The notes below the pieces were generated by a model. It was not told the origin of the DNA. It made no database searches and was given only the letters and a program-made list of their open reading frames with translations. A program made the translations under genes and the position numbers. Positions 1 to 64,000 of a DNA stretch of 64,000 nt are shown in pieces. This DNA comes from Blastocladiella emersonii ATCC 22665 (taxonomy: Eukaryota; Fungi; Blastocladiomycota). The stretch is from positions 2,480,001-2,544,000 of the forward strand of contig JANHCV010000003.1 of assembly GCA_025594325.1 (NCBI GenBank), written 5' to 3'. The first letter of the stretch is position 1; every line of letters begins with the position of its first letter.

Positions 1-2
1 CC

Positions 3-122
3 GAGGACGGGGATGCCGCGGCCAAGGACGGTAGTCGCGCTGAAGCCCGCTGGATGTGGCGCGCGGCGGTGATGGTCGCCGTGGTCGCTGTGTCGCTCGT
101 TGTGGCTGCGCAGGTTGTGTAA
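3..122 (+). CDS. 3' end of a gene cut by the window edge; C-terminal hydrophobic (tail-anchor-like) segment
   Basis: Open frame EDGDAAAKDGSRAEARWMWRAAVMVAVVAVSLVVAAQVV-TAA(120-122), followed by AT-richer UTR-like sequence. Confidence 0.5.
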   Translation, partial: EDGDAAAKDGSRAEARWMWRAAVMVAVVAVSLVVAAQVV

Positions 123-484
123 ATACGTTTGCTTATTCAAGTCATTTGCGTTTCCTCCTCCGCTTATTGTTGTTGAGAGGGTCAGCGCGCGTTGCGCCAC
201 TCGCACCGCACGATCGCGTTGGTCACCCACCAGCCACACGCGGTGGCCAGCGTGGGACCGAGTGAAATCGCGGCTGCACTCCGCGGCCCGTCCTCGCTCT
301 CCCACCCGCTCATTTGCTATGTAATTATTTTCCATGCTGCTTACGGGACACCGTGCGGACTCAACTCGGAGGCCTGCGGTCCATCACGCAGCGCCAGTCC
401 CGACTTTGACACGCAAACCTTTGCTCAGCACACCTCGATACCGTTCCCGCATAATTGTCTGCCGACGCGGACCACGCCCGCACC

Positions 485-617
485 CAGGGGCCGGCATCTT
501 CAAAAAGCCACCGGATTGAACCCGACCCGAACGCCCTGCCTGCCACTCCTGTCAACGCGTCCAGTCGCGTCCACCGCGCCGCGCCTCGCCTCGCTCGCTG
601 CTGCTCCTCTCTTGCTC
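485..617 (+). repeat. Left terminal inverted repeat (starts CAGGGGCCGGCATC)
   Basis: Reverse complement of 4060-4192 with 3 mismatches. Confidence 0.95.
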
Positions 618-715
618 GGAAAGCAGACGCCCACATGATCGCCCATGAATGAAGAAAAAACTTCTTGCAAAACATGAATGCAGCTCGTCCCTCCTTGTTC
701 TGACCACTGGTCACT

Positions 716-3700
716 GCCGGAACTTCTTCGCGCCGTGGATGGCCCGGTTCGGCGGGGCGATGGTGAGGCCCTGCGCGGCGAGCCGGAGGTCGGCCGTGGG
801 GCCAGAGTCGGTCCGCGCACGCTTAGCCTTGCTCGCGGGAACCTCGCGCCCCGTATCGATCCCGAGTTGCATCCGGGCGGTCAAATGCGTCTGTATCGCG
901 CGGTAGTGCTTCGAGCCGGGCCCGTTCTCGCTCGTGGCCTTGAGCGCACGGGACTTGACCTCGTCGACGGGTCGCGGGGACAGATAGAACCTGTTCGAGC
1001 GCCGCCCGCGCTTCCGCGTCGCCGCCGTACCGGTCTGCGGGGGGCTGGTTCTCGCTCTGCGCGGTGGTTACGGGCTCGTCCTCATCCATCGACTCGTCCT
1101 CGTCGTGGTCCTGGACCGATCCGGGCTCGTGCTCGCGCATGACGACGTCGTTGTCAGACTTGCTGCCCGCCACGTACTCCTCGGCGTCCGTGTCGCTGCC
1201 GCCGTCGCCCTCCCCGTACGACATGGGCATTAGCGGCGCGCTGACACCGTATGCTGCGGGGGCGGACGTGCCACCGTGCACGCAGGCCGCGGCTTGTCGT
1301 CCTCCTCTGTCGGCGCGTTGGCGCACAGGAACCAGAGCTCGCCGTCCTTCTCGGTCAGCTTGGGGTCGCACAGGTTGCCGAAATCGTCGACGTAGACAGA
1401 GGGCTCGTATGCCATGTTGCTGTACCCGGACTCGCAGGCCGCCGCGTGAGTTGCAGCATCGCTAACCGCGAGCTCGCTGGCCGCTCCTCGGCCCGCTCGC
1501 CGTCACGTCAGCTCGCGTAGCTGGAGCGACGGCTCTGCACGAGCGTCGTTTACCTGAGCTCCTCGGCCGTTGCGAGGTTTTGTCGCTTCAGTTCATCTTG
1601 CTTTGCCACCATGATCGCAATGTCGGTCGCTGCGCTGAGCCGGATCCCGCGGCCGTTGCGCCTGCCAATCGTCTTGACCGACGAAAAGTAGCCCTCGACC
1701 GCGTTGGTGCTGTACGCGCGCAGGTTGGCCCACAGCTGCTTGTTCTCGTTGACCGTGCCTATGCCCGGAGCCATGTTGATGAGGAACTCGACCGACTCGA
1801 TCATCATCATATACCCGACCGACGTGTCAAAGTTGAGCCCGGTCTCGCCGTCGCGCTCCTCCTCGGTCGGTCTGGGTGACCCCTCCGCCGCCGCCCCGGA
1901 CTTTCAGCACATCCGCGTTGTCCTTGAGCGCGTTGATCACGTCGGGCTGGATCAGGCGCATCGCCTCAGCCTCGTTCTGCGTGTTGCGCTTCTCCCATTT
2001 GCTGTTGTACGGACCGCCCGGATGGAAGATCTCGAGGCGGCGCAGCACGCTGCGTTCACCATCGACCCGCTTAAGTAGCGCTGGATCGAGCGTCGCGCGC
2101 ACCTCGGTGGGGATCGTGGGCACGGGCGCCGTCGCGTCGCACGTCGCAGCGAACCACTGCGGAACCGCGCGTTTCGCAAGGTGTGAGTGGTCGATGAGTG
2201 GGATGAAGGCGCGGCGTACCCTCGGGACCAAGGCCCGAATTGCCCCAGTAGCCGCCGCGGATGTTGGCTCCCTCGCGGGCGAGTATATCCATCATCGCAT
2301 CGGCCAGCAGCTCGACGACGAGCTCGCGCACTTTCGCCAGCTTGCTGATCTCCGTCGGTACCCCGGTGTTCTTGCCCGGGCGCAGCGAGTGCTTGAGCGA
2401 GGACACGCGACTTGTGCTCGATGCAGGCGGGACTCGGCCGTGGTGCGCTCGCGCCGTCGCCATGGTCATAAGCAGCGCCTGCGCGATGGCGGCCTCGAAC
2501 TCGGCGACCTTCTCGCCAAACGACGAAGTTGTGTCGAAACCGTTGACGGGCGACACGGCGGGCAGCGCAACATCAGGAGATGGGGTCGGGTTGGGTCGGC
2601 CGCCCGCGCCAATTGGATGGAGCATGGACAGCTTGGCCGTCTCGAAGTTGGGCCGAGCCAGGACAAGAAACCGTATCATCTCGGGCAGGGAGAGGACCTT
2701 GAGAGCCCCCGACCGCAGCTTCATTGCATTCAGGACCGCCCAACACTGCTTGGCAAGTCGGGACGGTGTAGTTAGCGAGAGTAGTCCGAGTCCATGTGGC
2801 CCAGACATGATGCCGGCCGCAGCGGCCGCGGGGTCGTCACTGAGCTTCAGGCCCACGTGCGAGAGTTGGAGCGGCGTTTCGCCCTTGAGGATGCGCTGGT
2901 GTGCGACCGAATCCGTGTAGTTCACCTCGATGAAGCTCGAAAACGCGCCGTCGTAACTATACAACACGAGAATTACGTGTGAGTGAGCATCCAGCGCGGC
3001 AGCAAGGTGAACGCGGTGAGGCTGCACCCGTGCGAGTTGACGATCAGGCCGCGATTCCTGCACTCGATGTCGAGGTCCTGCAGCATCGAGAGCGTCGCCT
3101 CGTTGGGCTGCGTGCTGTACACGAGTAGCGGAGACGCGCTGCGCCACAGCGTGACCTGTGATTGACTCTGCGTCGTGGCTGCGCCACATCTCTCATCCCC
3201 GTCCGCCTCGCCTTTCGACGGGTTTCGCGTGGAGGAGACTGGAAGCACAGCGAGACCGACTGTTCTTGTACACAGAAAGCCGGTTTATATGGATATGTTA
3301 CACAACACAAGCACGCGCCGCCGTCACACACGCTCCCTCCTTCGGCGGCTCTTGACCACGCTTGGCCGCCAAACCAGCCTGCCGGGCGAGCCGAGGACGA
3401 GCACTTAGGCCACGCCATCATTGTCGCTCCCCCAGTCGTCTTCATCCGCGTTGTTGCCCAAGTCGTACGTCCTCCTCGCCGTTTGACGCGGAGTCGGCCG
3501 TCTCCTCCTCCTCCCCGAGCTGCATGAGCTCAATCTCAGTGAGGTACCCATGGAACTGGTGCAATTAGTCGGTGGTGTCCTCCATGGCAAACTCGAAGCA
3601 CTCCTCGTGCAACGCCGCGCCCCAGTCTTCGCGCGCGTAGTCGATGGTTGCAAACCCGCGGGCGCGCACCGCCTCGATCATCACGTTGATGCACGCCCGC

Positions 3701-3900
3701 GCCTCGGGGTCGTGCAGTGCGGGGCGCGCCGAATCGAGAGTGTTCACATCCTCGTGCATGCCCCACTTGGCGAGGCTGACGATCAGGTTCGCGCGGCCGA
3801 TGGGCCCTGCAGGTCGTGGGAGCGCACAAGGTACAAATCCTCGCTGCGAACCTGCAGCAGGTACTGATAGTTTTTTTTCAAGTCAGAAAGTTGTATGTTT
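716..3900 (-). pseudogene. Frameshifted, intron-containing P/THAP9/Galileo-like DDE transposase; boundaries approximate
   Basis: Motifs occur in the expected order across several frames: RGLIVNSHG|YDGA (D at 2950-2952), FIPLIDHSHLAKR (DxxH, D at 2190-2192), RNTQNEAEAMRLIQPDVINAL, and STNAVEGYFSSVKTIG (E at 1694-1696). First catalytic D not located. Confidence 0.65.
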
Positions 3901-4059
3901 GCTTCATCATGTTCTTCACCGAGTGCATGGGGGCGGGGAGAGTGAGAGTAAGAGCTCGAGCAAGCGACGGCGGGCCACTTGAAGCATTGGGCGGCCGATG
4001 CCCGCTGTGGCGATGACGTTGCCCATAGTCGGAGATGGCTTCATGATCATCATTTTCCA

Positions 4060-4192
4060 GAGCAAGAGAGGATCAGCAGCGAGCGAGGCGAGGCGCGGCG
4101 CGGTGGACGCGACTGGATGCTTTGACAGGAGTGGCAGGCAGGGCGTTCGGGTCGGGTTCAATCCGGTGGCTTTTTGAAGATGCCGGCCCCTG
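4060..4192 (-). repeat. Right terminal inverted repeat
   Basis: Reverse complement of 485-617. Confidence 0.95.
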
Positions 4193-4201
4193 GCCCGCAC
4201 C

Positions 4202-5875
4202 GTCGCCGGATCGCTACATGTCAGCGACGGTGCGTCTCATGGTCCTCGGGCGTCGCGCTGAGGCCGATCACCAAGCTGGTCAACTCGCCGCTCGACTTCA
4301 TCCACCTCATCCTGTCCCTCAACTCGACCTGTCGCACCGCTTCTTTTCATTCGACCTCGAGGCGCTGTCCTACGTCCTCGGTACCGAGGTCCTCAACGCC
4401 GACGGCACGCAGCTCACCCACAAGGTCAACGGCGTACCTGTCGCGCCCAAGGGTTCGTCCGACCTCGAGCGCGCCCGCTCCGACCTCGCCTACTGGACGG
4501 CGCTGCTCGACCTGTACGCGGCTTCGTCGATCCGCGCATCCCGCGGCGCGACGGCCCCGGCGGCCCGCACATCAACCAATTCCAGGGCCGCATCTCGACC
4601 GACGGCCATGTCGTTCGCGTGTACCTGTACAAGGGCGGCATCCGGCCAAGGGCGGACACGGTCGGGGGCGGCGGTGACGAGGAGGAGGACGAGGAGGGCG
4701 CCGGCGGCAACACGGTCAAGAAGGTTGCTGGCAAGAAGAAGGCCGGGACCAAGACCACCACCACGGCCACCACGGGCGGGCGTCAAGGGCGTCGCTCCAG
4801 GGACAAGTTCGACAAGACGTCCGCGGGCGTCTCGGTCGACGGCGCGGGCGGCCTCACACTCGACCAGGTGCTCGCCGAGGCCGACAAGCTCGCGCCCCAT
4901 GGCTCGGTCCAGGTCCCGATCCCGGGCGGCCGTGACAAGATCGAGTCGCACAAGAAGAAGATTGTCGTCCGCTACGGCCAGCCCATGTTCGTCATCGACG
5001 CCGGCGTGCGCGACTTCCTCACCGGCTTCCTCGTGCCGTTCGAGCTCGCGCGCCTGTTCCGACGGCTCCAGTACCTCGCGTACTTGGCGGCTGAGGGCGG
5101 CGACGGCCCGTGGTCCGAGGTGCTCAAGGCGTACATTCGGTCGGCGATCTCGCGCGTTGTCCTGACTCGGCCGCTGTTCCGGTCGCTGTCGAGTCGCGAG
5201 TTCCACCACCACGTCGGCACCGACCAGGCCCGCGAGCAGCGCAAGGCGTCGCGCGTCAAGGCGGGCCTCGTACCAGGCGATGCAGCGCACTCGTGCGTTG
5301 CCGGCGACCACCGCGCGGTCGCTCGGGTCGCCACCAAGTACATGGAGGCCAAGGTCGAGGAGAGCTGCAGCCACGGCGTGTGCAGCACCAAGTTCACCAA
5401 CGAGGGCCGCCGCAAGGCGTACTGGGCCGACCTCGCCCGCGCGCTGCGCGGCCACGTCGTGCTCATCGGCCGCAACTTCTCGGGCTTCGGCATGATCTCG
5501 GCGGCCGACAAGGGCCCCGTGGTCGAGATGGTCAAGGAGCTGCGCTCGCGCGGCGTCACCGTGTACGCCGTCGACGAGAACTTCTCGAGCAAGTGGTGCG
5601 CCGCGTGCGCCATGGCCAACCCCGCCGCCGCCAAGGCCGACAAGACCAACCTGCTCGGCAAGAAGAACAAGAAGGTGTACCAGACGCGCGCGTGCCGTCG
5701 CTGCGGCGTCCGCGTGCAGCGCGACCGCAACGCGGCCGTCAACATCCTCTCGTTCGCCATCAAGCAGCTCGTCTTCGAGGACCAGGCCAAGGACGCGGAC
5801 GGCAACCCGCTGCCCGCCGCCCGCCCCAAGCACCGCTACCACCGCAAGCGCCGCACCACGCCCACGGTCGAGTAG
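4202..5875 (+). CDS. Fanzor1-type (TnpB-derived) RNA-guided nuclease; 5' part frameshifted or disrupted, 4520-5875 fully open
   Basis: FQGRISTDGHVVRV (WED-type TDG motif). RuvC-I FVIDAG (D 4997-4999). VLIG with Gly at the canonical RuvC-II position, and displaced E in VDENFSSK (5576-5578). Zn finger CAAC/CRRC. RuvC-III RDRNAAVNI (D 5723-5725). Upstream RFFSFDLEAL and YWTALLDL blocks lie in another frame. Confidence 0.85.
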
Positions 5876-6110
5876 TGCAAGCCGTCCTTACCCTCCTTCC
5901 CTCACCATCCACCAGCTGGGTTGGAGCGTGTGACACGCATCGTGTCCGCACGTCCGTGCTTCCCTTGCCAAGACCACGAGCACGCGCTGTGCTTAGGAGT
6001 CAGCGGCGGGGCGGTGGCTCGAATAGTAGCAAGCGAGCTCAGCTGCGAGGTGCCCTTGCCCTGCTGGGCCGGGTGACCCTCGTTCGGCCGCATCGTCGGC
6101 CGGTGCACTT
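5876..6110 (+). ncRNA. Candidate omegaRNA scaffold of the Fanzor locus
   Basis: Lies directly 3' of the Fanzor stop. Stem-loops at 5932-5946, 5948-5959, 5979-5993, 6017-6038, 6047-6081 and 6085-6102, then an abrupt AT-rich tract. Position fits known TnpB/Fanzor architecture; expression not shown. Confidence 0.45.
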
Positions 6111-7532
6111 TACCTCCAATTTTTGTTGTTTGATTGTAAATATGCATAGGCTGCGGGAATGAAACTGTGAAACTGAAATATGAAATAGAGCGAGAGCGGC
6201 TCGTCGTCGAAATCGCGACCACCAAGTGCGAGGAGTTTGACGATGGCGAGGCCAACGTCCTTGCCAACAGCTTGGAACCAGCTCGGGGACATGTGCGCGC
6301 AGCAGCAAACCGCGCATTTCTTAGAGCGAGAACACAGGCAAAAGCAGGCACTTTTTGAACAGGAAGAAGTTCTTATTTTTCTTAGCCCTTGGCAACGCCG
6401 CCATCCGGTGCCGCGAGCGGGCGATTCCGCCGCCAGCTCGCGCGCGCGCGAGATTAGGTCGGTCATGAGGATCCGAAACATGATGATCGCGGATCGATCG
6501 CGCGCACCGGGTCGCGCTTCCGCTGCTGCACCACTCGCGCGGGTAGGGTCCCTCCTCGAGCAGGGCCACCCGCCCGCACGCGCGCCCACCCCGCCCACCC
6601 CGCCGCCCGCGACCCGCACAGCCAGCGGCAGCGACCGCACACGCAACGGCGGCGGCCGCCCCGAAGATGGCGCGCCTTGCGCGAGCGGACCGCTCGCGCG
6701 GTTGTTGAGGACGACGGCGGCGATGATCGCGACCTGGACCAGGACGTGTTGGTGCGGACGGCGTGCTAGAGGAAGATGGGCGAGGAGAGCGGTGAGTCGG
6801 CGATCCGAAGAGCGAGCTTGCGCGAGTAGATGGGGACGTACGTCAAGGATCACGAGCGGGTCGAGCGAGCTGGGACAGACGAGCGACGTGTCGCGGCGCG
6901 GCAGCCATCTACACGCAAAGGAGAACGCGATCCGTTAGCCGGTGGTCGTGGCGAGCGAGCGGTCGGCGGCGGGGCAGCGTACCGTGAAGAACGCCTGGCG
7001 CGAGCGCGCACGGTTGCGAGGGAGTCCTGCGGCGACGTCTACATGGTTGGTGGTCAGCACGCGTGGCCGCCGTTTGGGACTCCATGAGGGCATGTACCAC
7101 TCGAGCATCGTGGTGGGCGAGGGCGAGGTGAAGAGCGCGAGATGGGTGAGGGCCGCGGTCGGCTTTTATGTCCGTGGCCAGCGACCGAGGCGGGCAGCGG
7201 GGCGCGGTGGGGCGCGGCGACCACCGCGGCCGTGCGCACGGATTTCGCAAAGGACCGGCGAAGGACCCTGGGCAAGCGGGCCGTGTTGCGTCATCGTGAC
7301 GTGAAGGAGCAGGGCACCCGAAGTCGCGCGCGCGCTCGCGCTCAAGCTGCCGCCGCGCCAGCCCGCGGGCGTTTCAGGCCGCGCCGCCTCGCGCAATTCA
7401 CGCGCGAGGCCGCCGCTGCGCACGCTAGGCACCTCAAAGGATATGGGCGGCCTTTCTCCGCCTTGCTCCGCCGCACGCGCCGCGGCGGCAGCGCTTCGCC
7501 CAGGCAGCTCCCCCTCAGTTTTCTTAAGATTC

Positions 7533-8597
7533 TTAGCTAAGAAAAGGGCCATCTGCTGCTGTGTGCGAACTGGCGAAGGCTTGCTCGATGCTCCATTGCA
7601 GCCGCACACGGAGCTCGCGGATACCCTCGAGGCGCAGGTCAAAATCTTCGATCGACCAAAACTTGTCCTTGGCGGCCGCGTCGAGAGATGCGCGCAAGTC
7701 TAGAATCCCAGCCCGGTACGGAGTCGACGGCGGTTTCCCGCGAAGCCCGAGCTTCGGCGTGGACTCTGGATCAGAGATGACGGCGGTGTGAAGTACCACC
7801 GCGCGCCGCGCGGCGTACATTTCGACGACGAAAGCGTGAGTGCGACGGGATGCCATACCAAAAGCAATAAGCTGCATCGGCATCGAGACGAGAGGCTTGG
7901 AATGCGACGACCACGATGGGACGAGAATAGAAAGGATGTCGAACATGACATCGTCCGAGATTTGCGAGAAGAGAAGCGACGACCGTTCGGTCGGCGGCGC
8001 GATCTGCTGGCCGAGCGGGTCGAGGCTGTCCTTGAGAATGACAGGCTTTTCGACGATGCGCTGGCAGGCACCAGGCGGCGGGGGCGCGGGCGCGGGAGGA
8101 GGGCTCGTGAGCGGTTTGACAAACTTGCGAGGACCACCGAAATTAAGGCCTGCTGCAAGGGTTGCGGGAATCATGCCTCCTCCCGACGATCGAGATTCAG
8201 TCGGGCTTGGCGGAACCGGCGTTGGATTCGGCGCGGAAGGGTCCAGTGGTCTGAGGACCTTACGTTTGCGCTCTGGGGCACGCGGTGAGATGAGATGCTG
8301 AGCGCTTGAGCCAACGATTTGAAAAGAAGAAGAAGTATCGGCGTGGCCGGGTTGAAGCGTCGTTGGGGTGGGGTTTGAGGGAGTCGACGAAGTCGCGCAG
8401 TCCGCTTGCGCCGCAGTATCCTGGTCCGAGTTCGTATCGAGAGCTCGCGTGGTAGGAGTCGATACATGGGTGTCATTGACCGAAGGAGGATTGGGGGAAT
8501 CCGAGGCCAACGACGCGGGACGCCGCGAAGTGACGCGGTGCCAGGCATCCCGCGCCATGTCGCGGAGTGACTTGCGCCCGGTAGGTTTATGCTTCAT
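7533..8597 (-). CDS. F-box-like protein, paralogue 1 (probably 3'-truncated or frameshifted)
   Basis: LLFSQISDDVMFDILSILVPSWSS aligns with paralogue 2. Stops after 354 aa, where the paralogue continues. Confidence 0.55.
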   Translation of the reverse strand: MKHKPTGRKSLRDMARDAWHRVTSRRPASLASDSPNPPSVNDTHVSTPTTRALDTNSDQDTAAQADCATSSTPSNPTPTTLQPGHADTSSSFQIVGSSAQHLISPRAPERKRKVLRPLDPSAPNPTPVPPSPTESRSSGGGMIPATLAAGLNFGGPRKFVKPLTSPPPAPAPPPPGACQRIVEKPVILKDSLDPLGQQIAPPTERSSLLFSQISDDVMFDILSILVPSWSSHSKPLVSMPMQLIAFGMASRRTHAFVVEMYAARRAVVLHTAVISDPESTPKLGLRGKPPSTPYRAGILDLRASLDAAAKDKFWSIEDFDLRLEGIRELRVRLQWSIEQAFASSHTAADGPFLS

Positions 8598-9001
8598 GGT
8601 AGTCAGTGCTGCAAGTGTGCTGCTCGTATCAATTCATGCGAAGCGTCGGTTGCGGGGAGCGCGCGAGAGAGAGAAGGAAGCGACGCGTCCGGCCGGGCGG
8701 ATGCGCGCGTGGGAAAGTGCGACGTGAGACGCGTGCACGACGCGTTGCGCCACACCGCCGTGTCTCCGCTTCACCACGACTATCGAGCCGATCAGGAGAA
8801 ACCTTTCTCAGTTCCGATAAATGGTTGACTGATCCTTCCCTACGCGATTGTGAGTCGTCAGGTATGGAGATCAGCTCTTCGAGATCACACTTCAATCACG
8901 AGAAACGCGGAAACCGAACAGCCTATTATTATTACTCTCTCTCTCTCGCAGAAATGGCAGCACGATAACACAAAGCTGAATATACATTCAGAGTATCCGG
9001 C

Positions 9002-10732
9002 CTATTGGCGGGTCAGCACGATCCGCTTCGACTGGCGGCCGCGGACGTACAGCAACCGACCCGACCAGTGCGGGCACTCGGTCGGGAGCTGCTTGATAAA
9101 CTTGTTCACGGCGGTGTCCGAGTCCCAGTAGGTCTTCTCGTATACGACCTCGAAGCGCGTCCACGCCGTGCCGTAAACGTTGGTCGAGAACGAGTCGAGG
9201 ATGCGCATGATGGCGTTGATGCTGGGGCTGACGACCTGCACGCGAACAAGCGCGAGACGCGGCGTCCACTCGACAATTTTGCAGCGAAGCAGCGCGAGCC
9301 ACGCTTCCTCGCTGGTCTCGAGGAACGTGATGCCACACTTGGTCGACCTGCGCGGGCGCGGCGCAACGATGGGGAGGGTCTTTGTCTCCATGTCGCCGAC
9401 CGCGAGCGTGAGCGCAAGAACCGACGGCGGAATAACGTCGAGCACCGCGGGAGTGCTGAGCCCTGGGATCAGCGAGAGAAGCTTGAACTCGGAGAGTCGC
9501 GCGGGGTTGACGGCCTCAAGCAGCGTGATGATGAGGTTGGGGTCACTCGAATCGGTCGAGAGAACGTAAGAACTTGGCTCAATCTGTCCAAGAACTTGGC
9601 GCCAAGCGTCAGGAACGCTGGTCGTCGAGTCGCGGTCATCAAGCATGGGCAGGTTCAAGTGAAGGGTGCGAAGCACGATACGCTGAAGTGCAAGAGTGCC
9701 GTCAAGAATGGCAGTATCGTGTTTCGAGTCGGGCGCTGGAAGCGCAGAGAGCTGCAGCTGAGAGAGGCGAGGAAGTGTGGGAATCGTGGCCAAGTTGGCG
9801 GCCGTAATCGTGTCCATCGACAGAACGAGCCGAGCTACGGACTGGAGGTTGGCCCAAGTCAGCGGAAGAGGGAAGTTGATGGGCCGGTCGCGATTCGAGC
9901 ACAAAACAGCGCTGACTGAGCCAAGCGCATGCGCGGGGAGCAGGTCCTGGAGGCTCTGGAAGGCTTGGCACGCGATAAGGTGCGGAATGTCGGGATCTGC
10001 GCGAAACACAAGCGAAACCGGTTTACTATCGAGATCATCCAAGGAAAGCAGCTTGAGCACCGCACGCGCAAGGTCTTGCCCGACAGCCGTGTACCGCGTG
10101 TCCGACGCACCCAGGACCAGCAGATCGCTACTGCCCGAGAGAAGAATGCGAATTTCGCGAACGCCGTCGAGCTGCAGGTTCAGCTTGTCGAGCATGACGG
10201 ACTTCTTGGGCGCGGTTTGTTCGTTGAGCGAAACGTGAAGTACAAGCGAGCCGGCACGATAAAATGCAAGAGGAGACTGTCCAGAAAACTTGACCGTCGC
10301 TTGCTGCTTGGCTTTGATGTTGAAAATGGGGTAGCCGCGAAGGACGACCGCGCGGCGCGAAACGTAAGCCTCGGTGGCGAGGGCGTAGCTGCGGCGGTTG
10401 GTCATGGCGAAGGGAAGCAACGTTTCTGGCATGGAGATGATAAACTTGTCCTGCGAGGACCACGACGGAACGAGGAGGTCGAGAATGTCAAACATGAGGT
10501 CGTTGGGAAGCTGCTGAAAGAGGAGCGCCGATTGTTCAGTCGGCTTGAGCAGAGGACCCACAGGCGAGGAGCACACATCTTCCGCGGGGTGTGTGACGGT
10601 CTCATGAGTCCGAGCGCAAGTGTCGGACTGTGCCTGGTCCGAGTCGGGGTCCGACCACCACGACGTAACGCGGCTCCAGGCGCTGCGTGCCATACCGCCG
10701 AGCGACGTGCGCCTGCGGTCATGAGATTCCAT
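9002..10732 (-). CDS. F-box-like protein with LRR-like C-terminus, paralogue 2 (576 aa, intronless)
   Basis: LFQQLPNDLMFDILDLL (F-box-like LPxD..I..L), followed by leucine-rich segments such as LPRLSQLQLSALP. Confidence 0.7.
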   Translation of the reverse strand: MESHDRRRTSLGGMARSAWSRVTSWWSDPDSDQAQSDTCARTHETVTHPAEDVCSSPVGPLLKPTEQSALLFQQLPNDLMFDILDLLVPSWSSQDKFIISMPETLLPFAMTNRRSYALATEAYVSRRAVVLRGYPIFNIKAKQQATVKFSGQSPLAFYRAGSLVLHVSLNEQTAPKKSVMLDKLNLQLDGVREIRILLSGSSDLLVLGASDTRYTAVGQDLARAVLKLLSLDDLDSKPVSLVFRADPDIPHLIACQAFQSLQDLLPAHALGSVSAVLCSNRDRPINFPLPLTWANLQSVARLVLSMDTITAANLATIPTLPRLSQLQLSALPAPDSKHDTAILDGTLALQRIVLRTLHLNLPMLDDRDSTTSVPDAWRQVLGQIEPSSYVLSTDSSDPNLIITLLEAVNPARLSEFKLLSLIPGLSTPAVLDVIPPSVLALTLAVGDMETKTLPIVAPRPRRSTKCGITFLETSEEAWLALLRCKIVEWTPRLALVRVQVVSPSINAIMRILDSFSTNVYGTAWTRFEVVYEKTYWDSDTAVNKFIKQLPTECPHWSGRLLYVRGRQSKRIVLTRQ

Positions 10733-11376
10733 TGCAGCAAGTTAGGCCAAATCTAGTGTTTATATCGTTGCAGTATTCATTCGTTCTTGGGGAGAGAGAG
10801 CGTCGACCGGAGCGACGACCTCGGTCGAAGGCGGGGCCTGCGCCACACCCGGCGCCGCCACGTCATTCAACATCGGGGGTCGTACTCGCCATCACGGGCC
10901 GCATCAAGTGAGTCAAAATCGTGAAGTACTCTTCTTAGGAGTCTGTATTAACGTTGGCGCGGAACGCCGTCAAAGGCGAGCGCGTGTTCAGCTTTGGGCG
11001 GTTGGACCTGGTCAAGTGGATCATGGCACAACGGACGCGTGCGCGAGGCCGTGGATCGAAAGAGCTGGTAGTCCAATAATTCGGGAGTTTGATCGTGTGC
11101 GTACATCGCTCTGAAGCTGTTGTGTCTGAGATAAGCACGTGTGTTGACTGAAGTGATGGCGAGCAACTCGAGGTGCGACCTGGAATCCAGCGTTCAGAAC
11201 GTTCAAGGTCCTTCAACATGAACGCCTTTGATGGCCTTACGCATCAAACCGGCTTAAGACAGGCTGAAGCGGGCGGCCGACGCGCGACGCGCAGCCGAGA
11301 CGCGTTGCGCCACCGCGTGCTGATCAGGTGGCGCTGGCGTGATATCGAAACGCGAGGAACGACCACTTTCATAGAC

Positions 11377-11468
11377 GTGTTGAGGGCTCATTCGCGCTCT
11401 AGCAGCGTGAAGCTCTCTCTTACTGTGTTGGGGGCTCATCCGCGTTCCAGCAGCGTGAAGCTCTCCCT
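11377..11468 (+). repeat. Imperfect 48-bp-period tandem duplication
   Basis: gtgttg(a/g)gggctcat..cagcagcgtgaagctctc starts at 11377 and at 11425. Confidence 0.8.
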
Positions 11469-11741
11469 CTCACACAGCTGTACCCTCTGACGCTTTTCCC
11501 GTGCGATTGGGTACTGGCGCCCGGAGTAAGCCAAGGTGCACCCTCGCTCCTCGGTTCAGCTTTTTCGTAAGCTATTCGAGCGCCTTCGAGTAGTGCTACA
11601 CTTTGCTCCGTTCAACTCGAGCTGGACAAGCAATCCCAACGTCGATCAGCTGCAAGGCCCGGATGTGCATCGCACCGCCATCTCACGCGCAACCCTGACT
11701 TCTGAGATACAGGGATGTGACACAATACCACGTTCATTGTC

Positions 11742-12620
11742 CTAAGCGTTCAACCACCAGAAGAACCCCATCGACAAGTTAAGAACGAGCCCGCACCCGA
11801 CGCCGATCGCCTGCCGCTGATTCGCGACGCCAGGGATCCGGAAGAAGAAGAGCGCGATCAGGCCCAGAAAGTACCCGACGGCCGCGCCCGCCAGCAGGTC
11901 GCGGAACATGGTGTTTTCGGTGAGCTCGAGCTGGTGGTGGTCCTCGGCCGACTGCTCGCCCGCGACCCACGCGTCCTCGAGCCGCAGCTGCGTGTCCGCG
12001 TCCGCGTCGCTCGTCCCGCGCGCCGCGTGGAACTCGCGCCGGAACGCTACCACGTCGTCGGCCGTGAACGCGGCCCCGATCATCGTGTCGAAGCCGCGTG
12101 GGATCGCGGGCGCGGCGGCAGGGTCGCCTGGTGCGTTCTCCGCGTCGCCCTCGAACGTCGCGTACCCGCTCCCGCCGCTGGGACCGCCGGGGACCGGGTC
12201 TGAGATGGAGACGTGCGCGATGAGGGTCGAGAGCGATGCGCCGGTCCAGTCCGGCCTTGGCAGCTCGGCATCAGCGTCCGCGCCGACGCACACCGCGTTC
12301 GGCTGAACCGGCGCGCGCGTGACGAGGAGCTGGCGCGAGATAGACCGCAGCGTCGGTGTTGGCGGGAGCGGGGCGCCGGCGTGGATGAAGCGCAGGCGTT
12401 TCCCGCGCGTCTCGGGGCGTATGGATTGAAGCTACACACGGTGGTTGTGTGCTCGCGTGAGCGCCTCATCGTCGCGGTGCGTGTGTGTCGGGATCCTCAC
12501 CCGCGCCGTCACATCGAGCAGCGTCCCCGTCCACGGCAGCACAAACGCAAGGTCGGCGCCGTCGGGCAGTTTGACGACGAGTTGCAGCCAGTCTTCATGG
12601 TTCAGCGTTGGTGGTTCCAT
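11742..12620 (-). CDS. DSC3: DSC E3 ligase complex subunit Dsc3 (ubiquitin-like N-terminus, two C-terminal TM helices), spliced
   Basis: PRGFDTMIGAAFT..FRREF, LRLEDAW, DLLAGAAVGYFLGLIALFF, RQAIGVGCGLVLN; N-terminal LRFIHAG ubiquitin-like motif. Confidence 0.8.
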
Positions 12621-12774
12621 TGTAGAGAGTGCGAGTGAGGAGCGAGGGTGTCGAGGCGAGCGCGCCCTCTGAGCCACCTCCTCGATCGCACAGCGCGAGC
12701 TCCCCAAAGGGGACCGACTTGCACTCACGAACGGCATGCAGAACGTGAAGCGGGAAAAGAAATTGTACAAGAGA

Positions 12775-15600
12775 TCACCAGGACGAGTACGATGGCGACG
12801 ACGGGGGCAGCGGTCCAGCCGACGACGACGACGCGGACGCGGCAGTGGCCGACGCGAGCCGCGTCGCGGCGCTCGCGTAGATGCTCATAGGCCCCGACGC
12901 CATGGCCGAGACCGGGTACTGGAGATGCCCACCGCTCCCGCCACCACCAAAGAAGTGGTGCTGGAGGTGCGGCGGGTACCCGCTGGCGGCGGCGGCCTGC
13001 GCCTGGAGCTGCTGCTGCTCGAGCTCGCGCTCGCGCTGCTGCTGGACCGCGTCCATCTGGTCGAGCGCCGCAAACAGCTCCTCGGTCTCCGGCAGCATGT
13101 GCCACAGCCGGTCGACCACCTTCTCCTGCACGAACCGCGTGTCGGCGACGAGCAGCGGCTCCAGCGCGAACGCCGTCGCCATGTCGGCCAGCGTCACGGT
13201 GCGCTCGCGGATCGGCGGGAGGTCAAGCGGCGACGGGGCGGGAGCGGGGGCGGGCACGGCGACGGGTGAGGTAGCGCTTGCTTCGGAGGCAGCAGAAATC
13301 GAGGCCCTGCGCTTCCCGCCGACGCTGACGGTGGACGTCGGCGCTTTGCTTGGCGCCTTGAACGCCGCCGCCGACTTGACTGGCGAGGCAGCAGGGGCGG
13401 ACGACGGCGCCTTGAGCGGCGACGCGAACAGGACCTTTTTCTCGGCCGACTTGGCCTGACCAGTTGGCGCGCTCGAGCTTGTGGATGCGTCGAGGGTGCC
13501 GCCGAGCGACGGGTTCGGCGTCGCGAGCGGGACCGCGGCGTCCCGCGGCGTAGCAGCAGGCCCGTCAACATCCATGGTATCCGCGGCCGCCAACCGCAGC
13601 GCACTCGTTTCGATGGGCGACGGCGAGTCTGCGCGCGGTCCAGCGCCACCCTCTGCGCGCGAACCACCGGACTTGCGCAGCGCGGACGCGAGCGCGACAC
13701 CATTCGGGACCGCGGTCCCGTCGACCGCGACGCCGTTGGTGGGCGATCCGTCCGTGGACGAGATGGGCGTGGGCGGGAGCGACGACAGGGCCGAGGACGG
13801 AGACGCGACGGCATGGCCATTCGGAAGGAGGTCCGACGCGGCAACTGGCGCGGCGACGCGCGGCGAGGTCGACCTTTTAGTGGGTGACACGGGCGCGCTC
13901 GCTGCGCCGTTCGGGAGCGCGGACATTGAGACTCCGAGTTTTGGCTCGCGGTCGCCGGGTCCCGCAGCTGCCGCGGTCGGTGCCGAGCCGGGCTTGAGGG
14001 CGGGCACCGATGGGATACGCGATGGTGGTTTCCCGAACTGCGGCTGAGGTGGAGCCGGCGCCGATGCAGCCGCAGCCGCGACCGCCTTGGCCATCGCCGA
14101 CTTCTTCTTGCGCGGAGACCGCAGGACAGGCCGGTCCGTGCCAGACTCCGGGTCAGCCGCAGCGGCGATCACCCATGGCGGCGGGACGGGCTCGGGGTCG
14201 ACGGACGCGTCCTGGCCGATGCGCAGCACGGCCTCGGTCACGTTCTTCATGTACGACTACATGAAGAAGACGGGCACTACGGTAAGTGGAGGGCGTTGCT
14301 CCAGGAGGGCGAGGATACGGACCTGCAGGGACATCATCATGACGTCAATGGCGCTGTCAGCGACCTTGTCGAGGCCGCACTCGAGCGAGATGCACAGCAT
14401 GCGGTCGCGCAGCGTCGAGCGGCTCGGGAGCTCGAGCTCTTGCGCGCACGTCGGCGTGTTGAGCAGGCGCGCGTACTCGGTTGCATGTGCTGCAGGGTGG
14501 TGGGTCGCATCGCCAATGTCAGTCACGAAGCGAGGCGAAAGTGGACGCGTAATGCTAGCAAGTGGGCTCCCGCGGAGCGTAGTCTAAAGGAAAGCAGCAC
14601 GTACCAGGTCGAACAGAGGCGGGCTTGAATCCCTGGAGCGGATTCGGGTCCATGGAGTCGGCGGCCTCGGGCCGCTTGTCGCGCGGGCGCTTGCGCGTGG
14701 CCTTTTTGCTGCCCGTGGCCGAGGTCGGGGTATTCATCCCCGTGAGGTCGGCGCGCGATGGGTCGGCGCCGTCGGCGACTGCACCGAGCCGGGCTTCCTC
14801 GGCTTCCATCTACGGCGAGGTACTCAAGTCAGATTGAGCGCGGGAAGCAATTAAATGCGTGGAACCGTACCCGCTGGTGAATGCGTCGGATCCGATCGCG
14901 GTCCTCCTTGGGCAGGGCAAACGCCTCCTTGCGGTTCCGGGTGCGGCGGGCCTCGGTCGACTCGAGCTTCCGTCGCTTGCGCGGGAGCGGGACCGGGTGC
15001 GGGAGGAACGCGGTGCCGACGTACGTGTCGTTGCCGTTTTCCGTGTCGACGAGGACGCTGCGCAGCAGGCTCATGATGAGCGCGTTGTGGAGGCCGACTA
15101 GGAGGGTGGGCGATCAGGCGCATCGTCAGCCCAAGGGCAAGCAAGGTGCGAATAGTGCGACGTGTCGTACTGCACTGAGGAGGGAGGATGGCGAGGGCGA
15201 ACCGCTCAAACTCGCGGCGCGAGACCTTGGCGCGGATAAACTGGCCGAGCAGGTCGAGGTACTCGGCCGTCTTATGCTGGCCGAGCGCGCGCGTCAGGCG
15301 GTCGATCACGTCGGGCGGCATGGCCGCGTGGTCGAGCAGCGGCGGGATCTCGGCCTCGGGCTTCTCGGCGCCATCCGCGGCGACGGGATCGGACGCGCTC
15401 ACGACCGAGGCGCGCCGATCGGCCCGCGGCGGTTTCGCGTTCACCGGGCTGGGTCCGGGCTCGGCCTTGACGAAACCGAGGAGCGGATCCACGTCCATGT
15501 CGCTGCTGCCGGCGAACTGCAGCGGGTTCGGAAAGCTGGTTGCGGTGCCATCGACGCGATCGTCGGCGAGCGAGACGCCAGACGAGACCGAGAGCGTCAT
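12775..15600 (-). CDS. ADA1: SAGA complex subunit Ada1/Hfi1 (TADA1-like), multi-exon
   Basis: EYLDLLGQFIRAKVSRREFE, LPKEDRDRI, LPSRSTLRDRMLCISLECGLDKV, VTLADMATAFALEP. Confidence 0.75.
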
Positions 15601-15977
15601 TTTCGGCAGTGGATGCTCCCGCAGATGCGCTCGGCGATGGCGATGGCGGGAAGCGGCAGTCGGGGCGTTTCCGTCGTCGAGACACGAGTACACGCGGATG
15701 GATCCCCGGTCCGAGCAGTGCGGCAGGTGCGGGCGCAGTCTAGCGGCGATACATGCGGATGGCCGAGCGGATGCGGCGAGAGGGGGGAGAGCGAGAGAAA
15801 GCGGGCGAAAAGCGCGCGCCTTTCGGTGCGGCGCGGTCAACGGATGGATCAGCTGACGGCACGCGACCGTGGCGCGCCCGCCCGAGTCCCCCGCGCGTCG
15901 AGTCAGCGGAGCGGTGGCTCAAAAGGCCGGGGCAGCCCGACGGCTGCTCGGCGCAGCCGCTCTCTCCCCTCTCCGCC

Positions 15978-17096
15978 ATGCGTGCCCGCGCCAAGATCGT
16001 CAACCCACGGACGCTGTCCAGTATGCACTCTCATGAAATGAACCACGCTGCCGGCGAGGCCTGACCCGTCCGCCTTTGCAGAGATCGCGTCGAGCGTCGA
16101 GAAGATCAGCAAGACATGCGTCTTCAAGCTGTCGCCGACGCAGGTCCAGTTCATTGTCAAGGACCCGACCGACGGGACGCAGGTGTGGTGCCAGGCTCCC
16201 GCTGTACGTGCACCTACGCCGTTCCCCGCTGGTCTCGCCCTGACTCCATTTCCCGCCAACCGCAGAATGGCGTCTTCGAGGACTACGTGGTCGAAGCGCA
16301 GTTCCGCAACGAAGTGTACCTGGAAGTACAGCTCGCGTACCTGTCGCGTGCCTTCAAGTCGATGCTGACGGCGCACTCGGCGTCGTTCCGCCTGACGCGC
16401 GCGCCACCGAGCGAGGGCGGCGCACCCATGCTGGCGGTGCAGATCGAGAGCGAGTCCAAGGCCGGCCGCCCCATGTCGATCGTGCAGAACGTGCCCGTGA
16501 CCCCGCTCAAGCGCCAGCAGGCCCTCGAGCTGCGCGAGCCGCGCATCCCGAACCCGGACATCTACATCATCCTGCCGCGCCCGCTCACCGTGCTCAAGAC
16601 GGTCGCCGAGCGGTTCCGCGCCATGTCGACCGACGTGACCCTGCTCGCCAACCACGCCGGCTCGTTTGTCGTGCAGATTGACGCGAGCGCAGGCATGGTC
16701 GAGACAGTGTTCACGGGTCTCATGAACCCAGTCCTCGGTACGCTTTCACGGCACTCACTTCTCCGACGCGACTGACCCCATCGCCGCCCATAGAGACAGA
16801 CGGCACCGAGCCACAACAGCCGGCCAGCCAGCCGGCACCAGAACAGTTCTTTGACGTGACCATCAACAGCAAGGACTTTCTCAAGTTCCTCAGCTGGTAC
16901 GCTCTCTACCTCACCCCGCAGTTCACGACCCACTCACCCGTTACTCTGTAGCCACTCAGCGAACCCGGCCCACGTCATCTGCTGCATCCACAAGGACGTG
17001 TGCGCCGTCTTCTACGTCTACATGTACGGCTCGCTCAGCGGCGACGGCAACGCCGACACGGTCCTGACCTACTACATCCCCGCAAAGTCTAAATAA
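15978..17096 (+). CDS. HUS1: 9-1-1 checkpoint clamp subunit Hus1/Mec3, multi-exon
   Basis: MRARAKI start, TQVWC, FEDYVVEA..NEVYLEV, IVQNVPVT, LREPRIPNPDIYIILP, LTYYIPA end. Confidence 0.85.
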
Positions 17097-17274
17097 AACG
17101 AATGCTGTACATTGTTGCTGGCTATGGAGGAGTGAGATCGAGTCAGAGAAGCCCGCCCAGTCAAAACCGACGCGTCGAGCAGCGGCCAACTCTCGCTCCC
17201 GTCGCCGACGCACCACTACCACCCGCCCGCACGAGTGCCTGCAACGTCATCAACCCCACGACCAACACAACAAC

Positions 17275-18582
17275 ATGTCGGTCCCCGTCAGCCCCGACGC
17301 CATGTCGGTCGACCTGAGCCTGGGCGAGGTGCACGCGCACGTCGACCGGTACCTGGACCGCGCGGGCCCGTTCACGGACGAGTCGGCGTTCGAGGCGGGC
17401 GACGCCGTCAAGGAGTTTCTGCGCGACGACTGCAAGGTGCTGGTGATCGGCGCGGGCGGGCTCGGGTGCGAGCTGCTCAAGAACCTGGCGCTGTCGGGCT
17501 TCTCGGACGTGCACGTCATCGACATGGACACGATCGACCTCAGCAACCTCAACCGCCAGTTCCTGTTCCGCCACAAGGACATTGGCCGCCCGAAGGCCGA
17601 GGTCGCCGCCGAGTTCATCAACGCGCGCATCCCGCGGTGCAAGGTGACGCCGCACTTCTGCAAGATCCAGGACAAGGACACGGACTTCTACGCCGACTTC
17701 AACCTGATCATCACGGGGCTCGACTCGGTCGACGCGCGCCGCTGGATCAACGCCACCATCGTCGGCATGTACGACGAGGACGACCCGGCCTCGCTCAAGC
17801 CCATCATCGACGGCGGCACCGAGGGGTTCAAGGGCCAGGCGCGTGTGATCCTGCCGCGCATGAACGCGTGCTACGAGTGCTCGCTCGACATGTTCACCAA
17901 GCCCACGGCGTTCCCGATGTGCACCATCGCCAACACGCCGCGCCTCCCCGAGCACTGCGTGGCGTGGGCGTTCGTGCTGCAGTGGCCCAAGAAGTTCCCC
18001 GACAAGAAGCTCGACGGCGACGACCCGGACCACATTGGCTGGGTGTTCCAGCAGGCGTCGGCGCGCGCCGCGCAGTTCGGGATCACGGGCGTCACGTACT
18101 CGCTGGCGCAGGGCGTCGTCAAGAACATCATCCCGGCGATCGCGTCGACCAACGCCGTGATCGCGGCCGCGTGCACCACCGAGGCCCTCAAGCTCGCCAC
18201 CAACTGCCAGCCGCTGCTCAACAACTACATGATGTACACGGGCAACGACGGCGTCTACACGTACACGTTCGAGCTCGAGCGCAAGGACGACTGCCCCGTG
18301 TGCGGCGCCGGTCACCTCAAGCTGACCCTGCCCAGGACCGCCACGGTCCAGGACCTCGTCGACCTGCTCCACGACCGCCCCGACCTCCAGCTCAAGAAGC
18401 CCTCGCTGCGCACCGCGTCCAAGTCCGTCTACATGCAGTCGCCGCCCTCGCTCGAGGAAGCCACGCGGCCCAACCTCGCCAAGCCCATTGCCGACTTTGT
18501 CGGCGCCGACGGCGCGACCGAGGTCGCCGTGACCGACGCTAACCTCCCGCTAAGTCTCAACGTGACCGTCTCGTTCGAGTGA
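17275..18582 (+). CDS. UBA3: NEDD8-activating enzyme E1 catalytic subunit
   Basis: LVIGAGGLGCELLKNLAL, IDMDTIDLSNLNRQFLFR, FPMCTIANTPRLPEHC, KNIIPAIASTNA. Confidence 0.95.
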   Translation: MSVPVSPDAMSVDLSLGEVHAHVDRYLDRAGPFTDESAFEAGDAVKEFLRDDCKVLVIGAGGLGCELLKNLALSGFSDVHVIDMDTIDLSNLNRQFLFRHKDIGRPKAEVAAEFINARIPRCKVTPHFCKIQDKDTDFYADFNLIITGLDSVDARRWINATIVGMYDEDDPASLKPIIDGGTEGFKGQARVILPRMNACYECSLDMFTKPTAFPMCTIANTPRLPEHCVAWAFVLQWPKKFPDKKLDGDDPDHIGWVFQQASARAAQFGITGVTYSLAQGVVKNIIPAIASTNAVIAAACTTEALKLATNCQPLLNNYMMYTGNDGVYTYTFELERKDDCPVCGAGHLKLTLPRTATVQDLVDLLHDRPDLQLKKPSLRTASKSVYMQSPPSLEEATRPNLAKPIADFVGADGATEVAVTDANLPLSLNVTVSFE

Positions 18583-18625
18583 ATTTGCAGCTTCGTGAAT
18601 GGATTCCGTGTATTCCCTCTCCCTG

Positions 18626-21600
18626 TCAGATGTACGACTTGAGGTCCGCCATGCCCGACTCGAGCACCGGCCGCCGCAGGAGCCCCGCAAACTCGTCGCG
18701 CGCCGCACGCGTCGCGAACGTGAGCGTCTGCCACGATCGGCCGTGCACGCCGTGCAGCACGAGCGACGCGGGCTGATTGCAGTGTCGCTCGTCGGCGCTC
18801 GCACTGCTGCCGGCCAGCCGCTGCAGCGTGGATTTGGCGGAGCGCACCGCGTACGCTTCAAATGCGACGAACGGGCCTGTCAGCGAGTCGCCGTCCTGAG
18901 TTCCGCGCGGATCGTTAGCGCCGTCGGCCGTGTTCATAAGGAAGGGAACGTACCGTCGACTTGGCCCGCCCGTTCGCCTTGGGCCGGACCACGAGCAGCC
19001 CCGCCGCGCCGCCTCCTCTTGCCGCTACCTGCCCCGCACTCGCGCTCGCCGCCGCCGCATCGCTCCCGCCACCGCCTCCATAGTTGAACACGACACACTA
19101 CACCGCGACGGGGACCCGCTCCTCCGCAACGCCGCGCACGACCGCGATCTGGGCAAGCGAGAGCGCGAACGCGTCGCGCGCGGGCAGCGCGACCTTGGGC
19201 GGCATCCAGTCGGCGCGGTGCGCCGGCAGCCGCCGCGACAGGACCGCGTCGTACACGCGCACGGCGTGGCGCGACTCGGACGCGTCGGCGTCGGCGATCA
19301 GGGAGAAGCTACCAGGGAAGGTTGACGTGCCGCCGCGCGGGATCAGGATGGGTGGTGGGCGAGACCCGGGCTTTGAGGAGGTGAGGTCGTCGGGATTGTC
19401 GCCGATCGCGCTCGTCGGCGCCGTCTGGAACATGTCCGAAACCGACTGCCCCGACGCCGCAGCGGCCGCGGCTGCCTGAGCGCGGCGCACGAGGAGGGCG
19501 GCGCGGTGGTTCCCAAACGGCGACGCGGGCGACGGCGTCTGCTCCGCTGCCGCGGCGGCCGCGCGCAGCTCGTCGGCCGAGCTCGCGAGCTTGAGCCCCT
19601 CGTCCTCGCCGACATTCCTTGCGACGTCGCCCGCCGCGAGGCTCCACATGCGCATGTACATCGGGCCCGTGTAGATGGCGACGGTCGACGCGCCCGTGTA
19701 CGTTCCCAGCAGGGTCACGAACAGGTACTGCCGGGGCACGAGGCTCGCGAAGAAGAGCACGGCGAGCACGCCCGTCGCGGCGACCAGGTTGATGATACAC
19801 AGCGCGCTGCGTCTTGGCTCGCCGAGATTGAACGGGACCGCGCGCGCCGCCCACGCCTTGGCAAGCGTCCACCCGAGCGCGACCGCGTGGATCGCCGCCG
19901 TGATCGCCGCGCCCACCATGCCCATGTTCGTGTCGGCCGACGTGCACGCGCACGCCACGTTGCTCGCGTCGAGTCCGAGGTCGACGACGGCGACCGCGCC
20001 AGGGCACGCGGATGTCAGGTACGCGGTCGCGGCCGCGTACAGGGCGAGCACGGGGAGCGCGGTCCCCGCGAGCGCCCGCGCGAGAGCGAGGGAGTCGGTC
20101 CCCTCGAGCGCACACATGAGTTGCTTCGTGCGGTGCTGCCGCGACGTCGCCATGGCGTCGGGACGCTCCAGGTCCACGTCGCTCCGACGCAGGATCGGGA
20201 AACGCAGACGTCCGCTGCTGCTTGACAGAAGAGACGCGAGGCGCGAGCGCAGGCTGCCTGAGCCGAGGAGCTGCTGCGCCACCGCCGCTGCATCTTCGGG
20301 CGACGCGGGCGCCGTTGCGGGCGAGGGCGGGGTGGTTGGGGATGGCGGGAGCAGTTTGCGCGCGACCGCCGCGGGCGTGAGCGCCGGCCGCCGCACCACG
20401 GCGCGCGCGCGGCGGAGCCGCAGGAACTGGCGCATCAGGACGATCCGCGGGAACGTGGCGAGGACGACGAGCGCGGGGAACCAGACGAGCAGGACGCGGC
20501 GGAGGTCGCACGTCAGCGGGGTCGGGATGTCGAGGAACGTGAGCCCGAGCACGATGCACGCGAGCCCGGCAAGGTGGATCAGGCCGAGCTCGTACCGCGA
20601 CGAGCGCTGGAACACCGGGTGGCTCGACGTCAGCAGCACGACGGCGGCTCCGCTTGCGAAGATGGCGATCCCCGCGATCCCTGCGAGCGCGAGCGCTGCG
20701 ACACCGCCGAGGGTCCGGTACGAGACGTTTAGCGGGATGCGCGGCGTCGCGTCGGGCGGGTACACGCCGAGCGGGAGGCCAGGGAACGCGTACGGCGTGA
20801 GCTGCTCGTAGGGGATGGGTGGGAGCAGGTCCGCGGTGCCCTCGACGTACTCGCCAGACACGTTCGTCGGCGCGTAGTACCGCAGCACGTACGCGAGCTG
20901 GATCGGGTCGCCCGTCTACACATCCGCTCGTTAGCGCGGTACGACCACGGTTTGCGTAACACAGCTAACCTTGTCGATGGGTGTCGGCAGCTGCGGGTGA
21001 AACTCGGCCGTCGCGTTGAAGTAGGCGAGGTCCATGTTGGCGAACAGCTCCGGCGCGCGGCCCGCGACATCCTCGAGCGATGCATGTGAGGCCTGCATGA
21101 GACGATGCAGTCCCATGGTCATGGCGAACCCGCACGCGTACCCACTCCCAAACCCGCCGACGCCCGCGTGCGGGTACGCGGCACCCGTCGTGTTGCGGTA
21201 CTCGGCGAGGAACGCGTTGAAGATCCCGAGGTCGTCGAACGCGAGGATGTCGGGGAGCAGGATCGCGGAGGTGGCGAGCACGTCGTCGAACGCCTGGACC
21301 GAGATGGCGCGCAGTCCGCGCAGCGGGTTGTTGGTGCACAGCAGGACGCGCGGGAGGCCGGGCGACTTGGGGCGGAACCAGCCGCGGCGCCACAGCTCGT
21401 GCAGGATGCGCGGGCCCGTCTCAGTGAACTGCAGCAGCGCGACGACGCGCGTGTCGGTGGCGACCAGCGTAGCGTACAGCGCGTTGAGCGCGTCCTGCTG
21501 CGTCTCGGCGTTGTGGATCAGCGTCTTGCTCAGGACCGTGTAGCGCTGGTCGCGGGCCTCCCGCGTGAGGGCGGCGGCCACTACGCTAAACGCCGCGCGG

Positions 21601-22258
21601 GGTTGTGAGTGCGTGCGCGGGAGGGATCAAGGGAGGAAGCGACGGACGGGATAGACCAAACGCGTAACCGCCCTCGCCAATGATGCTCAGGCGCGACCAG
21701 CCAAACTTGGGGAAGAAGGCCAGCATGGAGCGCGCCATGTGCTTGGAGGTGCCGACGAAGCGGAAGAACCATGGGTAGCTCGACTTGTCCGAGAGGTCGC
21801 TCGAGGCCGAGATGAACGAGCAGAAGGGCAGCTGGAGTGCGCTCGTGACGAGCGAGATCTGCTTGCTCGCGTCCGACGACCCGCCGCCGAGGATCCCGGA
21901 CACGTTCTGCTTGAGCGCATCTACAACCGAGCAGCGTAAGCCGTTATCGCGGCGGCCGATGGACGGAGCGGAACGCACCCAGGGCGGCAAACACGGCGAC
22001 CCCATCGCCGACATTCGCGGCAACCGTATCAATGTCGATCAAGCTGATGTGTGCGTCGGCGAGGTAGCCGAGCCGCTGGGCGTCGCGGACGCCGTACGCG
22101 TGCGAGTCCCGCGCGGCGAGGTACTCTTCGTAGAGCTGCGACTTGACGTCGCCGAACGGAAGGATAAGCGCGAACGAGATGTTGGTCTTGGCGTGCGCCA
22201 GAGTGGCGAGGTAGATGAGGCATATCAAAGGCGCCCAGGCGCGGATCGTCGCATGCAT
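18626..22258 (-). CDS. Class C (glutamate/GABA-B-like) GPCR: signal peptide, ANF-type ligand-binding domain, 7TM, C-terminal tail; multi-exon, in-frame TAG at 19098-19100
   Basis: MHATIRAWAPLICLIYLATLAHA signal; LPFCSFISASSDLSDKSSYPWFFR; HPVFQRSS, TPLTCDLR and KAWAARAVPFNLGEP 7TM_3-like motifs. Confidence 0.75.
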
Positions 22259-22914
22259 CGCGAAGGTGAAGGAAGGGATGTCACCCGATGAGCGATCCGG
22301 GGTAAAGATAGCCGCGGCCTTGCATTGAGTGCGTGGGGTGGGACATGGTCCGCGGGGGTGCTGCGAGGCGCCGTGCGGCTGGCGGGGCGTTCGCGGCGGC
22401 GCAGGCGGAGACGCGCGAGACAAGACGCGAGACGCGTCGTCGGGCGGCGCACGTGACGGGCGGCTCGAGAGGCTTGCGCCTTCGCGCCGCTCTCCTCTCC
22501 TCTGCCTCTCCTCCACCCCTCCCTCTCCCCGCCCGCCCAAGCCCCTCCACACGCGCCCTCGCTCGCGCGCCTGCAACGTATCAACCTGCAGCCCGCGCCG
22601 CCGCTGCTGCCGCTGCTGCCGCCGCCGCTGCCCCGAGCTAGCCGCACCGCGCGCGCAACGGGTCTCCCCGCGCGGCCCGACCAACCGACCGGCCTCAGCC
22701 CGCTTACCGAAGCGAGCGCTCCACCTTTGCCCGCGATCCGCGCAGGACGGCCGCCCTGCCCGCTCGCGTTCCCGCGCGGCCCTGCCCATCAAAACCGCGC
22801 AGCGGGGCGCGCCCATTACTCCGCCGGCTCTCGAGAACGAGCTGTTGCTACACATCGCCGACGCCGACCGCTTGGAACGGGGAACTTTTGCTGCACGAAA
22901 CCGTCATTGCAACC

Positions 22915-25874
22915 ATGGAGTACTTTGAGCTCTCGCCCGACGAGCTTGCCGGCAAGCTCACGGACGCGTTCGACGTGCAGGAGAAGATTGGCGAGGGTGC
23001 GCTCCCTACCCTCATCGCTACCCGCCGTTGCTCACCACCCCCACCGTAGGCTCGTACGGCAGCGTGTACCGCGCCACGCACCGCCGCAGCGACGCCGTGG
23101 TCGCCGTCAAGCAGGTGCCCGTCGACGACAACCTGCAGGACATCATGCAGGAGATCAAGGTGCTGACCGCGTGCGACTCGCCGTCCATCATCCGCCTCTT
23201 CGGCCACTTTCTCGAGCCGCGCAACCTGTGGATCGTCATCGAGTACTGCGCCGCCGGCTCCGTCTCCGACATGATCAAGGCCACGGGCCGCCCGCTCGCC
23301 GAGGACCACATCGCCGTCATTGTCCACGATACCCTGCTCGGCCTGTCCTACCTGCACAGCCACGGCAAGATCCACCGCGACATCAAGGCGGGTAACATCC
23401 TGATCGACGATTTTGGCCGCGGCAAGCTCGCCGATTTCGGCGTGGCCGGCCAGCTCACCGACGCCGCCACCAAGCGCAACACGGTCATCGGCACGCCCTA
23501 CTGGATGGCCCCCGAGGTCATCCAGGAGGTCGGCTACACCACCAAGGCCGACGTCTGGTCGCTCGGCATCACCTGCATCGAGATGGCCGAGGGCTCGCCG
23601 CCCAACCACAAGGTGCACCCGATGCGCGCCATCTTCATGATCCCGACGCGCCCGCCGCCGCGCCTCGCCCGCGAGGACCTGTGGTCGCCCGCCTTCATCG
23701 CCTTCCTCGCCCGCTGCCTCGTCAAGAACCCGGACGCGCGCCCGACCGCCATGGACATGCTCGAGGACCCCTTCGTCATCGACGCCCGCGACCACGCCGC
23801 CGTCCGCGACCTCGCCCGCCTCACCGTCGCCGAGCGCGAGCGCAGACGCGCTCACGTACTGTCCATGGAGAGTCTCGCGCCCACCGAGGACGGCGAGACC
23901 GTCGCCGACACGGTACGCGGCCCGCTCGACCTCGACGCCGAGTCCGCCACCATGCGGCCCGCTGCGCGCATGCACCTCGTCATTGACGCGTCGCGCGACT
24001 CGGCGGCCACCACCGAGGATGCTGCCACGGACCCAACCGCGTCTACGACCGAGGATGACGATGATGATGGCGACGATGACGTGCGGGGCGCCGGCCGCTC
24101 CCGCCTCGACGACGAGGACGACCTCGTGTACGCCACGGGCACCATGGTGATCCACGACAGCAACGAGAGCCTCGACCGGTACCGCGGCGCCGCGGCCATG
24201 TCGCTGGCCGACGACGCCACCATCCGCCCGTACCACCGCCCGCCTCCCCCAATCCCCGCGGGCCCGCCGCCGCCCGGCCGCCGCTCGCTCGACCGCTCGC
24301 CCTCGGCACCGCCACCATCCACGCCCGCGTACCCGCCCCCGCCGTCGCACGCGCTGCTCCCCTCGAGCTCGTCGTCGTCGCTCAAACTCGCGCCACCCGC
24401 CGTCCCGCCCATGCCCGACCGCGCCGACCGCATGGACCGCGGCGCCCCGTCGCGCCGCTCGCCGTCGGCCCCGCCACGGCGGCAATACTCGCCCGGCGCC
24501 TCACCCGCGCCGTCCGCGCGCTCCATCGGCTCGTCGTCGCGCCCGCCCTCCCCGTCGCCCAACTACGTCCGCCGCCCATCGCGCGAGTGGGTCGGCATGC
24601 CGCCGTCGTCCTCGTCGGCGCCCAACCTGTACGCAGGCGGCGGGTCGCAGCAGGCGGCGCACTACCCGCCGCCGATCCCGCTGCCCAGCCCGCGGCTCGG
24701 CGTGCGCCGCCGGTCTGAAGAGCCGCCCACAGGGCTCGGCGGGCACGCCGCACCGCCCGTCCCCGTGCGGTATAACCCCGCCACGGGCGACCTGCAGTAC
24801 GCGCCGAGCGGCGGTAGTCGCGCACCGGCGTACCCGTACCCGGCGTCGTACCAGCAGCAGCAACCGCAGCAGCCGTACGGGTACCCGCCACCGCAGCAGC
24901 AGCAGCAGCAGCCGTACTACCAGGGCCAGGCGCCGTCGCCGCACAGCCCGCAGCACGGCCCGCCGACGCGCTCCAACTCGTCGCCGATGCTCGCGCAGGG
25001 GTACGTCCCGTACCGCGTGCGCCACGCGAGCAGCCCACACATCTACCAGCACCGGCCCGGGTCGCCGTCGCAGTACGCGCAGCCCGCGTTCCCGCCCACG
25101 GGCCCCGGTGCACCCGGCCCGCCCGCTATGACGACCCAGGCCCAGCTCGCGCCCGGCTACGTGTTCCCCGCGCTCCTCCCCGAGGACCGTAACGTCATCG
25201 TCTTCGACAAGCGCGACGACTCGCTGCGCAACCTGCGGACCAAGTCGACGGCCAGCGCTGCTGCTCCGCCACCACCACTACCGCAGGGCACCGCGCCGCA
25301 GTACCACCACCCCGGCGCCTCTCCCGCCCCGCCCGCCCTGCGCAAGTCGCCGTCCGCGGGCAACCTGCACGAGTACCGGTACCAGCCGCCGCCACAGCAA
25401 CAACCGGGCGCGCCGCTCCCGCCGCCACCATCGTTCCCGACGCGCCAGCAGGCGGCGAGCGGCCAGTCGAGTCTCGACCGCACCGGTGGGAGTAGTAACC
25501 CGAACCTGTTCCCGCCGCCGCGCATGTACGGGCGGTCGTCGTCGCGCGAGCGGTCCCCCGGCGGCGGGGGATACGCGGGAGGTCCGACGTCGCCGCTGCC
25601 CGGCCCCGCGGGGTACGACCGCGGCGGCGGTGGGCCGCCGTCGCAGCCGCTCCCGCAGCCGCCATTACTCGGGCCAGGGGGCGGGATGCCGCCACCACGG
25701 TCCGTGTCGCCCGCGCCGCCTGGCATGTACGCGTCGAACAGCGGCGGCGCTGGGCAGCTCCCGCCCAACGGCAGCGGCGTGCTGGGCACCGGGCCCGTCG
25801 GGTACCACCACCACGGGTACCATCCGCCGCCGCAGTACCGCGGCGGCGGCGGCGGGTATCCGGACGAACCGTAG
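22915..25874 (+). CDS. STE20-family MST1/2 (Hippo)-like Ser/Thr kinase with long Pro/Gln/Tyr-rich tail; intron 22997-23049
   Basis: FDVQEKIGEG|SYGSVY, VAVKQVPV, HRDIKAGNIL, DFGVAGQLTD..KRNTVIGTPYWMAPEVIQE, HPMRAIFMIP. Confidence 0.9.
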
Positions 25875-25933
25875 TCGCGTAAGGCGAGAGTGAAGTAGGG
25901 AATAGATAGATGTGAATGGTACAGAGAGCTTTG

Positions 25934-27320
25934 CTATGCGGTAGCGGGGTTGGACATGACGGCGTAGACGACGGCGGTGCCGCGCGGGCCCTTTGCGCCG
26001 ACCGAGAAGCAGTAGTGCGCGAGCAGGAGCTGCAGTTCTTCGACCTCGTCGAGCATCTCGAGCTTGGCGATTCTACAATGATCGTGTGAGCTCGGGGGCT
26101 GCAATGGACCGGGTCGACCGTGCCACGTACCGCTCCTTCTCCTCGGCCGGCACCGCGTCGCGCCACACGCGGTTCATATCCCACGCCTCGGCGCGCTTGA
26201 ACCCGGCCTCCGTGAGCCGGTCGGCGTGCGCGGCCGCCGACGGGACCGCGTGCAGGCCGGGCAGCTCTACGCCGCGCTCGCGCAGGTTGTGCACCATCAT
26301 GCGGCCGAACGCGTCGTCGGGGCCAATGTGGTCGTACCTCGCGACGGCTACGTCGGCGAGGTTGGCAGCGAGCCACGACAGGAGCGAGGTCACGCGGTTC
26401 GCCGGGTCGACGTATACGAGCACGCACTCGGCCATGACGAGGGTCGGGCGGCTAGCGGGGATGCGGAGGTTAGTTTGAGCGGGTTGCGTTGGGGAGAGGG
26501 TGGGCGTACGAAGCGTCGAAGCCGAGAGTAGCGAGCCGCGCGACTACAGCGTCCCAGTCGCGCAGGTCGCCCGCGAATAGCGCGTACTCGTCGTTGGCGT
26601 AGGTCGTCGTCTTCGCATCTGCACGCGCGGATCGCTATTAGCTCGCAACCACGACCCGAGTCAGATCGGCGTACCGAACTTGACGCCCGGCAGGATCGCC
26701 TGGATCCCGCGGTGCTTGCGCATCGCACCGATTTTCTTCATGACCGTCTCGGCAAAGTCGACTTCAAAGTACTTGATCCGCCCGGGTTCGCGCCACACGG
26801 CGTTGGGCGCCGACTCCTACGTTTACACAGCCGCTTCAACGCACACGTTCAACCCGATCGAGATGAGCAAGCGCACCTTGAACCGAAAGAACCGCGTGTC
26901 CGTCCCCGCGCCGAGCGAGAGCACCTGGACGACCTCCCCCTCAACCGCGGCCGCCGTGAATGCGGCGAGCACGCCGTCAAACGCCGTGATCCGCGCGTAC
27001 GTCCCGCGGTTGATGAGCGGCGACCGCCGGTGCCCGTGCGTCTGCGGCACGGGGAACGCAGCGCCACCCGGCGGGCGGCGGAACCCCGCGTGCCCGGACG
27101 CCCCGCGCACGAACGCCAACGCGTACGGGTCGACGAGGTAGCCTGTCTCGACGGCCGACCTGGTAGAAGTTGACGCGCGTCAGGGTCGGTGGGGTTGGAG
27201 GTGTGGGAGCGGGAGCGGTGTGTACATGCGCGACACGGCGGCGTCGTCGTCGGTCCCGCGCACCGCGTCGTCGGGCGACGCTGGGCCGGCGTGCAGGTCG
27301 GCGAGCATCGTGTGTTGCAT
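25934..27320 (-). CDS. PPM1: Leucine carboxyl methyltransferase 1 (PP2A methylase), multi-exon
   Basis: GYLVDPY, RRSPLINRGTYAR, QVLSLGAGTDTRFF, YFEVDF, AECVLVY, DAFGRMMVHNLRERG, LEMLDEVEE...HYC. Confidence 0.9.
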
Positions 27321-27420
27321 CGAGTTTTGCTTGGCAGAGAGGCGCGTCGTTCAGGAGGAGGAGAGGGAGGGTTGCAGCGGGCCTTCCATCGGGCGGGCGT
27401 GGTGACGCACCGCGTCCGAC

Positions 27421-28476
27421 TCAACCACCGGCCGCCCGCCACTCTCGGATCTTGATGGGCACTGCGAGCGCGACTGTCGCACTTGAAGTCGACGACGACG
27501 ACGACGACGATGCGGCCGACGAGCCGACCGGCGGCCCGGCGGGCTGTACGGCGGTTGAGAGCGTCGAGTTCGACGACGACGAGGCGACGGTCGCGTCGAC
27601 CTGCGAAACGGCGGGCTGCACGGCGGTCGAGGACGACGACGACGCGTTGGTCATCTGCGGTGCGGCGGTCTGCACGGCCGTCGTCGAGGAGGACGACGAG
27701 GCGACGCCGTCGTTGAGCTCGCGCAGGATCCCCGCCATGCGCGTCGTGAACTCGGGGTCCGAGTCGCCCTCCTCGTCGGACACGTCAAACACGAACCGCG
27801 GCTGGCGCACGGGCGAGGACAGCGTCAGCCCCGACAGCTGCGTGGCCGGGGTCCGCGGGATGCACTCCTGCGGGCGGGCGCCGTACGGGTTGCTGCGGCC
27901 CGCGGGACCGCCGTGATGGTGCGCCGGCAGCGGGACGGCGGGCGTCGACGACGAGGCGGGCGCCGACGACGAGGAAGAGGGGGTGGAGGGCGGGTTGAAG
28001 TACGAGGCCGGCGGGGACATGGCGGGCGCCGTGGGCGCCGAAGGCGGCGGCGCCGGCGTGGTGATCTGCTGCTGCTGCTGCTGCACCTGCGCAATGAAGT
28101 CGAACGGGATGCCGAGCGCCGCCATGCCCACGGTGACAACGAGGTGGTAGGGCAAGGGCATGGTGACGAGCACGTTGGTGTTGTATACCTCGGAAATGAG
28201 CTCGATGATCATCGCGTCCATCTCGTACACGTGCACCTGCACACCCTGCATGCAGACGAACACGGGGCGCAGGTAGAGGTTGCCGGTCACGCTGAGAGTG
28301 AAGCCCTTGGCAGCATTCCGGCGCCGCGTGAGGCGGTCGAACAGCTGCCACCCGAGCGTGCCGACCGCGGGCGACTTGACGAGCATCATCGAGGTGCGCG
28401 CGAGAATCGGGTCGGGGACAGGGGGGCCCGGCGCGGCGCGCGGCGGCTCGACGTACTGGATCGCGGCGCACACCAT
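27421..28476 (-). CDS. Hypothetical protein (globular N-terminal part, then Gln/Pro/Ser low-complexity repeats); 5' end abuts the helicase fragment
   Basis: Long open frame with strong G/C third-position bias from MVCAAIQYVE onward; three TAVQ(T/P)A repeats. No family recognised. Confidence 0.5.
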   Translation of the reverse strand: MVCAAIQYVEPPRAAPGPPVPDPILARTSMMLVKSPAVGTLGWQLFDRLTRRRNAAKGFTLSVTGNLYLRPVFVCMQGVQVHVYEMDAMIIELISEVYNTNVLVTMPLPYHLVVTVGMAALGIPFDFIAQVQQQQQQITTPAPPPSAPTAPAMSPPASYFNPPSTPSSSSSAPASSSTPAVPLPAHHHGGPAGRSNPYGARPQECIPRTPATQLSGLTLSSPVRQPRFVFDVSDEEGDSDPEFTTRMAGILRELNDGVASSSSSTTAVQTAAPQMTNASSSSSTAVQPAVSQVDATVASSSSNSTLSTAVQPAGPPVGSSAASSSSSSSTSSATVALAVPIKIREWRAAGG

Positions 28477-29993
28477 GTCGCCGTTTGGCGGCTGCATCGT
28501 CATGCTCGCCGGCGACCATTTGCAGCTTCCACCAGTGAACGGCACGGCGATGTTCCAGCTACCCGAGGTGCTCGACGATGCGCCAGACTCGTTCTTCGAG
28601 CGGCTGCTCGCGTACGACACCACGGGCGCGAAAAAAAAAGCACTCGGGCCAGCTCGCGTACTGGCGCGCGCGACGTGTCGTTCGACTCGTGCGCATCAAC
28701 CGGTTCGTCAACGACCCATCATGGGGCAGGTGTACCGACGCGTTCCGCCTCGACAAGGCCCCCGACGAGCTGCGCCGCCTGCTCGACTCGCGCACGACCG
28801 CTCGCCTGCGCCAGCTGAGCGACGACCAGGGCAACAACGAGCTCAAGAAGATCCTCCAGACGCGCGGGCTCACAGTCATTGCGCCCGACAAGTACACGCG
28901 TCACACCTTCAACCTGCTGTACACGCGGCTCGCCGCTGCGGACCCAGAACGCGTCGTGTTTCAGATCAAGGCCAGCATCACGCGCAAGAAGGAGCGAAAC
29001 GGCGCAACCGTCCGCCTCCCGATTGGCGAAAGGGACCTGTTCCGTCTCGCCGAGGAGCCCGACTCGATCACTCGTTTGCCAACCATCCTCGAGGTCTTTG
29101 TCGGCATGGAAGTGCGCGTCAAGGTCAACCAGTGCGTCGAGAAGGGGTGCGCGAATGGCGCTATCGGCGTCGTGCACCACATCGACTGGTGTCCAGGCAC
29201 GACGTTTACCGAGACCGGCTCGCGCATGTACCGCCCATCGCGGGAGCCACATACTGTGTGGATCGACCTGCCCGACGCGCCGCCTGGCCCTCAGTCTCCT
29301 GGCATGCCGGCCGATTGGCCAGACACGGTCATCCCGCTCGCCATGCAATCGGACGACTTTCTCTACAAGGAGGGCGGTATGACGTCGCGCGAGCGAACCG
29401 AACTCAAGAAACCCGAGTCCAGCGCACTGTGCGCCAAGATGGTCAAGAACTTCGATACTCACGAGCAGTACAAGGACCACGAAAAGGTCAAGATCAAGCA
29501 GTTCCCAATCGTGCCCGCCTTTGCGATGACGGTGCACGGGGTCCAAGGCGTGACCAAGAACGCCATCATCTTGACGGATCCGTGCCCAGCCGGCTCGTCT
29601 GGATCGATCAACGGGTCGTCGCTGTACGTTGCGCTCTCGCGGCTCCGCGAGAGCGCGTTCCTGTGGGTTCTCCATCCGATCCCGGACAGCGTGTACGACG
29701 CCATGGTCCCTGATCCGCGGGCCGTGGCCGAAGACTTGCGGCTCCAGGCGCTAGACGTGTTGACTGAGGGCGCGTTCGCTCACGGACAAACCGTTACGCA
29801 AAACCACCCACGAGTCGCAGAGCTCTTCTGTCACGCGATGCAAGAGCATCGCCAGATCAAGAACGACAAGGAGGAGAAGCAGAAGGCCCGCGACCGAGAG
29901 TACACAAGGCGGTATCGCGAGCGTAAGCGCGAGCAGAAGCGCGCTCCAGAATTGCATGAGCAGCGGCGGAGCAAGAGGCTTCGCGAGATTTAG
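28475..29993 (+). pseudogene. 5'-truncated PIF1-family (Helitron-type) helicase fragment with one frameshift at an A9 run (28631-28639)
   Basis: PFGG..LAGDHLQLPPV (motif III), VFVGMEVRVKVNQ..GCANGAIG, KQFPIVPAFAMTVHGVQG (motif V), LYVALSR (motif VI). No Walker A/B and no HUH Rep domain upstream. Confidence 0.8.
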
Positions 29994-30099
29994 TGTAAGA
30001 TTTCATTTGTAGTGTTATAATGTATACTTAGTTGCTTTCAATTATTTTGGTGTGTGATGGGAACAGAGATGCGACTCCATAATGACGCGCGACTGTCAG

Positions 30100-30201
30100 C
30101 GGTACAAAACCTCCCGCGTGTGCCGTTCTCCAACGTGGCGGAGGGCTTTAGCCCTCGATTGAAGACCAGACGCGAAGCGTCTAGGTGGTTCAAGTAAAAT
30201 C
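30100..30201 (+). repeat. Structured ~100-bp element, copy 1
   Basis: Hairpins gagggc-ttta-gccctc (30141-30156) and agacgc-gaa-gcgtct (30168-30182). Homologous to 46090-46191. Confidence 0.75.
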
Positions 30202-30388
30202 GCGAGAGCCGTGAGACGCGTCAATCTATCATGTGATGACCGCGTGACTGGATCGGCCTCGCCATTTCGCGTTTTCGCTTCGCGCGTTTGTCCGCGTCAG
30301 CACTCTCTCGCCCAAGAAGACGACGACACATCATCAACCCCCGTCACCGGGCGCAGTGCAAACTTCATGCAAAATGACTCTCGGGGCT

Positions 30389-32012
30389 ATGCACGTCCCT
30401 GAGATCCTTGAACAGATTCTGGTTCGCGATTGCCCAGCACGGCGACCCGGGCGATGCCGACGGTCTCTTGCAGTATGCGCGCGTCTTGCCGCGCTCACTG
30501 GCCCCGCGCATACAACGGTCCCTGTTGGAGTACGCATCGCACCTCTCGATTGACGGGGCGACCGCACGTGGTAACGTCGTTGCCCTAAACATGTGGGCGT
30601 CGCTCGGCGTCCCGCTCAAGTGCTCCATGGACGCGCTCGCGATGGCTATTGATGCTCGGCTTCTCGGAACGCTCGAGTGGTGGCGCGAAACGGGTGCGCT
30701 CGACTTGACCGAGCTCGTCGAATGGCTTGATGACAACGACGTCGAACCGGACGCGCACGTTGCGCTTGGAGTTCGTTGCGATCTGGATAATTCCAACAAC
30801 AACGGCCAACTGCTTACTGTCGACGATGGCATCGATCTCGCCTGCGCGAACATTGCAACGGGCGTCGTGCAGACTCAAACCCTCTCAAGGGGGATCATCT
30901 CGATGGCCGGCGTCGAAGCGCTCAATGCGGCCATGGCGAGCCCCTTGCAGGCCCTCGAATTCCTCATGCTTGATGGTTCCACATTGGACCTCCCTCGACT
31001 TCTCGCCTTCCGGCTTCCTTCGTCGTTGCGTGAAGTCATCTTCGATTCGTGGTGGCTAGCCAGCTTGCCGCCCCCTGCAACTCGTCAACTTCACCCAATG
31101 CAGTGGCCTCGGGCGCTCGATTCGCTCTCTTTGGAGTCGGGAAACCTTAACGCCGCCGCCACGCTGCTATTCCACAGTCTCCCAACAACTCTTAGAACGA
31201 TCGAGCTACATTATTGCTGCTTTGACGACCACGCCACTTTTGCGCTTGTTCACAAGCTTCCCTCAACTCTGCAGGGCCTCGACATCCGCGGAAACGAACT
31301 GACTGCCGCAGGGTTTATATCAATTGTCCCCCTACTCCCACCCTCTCTCGAACACTTGCATATCGGGTGTATTTCCAACGAGACCGGACCTACTCTTTCC
31401 ACCGAAATCACTCCAGCAACACGTTTGACTTTGCAAGCTCGCTGCCCGCGTCTGGCTTCGCTTGGTCTCTCGGGTTGCCAGCTCACCAACGAGGTCCTCC
31501 AAGCTCTCGAAAACTTGTCGTATCAAGCTCTGACAAGCTTTGCGCTTCACTTCCGCGCATCGTCGGACGATTCAGTCGTCACGCTATGCCGCGTCCCAGC
31601 GGGTTCGTCGCTTGCCACGCTTGACCTTGGCGGGTGCCGATTTTCGCGTGCCGCCGTCCTTGCGCTTCTTCTACACTTTCCGCATTCTGTCGCCGAGCTC
31701 GACCTCAGTCTTTCTGATCTTGGATCCAATGGTGCTGCCATGCTGGCCTCGTGCATGCCGCCGCTCCTTGAGCGGTTAAGACTCATTTCCACTGGACTTG
31801 GCGACGCGGGGCTCGGCGTGCTCACACCTGCGCTTCCTCCCACCCTCAATCGGCTGAGTCTGGATTACAACTCCATCACGGACGCCGGCGCTCGAATCCT
31901 TGCAAGCAACATGCCCAGGGACCTCGCTGAGGTCTTCCTTGCCAGGAATGAGGTACGGAAGCCGGCCGAACCGCGCTTCAAGCGGCGGCGAGCTCTCCCC
32001 GTTTCCGCGTGA
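30389..32012 (+). pseudogene. F-box-like + RNI-like LRR protein, copy 1, frameshifted near 30424
   Basis: MHVPEILEQIL, then a shift into a 534-aa frame with LPxTLxxLxL..N.(L/I)T LRRs. About 2 nt missing relative to the copy at 54720. Confidence 0.75.
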
Positions 32013-32424
32013 GCATTCGCTAACCGCTACTGCCTCGCATTTCGAGGTTGTTTTGTTTGTTTCCGAAAGGAGGTGTATACAGTGTAGAAGAAGTTTTTCA
32101 CGCAGGCAACGCGCCGTGAGGCCTCGTTGCTTGGCTGCGACGGACGATCGCGACTGACGAGCAGGGCTTTTCAACGCTGAAGTCGGATCGTTCCGGCATG
32201 TCTTTTGCACTTCTCAGGGGCCAAGCAACTGGACCTGGTCCGTCTCGCATTCCATGAGAGATCGTTAACGGCCAACACTTGAGTTCAAAGCTGGAGTTGA
32301 TCGGAGAGGGCCACCAGCTGGCCGCCCGCTCAACCCCATAAGAGCAGCCATTAAACTCGATGCACCGCAGATGTTCACGAAAACTTTTGTACATTGACCG
32401 CTCGCTTCATTGTCGAGCTCGCGC

Positions 32425-35400
32425 CTAATCCTCGCCGCTCCCGTCGTCCACTTCGACCACGATCGTGCGCTTCGGCCGCTGCTCGGCCACCGGCGGGTTC
32501 GCGTGAGCAGCCGCAGCTTGAGCAGCCGCAGCGGAAACAGCCGCAGCGTGAGCGACACGAGCAGCTTCGACGGTCGAGCGGCCGTAGTCGAGGATGCGGT
32601 GGAAGAACTTGACCTTGATCGGGTGCAGCTCGTGGACCGTCGGCGGGACGAGCTGCGACTGCACCCAGACGGGGTCACAGATCGCGGAACACTCGGTCGG
32701 GACGTGGTACGTGGGCTGCGACATGGGCTGGCCCTGGCACACCCAGCACGGCGTCTGGATCGCGAACGCGGCCGCGGTGCGCGCGCCGATCGAGGGGATG
32801 CGCGGCGGGCGAGCGGGAGGACCGACTGCAGCAGCTGCCGCGGCGGCGACGGCGGGATCGACGTGCGGCTGCGGCGCGTTGAGGAGCTCCATGGCCGTGA
32901 ACGACGCGCCGGGCGGAGCGGGAGCCGGCGACGACTGCCGGCTCGCTGGGTCGCCCTTGCGCATCTCGTCGACGTGGTTCACGAGCGGAATGAAGGCGCC
33001 GCCGAGGCGCAGCCCGCGGAGCCGGGCCTGCTCCTGCGACTGGACTTGTGCAGGCTCGGGCTGCGTGACGCGAGGCGGAGCGGCGGGTGCAGGTCGCGCA
33101 GTCGGCGTGGGCGGCAGCCGTTGCTGTTGCTGTTGCTGCTGCTGTTTCTGCTGCTGCTGTTGTTGAGCAGGACCCCAGGATGATGGCTGTGCGACGGCGG
33201 GAGCCGCGCCGTTCGCGTGCGAACCTGGCACGTCGGCGAGTCCGAGCGCAGATGCTGCCGTGCCAGGCGCGGCACCCGTCGTCAGCGCGCGCGCCATCGC
33301 CACACGGGGAGGCACTTGGACTGCGGGCGAGGGCTCGGGAACCGAGGGTGCGCGAGCCGGCTCGTATCCAAACGCGGGGACCACTGCAGCGGGGGCGGGC
33401 GCCGGTGCCGGACCAGCAGACGCGCGGGCTGCTGAGCTGGTCAGAAGCGAGGATCTGCGCGGGACCGAGGACGGCGCGGGCGGCGGGGAGACCGAGGGCG
33501 CGGGGGACCCGGTGCGCGAAATGACCTCGCGGATCGTCTGCGACTTGACGGAGCCCGGCTCGGACGGCACCGCGGCGAGTATCTGCTGCAGCGGACTATC
33601 GGCGCGCGCCAGCGGGACGTGCAGGGCATCGCGAAGCGAGACCGGCGGCGCAGACGGCGGCGGCGGCAGGATACGCTGGCCGGTGGTGGGCTCGGCGCGG
33701 AGCAGCGCCGCCATGCTGACGGCCGGCGACGGGGCGACGCTGACGGTCGCGCTCGTGTTGGACGAGTCCGTCGTCGACGCGCCAATGCCCGGCTTCGCGC
33801 CCGGCGGCAGCGGGAGCGGGACGAGCAGCGACGAGAGGCTCGGGCTCGTGCGCACCGACGGGTCGCCCGTCAACACGCCCGGGCTCGTGCGCGCCGACTG
33901 GTCGCGCGACCCGCGACGGCTGCTGCTCGGCGGCACGTACGTCTCGTCGGGGACGTAGTCCTGGTCCACGTCCATGGACGCGTCGAAGGTGGCGGGAGCT
34001 GCATCGCTGTCGTCGTCGCTCGCGCCGAGCCGCGGCTTCTTGGCGGACCGCCGCCGCTCCTCGGTCGAGCCGTTCATGTACGCGTCGCGGTAGTCGACCT
34101 GGCGGCGCTTGCGCGGGCCGAGCGTGAGGTCCTGGTCGCGCATCGCCGACGCGAGCTTGTTGAGGATGTCCTCCCATTCCTGCTCGCCCGACGGGTCCGC
34201 GCCGAGCTGCACCGAGTCGATGTCAACGAGCGCGTCGCCGTCGGGTCCCGCAGCAGCGTCACCAGGAGCGCCACTCGCCGACCGCGCGCTGCGCTTGATG
34301 CTGCGCTCGGTCTGCCACATCTTGGCGAACCCGAACCCGCCGCCGGCGGCACTGGCGCCCGTACCCGAGACCGCGTCGGACTCGGCCGCCGCGTCGCCGG
34401 CCTTGGGCTCGGCAACCGCCTGCGCGCGGTCGAGCAGCTTCTCGATCTCCTCGTCCGAGTACTGCCACTGCGAGCGGTCGTTGCCGTCGGCGTCGTCGCC
34501 CGCGAGGACCTCAGACGCGCCGTAGCGGAGCACGTCAAACAGCTCGCCGTCGGGCACCTCGTCGACCTTGCCCATAGACTGCACGACGACGTGGTCGAGC
34601 GCGAGCTTCTTGCGGCCGACCGCGACCATCTTCTCCTCGGCCGAGTGCGCCGTCATGAACTTGTACGCGAGCACGGGCCGCGTCTGGCCGATGCGGTGCG
34701 CGCGGGCAATGGCCTACACAGGATTGTGCGAGTCGTCAGCGAGCGTCGGCGGAACCGCGCAATCGCGAAAGCGTACCTGCAAATCCTGCGTCGGGTTCCA
34801 GTCAATGTCCATGATGATGACCGTGTCGGCGGACGTGAGGTTGATGCCGGTGCCGCCGGCGCGCGTGCTGAGCACGAACACGAACGAGTTCGGGTCCGTG
34901 TTGAACTCGTCAATGTACTTTTGGCGCATCCCGCGCGGCGTGCTGCCGTCAAGGCGGAAGTAGCGGAACGGCGCCATGACGGGTTTCGACGGCTCGGCGC
35001 CGTCGGTTGCGGTCGCGGTCGCTGGGGCGGGTGGAGCGAGCGTCTGCATGCCGTACAAAAAGTCCTCGAGGATGTCGAGCGTGGTCTGGAACTGGCAGAA
35101 GATGAGGACCTTGTGCCCGCCGGCGCGGAGCTTGGGGAGCATGCGCGCGAGCAGTGCGAGCTTGCCGCCCGACTCGACGAGCCGCTGGTGGACCTCGTAC
35201 GGCGACGACGCGGGCGGGAGACCGGCCTCGACTGTCGGCATGACGAACGGGTGACTGAGGATCTTGCGGCACTGGAGGAGGATGTTCTGCAGCGAGCCGA
35301 GCGACGCCTTGCCCTCGGACTTTTTCGTCCGCGCGCTCTCGCCGAGCGCGCGCAGCAGGTGGAAGTTGCTGCTGTAAATGTCCTTGATGAGCTGGCGCTG

Positions 35401-38308
35401 CAGCGGAGACATGCGCACGGGGACGAGGATCTCGGCCTTGGCGGGCAGGTCGAGCACCACGTCCGTCTTGATGCGGCGCAAAAAGTGCGGGCGGAGCAGC
35501 GCGTGCAGCTCCTTGATCTTCTCGGACGCCTCGCCCTCGTCGTCCTTATCCGCGTCGGTCGCGTCGGTCCCGTTGCCGTTGGTGTCCTTGGACGACGCGG
35601 TCGGGCCAATGGCGTACTGCGCGGCGAGCGCCTCGGGGTCGGCGAACTGGTCGGGGTCGAGGAAGTTCATAAGGTTGAAGAGCTCGCGCAGGTTGTTCTG
35701 GAGCGGGGTGCCGGTGAGGAGGATCTTGTGGTCGATCGAGAACCCGCACAGGTACTGGAACAGCTTGGACGCGTCGTTCTTGAGGCGGTGGCCCTCGTCG
35801 ACGACGAGGCAGTCAAAGTGGACGCGCTGCAGGTCGTCCATGCGCATGACGCTCTCGTAGCTGGCGAGCACGACGTGGCACCGGACCGACGGCGCGCGGC
35901 GGCTGCTCGCGCCGGCGCCGGGCCGCAGGATCAGGTTGTTGAGGATGAACTCGCGGTCGGCGGCCTGGCCCCAGCTGCTCACGACGTGCAGCTCGGGCGC
36001 CCACTTGTTGAACTCGCGCTCCCAGTTGTCGAGCGTCGAGTTGGGCACCACGACGAGGAACGGGAACCGCTGGTGGTGCACGTGTAGGTACTGCAGGAAC
36101 GTGACGATCTGGACCGTCTTGCCGAGCCCCATCTCGTCGGCGAGGATGCACGCCGACCGCGCGCACCAGTTGCCGATCAGCCAGTTGAGCCCGTCGACCT
36201 GGTGCGGCATGAGCTCGCCGCCGCGCAGCTCCGCGGGCTGCGCCGTGAGCCCGTGGAACGACTTGGGGTTGGGCCGGTCGTCATGGGCGCGCCCGGGCCG
36301 CGCGTTGCGGTTCGCGACCGAGTCGATCTCGAGCGACCGGTGATACGCCTCGATGGCGCGCTTGAGGTCGGCGTCGCCCTCGGTGTCGAGCTCGTTGGGG
36401 TTCTCGAGCGTCGCCTGCGACGGCAGCAGCCCGCGCCACTGGATCAGGTACTCGCCCGACTCGTTGATCTCGAGGATGCGGTCGACGCGCGTGTACTGCG
36501 GGTCGATGACGTCGGCGGCGCTGAGCGTCGGCGGGCCGGGTAGCGTCAGGCGGTCAGCCGCGCGCTGGCCCTCGGTCTCGGAGAGCACCTTGGCAGTCTC
36601 GAGCCGCTTGCGCGTGAACGCGGCGAGCCTGATGGAGGCGATCATGTTGAGCCACACCTCAGGGACCCAGTGCACGTCGCGGTAGCTGCGGTCGACGAAC
36701 TTGACGAGGTACTCGTAGCGCTGCGTCGGCGCTGACGCTGGTGCGGATCCAGGCTCCGACACGGCGGTACCGAGGTCCTGCTGCTGCTGCTGCTGCGGCG
36801 GCGGCGGCTGCGGCTGCCCCGGCGGAGCGGGTGCGTGGCGAACGGCGAGAATGAGGTCAATGTCGCCGTCCCAGACCTGGCACATTTCACAGCGTCCGTT
36901 CTCGGCGATTCCGGCGAGCGCCTCGACGACCGTCATGGTATCGTCGTCGCCGCCGGCGTCGGTTCCGGGAGACGTCGGCTTTGACGAAGCCACGCGCTTC
37001 GCGTACTCGGCCATGGCGCGACCGGCGGTACACTGCCAGTGCGAGGTGAGGCGGCAGCGGGTGCAGCGGAGGAGCCGCTCGGGCGGGATTGGGAACGGCG
37101 CGGTTGGGGCCGACGGCGGCGGCGGGTCGGTCGCGGGCCGGTCGCACGCGACGCACAATAGCGACGCGGACACGTCCTTGAGGCCGCGCGAGCACGCGGT
37201 GCAGATGATGCGGTCGGGCGAGTCCTTGAGCACGCACGACTTGCGCCGACTCGCGGGTATGCAGCGCTACACATGAGCGACGAGTAATGGTTAGTTTGCG
37301 TGAGGTGGGTGATCGAGGGAACTGCGAACGCACGTCGTGGCACAGCGCGGTGCACTTGATGCACGGGAGCAGCGGGTCGGTCGACGGCGGCGGCGTCGAC
37401 TCCTTGCCGACGGAACCGCCGCGACCGCGGCCGCGCTTGGCGCCGGGCGTCGGGCGCGGACCCTCGCCGCACTCGATGCAGACGGCGGCGTGCGGGTTCC
37501 CGGCAAAGTAGGCCGCGAGCCGCTCGACATCGTCGTCGGACGCGTCGTCGTCCTCGTCGCCGCTATCGGGCGCAATGTAGATGGTGTAGTTCTTGGGCTG
37601 CTCGTCCGCCGGCGGTTTTGAAGCCGCGCGGGCCTTGGCGGCGGGCTTCACGCTGGTAGCCGGAGCGGCAGCCGCGGCAGCGGCCGCGTTGCGCTTGGGT
37701 GCAGGAGCGGGCGCCGGCGCAGGAGCAGATACGGGTGCAGCTTGCGCAGGCGGCGCGCGAGACCGAGACGACGGGGCCACTTTCGGGGGCACCTTGGGCG
37801 ACGCGCTCTCCTTTCCGGCCGTCGTCGCGTTAAGCACGGCGTCGTAGTCGCGCGACATGGCGGGGCGGCGGTTGCGCTGCGGGCGCTCGACCTGGACCTG
37901 CGCGGCGAGCTTCGCGCGCTCGGCCTTGAGACGCGCCTCCTCAGCCTCGTCGAACGCGCGGCGCTCGTTGGGGCACGATGCGAGATGTTCCTCGGGCTCC
38001 CTACACACGCACGTGAGACATGAACACGGCGGTCCCGCGGAACGGCGCGAGACAATGATGGAAACCTACCACGTCTGGGTCTTGTCGGCCCACCGAATGC
38101 GGTAAAAGTACTTGCCCTTGCGGAACTTGCGGGCGAGGATCTTCTCGAGCTCGACCTCGGGCTCCTCCTCAATGTCGCTCGGGTTCTCGGCCACCGAGGC
38201 CGCGGGCGACGACTCGCGCGTCGCGGCGCCGTCATGCGCAGGCGCGGGGTCCACATCCATGGCGTCGGGCGCCGCGGCGGGCGGGTTGGCTGGGGGATCG
38301 CGAGCCAT
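32425..38308 (-). CDS. CHD/Mi-2 (fungal Mit1-like) chromatin remodeller: chromodomains, PHD fingers, SNF2 ATPase; multi-exon
   Basis: KILARKFRKGKYFYRIRW, Cys-rich PHD motifs, YEYLVKF..YRDVHWV, ILADEMGLGKT, VVDEGHRLKN, LLTGTPLQNN, LSTRAGGTGINL. Confidence 0.9.
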
Positions 38309-38616
38309 TGCGGGATGCCGGCGGCCGCGTCGAGAGTAGGCCACAGGCTCAGGAACGCGGTTTCGGCAAGTTAGACACGCGAATGACGCGCTTTAGGGAG
38401 ATAGCTTCATTGCATCAAGAGCGGAGCCGACGCGCGGCCGCGTCCAGCGGATGTGATATGAAGCGCGTCACATGCCGCGCGTGCCGATGCCATCACGCAC
38501 CTCTCCAGCTGCTCGGCGCGCCGATCAACAGGGGCCAGCCGCACCGGGCCAGCCGAGCCACCGACCCAACGACTCCCTTCTCCTCCACTGCGGCAATAGA
38601 TAAACGATACCATACC

Positions 38617-39844
38617 ATGTCATCAACGAAACCTCATGCATCTGCCGTGGGACCGGCGCGGAAACCGTCCTTTTTCCCGAGCGCGGCCACGGACCAGGCC
38701 GTCGCCGGCTTCCTCGGCGGCGCCGCCTCGACCGTGGCCCTGCACCCGCTCGATCTCGTCAAGACCCGGTTCCAAGGTGGGTTCCGTGACCGGGACTAGC
38801 TCTGGTGCTGGCAGCAGAAGCTGACGGTCCTCATCGTTCACAGCCGACACTTCCGCAACCCGCCCGCGGCTCTCGCTCCTCAACACGGCCCGCGCACTCG
38901 CCCGCATCACGCAGGCGCAGGGCGTGCGCGGCCTGTACCAGGGCCTGAGCCCCAACTTCGCCGGCGCGACGCTGTCGTGGGGGCTGTACTTTTGGTGGTA
39001 CACGCACATCAAGGACGCCATGCTGCACCGCCACATTCTTGCGCGCGAGGCGGCCCCTGCATCCGAAGACTCGGGCGCGCCCGTGCGGTTGCGCGCCGAC
39101 CAGCACCTGCTCGCAGCGGCCGGCGCGGGCGCGCTCACGTCGCTGTGCACCAACCCGATCTGGCTCGTCAAGACGCGCATGTGCCTGCAGTCGCCCGACG
39201 CGCCGCGGTACACGAGCATGTGGAACGCGCTGACGACGATTGCGCGGACCGAGGGCATCACGGGTCTGTACCGCGGCCTCGTCCCGGCGCTGTTTGGCGT
39301 GAGCCACGGCGCCATCCAGTTCATGGTGTACGAGGACCTCAAGGTCCGCGCCAACGAGTACCGCGATGCGCACGGCGGCGAGTCGTACCTCTTTGTACGC
39401 TTTCTCTCCACACCTTGTGCGAGCTAGACTCACCTCATGCTCGCTCCCGTCGACAGGGATACACGTCCGAACACATCATGCACGCCGTCGTGTCCAAGAC
39501 CGTGGCCGCGGTGACCACGTACCCATACCAGCTCGTCAAGACGCGGCTGCAGGCCGGCACGGGCGAGTTTTCGGGCGTGCTCGACGTGATTACCAAGACG
39601 TGGCGCCGCGAGGGCATCACCGGCTTCTACAAGGGCCTCGGCGCCAACGTGATCCGCGTCATGCCCGGAACGTGTATTACGTTCGTTGTCTACGGTACGC
39701 TCCTCGATTCTCGCTCGCCGAGCTCGCTGCCCTGGCACCGAGCTCGCATCTCTGTCGCCGATCGTGCACCGCCACTCACCTCACACCGTCGTCGTGCCTC
39801 ACGCAGAGTCCATGACCACCTTCTTCAAGAACCACGCGAGCTGA
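38617..39844 (+). CDS. FLX1: Mitochondrial folate/FAD carrier (SLC25A32-like), multi-exon
   Basis: Three carrier signatures (HPLDLVKTRFQ, NPIWLVKTRMCLQ, YPYQLVKTRLQ), plus SWGLYFWWY and GVSHGAIQFMVYE. Confidence 0.88.
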
Positions 39845-41116
39845 TCTCCGCTCGCACTGAATACAATACACGAATCTCGGTAGTCACCACTACGCCAGCG
39901 CCGTCAGCCGTGCCAGGGAGCGAGGACAGAGCGAAGCGAACGACGAGCTGCGCGACGACGCGAGCCGACTCGCGGCGATTCGGTGAAAGCGTCGTCGGGT
40001 GGGGTCGAGATTAGTTCCCGCGATCTCATTCCTCGATCCTGCGTCACCGTCCAGCGTCTCGCCGAGCGCGTGGGGCATGGCATGAGGTTGTATTGTGGTT
40101 CCCAAGTCAATATGAGGCCGGTTTGCCCGTCGCAAGCGCGCACTTCGCGGTCAGCCGAGCTGGCGTCGGCGGCGGCGACTGTGGCGAGACGCCGTGACCG
40201 CCTTCGCGACGCAGTGCGGAACCGGCGACGATGGTGGCCGCAACGGGAGCGGGAGCGAGTGCGGAACGAGCGGCGAAGATCGTGGAGGGGCAGCGCGGAC
40301 AAGGGCGGGCAGCCAGTTCCGCGTAGCCGCAGGACATCAGAGTCACGATCAGCGGGTGGCGGTGGCGGCGGCGATGGGCGGAACCGCCGAGAAGCGGAAG
40401 AAGCCGCGCTGGGCGCCGCCCACCTTCGCCACTGAACGCCAGCGGGCGTCTCCTGACCAATCGTGGCGGGATGCGGCGTCGCCACCGCCGCCGAGCAAAG
40501 CCGGCGCCACGCACCCTCTGGAATATGGGGCGCCGCCGAGCGGAAGCGCCCGCGCGTGTGCCAGAAGCGCGGCGGACCATCGCACCGACCAATCAACTGC
40601 CGCCGCCATGCGTCTGGACGGGCCCCTGACCTTGCTTCAAACCCGGCCCGCGGGACAGCGGCTCGGCCACCACAAGTGCCAATATGGGACTATCCACCTC
40701 TGAACCGCCGCGCGCGTGGGCGCCGCCCGCCGCAGACCCAGGTCACACACAAGTCAACAGTTGGCAACGCGCCACTGCTTGTACGCCAGCTGGCGTAAAC
40801 TGGCGTAGCTGGCGCCAGCATCTAGAATCACAAGATGTGATTGTGGCGCGCGTGACGCTGGTCGCCGCCCGTCGCCCATGCGAGGCCATGCGCGCACGAG
40901 TGCGGGATCGCGCGGCGCTGGTCGTCGTCCACGCTGGCTGCTTGCTTGCTCGGCCGCCGCCATGTGGCGCTGGCCCGCCGCGGCAGAGCAAGATTGAGGG
41001 GGAGTATAAGAAGCCTCGGCTCCCCCGACCTCCCTCTCCTTTCTGATCTGCCAAGTTGCGTTGCCGCTGTCGCCCTCACCATCGATCGCTGCCTCGCACC
41101 TACACCCACCATCACC

Positions 41117-44100
41117 ATGGCTGCCGACGACAAGCTCGCCGAAAAGGGCGTCGAGAAGCAGGAGTCGTCGTTCGTCGTCGACGCCGAGTTCGAGAAGATC
41201 GTCAACGACCTGGCCCCGACCACCGACGATGTCAACACCCCCTCGCTCACGTTCCGCGTGTGGGTTCTCGGCACCCTGTTCTGCGTGATCCTCGGCGGCA
41301 TCAACCAGCTCTTTGCTTTCCGCACCGTCTTCTTCTCGATCACCTCGTACGTGCCACCTCGTCCCGCTCGCGCTTGCAGCACCTCATGAAGCAAAAACTG
41401 ACCCCAAATCGCGCGGTTTTCGCTTCTCGCGTCTAGCTATGTCGCCGTCCTGCTCGCCTACCCGCTCGGTGTGCTCATGGCCAAGACCCTGCCCTCGATC
41501 AAGTTCAACCTGTTCGGCGTCGAGGTCGACACCAACCCCGGCCCGTTCTCGGTCAAGGAGCACGTCCTGATCGGCATCTTTGGCTCGACCGGCGCCGCCG
41601 GCATCTACGGTTCGGAGAACATTATTGTCCAGGAGATCTGTACGTTGCTCCCCTCGCTGCTCGCCGCTTGGCCGCGAATCAAGCTGACGCGCTCCCCCTC
41701 TCGCCCTCGCTCCTCCAGTCTACGACATGGACATTGGCGTCATCGGTGGTCTCGGCTTCCTCATCGGCACCTCGACGCTCGGCTTCGGTCTGTCCGGCAT
41801 CTGCCGTCGTTTCCTCATCCGCCCCTCGCACATGGTCTGGTACGCACACCTCTCCCGCTCCCCCTCGTCGCTCGCGCGCCCGTCGCGTGCTGGTGATCGG
41901 ACACGAGCTCTCGCGGTCACGCGTCCGTACTTGTTTTCGCGACGCGGTCGGCGATATCTCGGCCCCTGCTCGACCAAAGCTCACCAAACTTTGCCACCAC
42001 GCTCGTTATCATGCAGGCCTTCCGTGTTGCCCTCTATTGCCATGTACACGGCGTTCCACGACGTCAAGGTCGCCGCCGTCGACGAGGAGTACGACGCCAA
42101 GTCGATGTCGCGTCTGCGCTTCTTCCTGATCGCAGCCTTCGCCGCCTTCGCCTACTACATTCTCGGCCCCGGTCTCTTCACGCCCGCCATGGCCAACCTG
42201 TCGTTCCTCTGCTGGTTCGGTCCCCGCGACAACAAGCACGTCCAGATGCTCGGCTCCCCCGTCGCCGGCCTCGGCATCGGCTCGATCACCCTCGACTGGG
42301 CCAACATCAACTCCGGGTACGTTTTCTCACCTTTACACTCCTTCCTCTTGTCCTCGCCCACCGTCGGGCCTGATCTGGGCGCTCGGTGCCGAGCGGTCGC
42401 GCCTCGAGCCGACCCGGCGCGCCGGCGACCTTCGACCGGCCGCCCCTACTCCCCCACTGGCCCGATCACCCCCAAACTTCACCAGACGGTGCTCCTGGCC
42501 TCGCTCTACCACGGATATTAACCGCTCCTAAATCTAATAGGTGGATGAGTTACCCGTACTGGTCGAGCGTCAACCTGATCGCGTCCTACGTCCTCTTCAA
42601 CTGGGTTCTCTCCTCGATCTCCATCTCGGGCAACTGGTTCAACCTGCCCAAAACCAAGCTGATTTATAACAGTACCAAGCTTATCGATAATACCGGGAAG
42701 CAGACGGACGGTCGGAGTTTCGTGGACCCCGAGACGAGCGTCCTGATCCAGGAGAAGTACGACGAGCTCAAGCCCTTCAAGATGGCCGACTCGTTCGCCT
42801 GGTCGTACGGTGGTTCGATGGCCACGTTCACGGGCGCCATCTCGCACACGATCGTGTGGTTCGGCAAGGACATTGTCGGGCGTTTCCGCGAGGCCAAGAA
42901 CGACGAGGACAAGGACGACATCCACTGCCAGCTCATCGACAAGTACCCCGAGGTCCCCGACACGTGGTACTACGGGTTCTTCGTCATCACCACCATCATC
43001 TCGATTGCCGTTTGCGAGTTCACGCAGATTAAGATGAGCTGGTACTTCACCCTGCTCACGATCCTGCTGTCGGTCGTGGCCACCGTCCCGATCGCCGTCG
43101 TCCTCGCCACGTCGGGTATCGCCCTCTACATGAACGTCATCTCCGAGTACGTATATTTTCCCCCTCTTTTGCGCACGTTTGCGCACGTTTGCGCTCGTTC
43201 TGCTGGTGCTGGCGATCCGGTGCTGACCCTCGAGCCTCGCCCTCGCCCTCGCTCGCTCGCGCGTCCAGGTTCGTCATCGGCCTCATCTACCCGGGCCACC
43301 CCGTCGTCATGATGGCGTTCAAGTGCCTCGGTGTTACCGTGTCGTCGCAGTGCCTGACGCTGCTCTCGGACCTCAAAATCGGTCATTACATGAAGATCCC
43401 GCCTCGCCACGTCTTCATCGTGCAGATCTTTTCGCAACTGCTCGCTGTTTTCGTGTGCTATGGCACCATGCGGCTCTGGCTCTCAAACGAGGACCACCGC
43501 AAGTGGATTACCATGTTCGGTACCGACGAGCTCGCCCAGGACAAGGCCGGCCACAACTGGGGCGGTCAGTACCCCAACATCTAGTACGTGTTCTCGGTCC
43601 CCCCCCCCTCGACTCTCGCGACCTCTCTCGTGTCCCACAGCGTGCTTGGCACCTCTCTGGTCCTCGCAGACTGTGGCGAGCCCGCTCCACTATCCCGAAC
43701 TCGGATCGCTGACTCTCCCGCCTCCCCACTTCTAGCTACGCCGCCTCCCTCATCTGGGGCGCCATCGGCCCGATCCGCTTCTTCTATGAGTCGGTCTACG
43801 GTCCTCTGATTACCGGTGGCCTCATCCTCGGCTTCATTTTCCCGGTCGTCATGAAGGCCGGCCACATCTTCATCGGCGACGAGGTCATCCCGTGGCAGCT
43901 GATTTCGGCCCCGATCCTTTTCACTGTCTCCTCGTCGGGGGCAAACCAAGGCGTGGTGGTGTCCGGTTTCATCGTCGCGACGTTCTTCCAGTACTACATG
44001 TACCGCAAGCAGCAGCCGTGGTGGAAGAAGTACAACTACGTTCTCGCGACGGCGCTCGACGTCGGCACCGGTCTCGCCTCGCTCTTCATCACCCTCGTGC

Positions 44101-44207
44101 TCGGCAACGTCGACTTCACCGTCCCCTTCTGGGCCGGTAACCCCGATCTCGAGGAGGAGGGCAAGCTCGAGGTGTATGGCCGGTTCATGGACTGGTGCAA
44201 CTGCTAA
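41117..44207 (+). CDS. OPT-family oligopeptide transporter, multi-exon
   Basis: TDD..TPSLTFRVWVLG, NPGPFSVKEHVLI, DDIHCQLIDKYPEVP.WY, SDLKIGHYMKIPPR, WWKKYNYVLATALDVG. Confidence 0.93.
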
Positions 44208-44699
44208 GTTCGCGTTCTCCCTACCCTCGCTCCCCCCCCTTTCTCGCTCTCTTCCCCCGCCATTTTTGATACACGCGATACACGATACACGAGTTTTCTT
44301 CTCCTCTACGCACGGTCCCTTGATCCTCAGCAACTAACTCGTTCAAACTTGTCGCACCGCGCGCGTCTGACGCAGCGGGTGGTCGCGCTGAGCGAGTACT
44401 CTGTAAAGAATCAAACCGAACATAAAACAACACTCCTTGGAAGTCTATTCCCGCCTGACCCTGTATCGCGAAGCTCGGGCCGGCTCGGTGCTTGACCGGC
44501 CCCTCGCGTCGCGCCACTCGCAATGTGGCGCGGGGCTGAAACGCGGCCCGATCACCGCGTCCATCACAGTCGCTCGCCCCCGAGCGCGCCTCGACCGAGT
44601 CGGAATCGAACTGTCAAGGACACTGATCTAATCGACCTGCGTAAGCGGCACGCGAGTTCTGCTCGCAGCAGGGCTCGGTCCCGCTTGCTGCGCTCGTCC

Positions 44700-45700
44700 C
44701 GTGCCCCGTTCTCCAAGCGAGCCGCAAGAACATGCGGCACCGTGGCATCTTGTTCGCGTCGCAGTTCGTGTCGCCCGCCGGCGCGCTTCTGACGCGGGCC
44801 GCGGCCATGATCACGCAGGGCGCCACAAGCCGCAGCTGCCCACCCGAGGCCCATCACTCACAGCCTCCGGCGAGCTCCGTTTGAACGCCGGCGCGGGCGC
44901 GCTGGCGTGCACGCGGCCAGCCGCTCGCAGCCGCGTCCGCTCACCGCGATGCCAAGCTCACCCTCACGCTCGACAACAAGGGCGTCGTCGACTCGGCCGT
45001 GTCCTAGGGTGCGGATTCGCGCAACGTGCTCGCTCGAGTGGTCCGTGCTCCGCTGAATTACAGTATCGTGGCCCGTGAGCTCCAGGTCAACATCGAGTGG
45101 GTTCGCGGCCACGCTGGGAACTCGGGCAACGAGGATGCCGGCGTGCTTACCAACGAGTATGCCGCCGTGCATCTACCGCTTGGAGTCGCGGCCGCCGTCC
45201 GTGTGGACCTGGACATGCTCTTCACGGCGGGCTGGCGCGGCTGCGACCTCAGCTCGGACCCGCGACGCGCTCTCCGCCACTTACACGGTGCGCGACACGA
45301 CTCACTGCTCGCTTTGACCGCGGCCGCCGGCGTCGCGCCCGCGCCCGCGCCCATCGACGTCCCGGCCCTCGCTACCGCGTTTTAGGGTGGCCCACGCCGA
45401 GCCTGCCCGAGCGAATCCTTCACTGCAAACTCGCTCCTAAACTTTCATCTTCACGCAATCGCGGGTCATCTGCCGGCCCGCACCCGTCTGCACCTGTTCT
45501 GGCCGCACCGCTACAAGTCGCCGAACTGCATCAAGTTTTGTGTGGAGGCCGCCAAGAGCAGGAGCGTGCGTTTGCGTGCCTCATTTCGCGCGCACTCGTC
45601 CCTGCAGCGCTCGACGACGACGCTGCCCGCATCGGCAACGCCCTGGTGGATTCGTCGCGTGGCTAATGCAGTTGTACGGCCACCTGCGCCAGCAAATTGA
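44700..45700 (+). mobile_element. Degenerate non-LTR retrotransposon 3' remnant (RNase H plus Cys-rich zf-RVT-like region); boundaries approximate
   Basis: LTLTLDNKGVV, in-frame TAG near 45008, IEWVRGHAGNSGNE (RNase H), then AGHLPARTRL..YKSPNCIKFC after stops or shifts. Confidence 0.65.
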
Positions 45701-46089
45701 CCCGCGTCTCGCGCTCCCCGGCACGACGACCAAGCAGATGTACAACCACCTTTGTAGGTTCCCGGAACCGCGCCTCGCGCTTCCTGCTACGACGACCATC
45801 GCCTCGAGCGCCGTGCGGGAGCGTGCTTGGCGTCCGCGCTGCAACGCCATCGCTGATGTCGCGCCGGTAACTCATGGCGGTGCCCCGTCGTAACCTAACG
45901 GGAGCGAGCAGCTGCACCGCCCTCAGCTGACGCGCGCATCGCGCACGGCGATGAGCTGTGCTACGACGCGCCGCTGCGACGCGCTGTGCTGTGACACGCT
46001 GTGCTGCGTCGCGTCGCTCTCCGACCTCAGTATCAAATACTGTTGGAGTGACGCAAAGGACTCGTCCAACGGGAGCCTACGCACGGCTC

Positions 46090-46191
46090 AAACGGAAGCG
46101 CCCGCGCACGGCGCAAGCGCCCAACGCGGCGCGGGCTTTAGCCCTCGTTTGGAAGCCAATCGCGAAGCGTTTAGGTGGCTGAAGCATAATC
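46090..46191 (+). repeat. Structured ~100-bp element, copy 2
   Basis: gggctttagccctcg...cgcgaagcgt.taggtgg shared with copy 1. Confidence 0.75.
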
Positions 46192-46339
46192 AAATAAAGC
46201 AGAGGAGTGTGGTGCCATATCATATCATTGGAACTCGCGACGAGTGAAAACTGATCGCAACTGATCACGGCACGTGGGTGGCGCAGCGCGTCGCGACGCG
46301 TCGCGAGAGACGGCGAAGGTGGAGTAGAGATGAAATTAT

Positions 46340-46555
46340 ACTCGCCCACTTGTCGAGAGCACCAACGTGACCGTGTGCCGTCGCGCCAGCAAGAGTCAGG
46401 CGCGACGCGTGCGTCATGAGGGCACGGTCGATGTGCGGGGCCATGGCACGCGGCAAGACGCGCGCGTACTGCAAGATCCCCGCTGTGTCCTCCGGGTCGT
46501 CGTGCTGCGCGATCGCGTGGACCAAGATGCACTGGAGGATCTCGGGGACGTGCAT
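46340..46555 (-). pseudogene. F-box-like/LRR family copy 2: 5' fragment only
   Basis: MHVPEILQCILVHAIAQHDDPEDTAGILQYARVLPR..ALDKW; homology to the other copies ends near 46340. Confidence 0.75.
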
Positions 46556-46780
46556 AGCCCCGAGAGTCATATTGCATGAAGTTTGCACTGCGCCCGGTGA
46601 CGAGGGTTGGTGGTGCATCGTCGTCCGCGGGAGCGAGCCCTTGCTCCAGCGGCGATCGCGCTGAAACCGACACGCGTCACCGACACCGCGCGCGTCGCTC
46701 ATCACCTGATAGATCGACGCGTTCCCTTCCTGTTTCAAGTCTTTCGAACGCTCATGTACGCGAAATGATATCTATATCAA

Positions 46781-49700
46781 CTACTCGTCATGCTCCGCGA
46801 CGAGCCCCGACTGCTTGGCGAGGCTGTAGAACCGCGACTCGGGCTGGCGGATCAGTTCTCTTGGCGAGCCGCGCTCGACGATGCGGCCGTGATCGAGGTA
46901 CAGCACGGTGTCGTAGTCGAGCACGGTCCCGATTCGGTGCGCGATGCAGATCACGGTGCAGTCGCGGAACTGCTCGCGGATCGTCGCCTGCACCAGCGCG
47001 TCGGTCGTGTGGTCCGTGTTCGCCGTGCTCTCGTCCAGGATCTACACATGAACACGAGTCAGTTGTGGTCACGCGAGAGTGAGGTGAGATGAGAGGGGGA
47101 AACGCACCAGGATGCGCGACTTGCGGATCACGGCGCGGGCGAGGCACAGCAGCTGCGCCTGGCCGACGCTGAGCGCGCCCTTGGCCGGCTCGTCGAGGCC
47201 GCGCGGCAGCGACCGGACGTGGTCGGCGAGGTGCACCGCCTCGAGCGCGCGCCAGATCTCGGCGTCGGACGTGGCGCCGTACGGGTCGACGTTGGCGCGG
47301 ACTGACCCGACCGAATCGTCGCACACGTCTTGCTCGTCACCACCGCCGAAAATGAACGCGTCCTGCGGCAGGATCGTGACGCGCGAGCGGAGCACGTCGA
47401 GCGGGACCGCGGCAATGTCGACGCCGTCAATACGGATCGACCCCGCCGCTGCCTCGAACCCGCGCAGCAGGGCCAAAACCGTCGACGACTTGCCCGACCC
47501 CGTACGGCCCACGAGGCACACCTTCTCGCCGGGCGCGACGCTGAGGTCGAGATCCGACAGGACGAGCGGCAGCTCGGGGCGGTACCGCGCGGCGTAGCCC
47601 GTGAACTCGACGCGGCCGTCGGCGGGCCACAACGCGTCGACTGCGGCGGCCGAGTTGTTCACGGCCTCGTTCTCCTCGAGGGGCAGGTCGAGGTACTCCT
47701 GGATACGCTCGATGGCGACGAGCTCCTGCTCCAGGTCGCACACCTCGTCGATGAGCTCGTCCATCATCCACGCCATGTCCTGCGCCTGAGTCAGGCCGAG
47801 CCCGATCAGCACGACGCCCTGCCCGGGGAACATGACCATGAGGAACGTGGCCGCGAACAGGACGGCGAACGAGATGAGCTTGAGGCCCGACTTGAGCCAC
47901 TGGTGCACGGCGACGTGCGCGAGGTGCGCGCGGAGGTACGTGTTGATGCGGGCGTGCGCGATGCCGAGGTACCGCGCCGACTGCCCGTGCGCGCGGATCG
48001 TTGACAGCCCGTCGAGCGTGTCGCTGAACACCTGGTACATGGGCGACATGGAGATGTTCTCGAGCCGGCGCAGCTCGCGCCCGACGCGGATGAACCGCGA
48101 CGCGTAGTAGTAGAAGCCGAGGGACAGCGGCAGCAGCACGACGAGGACCTGCGGCGCGGCGAGGGACACGGTGACGAGGGCCACGACGAGGATCAGCGAG
48201 TTGTAGATGACGCGGAACGCCGAGTTCGGGACCCCCGTGGCCGTGGCCGTCACGTCGCGTGCGAACCGGTTCATAATGCGACCTACGGGGCAGGCGTCGA
48301 GCGTCAGTATCAGGTCATTAGCTCGCGACAGCGAAATTGCGCGCACCAGACGGAGCCGTGTCGAAGAAGGCGAGCGGGAGGCGCAGGACGTGCCGCGTCA
48401 GGCGGTCCGAGATGGTGAAGGCCGAGCGCACGACGATGATCCCGAACGTCCAGTAGGCCGAGCCAAGAAACATGGCGATGCAGCCGTTGAGCGCCACGAG
48501 GACGCCGAAGAAGCTCGCTGCGTTGCCGCTCGAGCCCGTCGGGTTGGACGAGTTCTCGCTGCCCCACTGCCCCGCCCAGTACATGGCGAACGCTTCGCTC
48601 GCGAGCCAGAGCGTGACCAGGACGACGAGGCCCAGCGCGCGGAACGGGCCGACGTACGTGAGGTACTGGTGGTACACAGCCCACCCGACGGCGCCGCGCT
48701 TCATCGTCTCCTCGTCCTCGTCGGACTCATCGGCGGTGGAACCGTGGAACGCCGACGCGACCGGCCGAAGTGGGGGTGCAGCGGTCGGCTTGTCGGGTAG
48801 CAGCGCCGTGATGCTCGACACGGACAACGTCGGCGACGGCGGCACGTCGCCATCGGCGACGGCGCTGTGCGAGGGTGAGGGGACAACGAGGGAAAGCTCA
48901 GGAACAGGCGGAGCAGGTTCGGGAGGGGGAGCTGGTGCGTCGACGCGCTTGGCCTGGTACTCGCGCACCATGGCCGCGAACGCGCCGCCCTCGATCGCCA
49001 TGATCTTGGCGGGCGGGCCCTGCTCGACGATCGTGCCGCGGCTGCACACCACGACGTGGTCGGCGCGGTGGACGTGGTGCAGCGCGTGAGTCACCAGGAC
49101 GCGCGTCGTGTCCCTGAGCACGCCCTCGATCAGGTGCTCGAACAGGTGGTGGTCGACGTGCACATCGACCGATCCCAAAATGTCGTCGAGCAGGGCGCAT
49201 GGGTTCTCGTCACCTGCGTCGCCCGAGTTGGTGGCGGCGGTAGGGACGACGCACGCGTACGCGGCGCGCGCACACGCGAGGCGCACCTGCTGGCCCTTGG
49301 ACAGCGTGAGCCCGCGCTCGCCGATGAGCGTGCGGTCGCCGAGGGGCATGGCGGCGAGGTCGCGGTCGAGCGCGCACGCGTGGACCACGCGCGCGTACTG
49401 GTCGGCGTCGAACGCGAGACCAAAGGTCACGTTGTTGCGGATCGTGTCGTTGAGGATCCACGGGCGCTGCGACACGTACGACGCGCGGCCGCCAACGCCG
49501 ACGGTGCCCGAGACGAGCGGGATGTCGCCGAGGAGCGCCGACAGCAGCGACGACTTGGAGCTCCCGACCGAGCCGACGACCATGACGAGCGAGCCCGGGG
49601 CGATGTCGAGGTTGATGTCATGCAGCGTCGGTTCAGTCGAAGCGGCGGTCTCCTCGTCGCCGTCACCGCGCGACGCCCACTTGAAGGTGCCGCCTCGGAC

Positions 49701-51563
49701 GCGGATCGCGCCGCGCTCGGGCAGCTGCTCGACATACTCGTCGCGGTCAGGCGCGGCGAGGAACGCCGACAGCCGCTTGTACGCGGTAGCGGCCGAGATG
49801 AGCGGCTTGAGCGACCAGACGAAGCCAAAGAGCGAGTTTTTGACGTAGGCGACCGAGCTGAGCGTGACGAACACGAGCTCGACCGTGAGGGGACGGTCGC
49901 CCGAGCCGAGAGCGTAGGTGGCGAACATGGCGAGCGACGCGAGCGGCGGGACGCAGAAGAAGAGCGTGTGGAGGCCGGCCTCGACGTTCTGGAGGCGGCG
50001 CTGCTGGTCGAGCTCGCGTACACGGTGCCCCATAATGCGCTCGCGGAGGAGCTCGGTCCAGCCGCTGAGCTTGACCGTCTTGATGCCCAGCACGGCCTCG
50101 CGCGTGGCGGCGACGCGGCGGTCCATGCACTCCATCTTGGCGTCGGTGATGGGCAGGAGAACACGGCCGATGAGGTAGTTGGTGGGGATGAAGGCGACGA
50201 GGACGCCGATGCCGACAAACGCGACGGGGCCGACCGTGTACCAGAGCCAGGAGAAGCTGATGAGCAGCGTGGTGATGTGGAACGGGTAGGCGACGGCGGC
50301 CTTAAGCCCGACGCTCAGCGCGTCGGCGTCCGTCTCCATGTGGTTGAGCACGGCGGCCTGGTCGTCGTCGGTCTGCACGGGCGCGCGCAGCGACTTGGCG
50401 TACACGAGCGCCATGGCGACGGCCTTGAGCCGGTGCTGGGCGTACTCGGCGAAGGCGGTCGCGTTGCTGCCCATGAGCTCCGAGATGGCGAAAGTGACGA
50501 GGTAGGCCGTGGCGAGGAGGATGCCGCGCTGGATCTGCTCGTCGCGCGGGAGGGCCTCGGACACGGTGCGGAGCAGCTCGCGGAGCAGCCACGGCGAGGC
50601 GGCGGGGACGAGCGAGTTCCCGACGTGCATCGCGGCGATGCCGAGCCACGACCAGCCGAACGTCGACAGGAGATTGCCGAGGAGCAAGGCATGTGGACGA
50701 GCAGCTCGGGCGGCGCGGACTCGAGCAACCCCGTACTCGACCTGGTCGCGCCCCGGGGGCTCCCACAGGTCCGAGAGCTCGAGGAACTTGGTACCGCCGA
50801 GACGGGCGAGCGAGCCGGCCCACAGGTAGAGCGTGCGGCTGAGAAGCGTCGAGGCGAGCTCCGGCGGGTACTAGACATGTGGTGTAAGTCAGTTTCGAGT
50901 TCGACTCGTCAAATGATCGATGACGGTAGCGTACGTTGTGTTCAGTGACATACTCGCGGCCGCGGACCGACAGCGACTCGAGGACGAAGAGCGACAGCGA
51001 CCCAACGAGGCAGAAGGCGGTCCAGGTGGAAGGGAGGGAAGCGAGAGCGAGCGAGCGCAGCAACAACGCCGAGGCAGCACTGTCGAACAGGTAGAGCCAC
51101 GTCAGGACGGTGGACGGCTGCGTCGACTTGTAGGACTCGGCGCGGTGCGTGGCCGCAGCAGCGAGGTAGGCGGCAGCGCGCAGAGCAACCGACAGCGCGG
51201 ATGCATCCGACGTCGGGTCGATCACGAGGTGGAGCAGCGAGAGGGCGGCCACGCCGAGGGCGAGCGCCGACTTGAGTACGAGAAGGCGATTCCACCCCGC
51301 CGTGTTGGCGAGCACTGCGGCGCGGGGTGGCAGAGCGAGTCGAGTGCGGAGGTACGCGAGCCGGCCGGCGATCGCGACGAGGTGCACGACGAGAAGGACG
51401 GGCTGGATCAAGCTACGGCGAGTGCGAGGATGTTGCGTCAGTCGAGCGCCTTCGATGCACCGTTGATGACGGGGGCGTACCCGTACTGCAAGCACAACGG
51501 CAAGTCGAGGACGTCGCGCGCCGTGCCGCTCGGGTCGTTGGCGGGGCAGAAGTAGCCGAGCAT
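46781..51563 (-). CDS. ABCC/MRP (Ycf1-like) ABC transporter with TMD0, multi-exon
   Basis: NBD1 GSVGSSKSSLL with LSKGQQVRLACARA; NBD2 GRTGSGKSS with LSVGQAQLLCLARA; TVICIAHRIGTVLDYD; N-terminal MLGYFCP...LCLQYG. Confidence 0.9.
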
Positions 51564-52387
51564 CGCTGCGGGTCAGTCGAGACGGGCTCCCGAACATGGT
51601 CAGGCCGGGACTCGCCGTCTATTTGAAGATCCCTGCACTCGGCTGCTCCAGTTCCCATCCACACGAGAGAGAGCCGCTGAGACGGTTGAGTCAAGTGCCA
51701 CCCGATCGGGCGAGAGCGCGGCCAAGGCGCGCCGCGCAGAGTGCTCGCGAGCTCGCAACGGTTCGGCCGATGAGCCGCGGCCTGAGCCGCGACCCGACCG
51801 AGGCCGGGTTGACGCATTGCATTGGGTCTCCATGAGAATTCATGTCCCGCGGCGTGGGAACGTGGGGAGTGCGGAGAGCGGGCGGTGCGGTTGAGTCGAC
51901 TGCAGCGGGGTGGCGCTGTTGCTGCGCACCGTGAGACGCGACGCGTCCTCGCGCCGACATGTGATGTCTCGCACCGCCCTGCTCGCTCTTGCCCGCGATG
52001 ATGTCTGCGACGACGCGACGACGACGGCGGCCGCGGGCGGAAATTTTGCTCCTCACCGGGCCGGCCACGCGACGTCGCGCGCGACGCCCCCGTTTCCCCG
52101 CTGCAGACCTTTCCCCGCCCGCGCCGCCACCGCCGCTCCCGCCATGCTCGCCGCCTCGACGTACCCGCTGCCGAGCGGGACCCGTGGGCCCGCTGCCGCC
52201 TTCGAGCAAGTGCGAGACGGCAAGACCGTCGCCGTCATGGCCAGGGCCCCACGGGCGCGTCGCCCGCCGCTCGCCCTCTCTATCGCTGGCGACCCTCCCT
52301 CGCTGCCGGCGTTGAAGTTTGACGTTAAAGCTCTTCGTCGAGGTGCCACCTTGCAGTGCTTGAGCTCGCCTCGCAACACTTGATGCA

Positions 52388-54316
52388 ATGGAATCATCCA
52401 GCCCACCGCCGAGCCCAGCCCACGTCGAGCTCGAGCTCGATCTCGTCAGCCCGCAGGGCGCGCTGCGTCGCGTGCGCTTGAGCCGTGATGGGTCGGCCGA
52501 GGCGGACGCCGTCGTGAGAGTCGAATCGCTCGAGGACGCCTCTGGTGCGAGAGTTACGTGCAGTCCCGCGGCGACAGTGCTGACCCTGTCGCGCTTGCCT
52601 GTAGCGATCACGACCTTCTCGGCATCCATGGTGGTCGGGGTGCGCGTCTTCCCTGTCACGGCGCCTCTGGCGCTTCCGCGCGAGTCGAGCAACCAGAACG
52701 ATGTCGCGCGCCACTTTGACCCGCTCTCGTGCATGACGCCGCCCGAGCTGGCTGCGCACTTTGGCGTGTTCCTGCTGCGTCACCTGGTGCCGCGACCCGT
52801 CGTCGATCGCACCGTGCCGAAGCTCGAGACGTGGGTGTTTGCTGCCGCCACGACGGACGAGGCGCGTGCCGCTGTCAAGAAGCTCCGGTGTTGGCTCAAC
52901 GCAGACTCGCCGCGCTGCTTCCTCGTCGTCGTCAACCCTTTCTCGGGCCGCAAGCGTGGGAAACGCGTCGCGCAGGGCACGCTGCTTCCGCTCCTCCAGC
53001 TCTCGCATGAGGATCATACGGTTCTCGGTACGCTTCACTCGCACCTCTCTGCGCCCTTCTGGGATCTCACACCTTCTTGCCACGTAGTGCGTGAAACGAT
53101 TGGCCCAAACCATGCTGCGACCATCGCCCAGGAGATCGACATCAACACGCACGACGGGGCTCTCCTCGTCGGCGGCGACGGAATCGTGCACGAGTTCGTC
53201 AACGGCCTGCTCACGCGTCCTGACCGAGACCAGATCCGCCACGCGCTGCCCATCGCTCATGTCGCCGCTGGGAGCGGTAACGGACTCGCGGCCTCGCTCA
53301 ACGCCCTCAACCCTGCCCGCGCTGTGCTCGCCGCGATTAAGGGCACCACGCGCCCGCTCGACCTCATGGCGCTGTACCAGGACGCGGACCCGGTGTCTGG
53401 CGAGCCCGAGACCGCGCCGCGCCACCCGACCTACTGCCACCTGTCCTTCACCTGGGGCTACCTCGGCGACGTCAACATCGAGGCCGAGCCGCTGCGGTGG
53501 ATGGGTCCGCTGCGGTTTGAGCTCATGGCCGCACTCCGCCTCGTCACGTCGCGCTCGTACGGCGCACGGATCGCCTTCCTCCCCGCCGACGCTGCATCTG
53601 CCTCCAGCGAGGGCGAGAGCAGCACAGGCGCCGACTCGAGCGTCACCAAGCACATCCACCGCCCGCTCGCCGAGATCTTCGCCCCGACCTCCGAGTGGAC
53701 CGTGCTACCGAGCATGCGCTACTTCTACCTCACGGCGCACAACGTCCCGCACCAGACGTACACGTTCAATGCGGCGCCGCACGCGCACCCGCACGATGGC
53801 ACCATGGATGTGTGCATGCTCGAGGCCGGCGCGAACCCGGTGCGCCTCGTGCCGTACCTGCTCGACCAGACCAAGGGCGCGCACGTCGGCGGGCCGGGCG
53901 TGCAGGCGCAGAAGTGCCGCGCCCTCGTCGTGGTCCCGCTGCACCCGGACGACGCCGAGCTGTGGAACGCGTACGGCCCGCCATCCGACGGCGCGGACCC
54001 GTCGCTCGCGGCCGACTGGCGGAGGCGCACGACGCGCGTCGGCAACATGGTCGCGGACGGCGAGCGGATCCGGTACGCGCCGATCCGCATCGAGACGATC
54101 CCCAGCATGATCCGCGTGTTTGTTCCGCAAGACCTCGACCCGGGCGCGTTCGCGGCCCATGCGCCGCCGCACCACACGCTGCGCCCGCTCGGCTCGACGT
54201 GGGCGCGGCGCGGGTCGCACGGCAAGGCTACGCCCGCCGTGCCAGAGCCGGGACGCGACTCGGCCATTGGTGGTGACAGCGAGGCGTCGGTCGCGGAGCC
54301 ATTAGCGTCCGGCTGA
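52388..54316 (+). CDS. LCB4: Sphingoid long-chain base kinase (DAGK catalytic family), one probable intron near 53030-53087
   Basis: VVVNPFSGRKRG, LVGGDGIVHEFVNGL, AAGSGNGLAASL, WGYLGDVNIEAEPLRWMGPLRF, DGE. Confidence 0.85.
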   Translation: MESSSPPPSPAHVELELDLVSPQGALRRVRLSRDGSAEADAVVRVESLEDASGARVTCSPAATVLTLSRLPVAITTFSASMVVGVRVFPVTAPLALPRESSNQNDVARHFDPLSCMTPPELAAHFGVFLLRHLVPRPVVDRTVPKLETWVFAAATTDEARAAVKKLRCWLNADSPRCFLVVVNPFSGRKRGKRVAQGTLLPLLQLSHEDHTVLGTLHSHLSAPFWDLTPSCHVVRETIGPNHAATIAQEIDINTHDGALLVGGDGIVHEFVNGLLTRPDRDQIRHALPIAHVAAGSGNGLAASLNALNPARAVLAAIKGTTRPLDLMALYQDADPVSGEPETAPRHPTYCHLSFTWGYLGDVNIEAEPLRWMGPLRFELMAALRLVTSRSYGARIAFLPADAASASSEGESSTGADSSVTKHIHRPLAEIFAPTSEWTVLPSMRYFYLTAHNVPHQTYTFNAAPHAHPHDGTMDVCMLEAGANPVRLVPYLLDQTKGAHVGGPGVQAQKCRALVVVPLHPDDAELWNAYGPPSDGADPSLAADWRRRTTRVGNMVADGERIRYAPIRIETIPSMIRVFVPQDLDPGAFAAHAPPHHTLRPLGSTWARRGSHGKATPAVPEPGRDSAIGGDSEASVAEPLASG

Positions 54317-54719
54317 CTCGTGGCGATCTCGGGCAGTGTTCGAGGCGCGGTCGTCGCCGCCGTGGTCGCGGCGAGCGCCTGGTGGCTGCTCGGGGTCGAG
54401 TCTGGATACGCACTTCTTCCTGGCGAGTGAGAGAGTATTTGGGATCGACTTTTTTGTTGCGCAGTATAGATCAGTTCTCGAACCATGATTATTTTTATTA
54501 AGAACAACGACCTCTGAAAGGTTGGCTGGCCATGTTCGCGAAGGGACGCGTCGATCTATCGTGTGAGCGCACGTGCGCGAGTGGGGCGCGCAGCCGCCGT
54601 CTCAGGACGCGAGGCTGGTTGTCGAGTCATCGCTTGAACCGCCCTCGCTCCCCGCGGACGATGATGCACCACCGACCCCCCTCACAATGCAAACTTCATG
54701 CAAACTGATGCTCGGGGCT

Positions 54720-56313
54720 ATGCACGTCCCCGAGATCCTCGAGCGCATCTTGGTCCACGCGATCGTTCAGCACGGCGACCCGGACGACGCCGACGGTCTC
54801 CTGCAGTATGCGCGTGTCATGCCGCGTGGTACCCTGGGATCGCGCATTGACCGTGCACTCTTGGAGCACGCGTCACACCTTTCCCTTGACGGTGCGACTG
54901 CGCGCGGCAACATTGACGCCCTGAACAAGTGGACGGCGCTCGGCGTACCGCTTCGCTGCCCGATGGCCGGTTTGATGATAGCCTGCCATGACTTGCACCT
55001 TGAAACAATCGAATGGTGGTTTGCTCGATTCGGACGAGTTCAAGGCTTGGCTGGACGAGCACAAGGACGAAATTGATTCCCAGTGTTGCGACGTCATGCA
55101 AAGTTGGCCGAACTGCATCGACGATTTCTGTGTCGAAGTCGCAGCAGGTCGCACCGCGAAACTCGAACTTCAATTCTTGCCTATTTCTATGGCCGACGTC
55201 GACGCCCTCAACAATGCTTTGTCGAGCCCCTCGCAGGTCGTCAAGTCCATCGAATTCCTTGCCTGTTCGGTTAATCTTCCTCGGTTCCTCGCCATGCGTT
55301 TCCCTGACTCAGTGCGCAAACTGTCTGTCGTCGGAATATGGCTTGGTAGCACGATTTCGCGGCGTACCCAACTGCCACCCATGGTGTGGCCCGCTCAGCT
55401 CCAGTCTCTTGAATTATCTTGCCCCAAGCTACTCGACGTGATTCCGCACCTGTTTCGAGGTCTGCCCACCACGCTTCGATCCGTGGCCGTTAGTGGCTCT
55501 GGACTTGGCGACCGAGGCATTTTCGAGCTGGTTCGCGCACTTCCTGCCGCTGTTCAGCGACTCGAATTCCTCGACGAGACCGTGTCCAGCGTCGGATTCG
55601 AGACCATCGTCAAAGTTCTTCCTGCCTCACTTCGGCGCCTCACTCTCTATGGCATTTCCGACGATTCAAATGCCTCACTTGTGGCAATTCACAACCTTGC
55701 GACGGCGGTGACCCCTGGGCTCGAGCAATCGGGCACTTGGCCAAAGAAACTGGACTCGCTTGATATTACAGCCCGCGAATGGACGCCCACACTGATGAGT
55801 GTGCTCAGCACGCTTCCTTCGTCGCTCAACAGTCTCGCGCTCCGCTTCAAAGCGATTAGTGACGCTGGGGTTGCCAAACTCGCCCGCGTTCTCCCCAGTG
55901 AGCTCAAGATTTTTTCCATCAGCAACTGCACAATTTCACGCGCAGGGACTTTGACTTTGATCCCAAACATTCCAAACTCGGTCACTAATCTCCTTCTGTG
56001 CGACTGTGACTTGGGCCTCGAAGGCGCGAAGTCGCTCGCGTCCCACATGCCACCGCGCCTGCTCCAACTTGACCTGAAGGCTTGCAATATCAACGACGCA
56101 GCCGTCGCAGCTCTTGTCCCGGCACTGCCGACCACTCTTCACAGCCTCAACCTGGCTTCAAATCCGATAACAAGCACCGGTGTGACCACGCTTGCCCAAA
56201 GTCTTCCTCCCCGTCTCACCACCCTCGAGATGACGCGAGGCGACAGGACGCTGGGCGGTTTGGCACGGTCTTTTGATGTGAAGTACGTCCTTCAGTGGAT
56301 GCTCGCTCCCTGA
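54720..56313 (+). pseudogene. F-box-like + RNI-like LRR protein, copy 3, frameshifted near 55019
   Basis: MHVPEILERILVHAIVQHGDP. About 11 nt missing after EWW relative to copy 1. A 441-aa downstream frame carries LRRs (LPTTLHSLNLASNPIT). Confidence 0.75.
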
Positions 56314-56632
56314 CCACCTGCTTCATGATTTTCAGCTCGTGCGGAGCTCTGTTGTCCTGAAATATATCTATATCCATACTCAACAAATGCAGGTACATTT
56401 GAGGAGCCCGTCGTGCGCTCCTTGTGGCGCAACGCGAGCGCGTGGCGCTCGAACAACCAGCAATTTTTAAACCCTTTTCGCGCACCTGTCAGTCGCATAT
56501 GCATGCCCAGCCCTTGAACCGGGCGTTGCTTCCCTTCAAAACTGTCTCTCTCCGAAAAGGCTCTCTCCAGTTACCAGTACCAAATCCCATCAACATACAT
56601 ACGACCGAGTCACTGTGAGAAATATGCCGGCC

Positions 56633-56926
56633 ATGCAGCAGCCCCTTGTCATCATGACGGCCATCGGCGCGTCCCGTATCGCGTCTCTCCACGACCGTTT
56701 CCGTGCCGCCCCGACGACTCCGCGCTCGCCCGTGTTCATGGCGAATCCGTACAAGCCGACCTACGACATGTCGGCGACTTCAAACAAGCTCGCTACTCAG
56801 CTCTTCGCGCCGATGCCGAAGAGTCCTGCTTCGCCGGCTTCGACGTACACGGACGAGGCAAGTCGCCAGTTCAACCAGTTCCGCCGCGAGCAGAAGGCCC
56901 TGCGCGCCAAGTCCGCGGCGGTCTAA
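56633..56926 (+). CDS. Small orphan protein, tandem family member A (alternative ATG at 56624)
   Basis: MQQPLVI..SLHDRF..TPRSPVF..TDEASRQFNQFRR; homologous to B and C. Confidence 0.65.
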   Translation: MQQPLVIMTAIGASRIASLHDRFRAAPTTPRSPVFMANPYKPTYDMSATSNKLATQLFAPMPKSPASPASTYTDEASRQFNQFRREQKALRAKSAAV

Positions 56927-57559
56927 GTCGACCCTCATCGCAATCCCTGCCTGAGCGCATAACTCGGCATCCGAGTCGCTTTCCACCTTCGCTATTTGCG
57001 TCTTAGCAAGTTGATACCTGAATACATGCAAAAATCCTCTTGTTCCGGACACTGTTTAGCGAGAGGCCACCGTTTTTGGCAATTTATTGGAACTCGTGTT
57101 GTCGCGGCGTCTCAGGCCTAAATTTCATCTATATTCGACGCTAAGGATTGACGAGCTCCAACTCGCGCTCGACTCTCACTCAGTATCATGACATGAAGTC
57201 GTCGTCCAGGGCCAGTTCCGTGCTTGCCGTTACTAGCACTTCGTACGACCCCGCGCCGTGTCCACCCGTTTTCGGTCCGCCAATGCCGTTGAAATCATGA
57301 TGGCACACTGTCCAATACTGTTCCGAGCGAACGAAGTGGCGCAGCGCGTCTCCATAAGCCACTCGCTTCAAGGCTTGATTGTCTCGCACGCCGCACGTGA
57401 GCGACGCATGACTGTCTCGCAGCCCATTATGCGTGCATTCATCGACCTCGCCGGCCCTTCAAAAAGCAGCTCACCGCCAGTCCACTCTCGCTTCCTCACG
57501 GAACAAGCACCCGTCCCCAAGAGGGTTAAATCGACAAGCGCCACCATTTCCAAGGAAAA

Positions 57560-58147
57560 ATGCAGCCCCTTGTCATCAATACCACCCTCAGCAACACGAT
57601 GTACTCGGCCCGCCGCGGCTCGCTGCACGAGCGGTTCCACGCTATTGCCACGAGCCCGCGGTCGCCCGTGTTCGACATGACCCCGACGCCGTCGTCCACG
57701 GCGGACATTTGGGATTTCCGCCTCGCAACGTCGTCGCCGTCGTCGCTTCGCAGCAGCAACTCGTCGGACCTTGACCTCTTCTCGCTCGCGTCGGCGTTCG
57801 ACCCGGTCGACAGCCTCGTCGCGCACCTCATCCCGTCGCCGCCGCCCAAGCGCGTCACGTCGTCACCGACGTCCAAGTTCATGACCGAGGCGGGCCGTGA
57901 GTTCACTCAGTACCGCCATCACCACGCGCTCCGCACGCAGATGGCGGCCGTCCAAACCGACTCTTTCCCACACGTCCAACCCGTCAGTCCCGCGAATCCC
58001 GCCTCGACAGCTTCCAACTTCCCGCAGCAGCTTCCAGTGGTGATTGCGTCGCAGGCCACGCTCGCGAACGCGGGCGAGATTCGCGAGGCCCGCACGCGGC
58101 TCGAGCAGAGCATGTCGCAGCACTGGTGGATGCTGGCGAACAACTGA
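57560..58147 (+). CDS. Small orphan protein, tandem family member B
   Basis: MQPLVIN..RRGSLHERF..TSPRSPVF..VAHLIPSPPP..MTEAGREFTQYRHHH. Confidence 0.7.
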   Translation: MQPLVINTTLSNTMYSARRGSLHERFHAIATSPRSPVFDMTPTPSSTADIWDFRLATSSPSSLRSSNSSDLDLFSLASAFDPVDSLVAHLIPSPPPKRVTSSPTSKFMTEAGREFTQYRHHHALRTQMAAVQTDSFPHVQPVSPANPASTASNFPQQLPVVIASQATLANAGEIREARTRLEQSMSQHWWMLANN

Positions 58148-58364
58148 GTTGTCCACAGTGATTTTATCTTGATACCTTAATGCATTTACCTTCTTCATTC
58201 CTCTCGTAATCGTGTATGCGCAGTGCTGAAACGCGACGCGACGCGACCTGGCTTGCTCGGCCCTCATGAACTCGCTCGTGACGCTACGGAGCCGATGGCC
58301 GCGGCCACTCCTCAGCTCGAGTCCGCTCGACCTCAATCCCCGCTCCCCTCACGCCATACATTCT

Positions 58365-59021
58365 ATGCAGCCGAAACCCATCCTGACCCAGTCCGTTCCC
58401 TCCACCAGCTCGTTCGCCTTCTCCAACCGCCGCTCGCTCCACGAGCGGTTCAACGAGGCCGCCACGAGCCCCCGCCGACCCGACCATGGCGCGGCCACCG
58501 ACCTGACGGCGCTGCTGACGGCCGACCTGGTCGAGCACCTCATCGCTCCGCCGTCGCCCTCGCCCTCGCCGCATGAGACGCCGGTACACATGTACCTGGC
58601 CGAGAAACAGCTCGCGCACTGGCGGCACCAGCACGCGGTGCAGGCGCGGCTCGCAGCGTCGAGCGAGGCGCTGAACAAGGCCGGTGGACAGCGTCCCACC
58701 GTCGAGACCAAGCCCGTGTGGCCGAGCCTCCACCACCACAAGAAGCGCCAGGGCCGCGCGGCGAAGCTGGCCGACCCGGACGCATTCTGGGTGTCGGGCG
58801 CGTGGCTGTTCGACGACGAGGCGGCACCGGCGTGGTTGCGCCGTGCGCTCGGTCTGCGTTCGGTGCGCCGTGAGTCTCCCAAGGCCGTCGTCGTGGCGGT
58901 GACGAAGCAGGCGGCGCCGGCGGCCGAGTACGTCGTGTCGCCGGGCGGGACCCGCCACCTCGTGGCGCACAGCGACGTGTGTCCGCTGGGCGCGGCGTGC
59001 GAGTTTGACGAGTACGAGTAG
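58365..59021 (+). CDS. Small orphan protein, tandem family member C
   Basis: MQPKPIL..RRSLHERF..TSPRRP..VEHLIAPPSP..EKQLAHWRHQH. Confidence 0.7.
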   Translation: MQPKPILTQSVPSTSSFAFSNRRSLHERFNEAATSPRRPDHGAATDLTALLTADLVEHLIAPPSPSPSPHETPVHMYLAEKQLAHWRHQHAVQARLAASSEALNKAGGQRPTVETKPVWPSLHHHKKRQGRAAKLADPDAFWVSGAWLFDDEAAPAWLRRALGLRSVRRESPKAVVVAVTKQAAPAAEYVVSPGGTRHLVAHSDVCPLGAACEFDEYE

Positions 59022-59065
59022 GAGACGCGACGTGTGAAGTTACACCGAAATATATAGCGTGCGCG

Positions 59066-60231
59066 TCAAAATGGCCGATTTGCGGGAGGCATCGCGGACA
59101 CGGGCGACCCGGCGCGCGCTGTCCCGACGCGCGCAACGACCTCGAGGCGGCACGAGCGGGTGTGGAACCGCTTGCGCGACGCGCGGTAAGCGCGGACGAA
59201 TGCGTCCGTGTCGTCGCCCTCGGGCGAGGTGAAGGACCCCGCCCAAAACGCGGCCTGGAGCTTCTCCGACTCGGCGTCCGCCTCGGCCGCTACATTCGCA
59301 ACCCGCGCAACGAGTTTCTCGGGGGCGTATTTACCGGCGGCGAGCGCGGCGTGCTCGGCGGCGGTCTCGCGCCAGCGGTCCTGCGCGGCAGCGAGCTTTT
59401 CGGCGGTCTCACGGACGGCAGCGAGGCGGGAGGCGAGGGCGAGGCGCTGGTCGACGACGGTCTGGGCGGCGGCGGTGTTGGACTCGAGCAGGTCGGCGCG
59501 GGCGGCGGTCATGGCGCGGACGCGGTCGAGCTGCGCGAGCTGCACGTGCTGCGCGTCGTCATCTCCCAACAGGCGGGTTAGGCCGTCGAGGGTGTCGGGG
59601 AGCTGCTGGATCCAGTCCTTGTCGTCGTTGGAAGTGGCGGTAGAGGCGGAGGAGGAGGGGTTCTGCAGGGCGAGCATGGACATGGGCCGGGCGAGGGCGT
59701 TTCCCGCATTCGAGGAAGAGGAGGGCATGTACGAGGCAGGGCGGCGAGCACCGGGTGTTGTCGAGTCGCGGGCCGAGCCGCGGCGGACGAGCGAGGAGGT
59801 GGCCTGGAGCGGCGGGCGCGATGTGAGGGCCTGGACGACTACGGATGCAAGCGTTAGCCGTCTTCAAAGCAACGAAAACAGGTACACGGCACCCTGGAGG
59901 AGGTATGGACCGAGCAGCGACGCCTGCGGGTTCCACGGATCACGGCCGGCGGCGCGCTCCCAGTTGAGGGTGTTCCCCTCAACCATGGGGTGGACGACGG
60001 GCGGCGACACGGTGAGGACGGGAGCAGCGGCAGGGAAGTCGGCGGGCAGGGTCACGGAGAGCAGGAGCGGGCCGGTCGAGAGGTGCAGCGGGACGGCGAG
60101 CTCCGCGTCGGACACGCGGCGCGCGCCGGGGACCGCGGCGAGCGCCGACTGCCAGTGCTGGAGGCTGGGGCGCGGTGGTGTGAGTGGTTGTGGGTGGTTG
60201 CATCGTGTGCTGATAGTTACATGTTTGCCAT
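59066..60231 (-). CDS. VPS37: ESCRT-I subunit Vps37 (Mod(r) domain) with N-terminal UEV-like domain, spliced
   Basis: LSVTLPADFPAAAPVLTVSPPVVHPMV (UEV-like); YAPEKLVARV..EADAESEKL..FVRAYRASRKRFHTR (Mod(r)). Confidence 0.75.
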
Positions 60232-60495
60232 TGCTATGAGAGAGCGCTGCTGCCAAGAGCGGGAGCGCGAACGACCATGAACGAACGACGCGTCGAGCGA
60301 CCGAGCGGCGCCACACGGGTGAAGGCGTCAGGTGAGCCGGCGAGCCGCGGGCAAGGGAACTAAATTTAGTCCCCCTGCCGCGGGCGCCGCCCTGCTCGCC
60401 GGTGCCGCCCACCCCGCCGACCCCCATCGCTGTGATCCCCCCTCTTCCCTCTCTTCCGCCCACCAACACACCCGCTGCAACGGATCAACGCACCC

Positions 60496-62829
60496 ATGGG
60501 ACTCTCCGCGCTCCGCGCCGTGGCGCTGCTGGTGCTGCTCGCCGTGGGCGGCCTGCTCGTGGCGCAGCACCGGTCCGCCGCCGACCTCGCCGCCGCGTCC
60601 CAAAAGGCGTTGCGGGACGACGCAGAGTACCGCGCCGTGCTCGCGCGCTACGCGGGGCACGCCGCGCGCATCCTGGCCTGGACGCCCGTCGCGGGGACCC
60701 CCGGGTGGGAGGGCTTCGCCGTCGACTTCTGCCCCGACCTCGCCGCAAAGCACCAGACGTGCGTCGTCACGCACCGCCGCGTGCTGCAGAACGTGTCGGG
60801 CGCCGTGCTCTTCAGCTCGACCGACCTCGACCCGGCCGACCTGCCCGCGCGCGACCTGCACCAGCCGTGGGTGCTGTACTCGGAGGTGTCGCCCGTCGAG
60901 CACCCGGAGCCGTACCACGCCCTGCGCCCCGAGGTCGTCCGCAACTTTGACTACACCATGTCGTACCGCCTCGACAGCGACTTCCCGATCCCGCCCATGG
61001 GCCGCGACCTCGTCGACGCCGTGGCCGCGCCCGTCGACGACGCCAACATCGCCGCGCGGTTCGCCGACACCCAGCGCGCGCCCGTCCTGTGGAACGCGAC
61101 CGTCTGCTCGACCGACAACCACCGCGCGTCGCTCGTCCAGCAGCTCATGGCGCGCGGCGTCGTCGTCGACACGGTCGGCCGCGACCCGAGCACGGGCAAC
61201 CCGTGCCCGACCAACGGCCGCCACATCCCCGACTCCGAAATCCCCTCCAACGGCGACCTCGTCGCGCTGATGCGCCGGTACAAGTTCGTCCTCGCCCTCG
61301 AGACGTCCAACTGCCGCGACTACGTATCGCGCACCCTGGTCCGCGCGCTGCACGCCGGCGCGATCCCGATCGTCGATGGTCCCTCCAACTACCACGCGTT
61401 CCTGCCGCACCACGACGCCGCGATCGTCGTCGACGCCGCGCCGTCGGTCGCGCACGTCGCCGAGTCCATCAAGGCGCTCGCGCGCGACCAGGCCGCGTAC
61501 ACGGCGCGCCTGCGTTCGGGCCGCCCGAACCCGGCGCCCGACGCGTGGCGCGCGCGGTGGACGTCCCCGAAACTCGCCCTCGGCCGCCGCGCCGGGTGGT
61601 GCGGCCTGTGCGCTGCCGCCATTGACGCCGAGCGCCACGTCCGCGCCGAACACGCCCACGCTGCCGCGACCGAAGCCAAGATGCGCGCCACCGAGCTCGC
61701 GCTCGCGTCGGGGCTCGCCGAGGTCGCGGCCATGCGCGAGTACCTCGCGCGCGACGACAAGGCGACGGGGCTCTCGGGGCTGTGGTTCCACAACAGCCGC
61801 GACTCTTCCTCCTCGCCCGCCTCGGGCGTCGGCAGCAGCGCGAGCAGCATGGTCGTGAACGCGACCGAGTGGCTGTCGCGCGGCCCCCTGCCCCTCCCGC
61901 GCTCACACGTCCCGCTCTCGCGCCCGCCCCCGCGGCCCGTCGTCGCGCCCGACTACTCGTGCAAGCTCGCGAAATGGGCGCCCGCGACGAACCGCGCGAC
62001 GCGGGAGCACTACGACGCGCAGTCGACGCTGCCGCCCGACTACCTCGACCACGTCTTCTTCAACGCGTCCGCCGCCGTCGCGTGGCCCAAACCACTCCGG
62101 CCGCGCCCGCGCCGCATGTCGACGCTCGCGGACCTCCACGGCGTGCGCGCCGCCGCCGAGCTCGCCCGCGAGCACGGCGGGCGGTTGCCCGCGTGGGCGC
62201 ACGACCCGGCGGCTGACCAGGCGCTCGAGCGCGCCGCGGCTGGCGGTTCCGGTGGGGCAGGGGCGGGTAGCGCGAAGCCGGATACCTCGGCCGCGGACGA
62301 GGCCGCCGCCCTGCTACTCGCGGCCAACGCCGACGGGACGGGCACGGGGCCCGCCGGCGGTGGTTCCGGCAGCGATGGAGCCGCCGGTTCCTCGGCCGAC
62401 GCGTCCTCCGGCACGCCCGCCACGGTGCGCGGCCGCCGGTTCCCGCAGTTCCTCATGGACATGGACTTCCCAACGACCGCGGCCGACGACGACGCCGACG
62501 AGTTTTTCGCGCCCGTCGACGTCGTGGACGTGCTGCTGGTCGCGGTCGCGGCGGCGGGCGCGTTTGGCGTTGTGCGCAATCTGCGCGGCGGCGAACCGCC
62601 CGCGGTCGCGGCCACGGCGCGGCCGTCAAGCTGGACGGCGATGGCGGCCAAGCTGACGGGCGGCGTGCTCGGGTCACCGACCGCGGGGTCTGCGGGCGGG
62701 AGCGCCAAGTCGCCGCGCGTGCTGCCGATGCGCCGGCAGAGCGTCGCGTACCGCGCGGTCGCCGGCGGGGCGGAAGACGTGCCGATGGTCCCCCCTTCGC
62801 AGCGGTACGACGAGACCAAGACGCTCTGA
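60496..62829 (+). CDS. GT10 alpha-1,3-fucosyltransferase-like type II membrane protein
   Basis: N-terminal TM; AVLF, PWVLYSEVSP, FDYTMSYRLDSDFPIP, YKFVLALETSNCRDYV, AGAIPIV. Confidence 0.8.
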   Translation: MGLSALRAVALLVLLAVGGLLVAQHRSAADLAAASQKALRDDAEYRAVLARYAGHAARILAWTPVAGTPGWEGFAVDFCPDLAAKHQTCVVTHRRVLQNVSGAVLFSSTDLDPADLPARDLHQPWVLYSEVSPVEHPEPYHALRPEVVRNFDYTMSYRLDSDFPIPPMGRDLVDAVAAPVDDANIAARFADTQRAPVLWNATVCSTDNHRASLVQQLMARGVVVDTVGRDPSTGNPCPTNGRHIPDSEIPSNGDLVALMRRYKFVLALETSNCRDYVSRTLVRALHAGAIPIVDGPSNYHAFLPHHDAAIVVDAAPSVAHVAESIKALARDQAAYTARLRSGRPNPAPDAWRARWTSPKLALGRRAGWCGLCAAAIDAERHVRAEHAHAAATEAKMRATELALASGLAEVAAMREYLARDDKATGLSGLWFHNSRDSSSSPASGVGSSASSMVVNATEWLSRGPLPLPRSHVPLSRPPPRPVVAPDYSCKLAKWAPATNRATREHYDAQSTLPPDYLDHVFFNASAAVAWPKPLRPRPRRMSTLADLHGVRAAAELAREHGGRLPAWAHDPAADQALERAAAGGSGGAGAGSAKPDTSAADEAAALLLAANADGTGTGPAGGGSGSDGAAGSSADASSGTPATVRGRRFPQFLMDMDFPTTAADDDADEFFAPVDVVDVLLVAVAAAGAFGVVRNLRGGEPPAVAATARPSSWTAMAAKLTGGVLGSPTAGSAGGSAKSPRVLPMRRQSVAYRAVAGGAEDVPMVPPSQRYDETKTL

Positions 62830-62851
62830 ACATTACAATACAAACTTCCTA

Positions 62852-63849
62852 TTAGTGCTTCCCACCGCGCAACCGGCGTACATCCCGCTCCTCCTCCCTG
62901 ATCCTCCCGCGCACCCGTGCGAGCTCCGCGACCGCGGCCTTGAACTCGTCGCCGAGCTCGTACGCCGCGAGCGCGCGTGCGCACCGCCGGTCCGTCTCCC
63001 TGAGCACCCGCACGCGGTGCGCGAGCGCCGCCGCGACCGCCCGCGCGAGGTGCTGCACCGCGGGGTCCCTCGTCCATGCGTCGGCGCGCGCGCGGGAGGA
63101 CAGGAGGGCGAGTTTGCGCCGTGCGAGAAGGATGATCAGCGAGTAGTACGGCGTCGCGGAGCCGCGCGACGCGCACCGCGCGGCGTGCGCGGCGACGAGC
63201 GAGTGCAGGTGGTCCAGGCACTGCGTCGCCGCAGCGAGGGCGGACGACGCGGCGAAGGCGGACGCGGACGCGGGCGGGGTTGAGAGGGAGGAGGTGGGGC
63301 GGCGTAGGTCTGCCAGCAGGTGCTGCGCGTGCTGCGGGACGACGAGATCGGTCGCGATCTCTACACGCTCGGGCAGGGTCAGACGGCGGCGCTCGAGTCG
63401 TACACACTCTCTCAGCGTACCCTGCCCGCGCCCGTGCTCGAGGACACGGAGAAAGTGTCCCTTGATCGCCCGCTCGACGTCCGCGACGGATACCGACTCT
63501 CGTTCGCGGCCCAGCGCCGCCGCCTGGTACAGGACGGGCAGCCCCGCGTACACCGCGGCGGCCGGGTGCGCGCGGAGGTCGGCGTCCGTCACCTCGCCGC
63601 CGGTGTTCCCACGGCCGCCACCGGCGCCGGCGCGCGCGACGTGGTGGTTCAGGATCGCGAGCCGGAGCCACTCGCGCTTGAGGTCCGTCTACACACACGC
63701 CGCTGGCGAGTGAGCGGAGGCGGACAACCGCCAGGAAGGGGAGGCAGTCGACGCACGAGACGGTCGCGCAGCGGGTCGCTCGCGAGGTCCGCGGCCTGCT
63801 TCTGCGCGACGGCGGCCGCGAGCGCGTCGTAGTGGGGTGTTGGTGTCAT
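62852..63849 (-). CDS. Coiled-coil protein resembling augmin subunit HAUS4, probably spliced
   Basis: C-terminal ALAAYELGDEFKAAVAELARVRGRIREEERDVRRLR resembles the HAUS4 terminus; judged by eye only. Confidence 0.45.
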
Positions 63850-64000
63850 GGCTGCCGACTCTGTCGCTGAAGAAGATGCATGGAGTGTGAAGTAGGCACG
63901 ACCAAATGAGATGTATCAAAACTGTAAGTGAGAGAAGAGAATCTACTCTGCCGCCCCCGCCGCCCCCGTCGCCAGCGTCCCGACGGGCGCGTGCTCGGGG

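Follow-up and report, generated by a model that had tools for sequence, protein, structure and literature searches.

A probable defective copy of a multicopy, Fanzor1-like nuclease element in the fungus Blastocladiella emersonii

Does a Fanzor-type reading frame in the genome of Blastocladiella emersonii belong to a working nuclease gene, and to which branch of the TnpB/Fanzor superfamily should its product be assigned? The frame lies in a stretch of 64,000 nucleotides (hereafter the window; contig JANHCV010000003.1, positions 2,480,001 to 2,544,000), which an earlier note, made from the letters alone, had read as encoding a Fanzor1-type RNA-guided nuclease with a complete RuvC triad in a probable blastocladian-type fungus. 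The guess at the host was right, the strain being B. emersonii ATCC 22665. As for the locus, positions ~4256-6150 probably belong to a multicopy element that encodes a Fanzor1-like, TnpB-derived RuvC nuclease and is so far found in Blastocladiella only; the copy in the window is defective and non-autonomous. The features discussed below are collected in Table 1.

Table 1. Features of the Fanzor1-like locus and of the adjoining transposon (window positions; residue numbers refer to the main ORF)
Feature	Positions	Strand	Basis or remark
Unrelated TIR transposon	484-4193		139-nt terminal inverted repeats; 7-bp CCCGCAC target duplication
Remnant of the N-terminal part (putative: first WED strand, small REC helices)	4256..4517	+	tblastn, DNA homology; other frame than main ORF
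1-nt deletion (frameshift) relative to paralogues	4518..4519	+	window CTGTACG-CGGC; L001 and L002 CTGTAC(G/A)ACGGC
Main ORF: WED end (TDG), disordered insert, RuvC with helical insertion, C4 zinc finger, RuvC-III	4520..5875	+	ORF listing; 451 codons 4520-5872, stop 5873-5875
Annotated 50-nt GC..AG 'intron' of H9P43_003692	4536..4585	+	bridges frameshift; judged an annotation artefact
TDG motif (WED), residues 27-29	4598..4606	+	position in ORF; conserved in most B. emersonii subfamilies
Low-complexity insert, acidic/basic/Thr-rich, residues ~40-135	4637..4924	+	predicted disordered; varies between subfamilies (alignment)
RuvC-I aspartate D160 in IDAG	4997..4999	+	end of strand 156-161 in model
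Gly317 at canonical RuvC-II Glu position, end of strand HVVLIG	5468..5470	+	nearly invariant in family
Alternative RuvC-II glutamate E353 (VDEN), after strand TVYAVD, before SSKWC	5576..5578	+	invariant in family alignments
C4 zinc finger (TNB/NUC domain): C360, C363, C392, C395	5597..5704	+	Pfam PF07282; Cys invariant or nearly so
RuvC-III aspartate D402 (RDRNAAVNI)	5723..5725	+	invariant in family
Conserved non-coding 275-nt tail, stop to shared right end; candidate omega-RNA scaffold and/or transposon end	5876..6150	+	
11-bp hairpin, kept in tail variant B	5927..5952	+	structure predicted from variant A alone, scored on B
Terminal ~105 nt of tail	6045..6150	+	75-77% conserved between tail variants; hairpins 6046-6082, 6085-6102, T-rich end

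The main ORF carries all that had been read from it: a 451-codon open stretch with TDG, IDAG, VLIG, VDE, SSKWC, a zinc finger and RDRN. Its GC content by codon position is 0.67/0.49/0.94, and the third value agrees with the 0.90-0.94 of long window ORFs whose codon bias is host-like, as the earlier note had claimed; long residence in the host is plausible on this composition. A minus-strand ORF of 450 aa (4490-5842) overlaps the frame, but the GC3 periodicity identifies the plus-strand frame as the real one and the minus-strand ORF as a by-product of the GC3 bias. RuvC-I reads DAG in the window subfamily, whereas DPG is typical of Fanzors and is found in most B. emersonii sister subfamilies. 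From G317 to E353 there are 36 residues, within the displacement of about 35-50 that had been proposed, and in a Cas12f1 alignment the position of E353 is occupied by Pro. In the predicted structure two of the acidic residues lie at the ends of strands beta1 and beta5 and the third where the last helix begins; after the RuvC-I sheet, two helices (174-193 and 197-215) form a hairpin. D160 falls on D383 of SpuFz1, the Fanzor1 of Spizellomyces punctatus, and D402 on D606, by the offset of the structural alignment. Confidence is low for the local structure of TDG, and pLDDT is <50 over ORF residues 24-118.

The ORF matches Pfam family PF07282 (Cas12f1-like_TNB; E 8.5e-10, 39.1 bits), the sole match above threshold, and since this score is well past the cut-off of 26.3 bits the motifs of the window ORF are not due to chance. 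The nearest proteins are hypothetical proteins of B. emersonii ATCC 22665 itself, with 87-93% identity. A phmmer search with residues 185-788 of P0002, the protein of the longest copy, against 1.84 billion representative proteins returned 16 matches, 15 of them from B. emersonii and none a relative from outside this species. The sixteenth, an orchid protein (P0022), was a spurious low-complexity match, and it was present in the alignments used for both structure predictions. Likewise, a profile search of a word-indexed protein database gave B. emersonii proteins only. The B. emersonii proteins form several subfamilies whose identity to the window ORF is 22-41%. Across them no change is seen at E353, D402, N404 or three of the zinc-finger cysteines; G317 and the fourth cysteine, C363, are nearly invariant, and TDG is conserved. 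An intact single ORF of 639 aa (P0013) is found only in a sister subfamily, with 36% identity. Among the papers searched, none links Fanzor to Blastocladiella itself. From these comparisons the family appears to be strongly diverged, lineage-restricted and Fanzor1-like, and so far known only in Blastocladiella. Enzymes of this type had been described in fungi before, and the window family adds a divergent new member, not a new kind.

Membership of the TnpB/Fanzor superfamily of RuvC nucleases, as first proposed, is borne out by profile and structure alike. The top Foldseek and VIA structure matches are all Fanzor, Cas12 or TnpB, and the RuvC (RNase H-like) fold with a zinc-ribbon TNB insertion is evident from PF07282 and from the structure matches. 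The family profile recovered TnpB, LaTranC, Cas12f, SpuFz1 and mimivirus Fanzor2 chains from the PDB, all of them weakly (E 7e-7 to 0.08). Bao and Jurka described TnpB/Fanzor proteins by the motif D-X(125,275)-[TS]-[TS]-X-X-[C4 zinc finger]-X(5,50)-RD (PMC3627910), and the window ORF contains it as D160, 195 residues to S356-S357-K-W-C360, CxxC...CxxC, 5 residues and R401-D402.

The assignment to Fanzor1 in particular has to be weighed against others: the family could be a lineage of Fanzor2 or TnpB type, or an offshoot of TnpB that arose independently in eukaryotes. Solved Fanzors resemble it only weakly in sequence (E 0.022 for SpuFz in the PDB profile search), the phmmer relatives are restricted to B. 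emersonii, and a sub-profile search for a residue-level alignment with SpuFz1 did not recover SpuFz1. Moreover, the Gly with a displaced Glu (here G317 and E353), which the earlier note had taken as the hallmark of Fanzor1, does not discriminate between Fanzor1, Fanzor2 and a TnpB subset, as all Fanzors and a subset of TnpB proteins are reported to have Gly or Pro where RuvC-II canonically has its Glu, and a Glu ~45 residues downstream (PMC10530073, PMC10711439). Nevertheless, such an alternative placement is improbable. For two independent models the best structural matches are fungal Fanzor1 proteins, with 218-224 aligned residues vs 171-197 for TnpB and Fanzor2, and ~84% of SpuFz1 residues 364-623 align to the model. 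Fanzor1 is further marked by REC2, in which a pair of kinked helices is inserted in RuvC, and by an enlarged REC1; the REC/WED N-terminal region has pLDDT below 50-70, even in the model of full-length P0013, whose N-terminal half is of low confidence. The window ORF also has the TDG motif in WED, which is characteristic of Fanzor1 (Yoon et al. 2023, PMC10711439). No Pfam resolvase domain was found among the called genes of the family loci whose gene tables were examined, so nothing like the serine recombinase of IS607 lies nearby. Blastocladiella belongs to the same fungal phylum, the Blastocladiomycota, as Allomyces macrogynus. Three Fanzor1 families have been listed from the latter (AMa; Bao and Jurka 2013, PMC3627910), but sequence searches retrieved no Allomyces protein, the B. 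emersonii family having diverged too far for a link by phmmer. Structure ranking, TDG, the lack of a resolvase nearby and the presence of Fanzor1 in the phylum favour a Fanzor1-like family; the initial assignment is kept on these grounds and not on that of the displaced Glu.

The window copy keeps its catalytic residues and zinc finger, but it has no uninterrupted full-length reading frame, on account of a 1-nt deletion and a missing N-terminal part; what had been called a complete RuvC triad holds for the residues and not for a working gene. The public protein of this locus (KAI9184637.1, locus tag H9P43_003692, here P0007; 535 aa) maps to the window locus itself, with residues 1-107 on 4218-4538 and residues 103-535 on 4574-5872 in a different frame. 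Were the short intron of this model real, the locus would be a working gene for a shortened but active nuclease, and with the intron removed the frame is indeed open from Met 4218 to 5875. Intron gain has, in addition, been described for Fanzor genes (PMC10530073). This reading is nevertheless very improbable. The supposed intron has GC-AG ends, and its equivalent in the paralogues is in-frame coding sequence that includes an N-x-F-x-G motif just before TDG, conserved across the B. emersonii subfamilies. One missing base accounts for the change of frame, the same bridging of a lesion by an intron recurs in the gene models of L001 and L004, and the window copy lacks the upstream region found in L001. 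Given the missing base at 4518/4519 and the in-frame coding of the skipped stretch in paralogues, the intron is read as an artefact and the locus as frameshifted. Judged in this way, the H9P43_003692 model exists only because an apparently artificial intron hides the frameshift, and the window copy is most likely a defective pseudogene that makes no functional nuclease.

The copy is also truncated at its 5' side. Residues 272-344 of P0002 match 4299-4517 with 82% identity (tblastn), and DNA homology to L001, the locus of P0002, begins at ~4256. The start at 4202 given in the earlier note is instead the edge of an unrelated transposon with terminal inverted repeats (TIRs) and a 7-bp duplication. 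At least residues 190-271 of P0002 are missing from the window copy, a region that is conserved in the sister subfamilies too. The insertion point of the TIR transposon is ~55 bp upstream of the start of L001 homology, and a nested insertion into the Fanzor 5' part was considered and rejected. When the TIR element and one 7-bp duplication were removed, the upstream DNA was unlike L001: the rejoined pre-insertion sequence scored 14 against the L001 upstream region (shuffles 13.9 +/- 1.6), and DNA upstream of the TIR insertion gave no tblastn or blastn match to the longest copy. The TIR element therefore did not split a Fanzor copy, and the 5' truncation came first.

The window subfamily comprises at least ten copies, 93-97% identical in DNA; those compared are the window copy, L001-L005 and L009-L012. 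All ten share a sharp 3' end at window 6139-6150, ...TTGTTGTTTGATT(T)GTAA, in most copies with ATAYGCA after it, and beyond this end their sequences are unrelated. Their 5' ends vary: nine copies begin at positions equivalent to window 4256, 4455, 4499, 4580, 4680, 4772, 4850, 4925 and 5555, while L001, the longest, reaches further 5' than the others. When a further copy that includes the N-terminal region was sought, P0002 itself alone turned up. Flanks were unique, with no shared flanking repeats, in the six copies compared. No TIRs of the Fanzor element were detected, as the right end, searched as its reverse complement, matched nothing but right ends and no inverted copy of it was found, and neither a transposase nor a defined left end was found for the element. 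In L010, exact 14-nt direct repeats lie at the truncation junction and just after GTAA (0/200 shuffles), and L012 has a weaker, offset repeat of 8 nt; a target duplication is absent from 7/9 truncated copies. Four public read runs from one sample, DNA-like in appearance, gave no joints; their depth climbs toward the 3' end, and loose read ends match the junctions of other copies, with an additional junction at 4678.

A full-length intact gene is present in none of the ten. L001 has two frame switches, which are bypassed by an intron in its gene model, L004 has a 1-nt deletion, L005 an in-frame stop, and the remaining copies are truncated. The intact siblings anticipated by the earlier note are consequently lacking among the ten copies of this subfamily (9/10 are 5'-truncated), and the only intact ORF is that of P0013 in the sister subfamily. 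Pairwise dN/dS between copies is 0.33-0.65, which fits source copies under selection and dispersed copies that are decaying. The copy number, the sharp common 3' end and the unique flanks together indicate that the family is, or formerly was, mobile.

Between the stop codon and the shared right end lies a conserved tail, which in the window is 91-95% identical to that of four variant-A copies (L001-L004). A second variant, B, is found in L005, L011 and L012 and is strongly diverged over 5906-6045. The hairpin at 5927-5952 has nevertheless been kept in variant B, where five pairs are changed on both sides, one is changed on one side and none is broken. The other helices of the tail are either conserved in sequence or not kept in variant B, and, counted over the whole tail, pairs are kept in variant B no more often than in slid controls, so that this hairpin alone stands out. 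In folding energy the tail is unremarkable (z -0.47), and an Rfam search with it gave no match. A MAFFT match that suggested tail similarity across subfamilies (P0013, P0014 and P0015 loci) was unsupported by blastn and was discarded. There is a modest but real case that the tail is a structured functional element, situated where the omega-RNAs of Fanzor and TnpB are encoded; it could equally be a transposon end that acts at the DNA level.

The pattern of copies might also be explained if these were retrocopies or segmental duplicates of a host gene, the tail being a 3' UTR that ends at a polyadenylation site. A common 3' end with variable 5' truncation, unique flanks without TIRs and the 14-nt target duplication of one copy would all suit such an origin, as would the host-like GC3 of the window ORF, and a stretch in the end of the element, TGTAAATA, is reminiscent of a poly(A) signal region. 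However, no copy has an A-run after the shared 3' end, most of the truncated copies have no target duplication, and compensatory changes that keep a hairpin are unusual for a plain UTR. Moreover, a similar 3'-anchored, 5'-truncated pattern with variable target duplications in other Fanzor1 elements has been ascribed to one-ended transposition of the Helitron2 type (PMC3627910). Retrocopies or segmental duplicates are thus an unlikely source, and dispersal as a mobile Fanzor1-like element is preferred. It is possible, if doubtful, that the B. emersonii elements spread by 3'-anchored, one-ended copying in which the structured tail serves both as guide-RNA scaffold and as cis-acting end. Copying of this kind could be rolling-circle and Helitron2-like, or a repair-type process primed at the right end, possibly at breaks made by the nuclease, and it would leave 5'-truncated copies without TIRs and with only occasional long target duplications.

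By analogy with the rest of the Fanzor family, intact members would be RNA-guided and active as nucleases. The conserved 3' tail would give rise to an omega-RNA, and the protein bound to it would cut DNA that matches a guide just beyond the right end of the element, at a predicted site formed by D160, the alternative E353 and D402 next to the C4 zinc finger. Fanzors are eukaryotic RNA-guided nucleases under development as compact genome editors, and divergent families found in nature enlarge the choice of scaffolds, TAM preferences and omega-RNA designs. The window copy is broken and so is no editing candidate by itself. Its value is rather that public gene models of the Blastocladiella family are seen to hide frameshifts behind artificial introns, and that a fixed 3' end, a variable 5' end and a single 14-nt duplication bear on how Fanzor elements without a transposase move.

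Among known systems, mimivirus Fanzor2 (ApmFz2, PDB 9B0L) ranks below the Fanzor1 structures, and Fanzor2 is carried by IS607-type elements that include a serine recombinase; no such recombinase was seen at the Blastocladiella loci examined. ISDra2 TnpB and Cas12f (PDB 8H1J, 8EXA, 7C7L) share with the window family the RuvC fold and the zinc-ribbon TNB domain, and in these systems the guide RNA is encoded at the element's right-hand end, a trait that the window family may share. They have the canonical RuvC-II Glu, whereas the window family has Gly there and its Glu downstream, and their helical region between the motifs is shorter. SpuFz1 (PDB 8GKH, 9CEU-9CEZ) is closer in kind: it has a D/E/D triad with an alternative Glu and a C4 zinc finger, and it is a multicopy element of an early-diverging fungus with a single ORF and a non-coding RNA region at its 3' end. 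Its sequence identity to the window protein is nonetheless 12-18%, and the window family differs in the DAG of RuvC-I and in a ~95-residue disordered insert between WED and RuvC. SPu-1 has terminal inverted repeats of 30-33 nt and TA duplications, while the Blastocladiella copies are 5'-truncated and showed no TIRs.

In the arrangement of copies, the nearest parallel is with the Chlamydomonas Fanzor1 elements CRe-1/2/3, non-autonomous Helitron2 elements that are often 5'-truncated, with intact 3' ends and no TIRs, and that have variable target duplications of 7-19 bp in part of their copies, a pattern that Bao and Jurka attributed to one-ended Helitron2 transposition (PMC3627910). No Helitron ends, RepHel gene or preference for TTTT targets emerged from the Blastocladiella copies, most of which are without a target duplication, and CRe genes have 5-10 exons whereas the Blastocladiella copies have no evident real introns. 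Like the CRe elements, however, all ten Blastocladiella copies are anchored at the 3' end and one of them has a duplication of 14 nt, and this resemblance offers a lead as to how the family may have spread.

The short introns in the public models of the window's own copy (P0007) and of two paralogous copies (P0002 and P0004) fall at frameshifts or deletions that are seen against the paralogues. From this coincidence of introns and lesions, all three database proteins are probably conceptual repairs of pseudogenes. A long open frame antisense to the Fanzor frame was rejected as a gene, being an artefact of GC3 bias on the sense strand.

Features at the window copy, its relatives and a sister-subfamily locus
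Feature	Location	Strand	Description
DNA transposon	window 484-4193		unrelated to Fanzor; 139-nt terminal inverted repeats, 96% complementary
Intron-bridged lesions	L001:6001-8676; L004:5001-5983; window 4536-4585
Antisense ORF	window 4490-5842	-	450 aa, antisense to Fanzor frame; GC 0.93 at first codon position
3' tails	L005:7155-7420; L011:4502-4784; L012:3356-3636		compared with window 5876-6150
14-nt direct repeats	L010:3032-3046; L010:4336-4349		at truncation junction; directly after element end ...GTAA
P0013	L006:4001-5920		single-exon Fanzor1-like ORF, 639 codons, uninterrupted

The transposon upstream of the window copy is flanked by a 7-bp target duplication, CCCGCAC (window 477-483 and 4194-4200), and lies outside the Fanzor homology, which starts approximately 55 bp further downstream. 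Repeats are also found at other copies of the window's Fanzor subfamily. The 5'-truncated copy L010 carries an exact 14-nt direct repeat, ACGCACCGCTGCTG, on both sides, and this pair looks like a long target-site duplication. An 8-nt repeat at another copy, L012 (GCACCCGG), is weaker than that of L010 and is offset.

The 3' non-coding tail exists in two variants inside one coding family of 96% identity. Between the variants the middle 140 nt are diverged or replaced and the last 105 nt are conserved, with one hairpin preserved via compensatory changes. Taken together, this pattern suggests either inter-tail recombination or rapid evolution of the tail under structural constraint. Beyond the tail of the window copy, word depth in four public runs was none at window 6162-6248 and, at 6249-6500 in the downstream flank, severalfold higher than in the unique stretch 4164-4455; the raised depth may reflect another repeat, or uneven coverage or filtering.

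Among proteins of the sister subfamilies, P0013 shares 36% identity with the window ORF, and its RuvC/NUC part was modelled confidently in the predicted structure; within the data set analysed, no other protein is as good a candidate for an intact member of the family. P0017 and P0018 (1055 aa), from other B. emersonii loci, have in common a Cys-rich N-terminal extension, which looks like the fusion of a Fanzor to an additional N-terminal domain. At a further locus, a gene (L007:301-1527) located on the same strand as the Fanzor-like gene P0014, and about 2.5 kb upstream of it, may be a transposase partner of that subfamily, its product showing a weak match to Plavaka transposase (PF18759).
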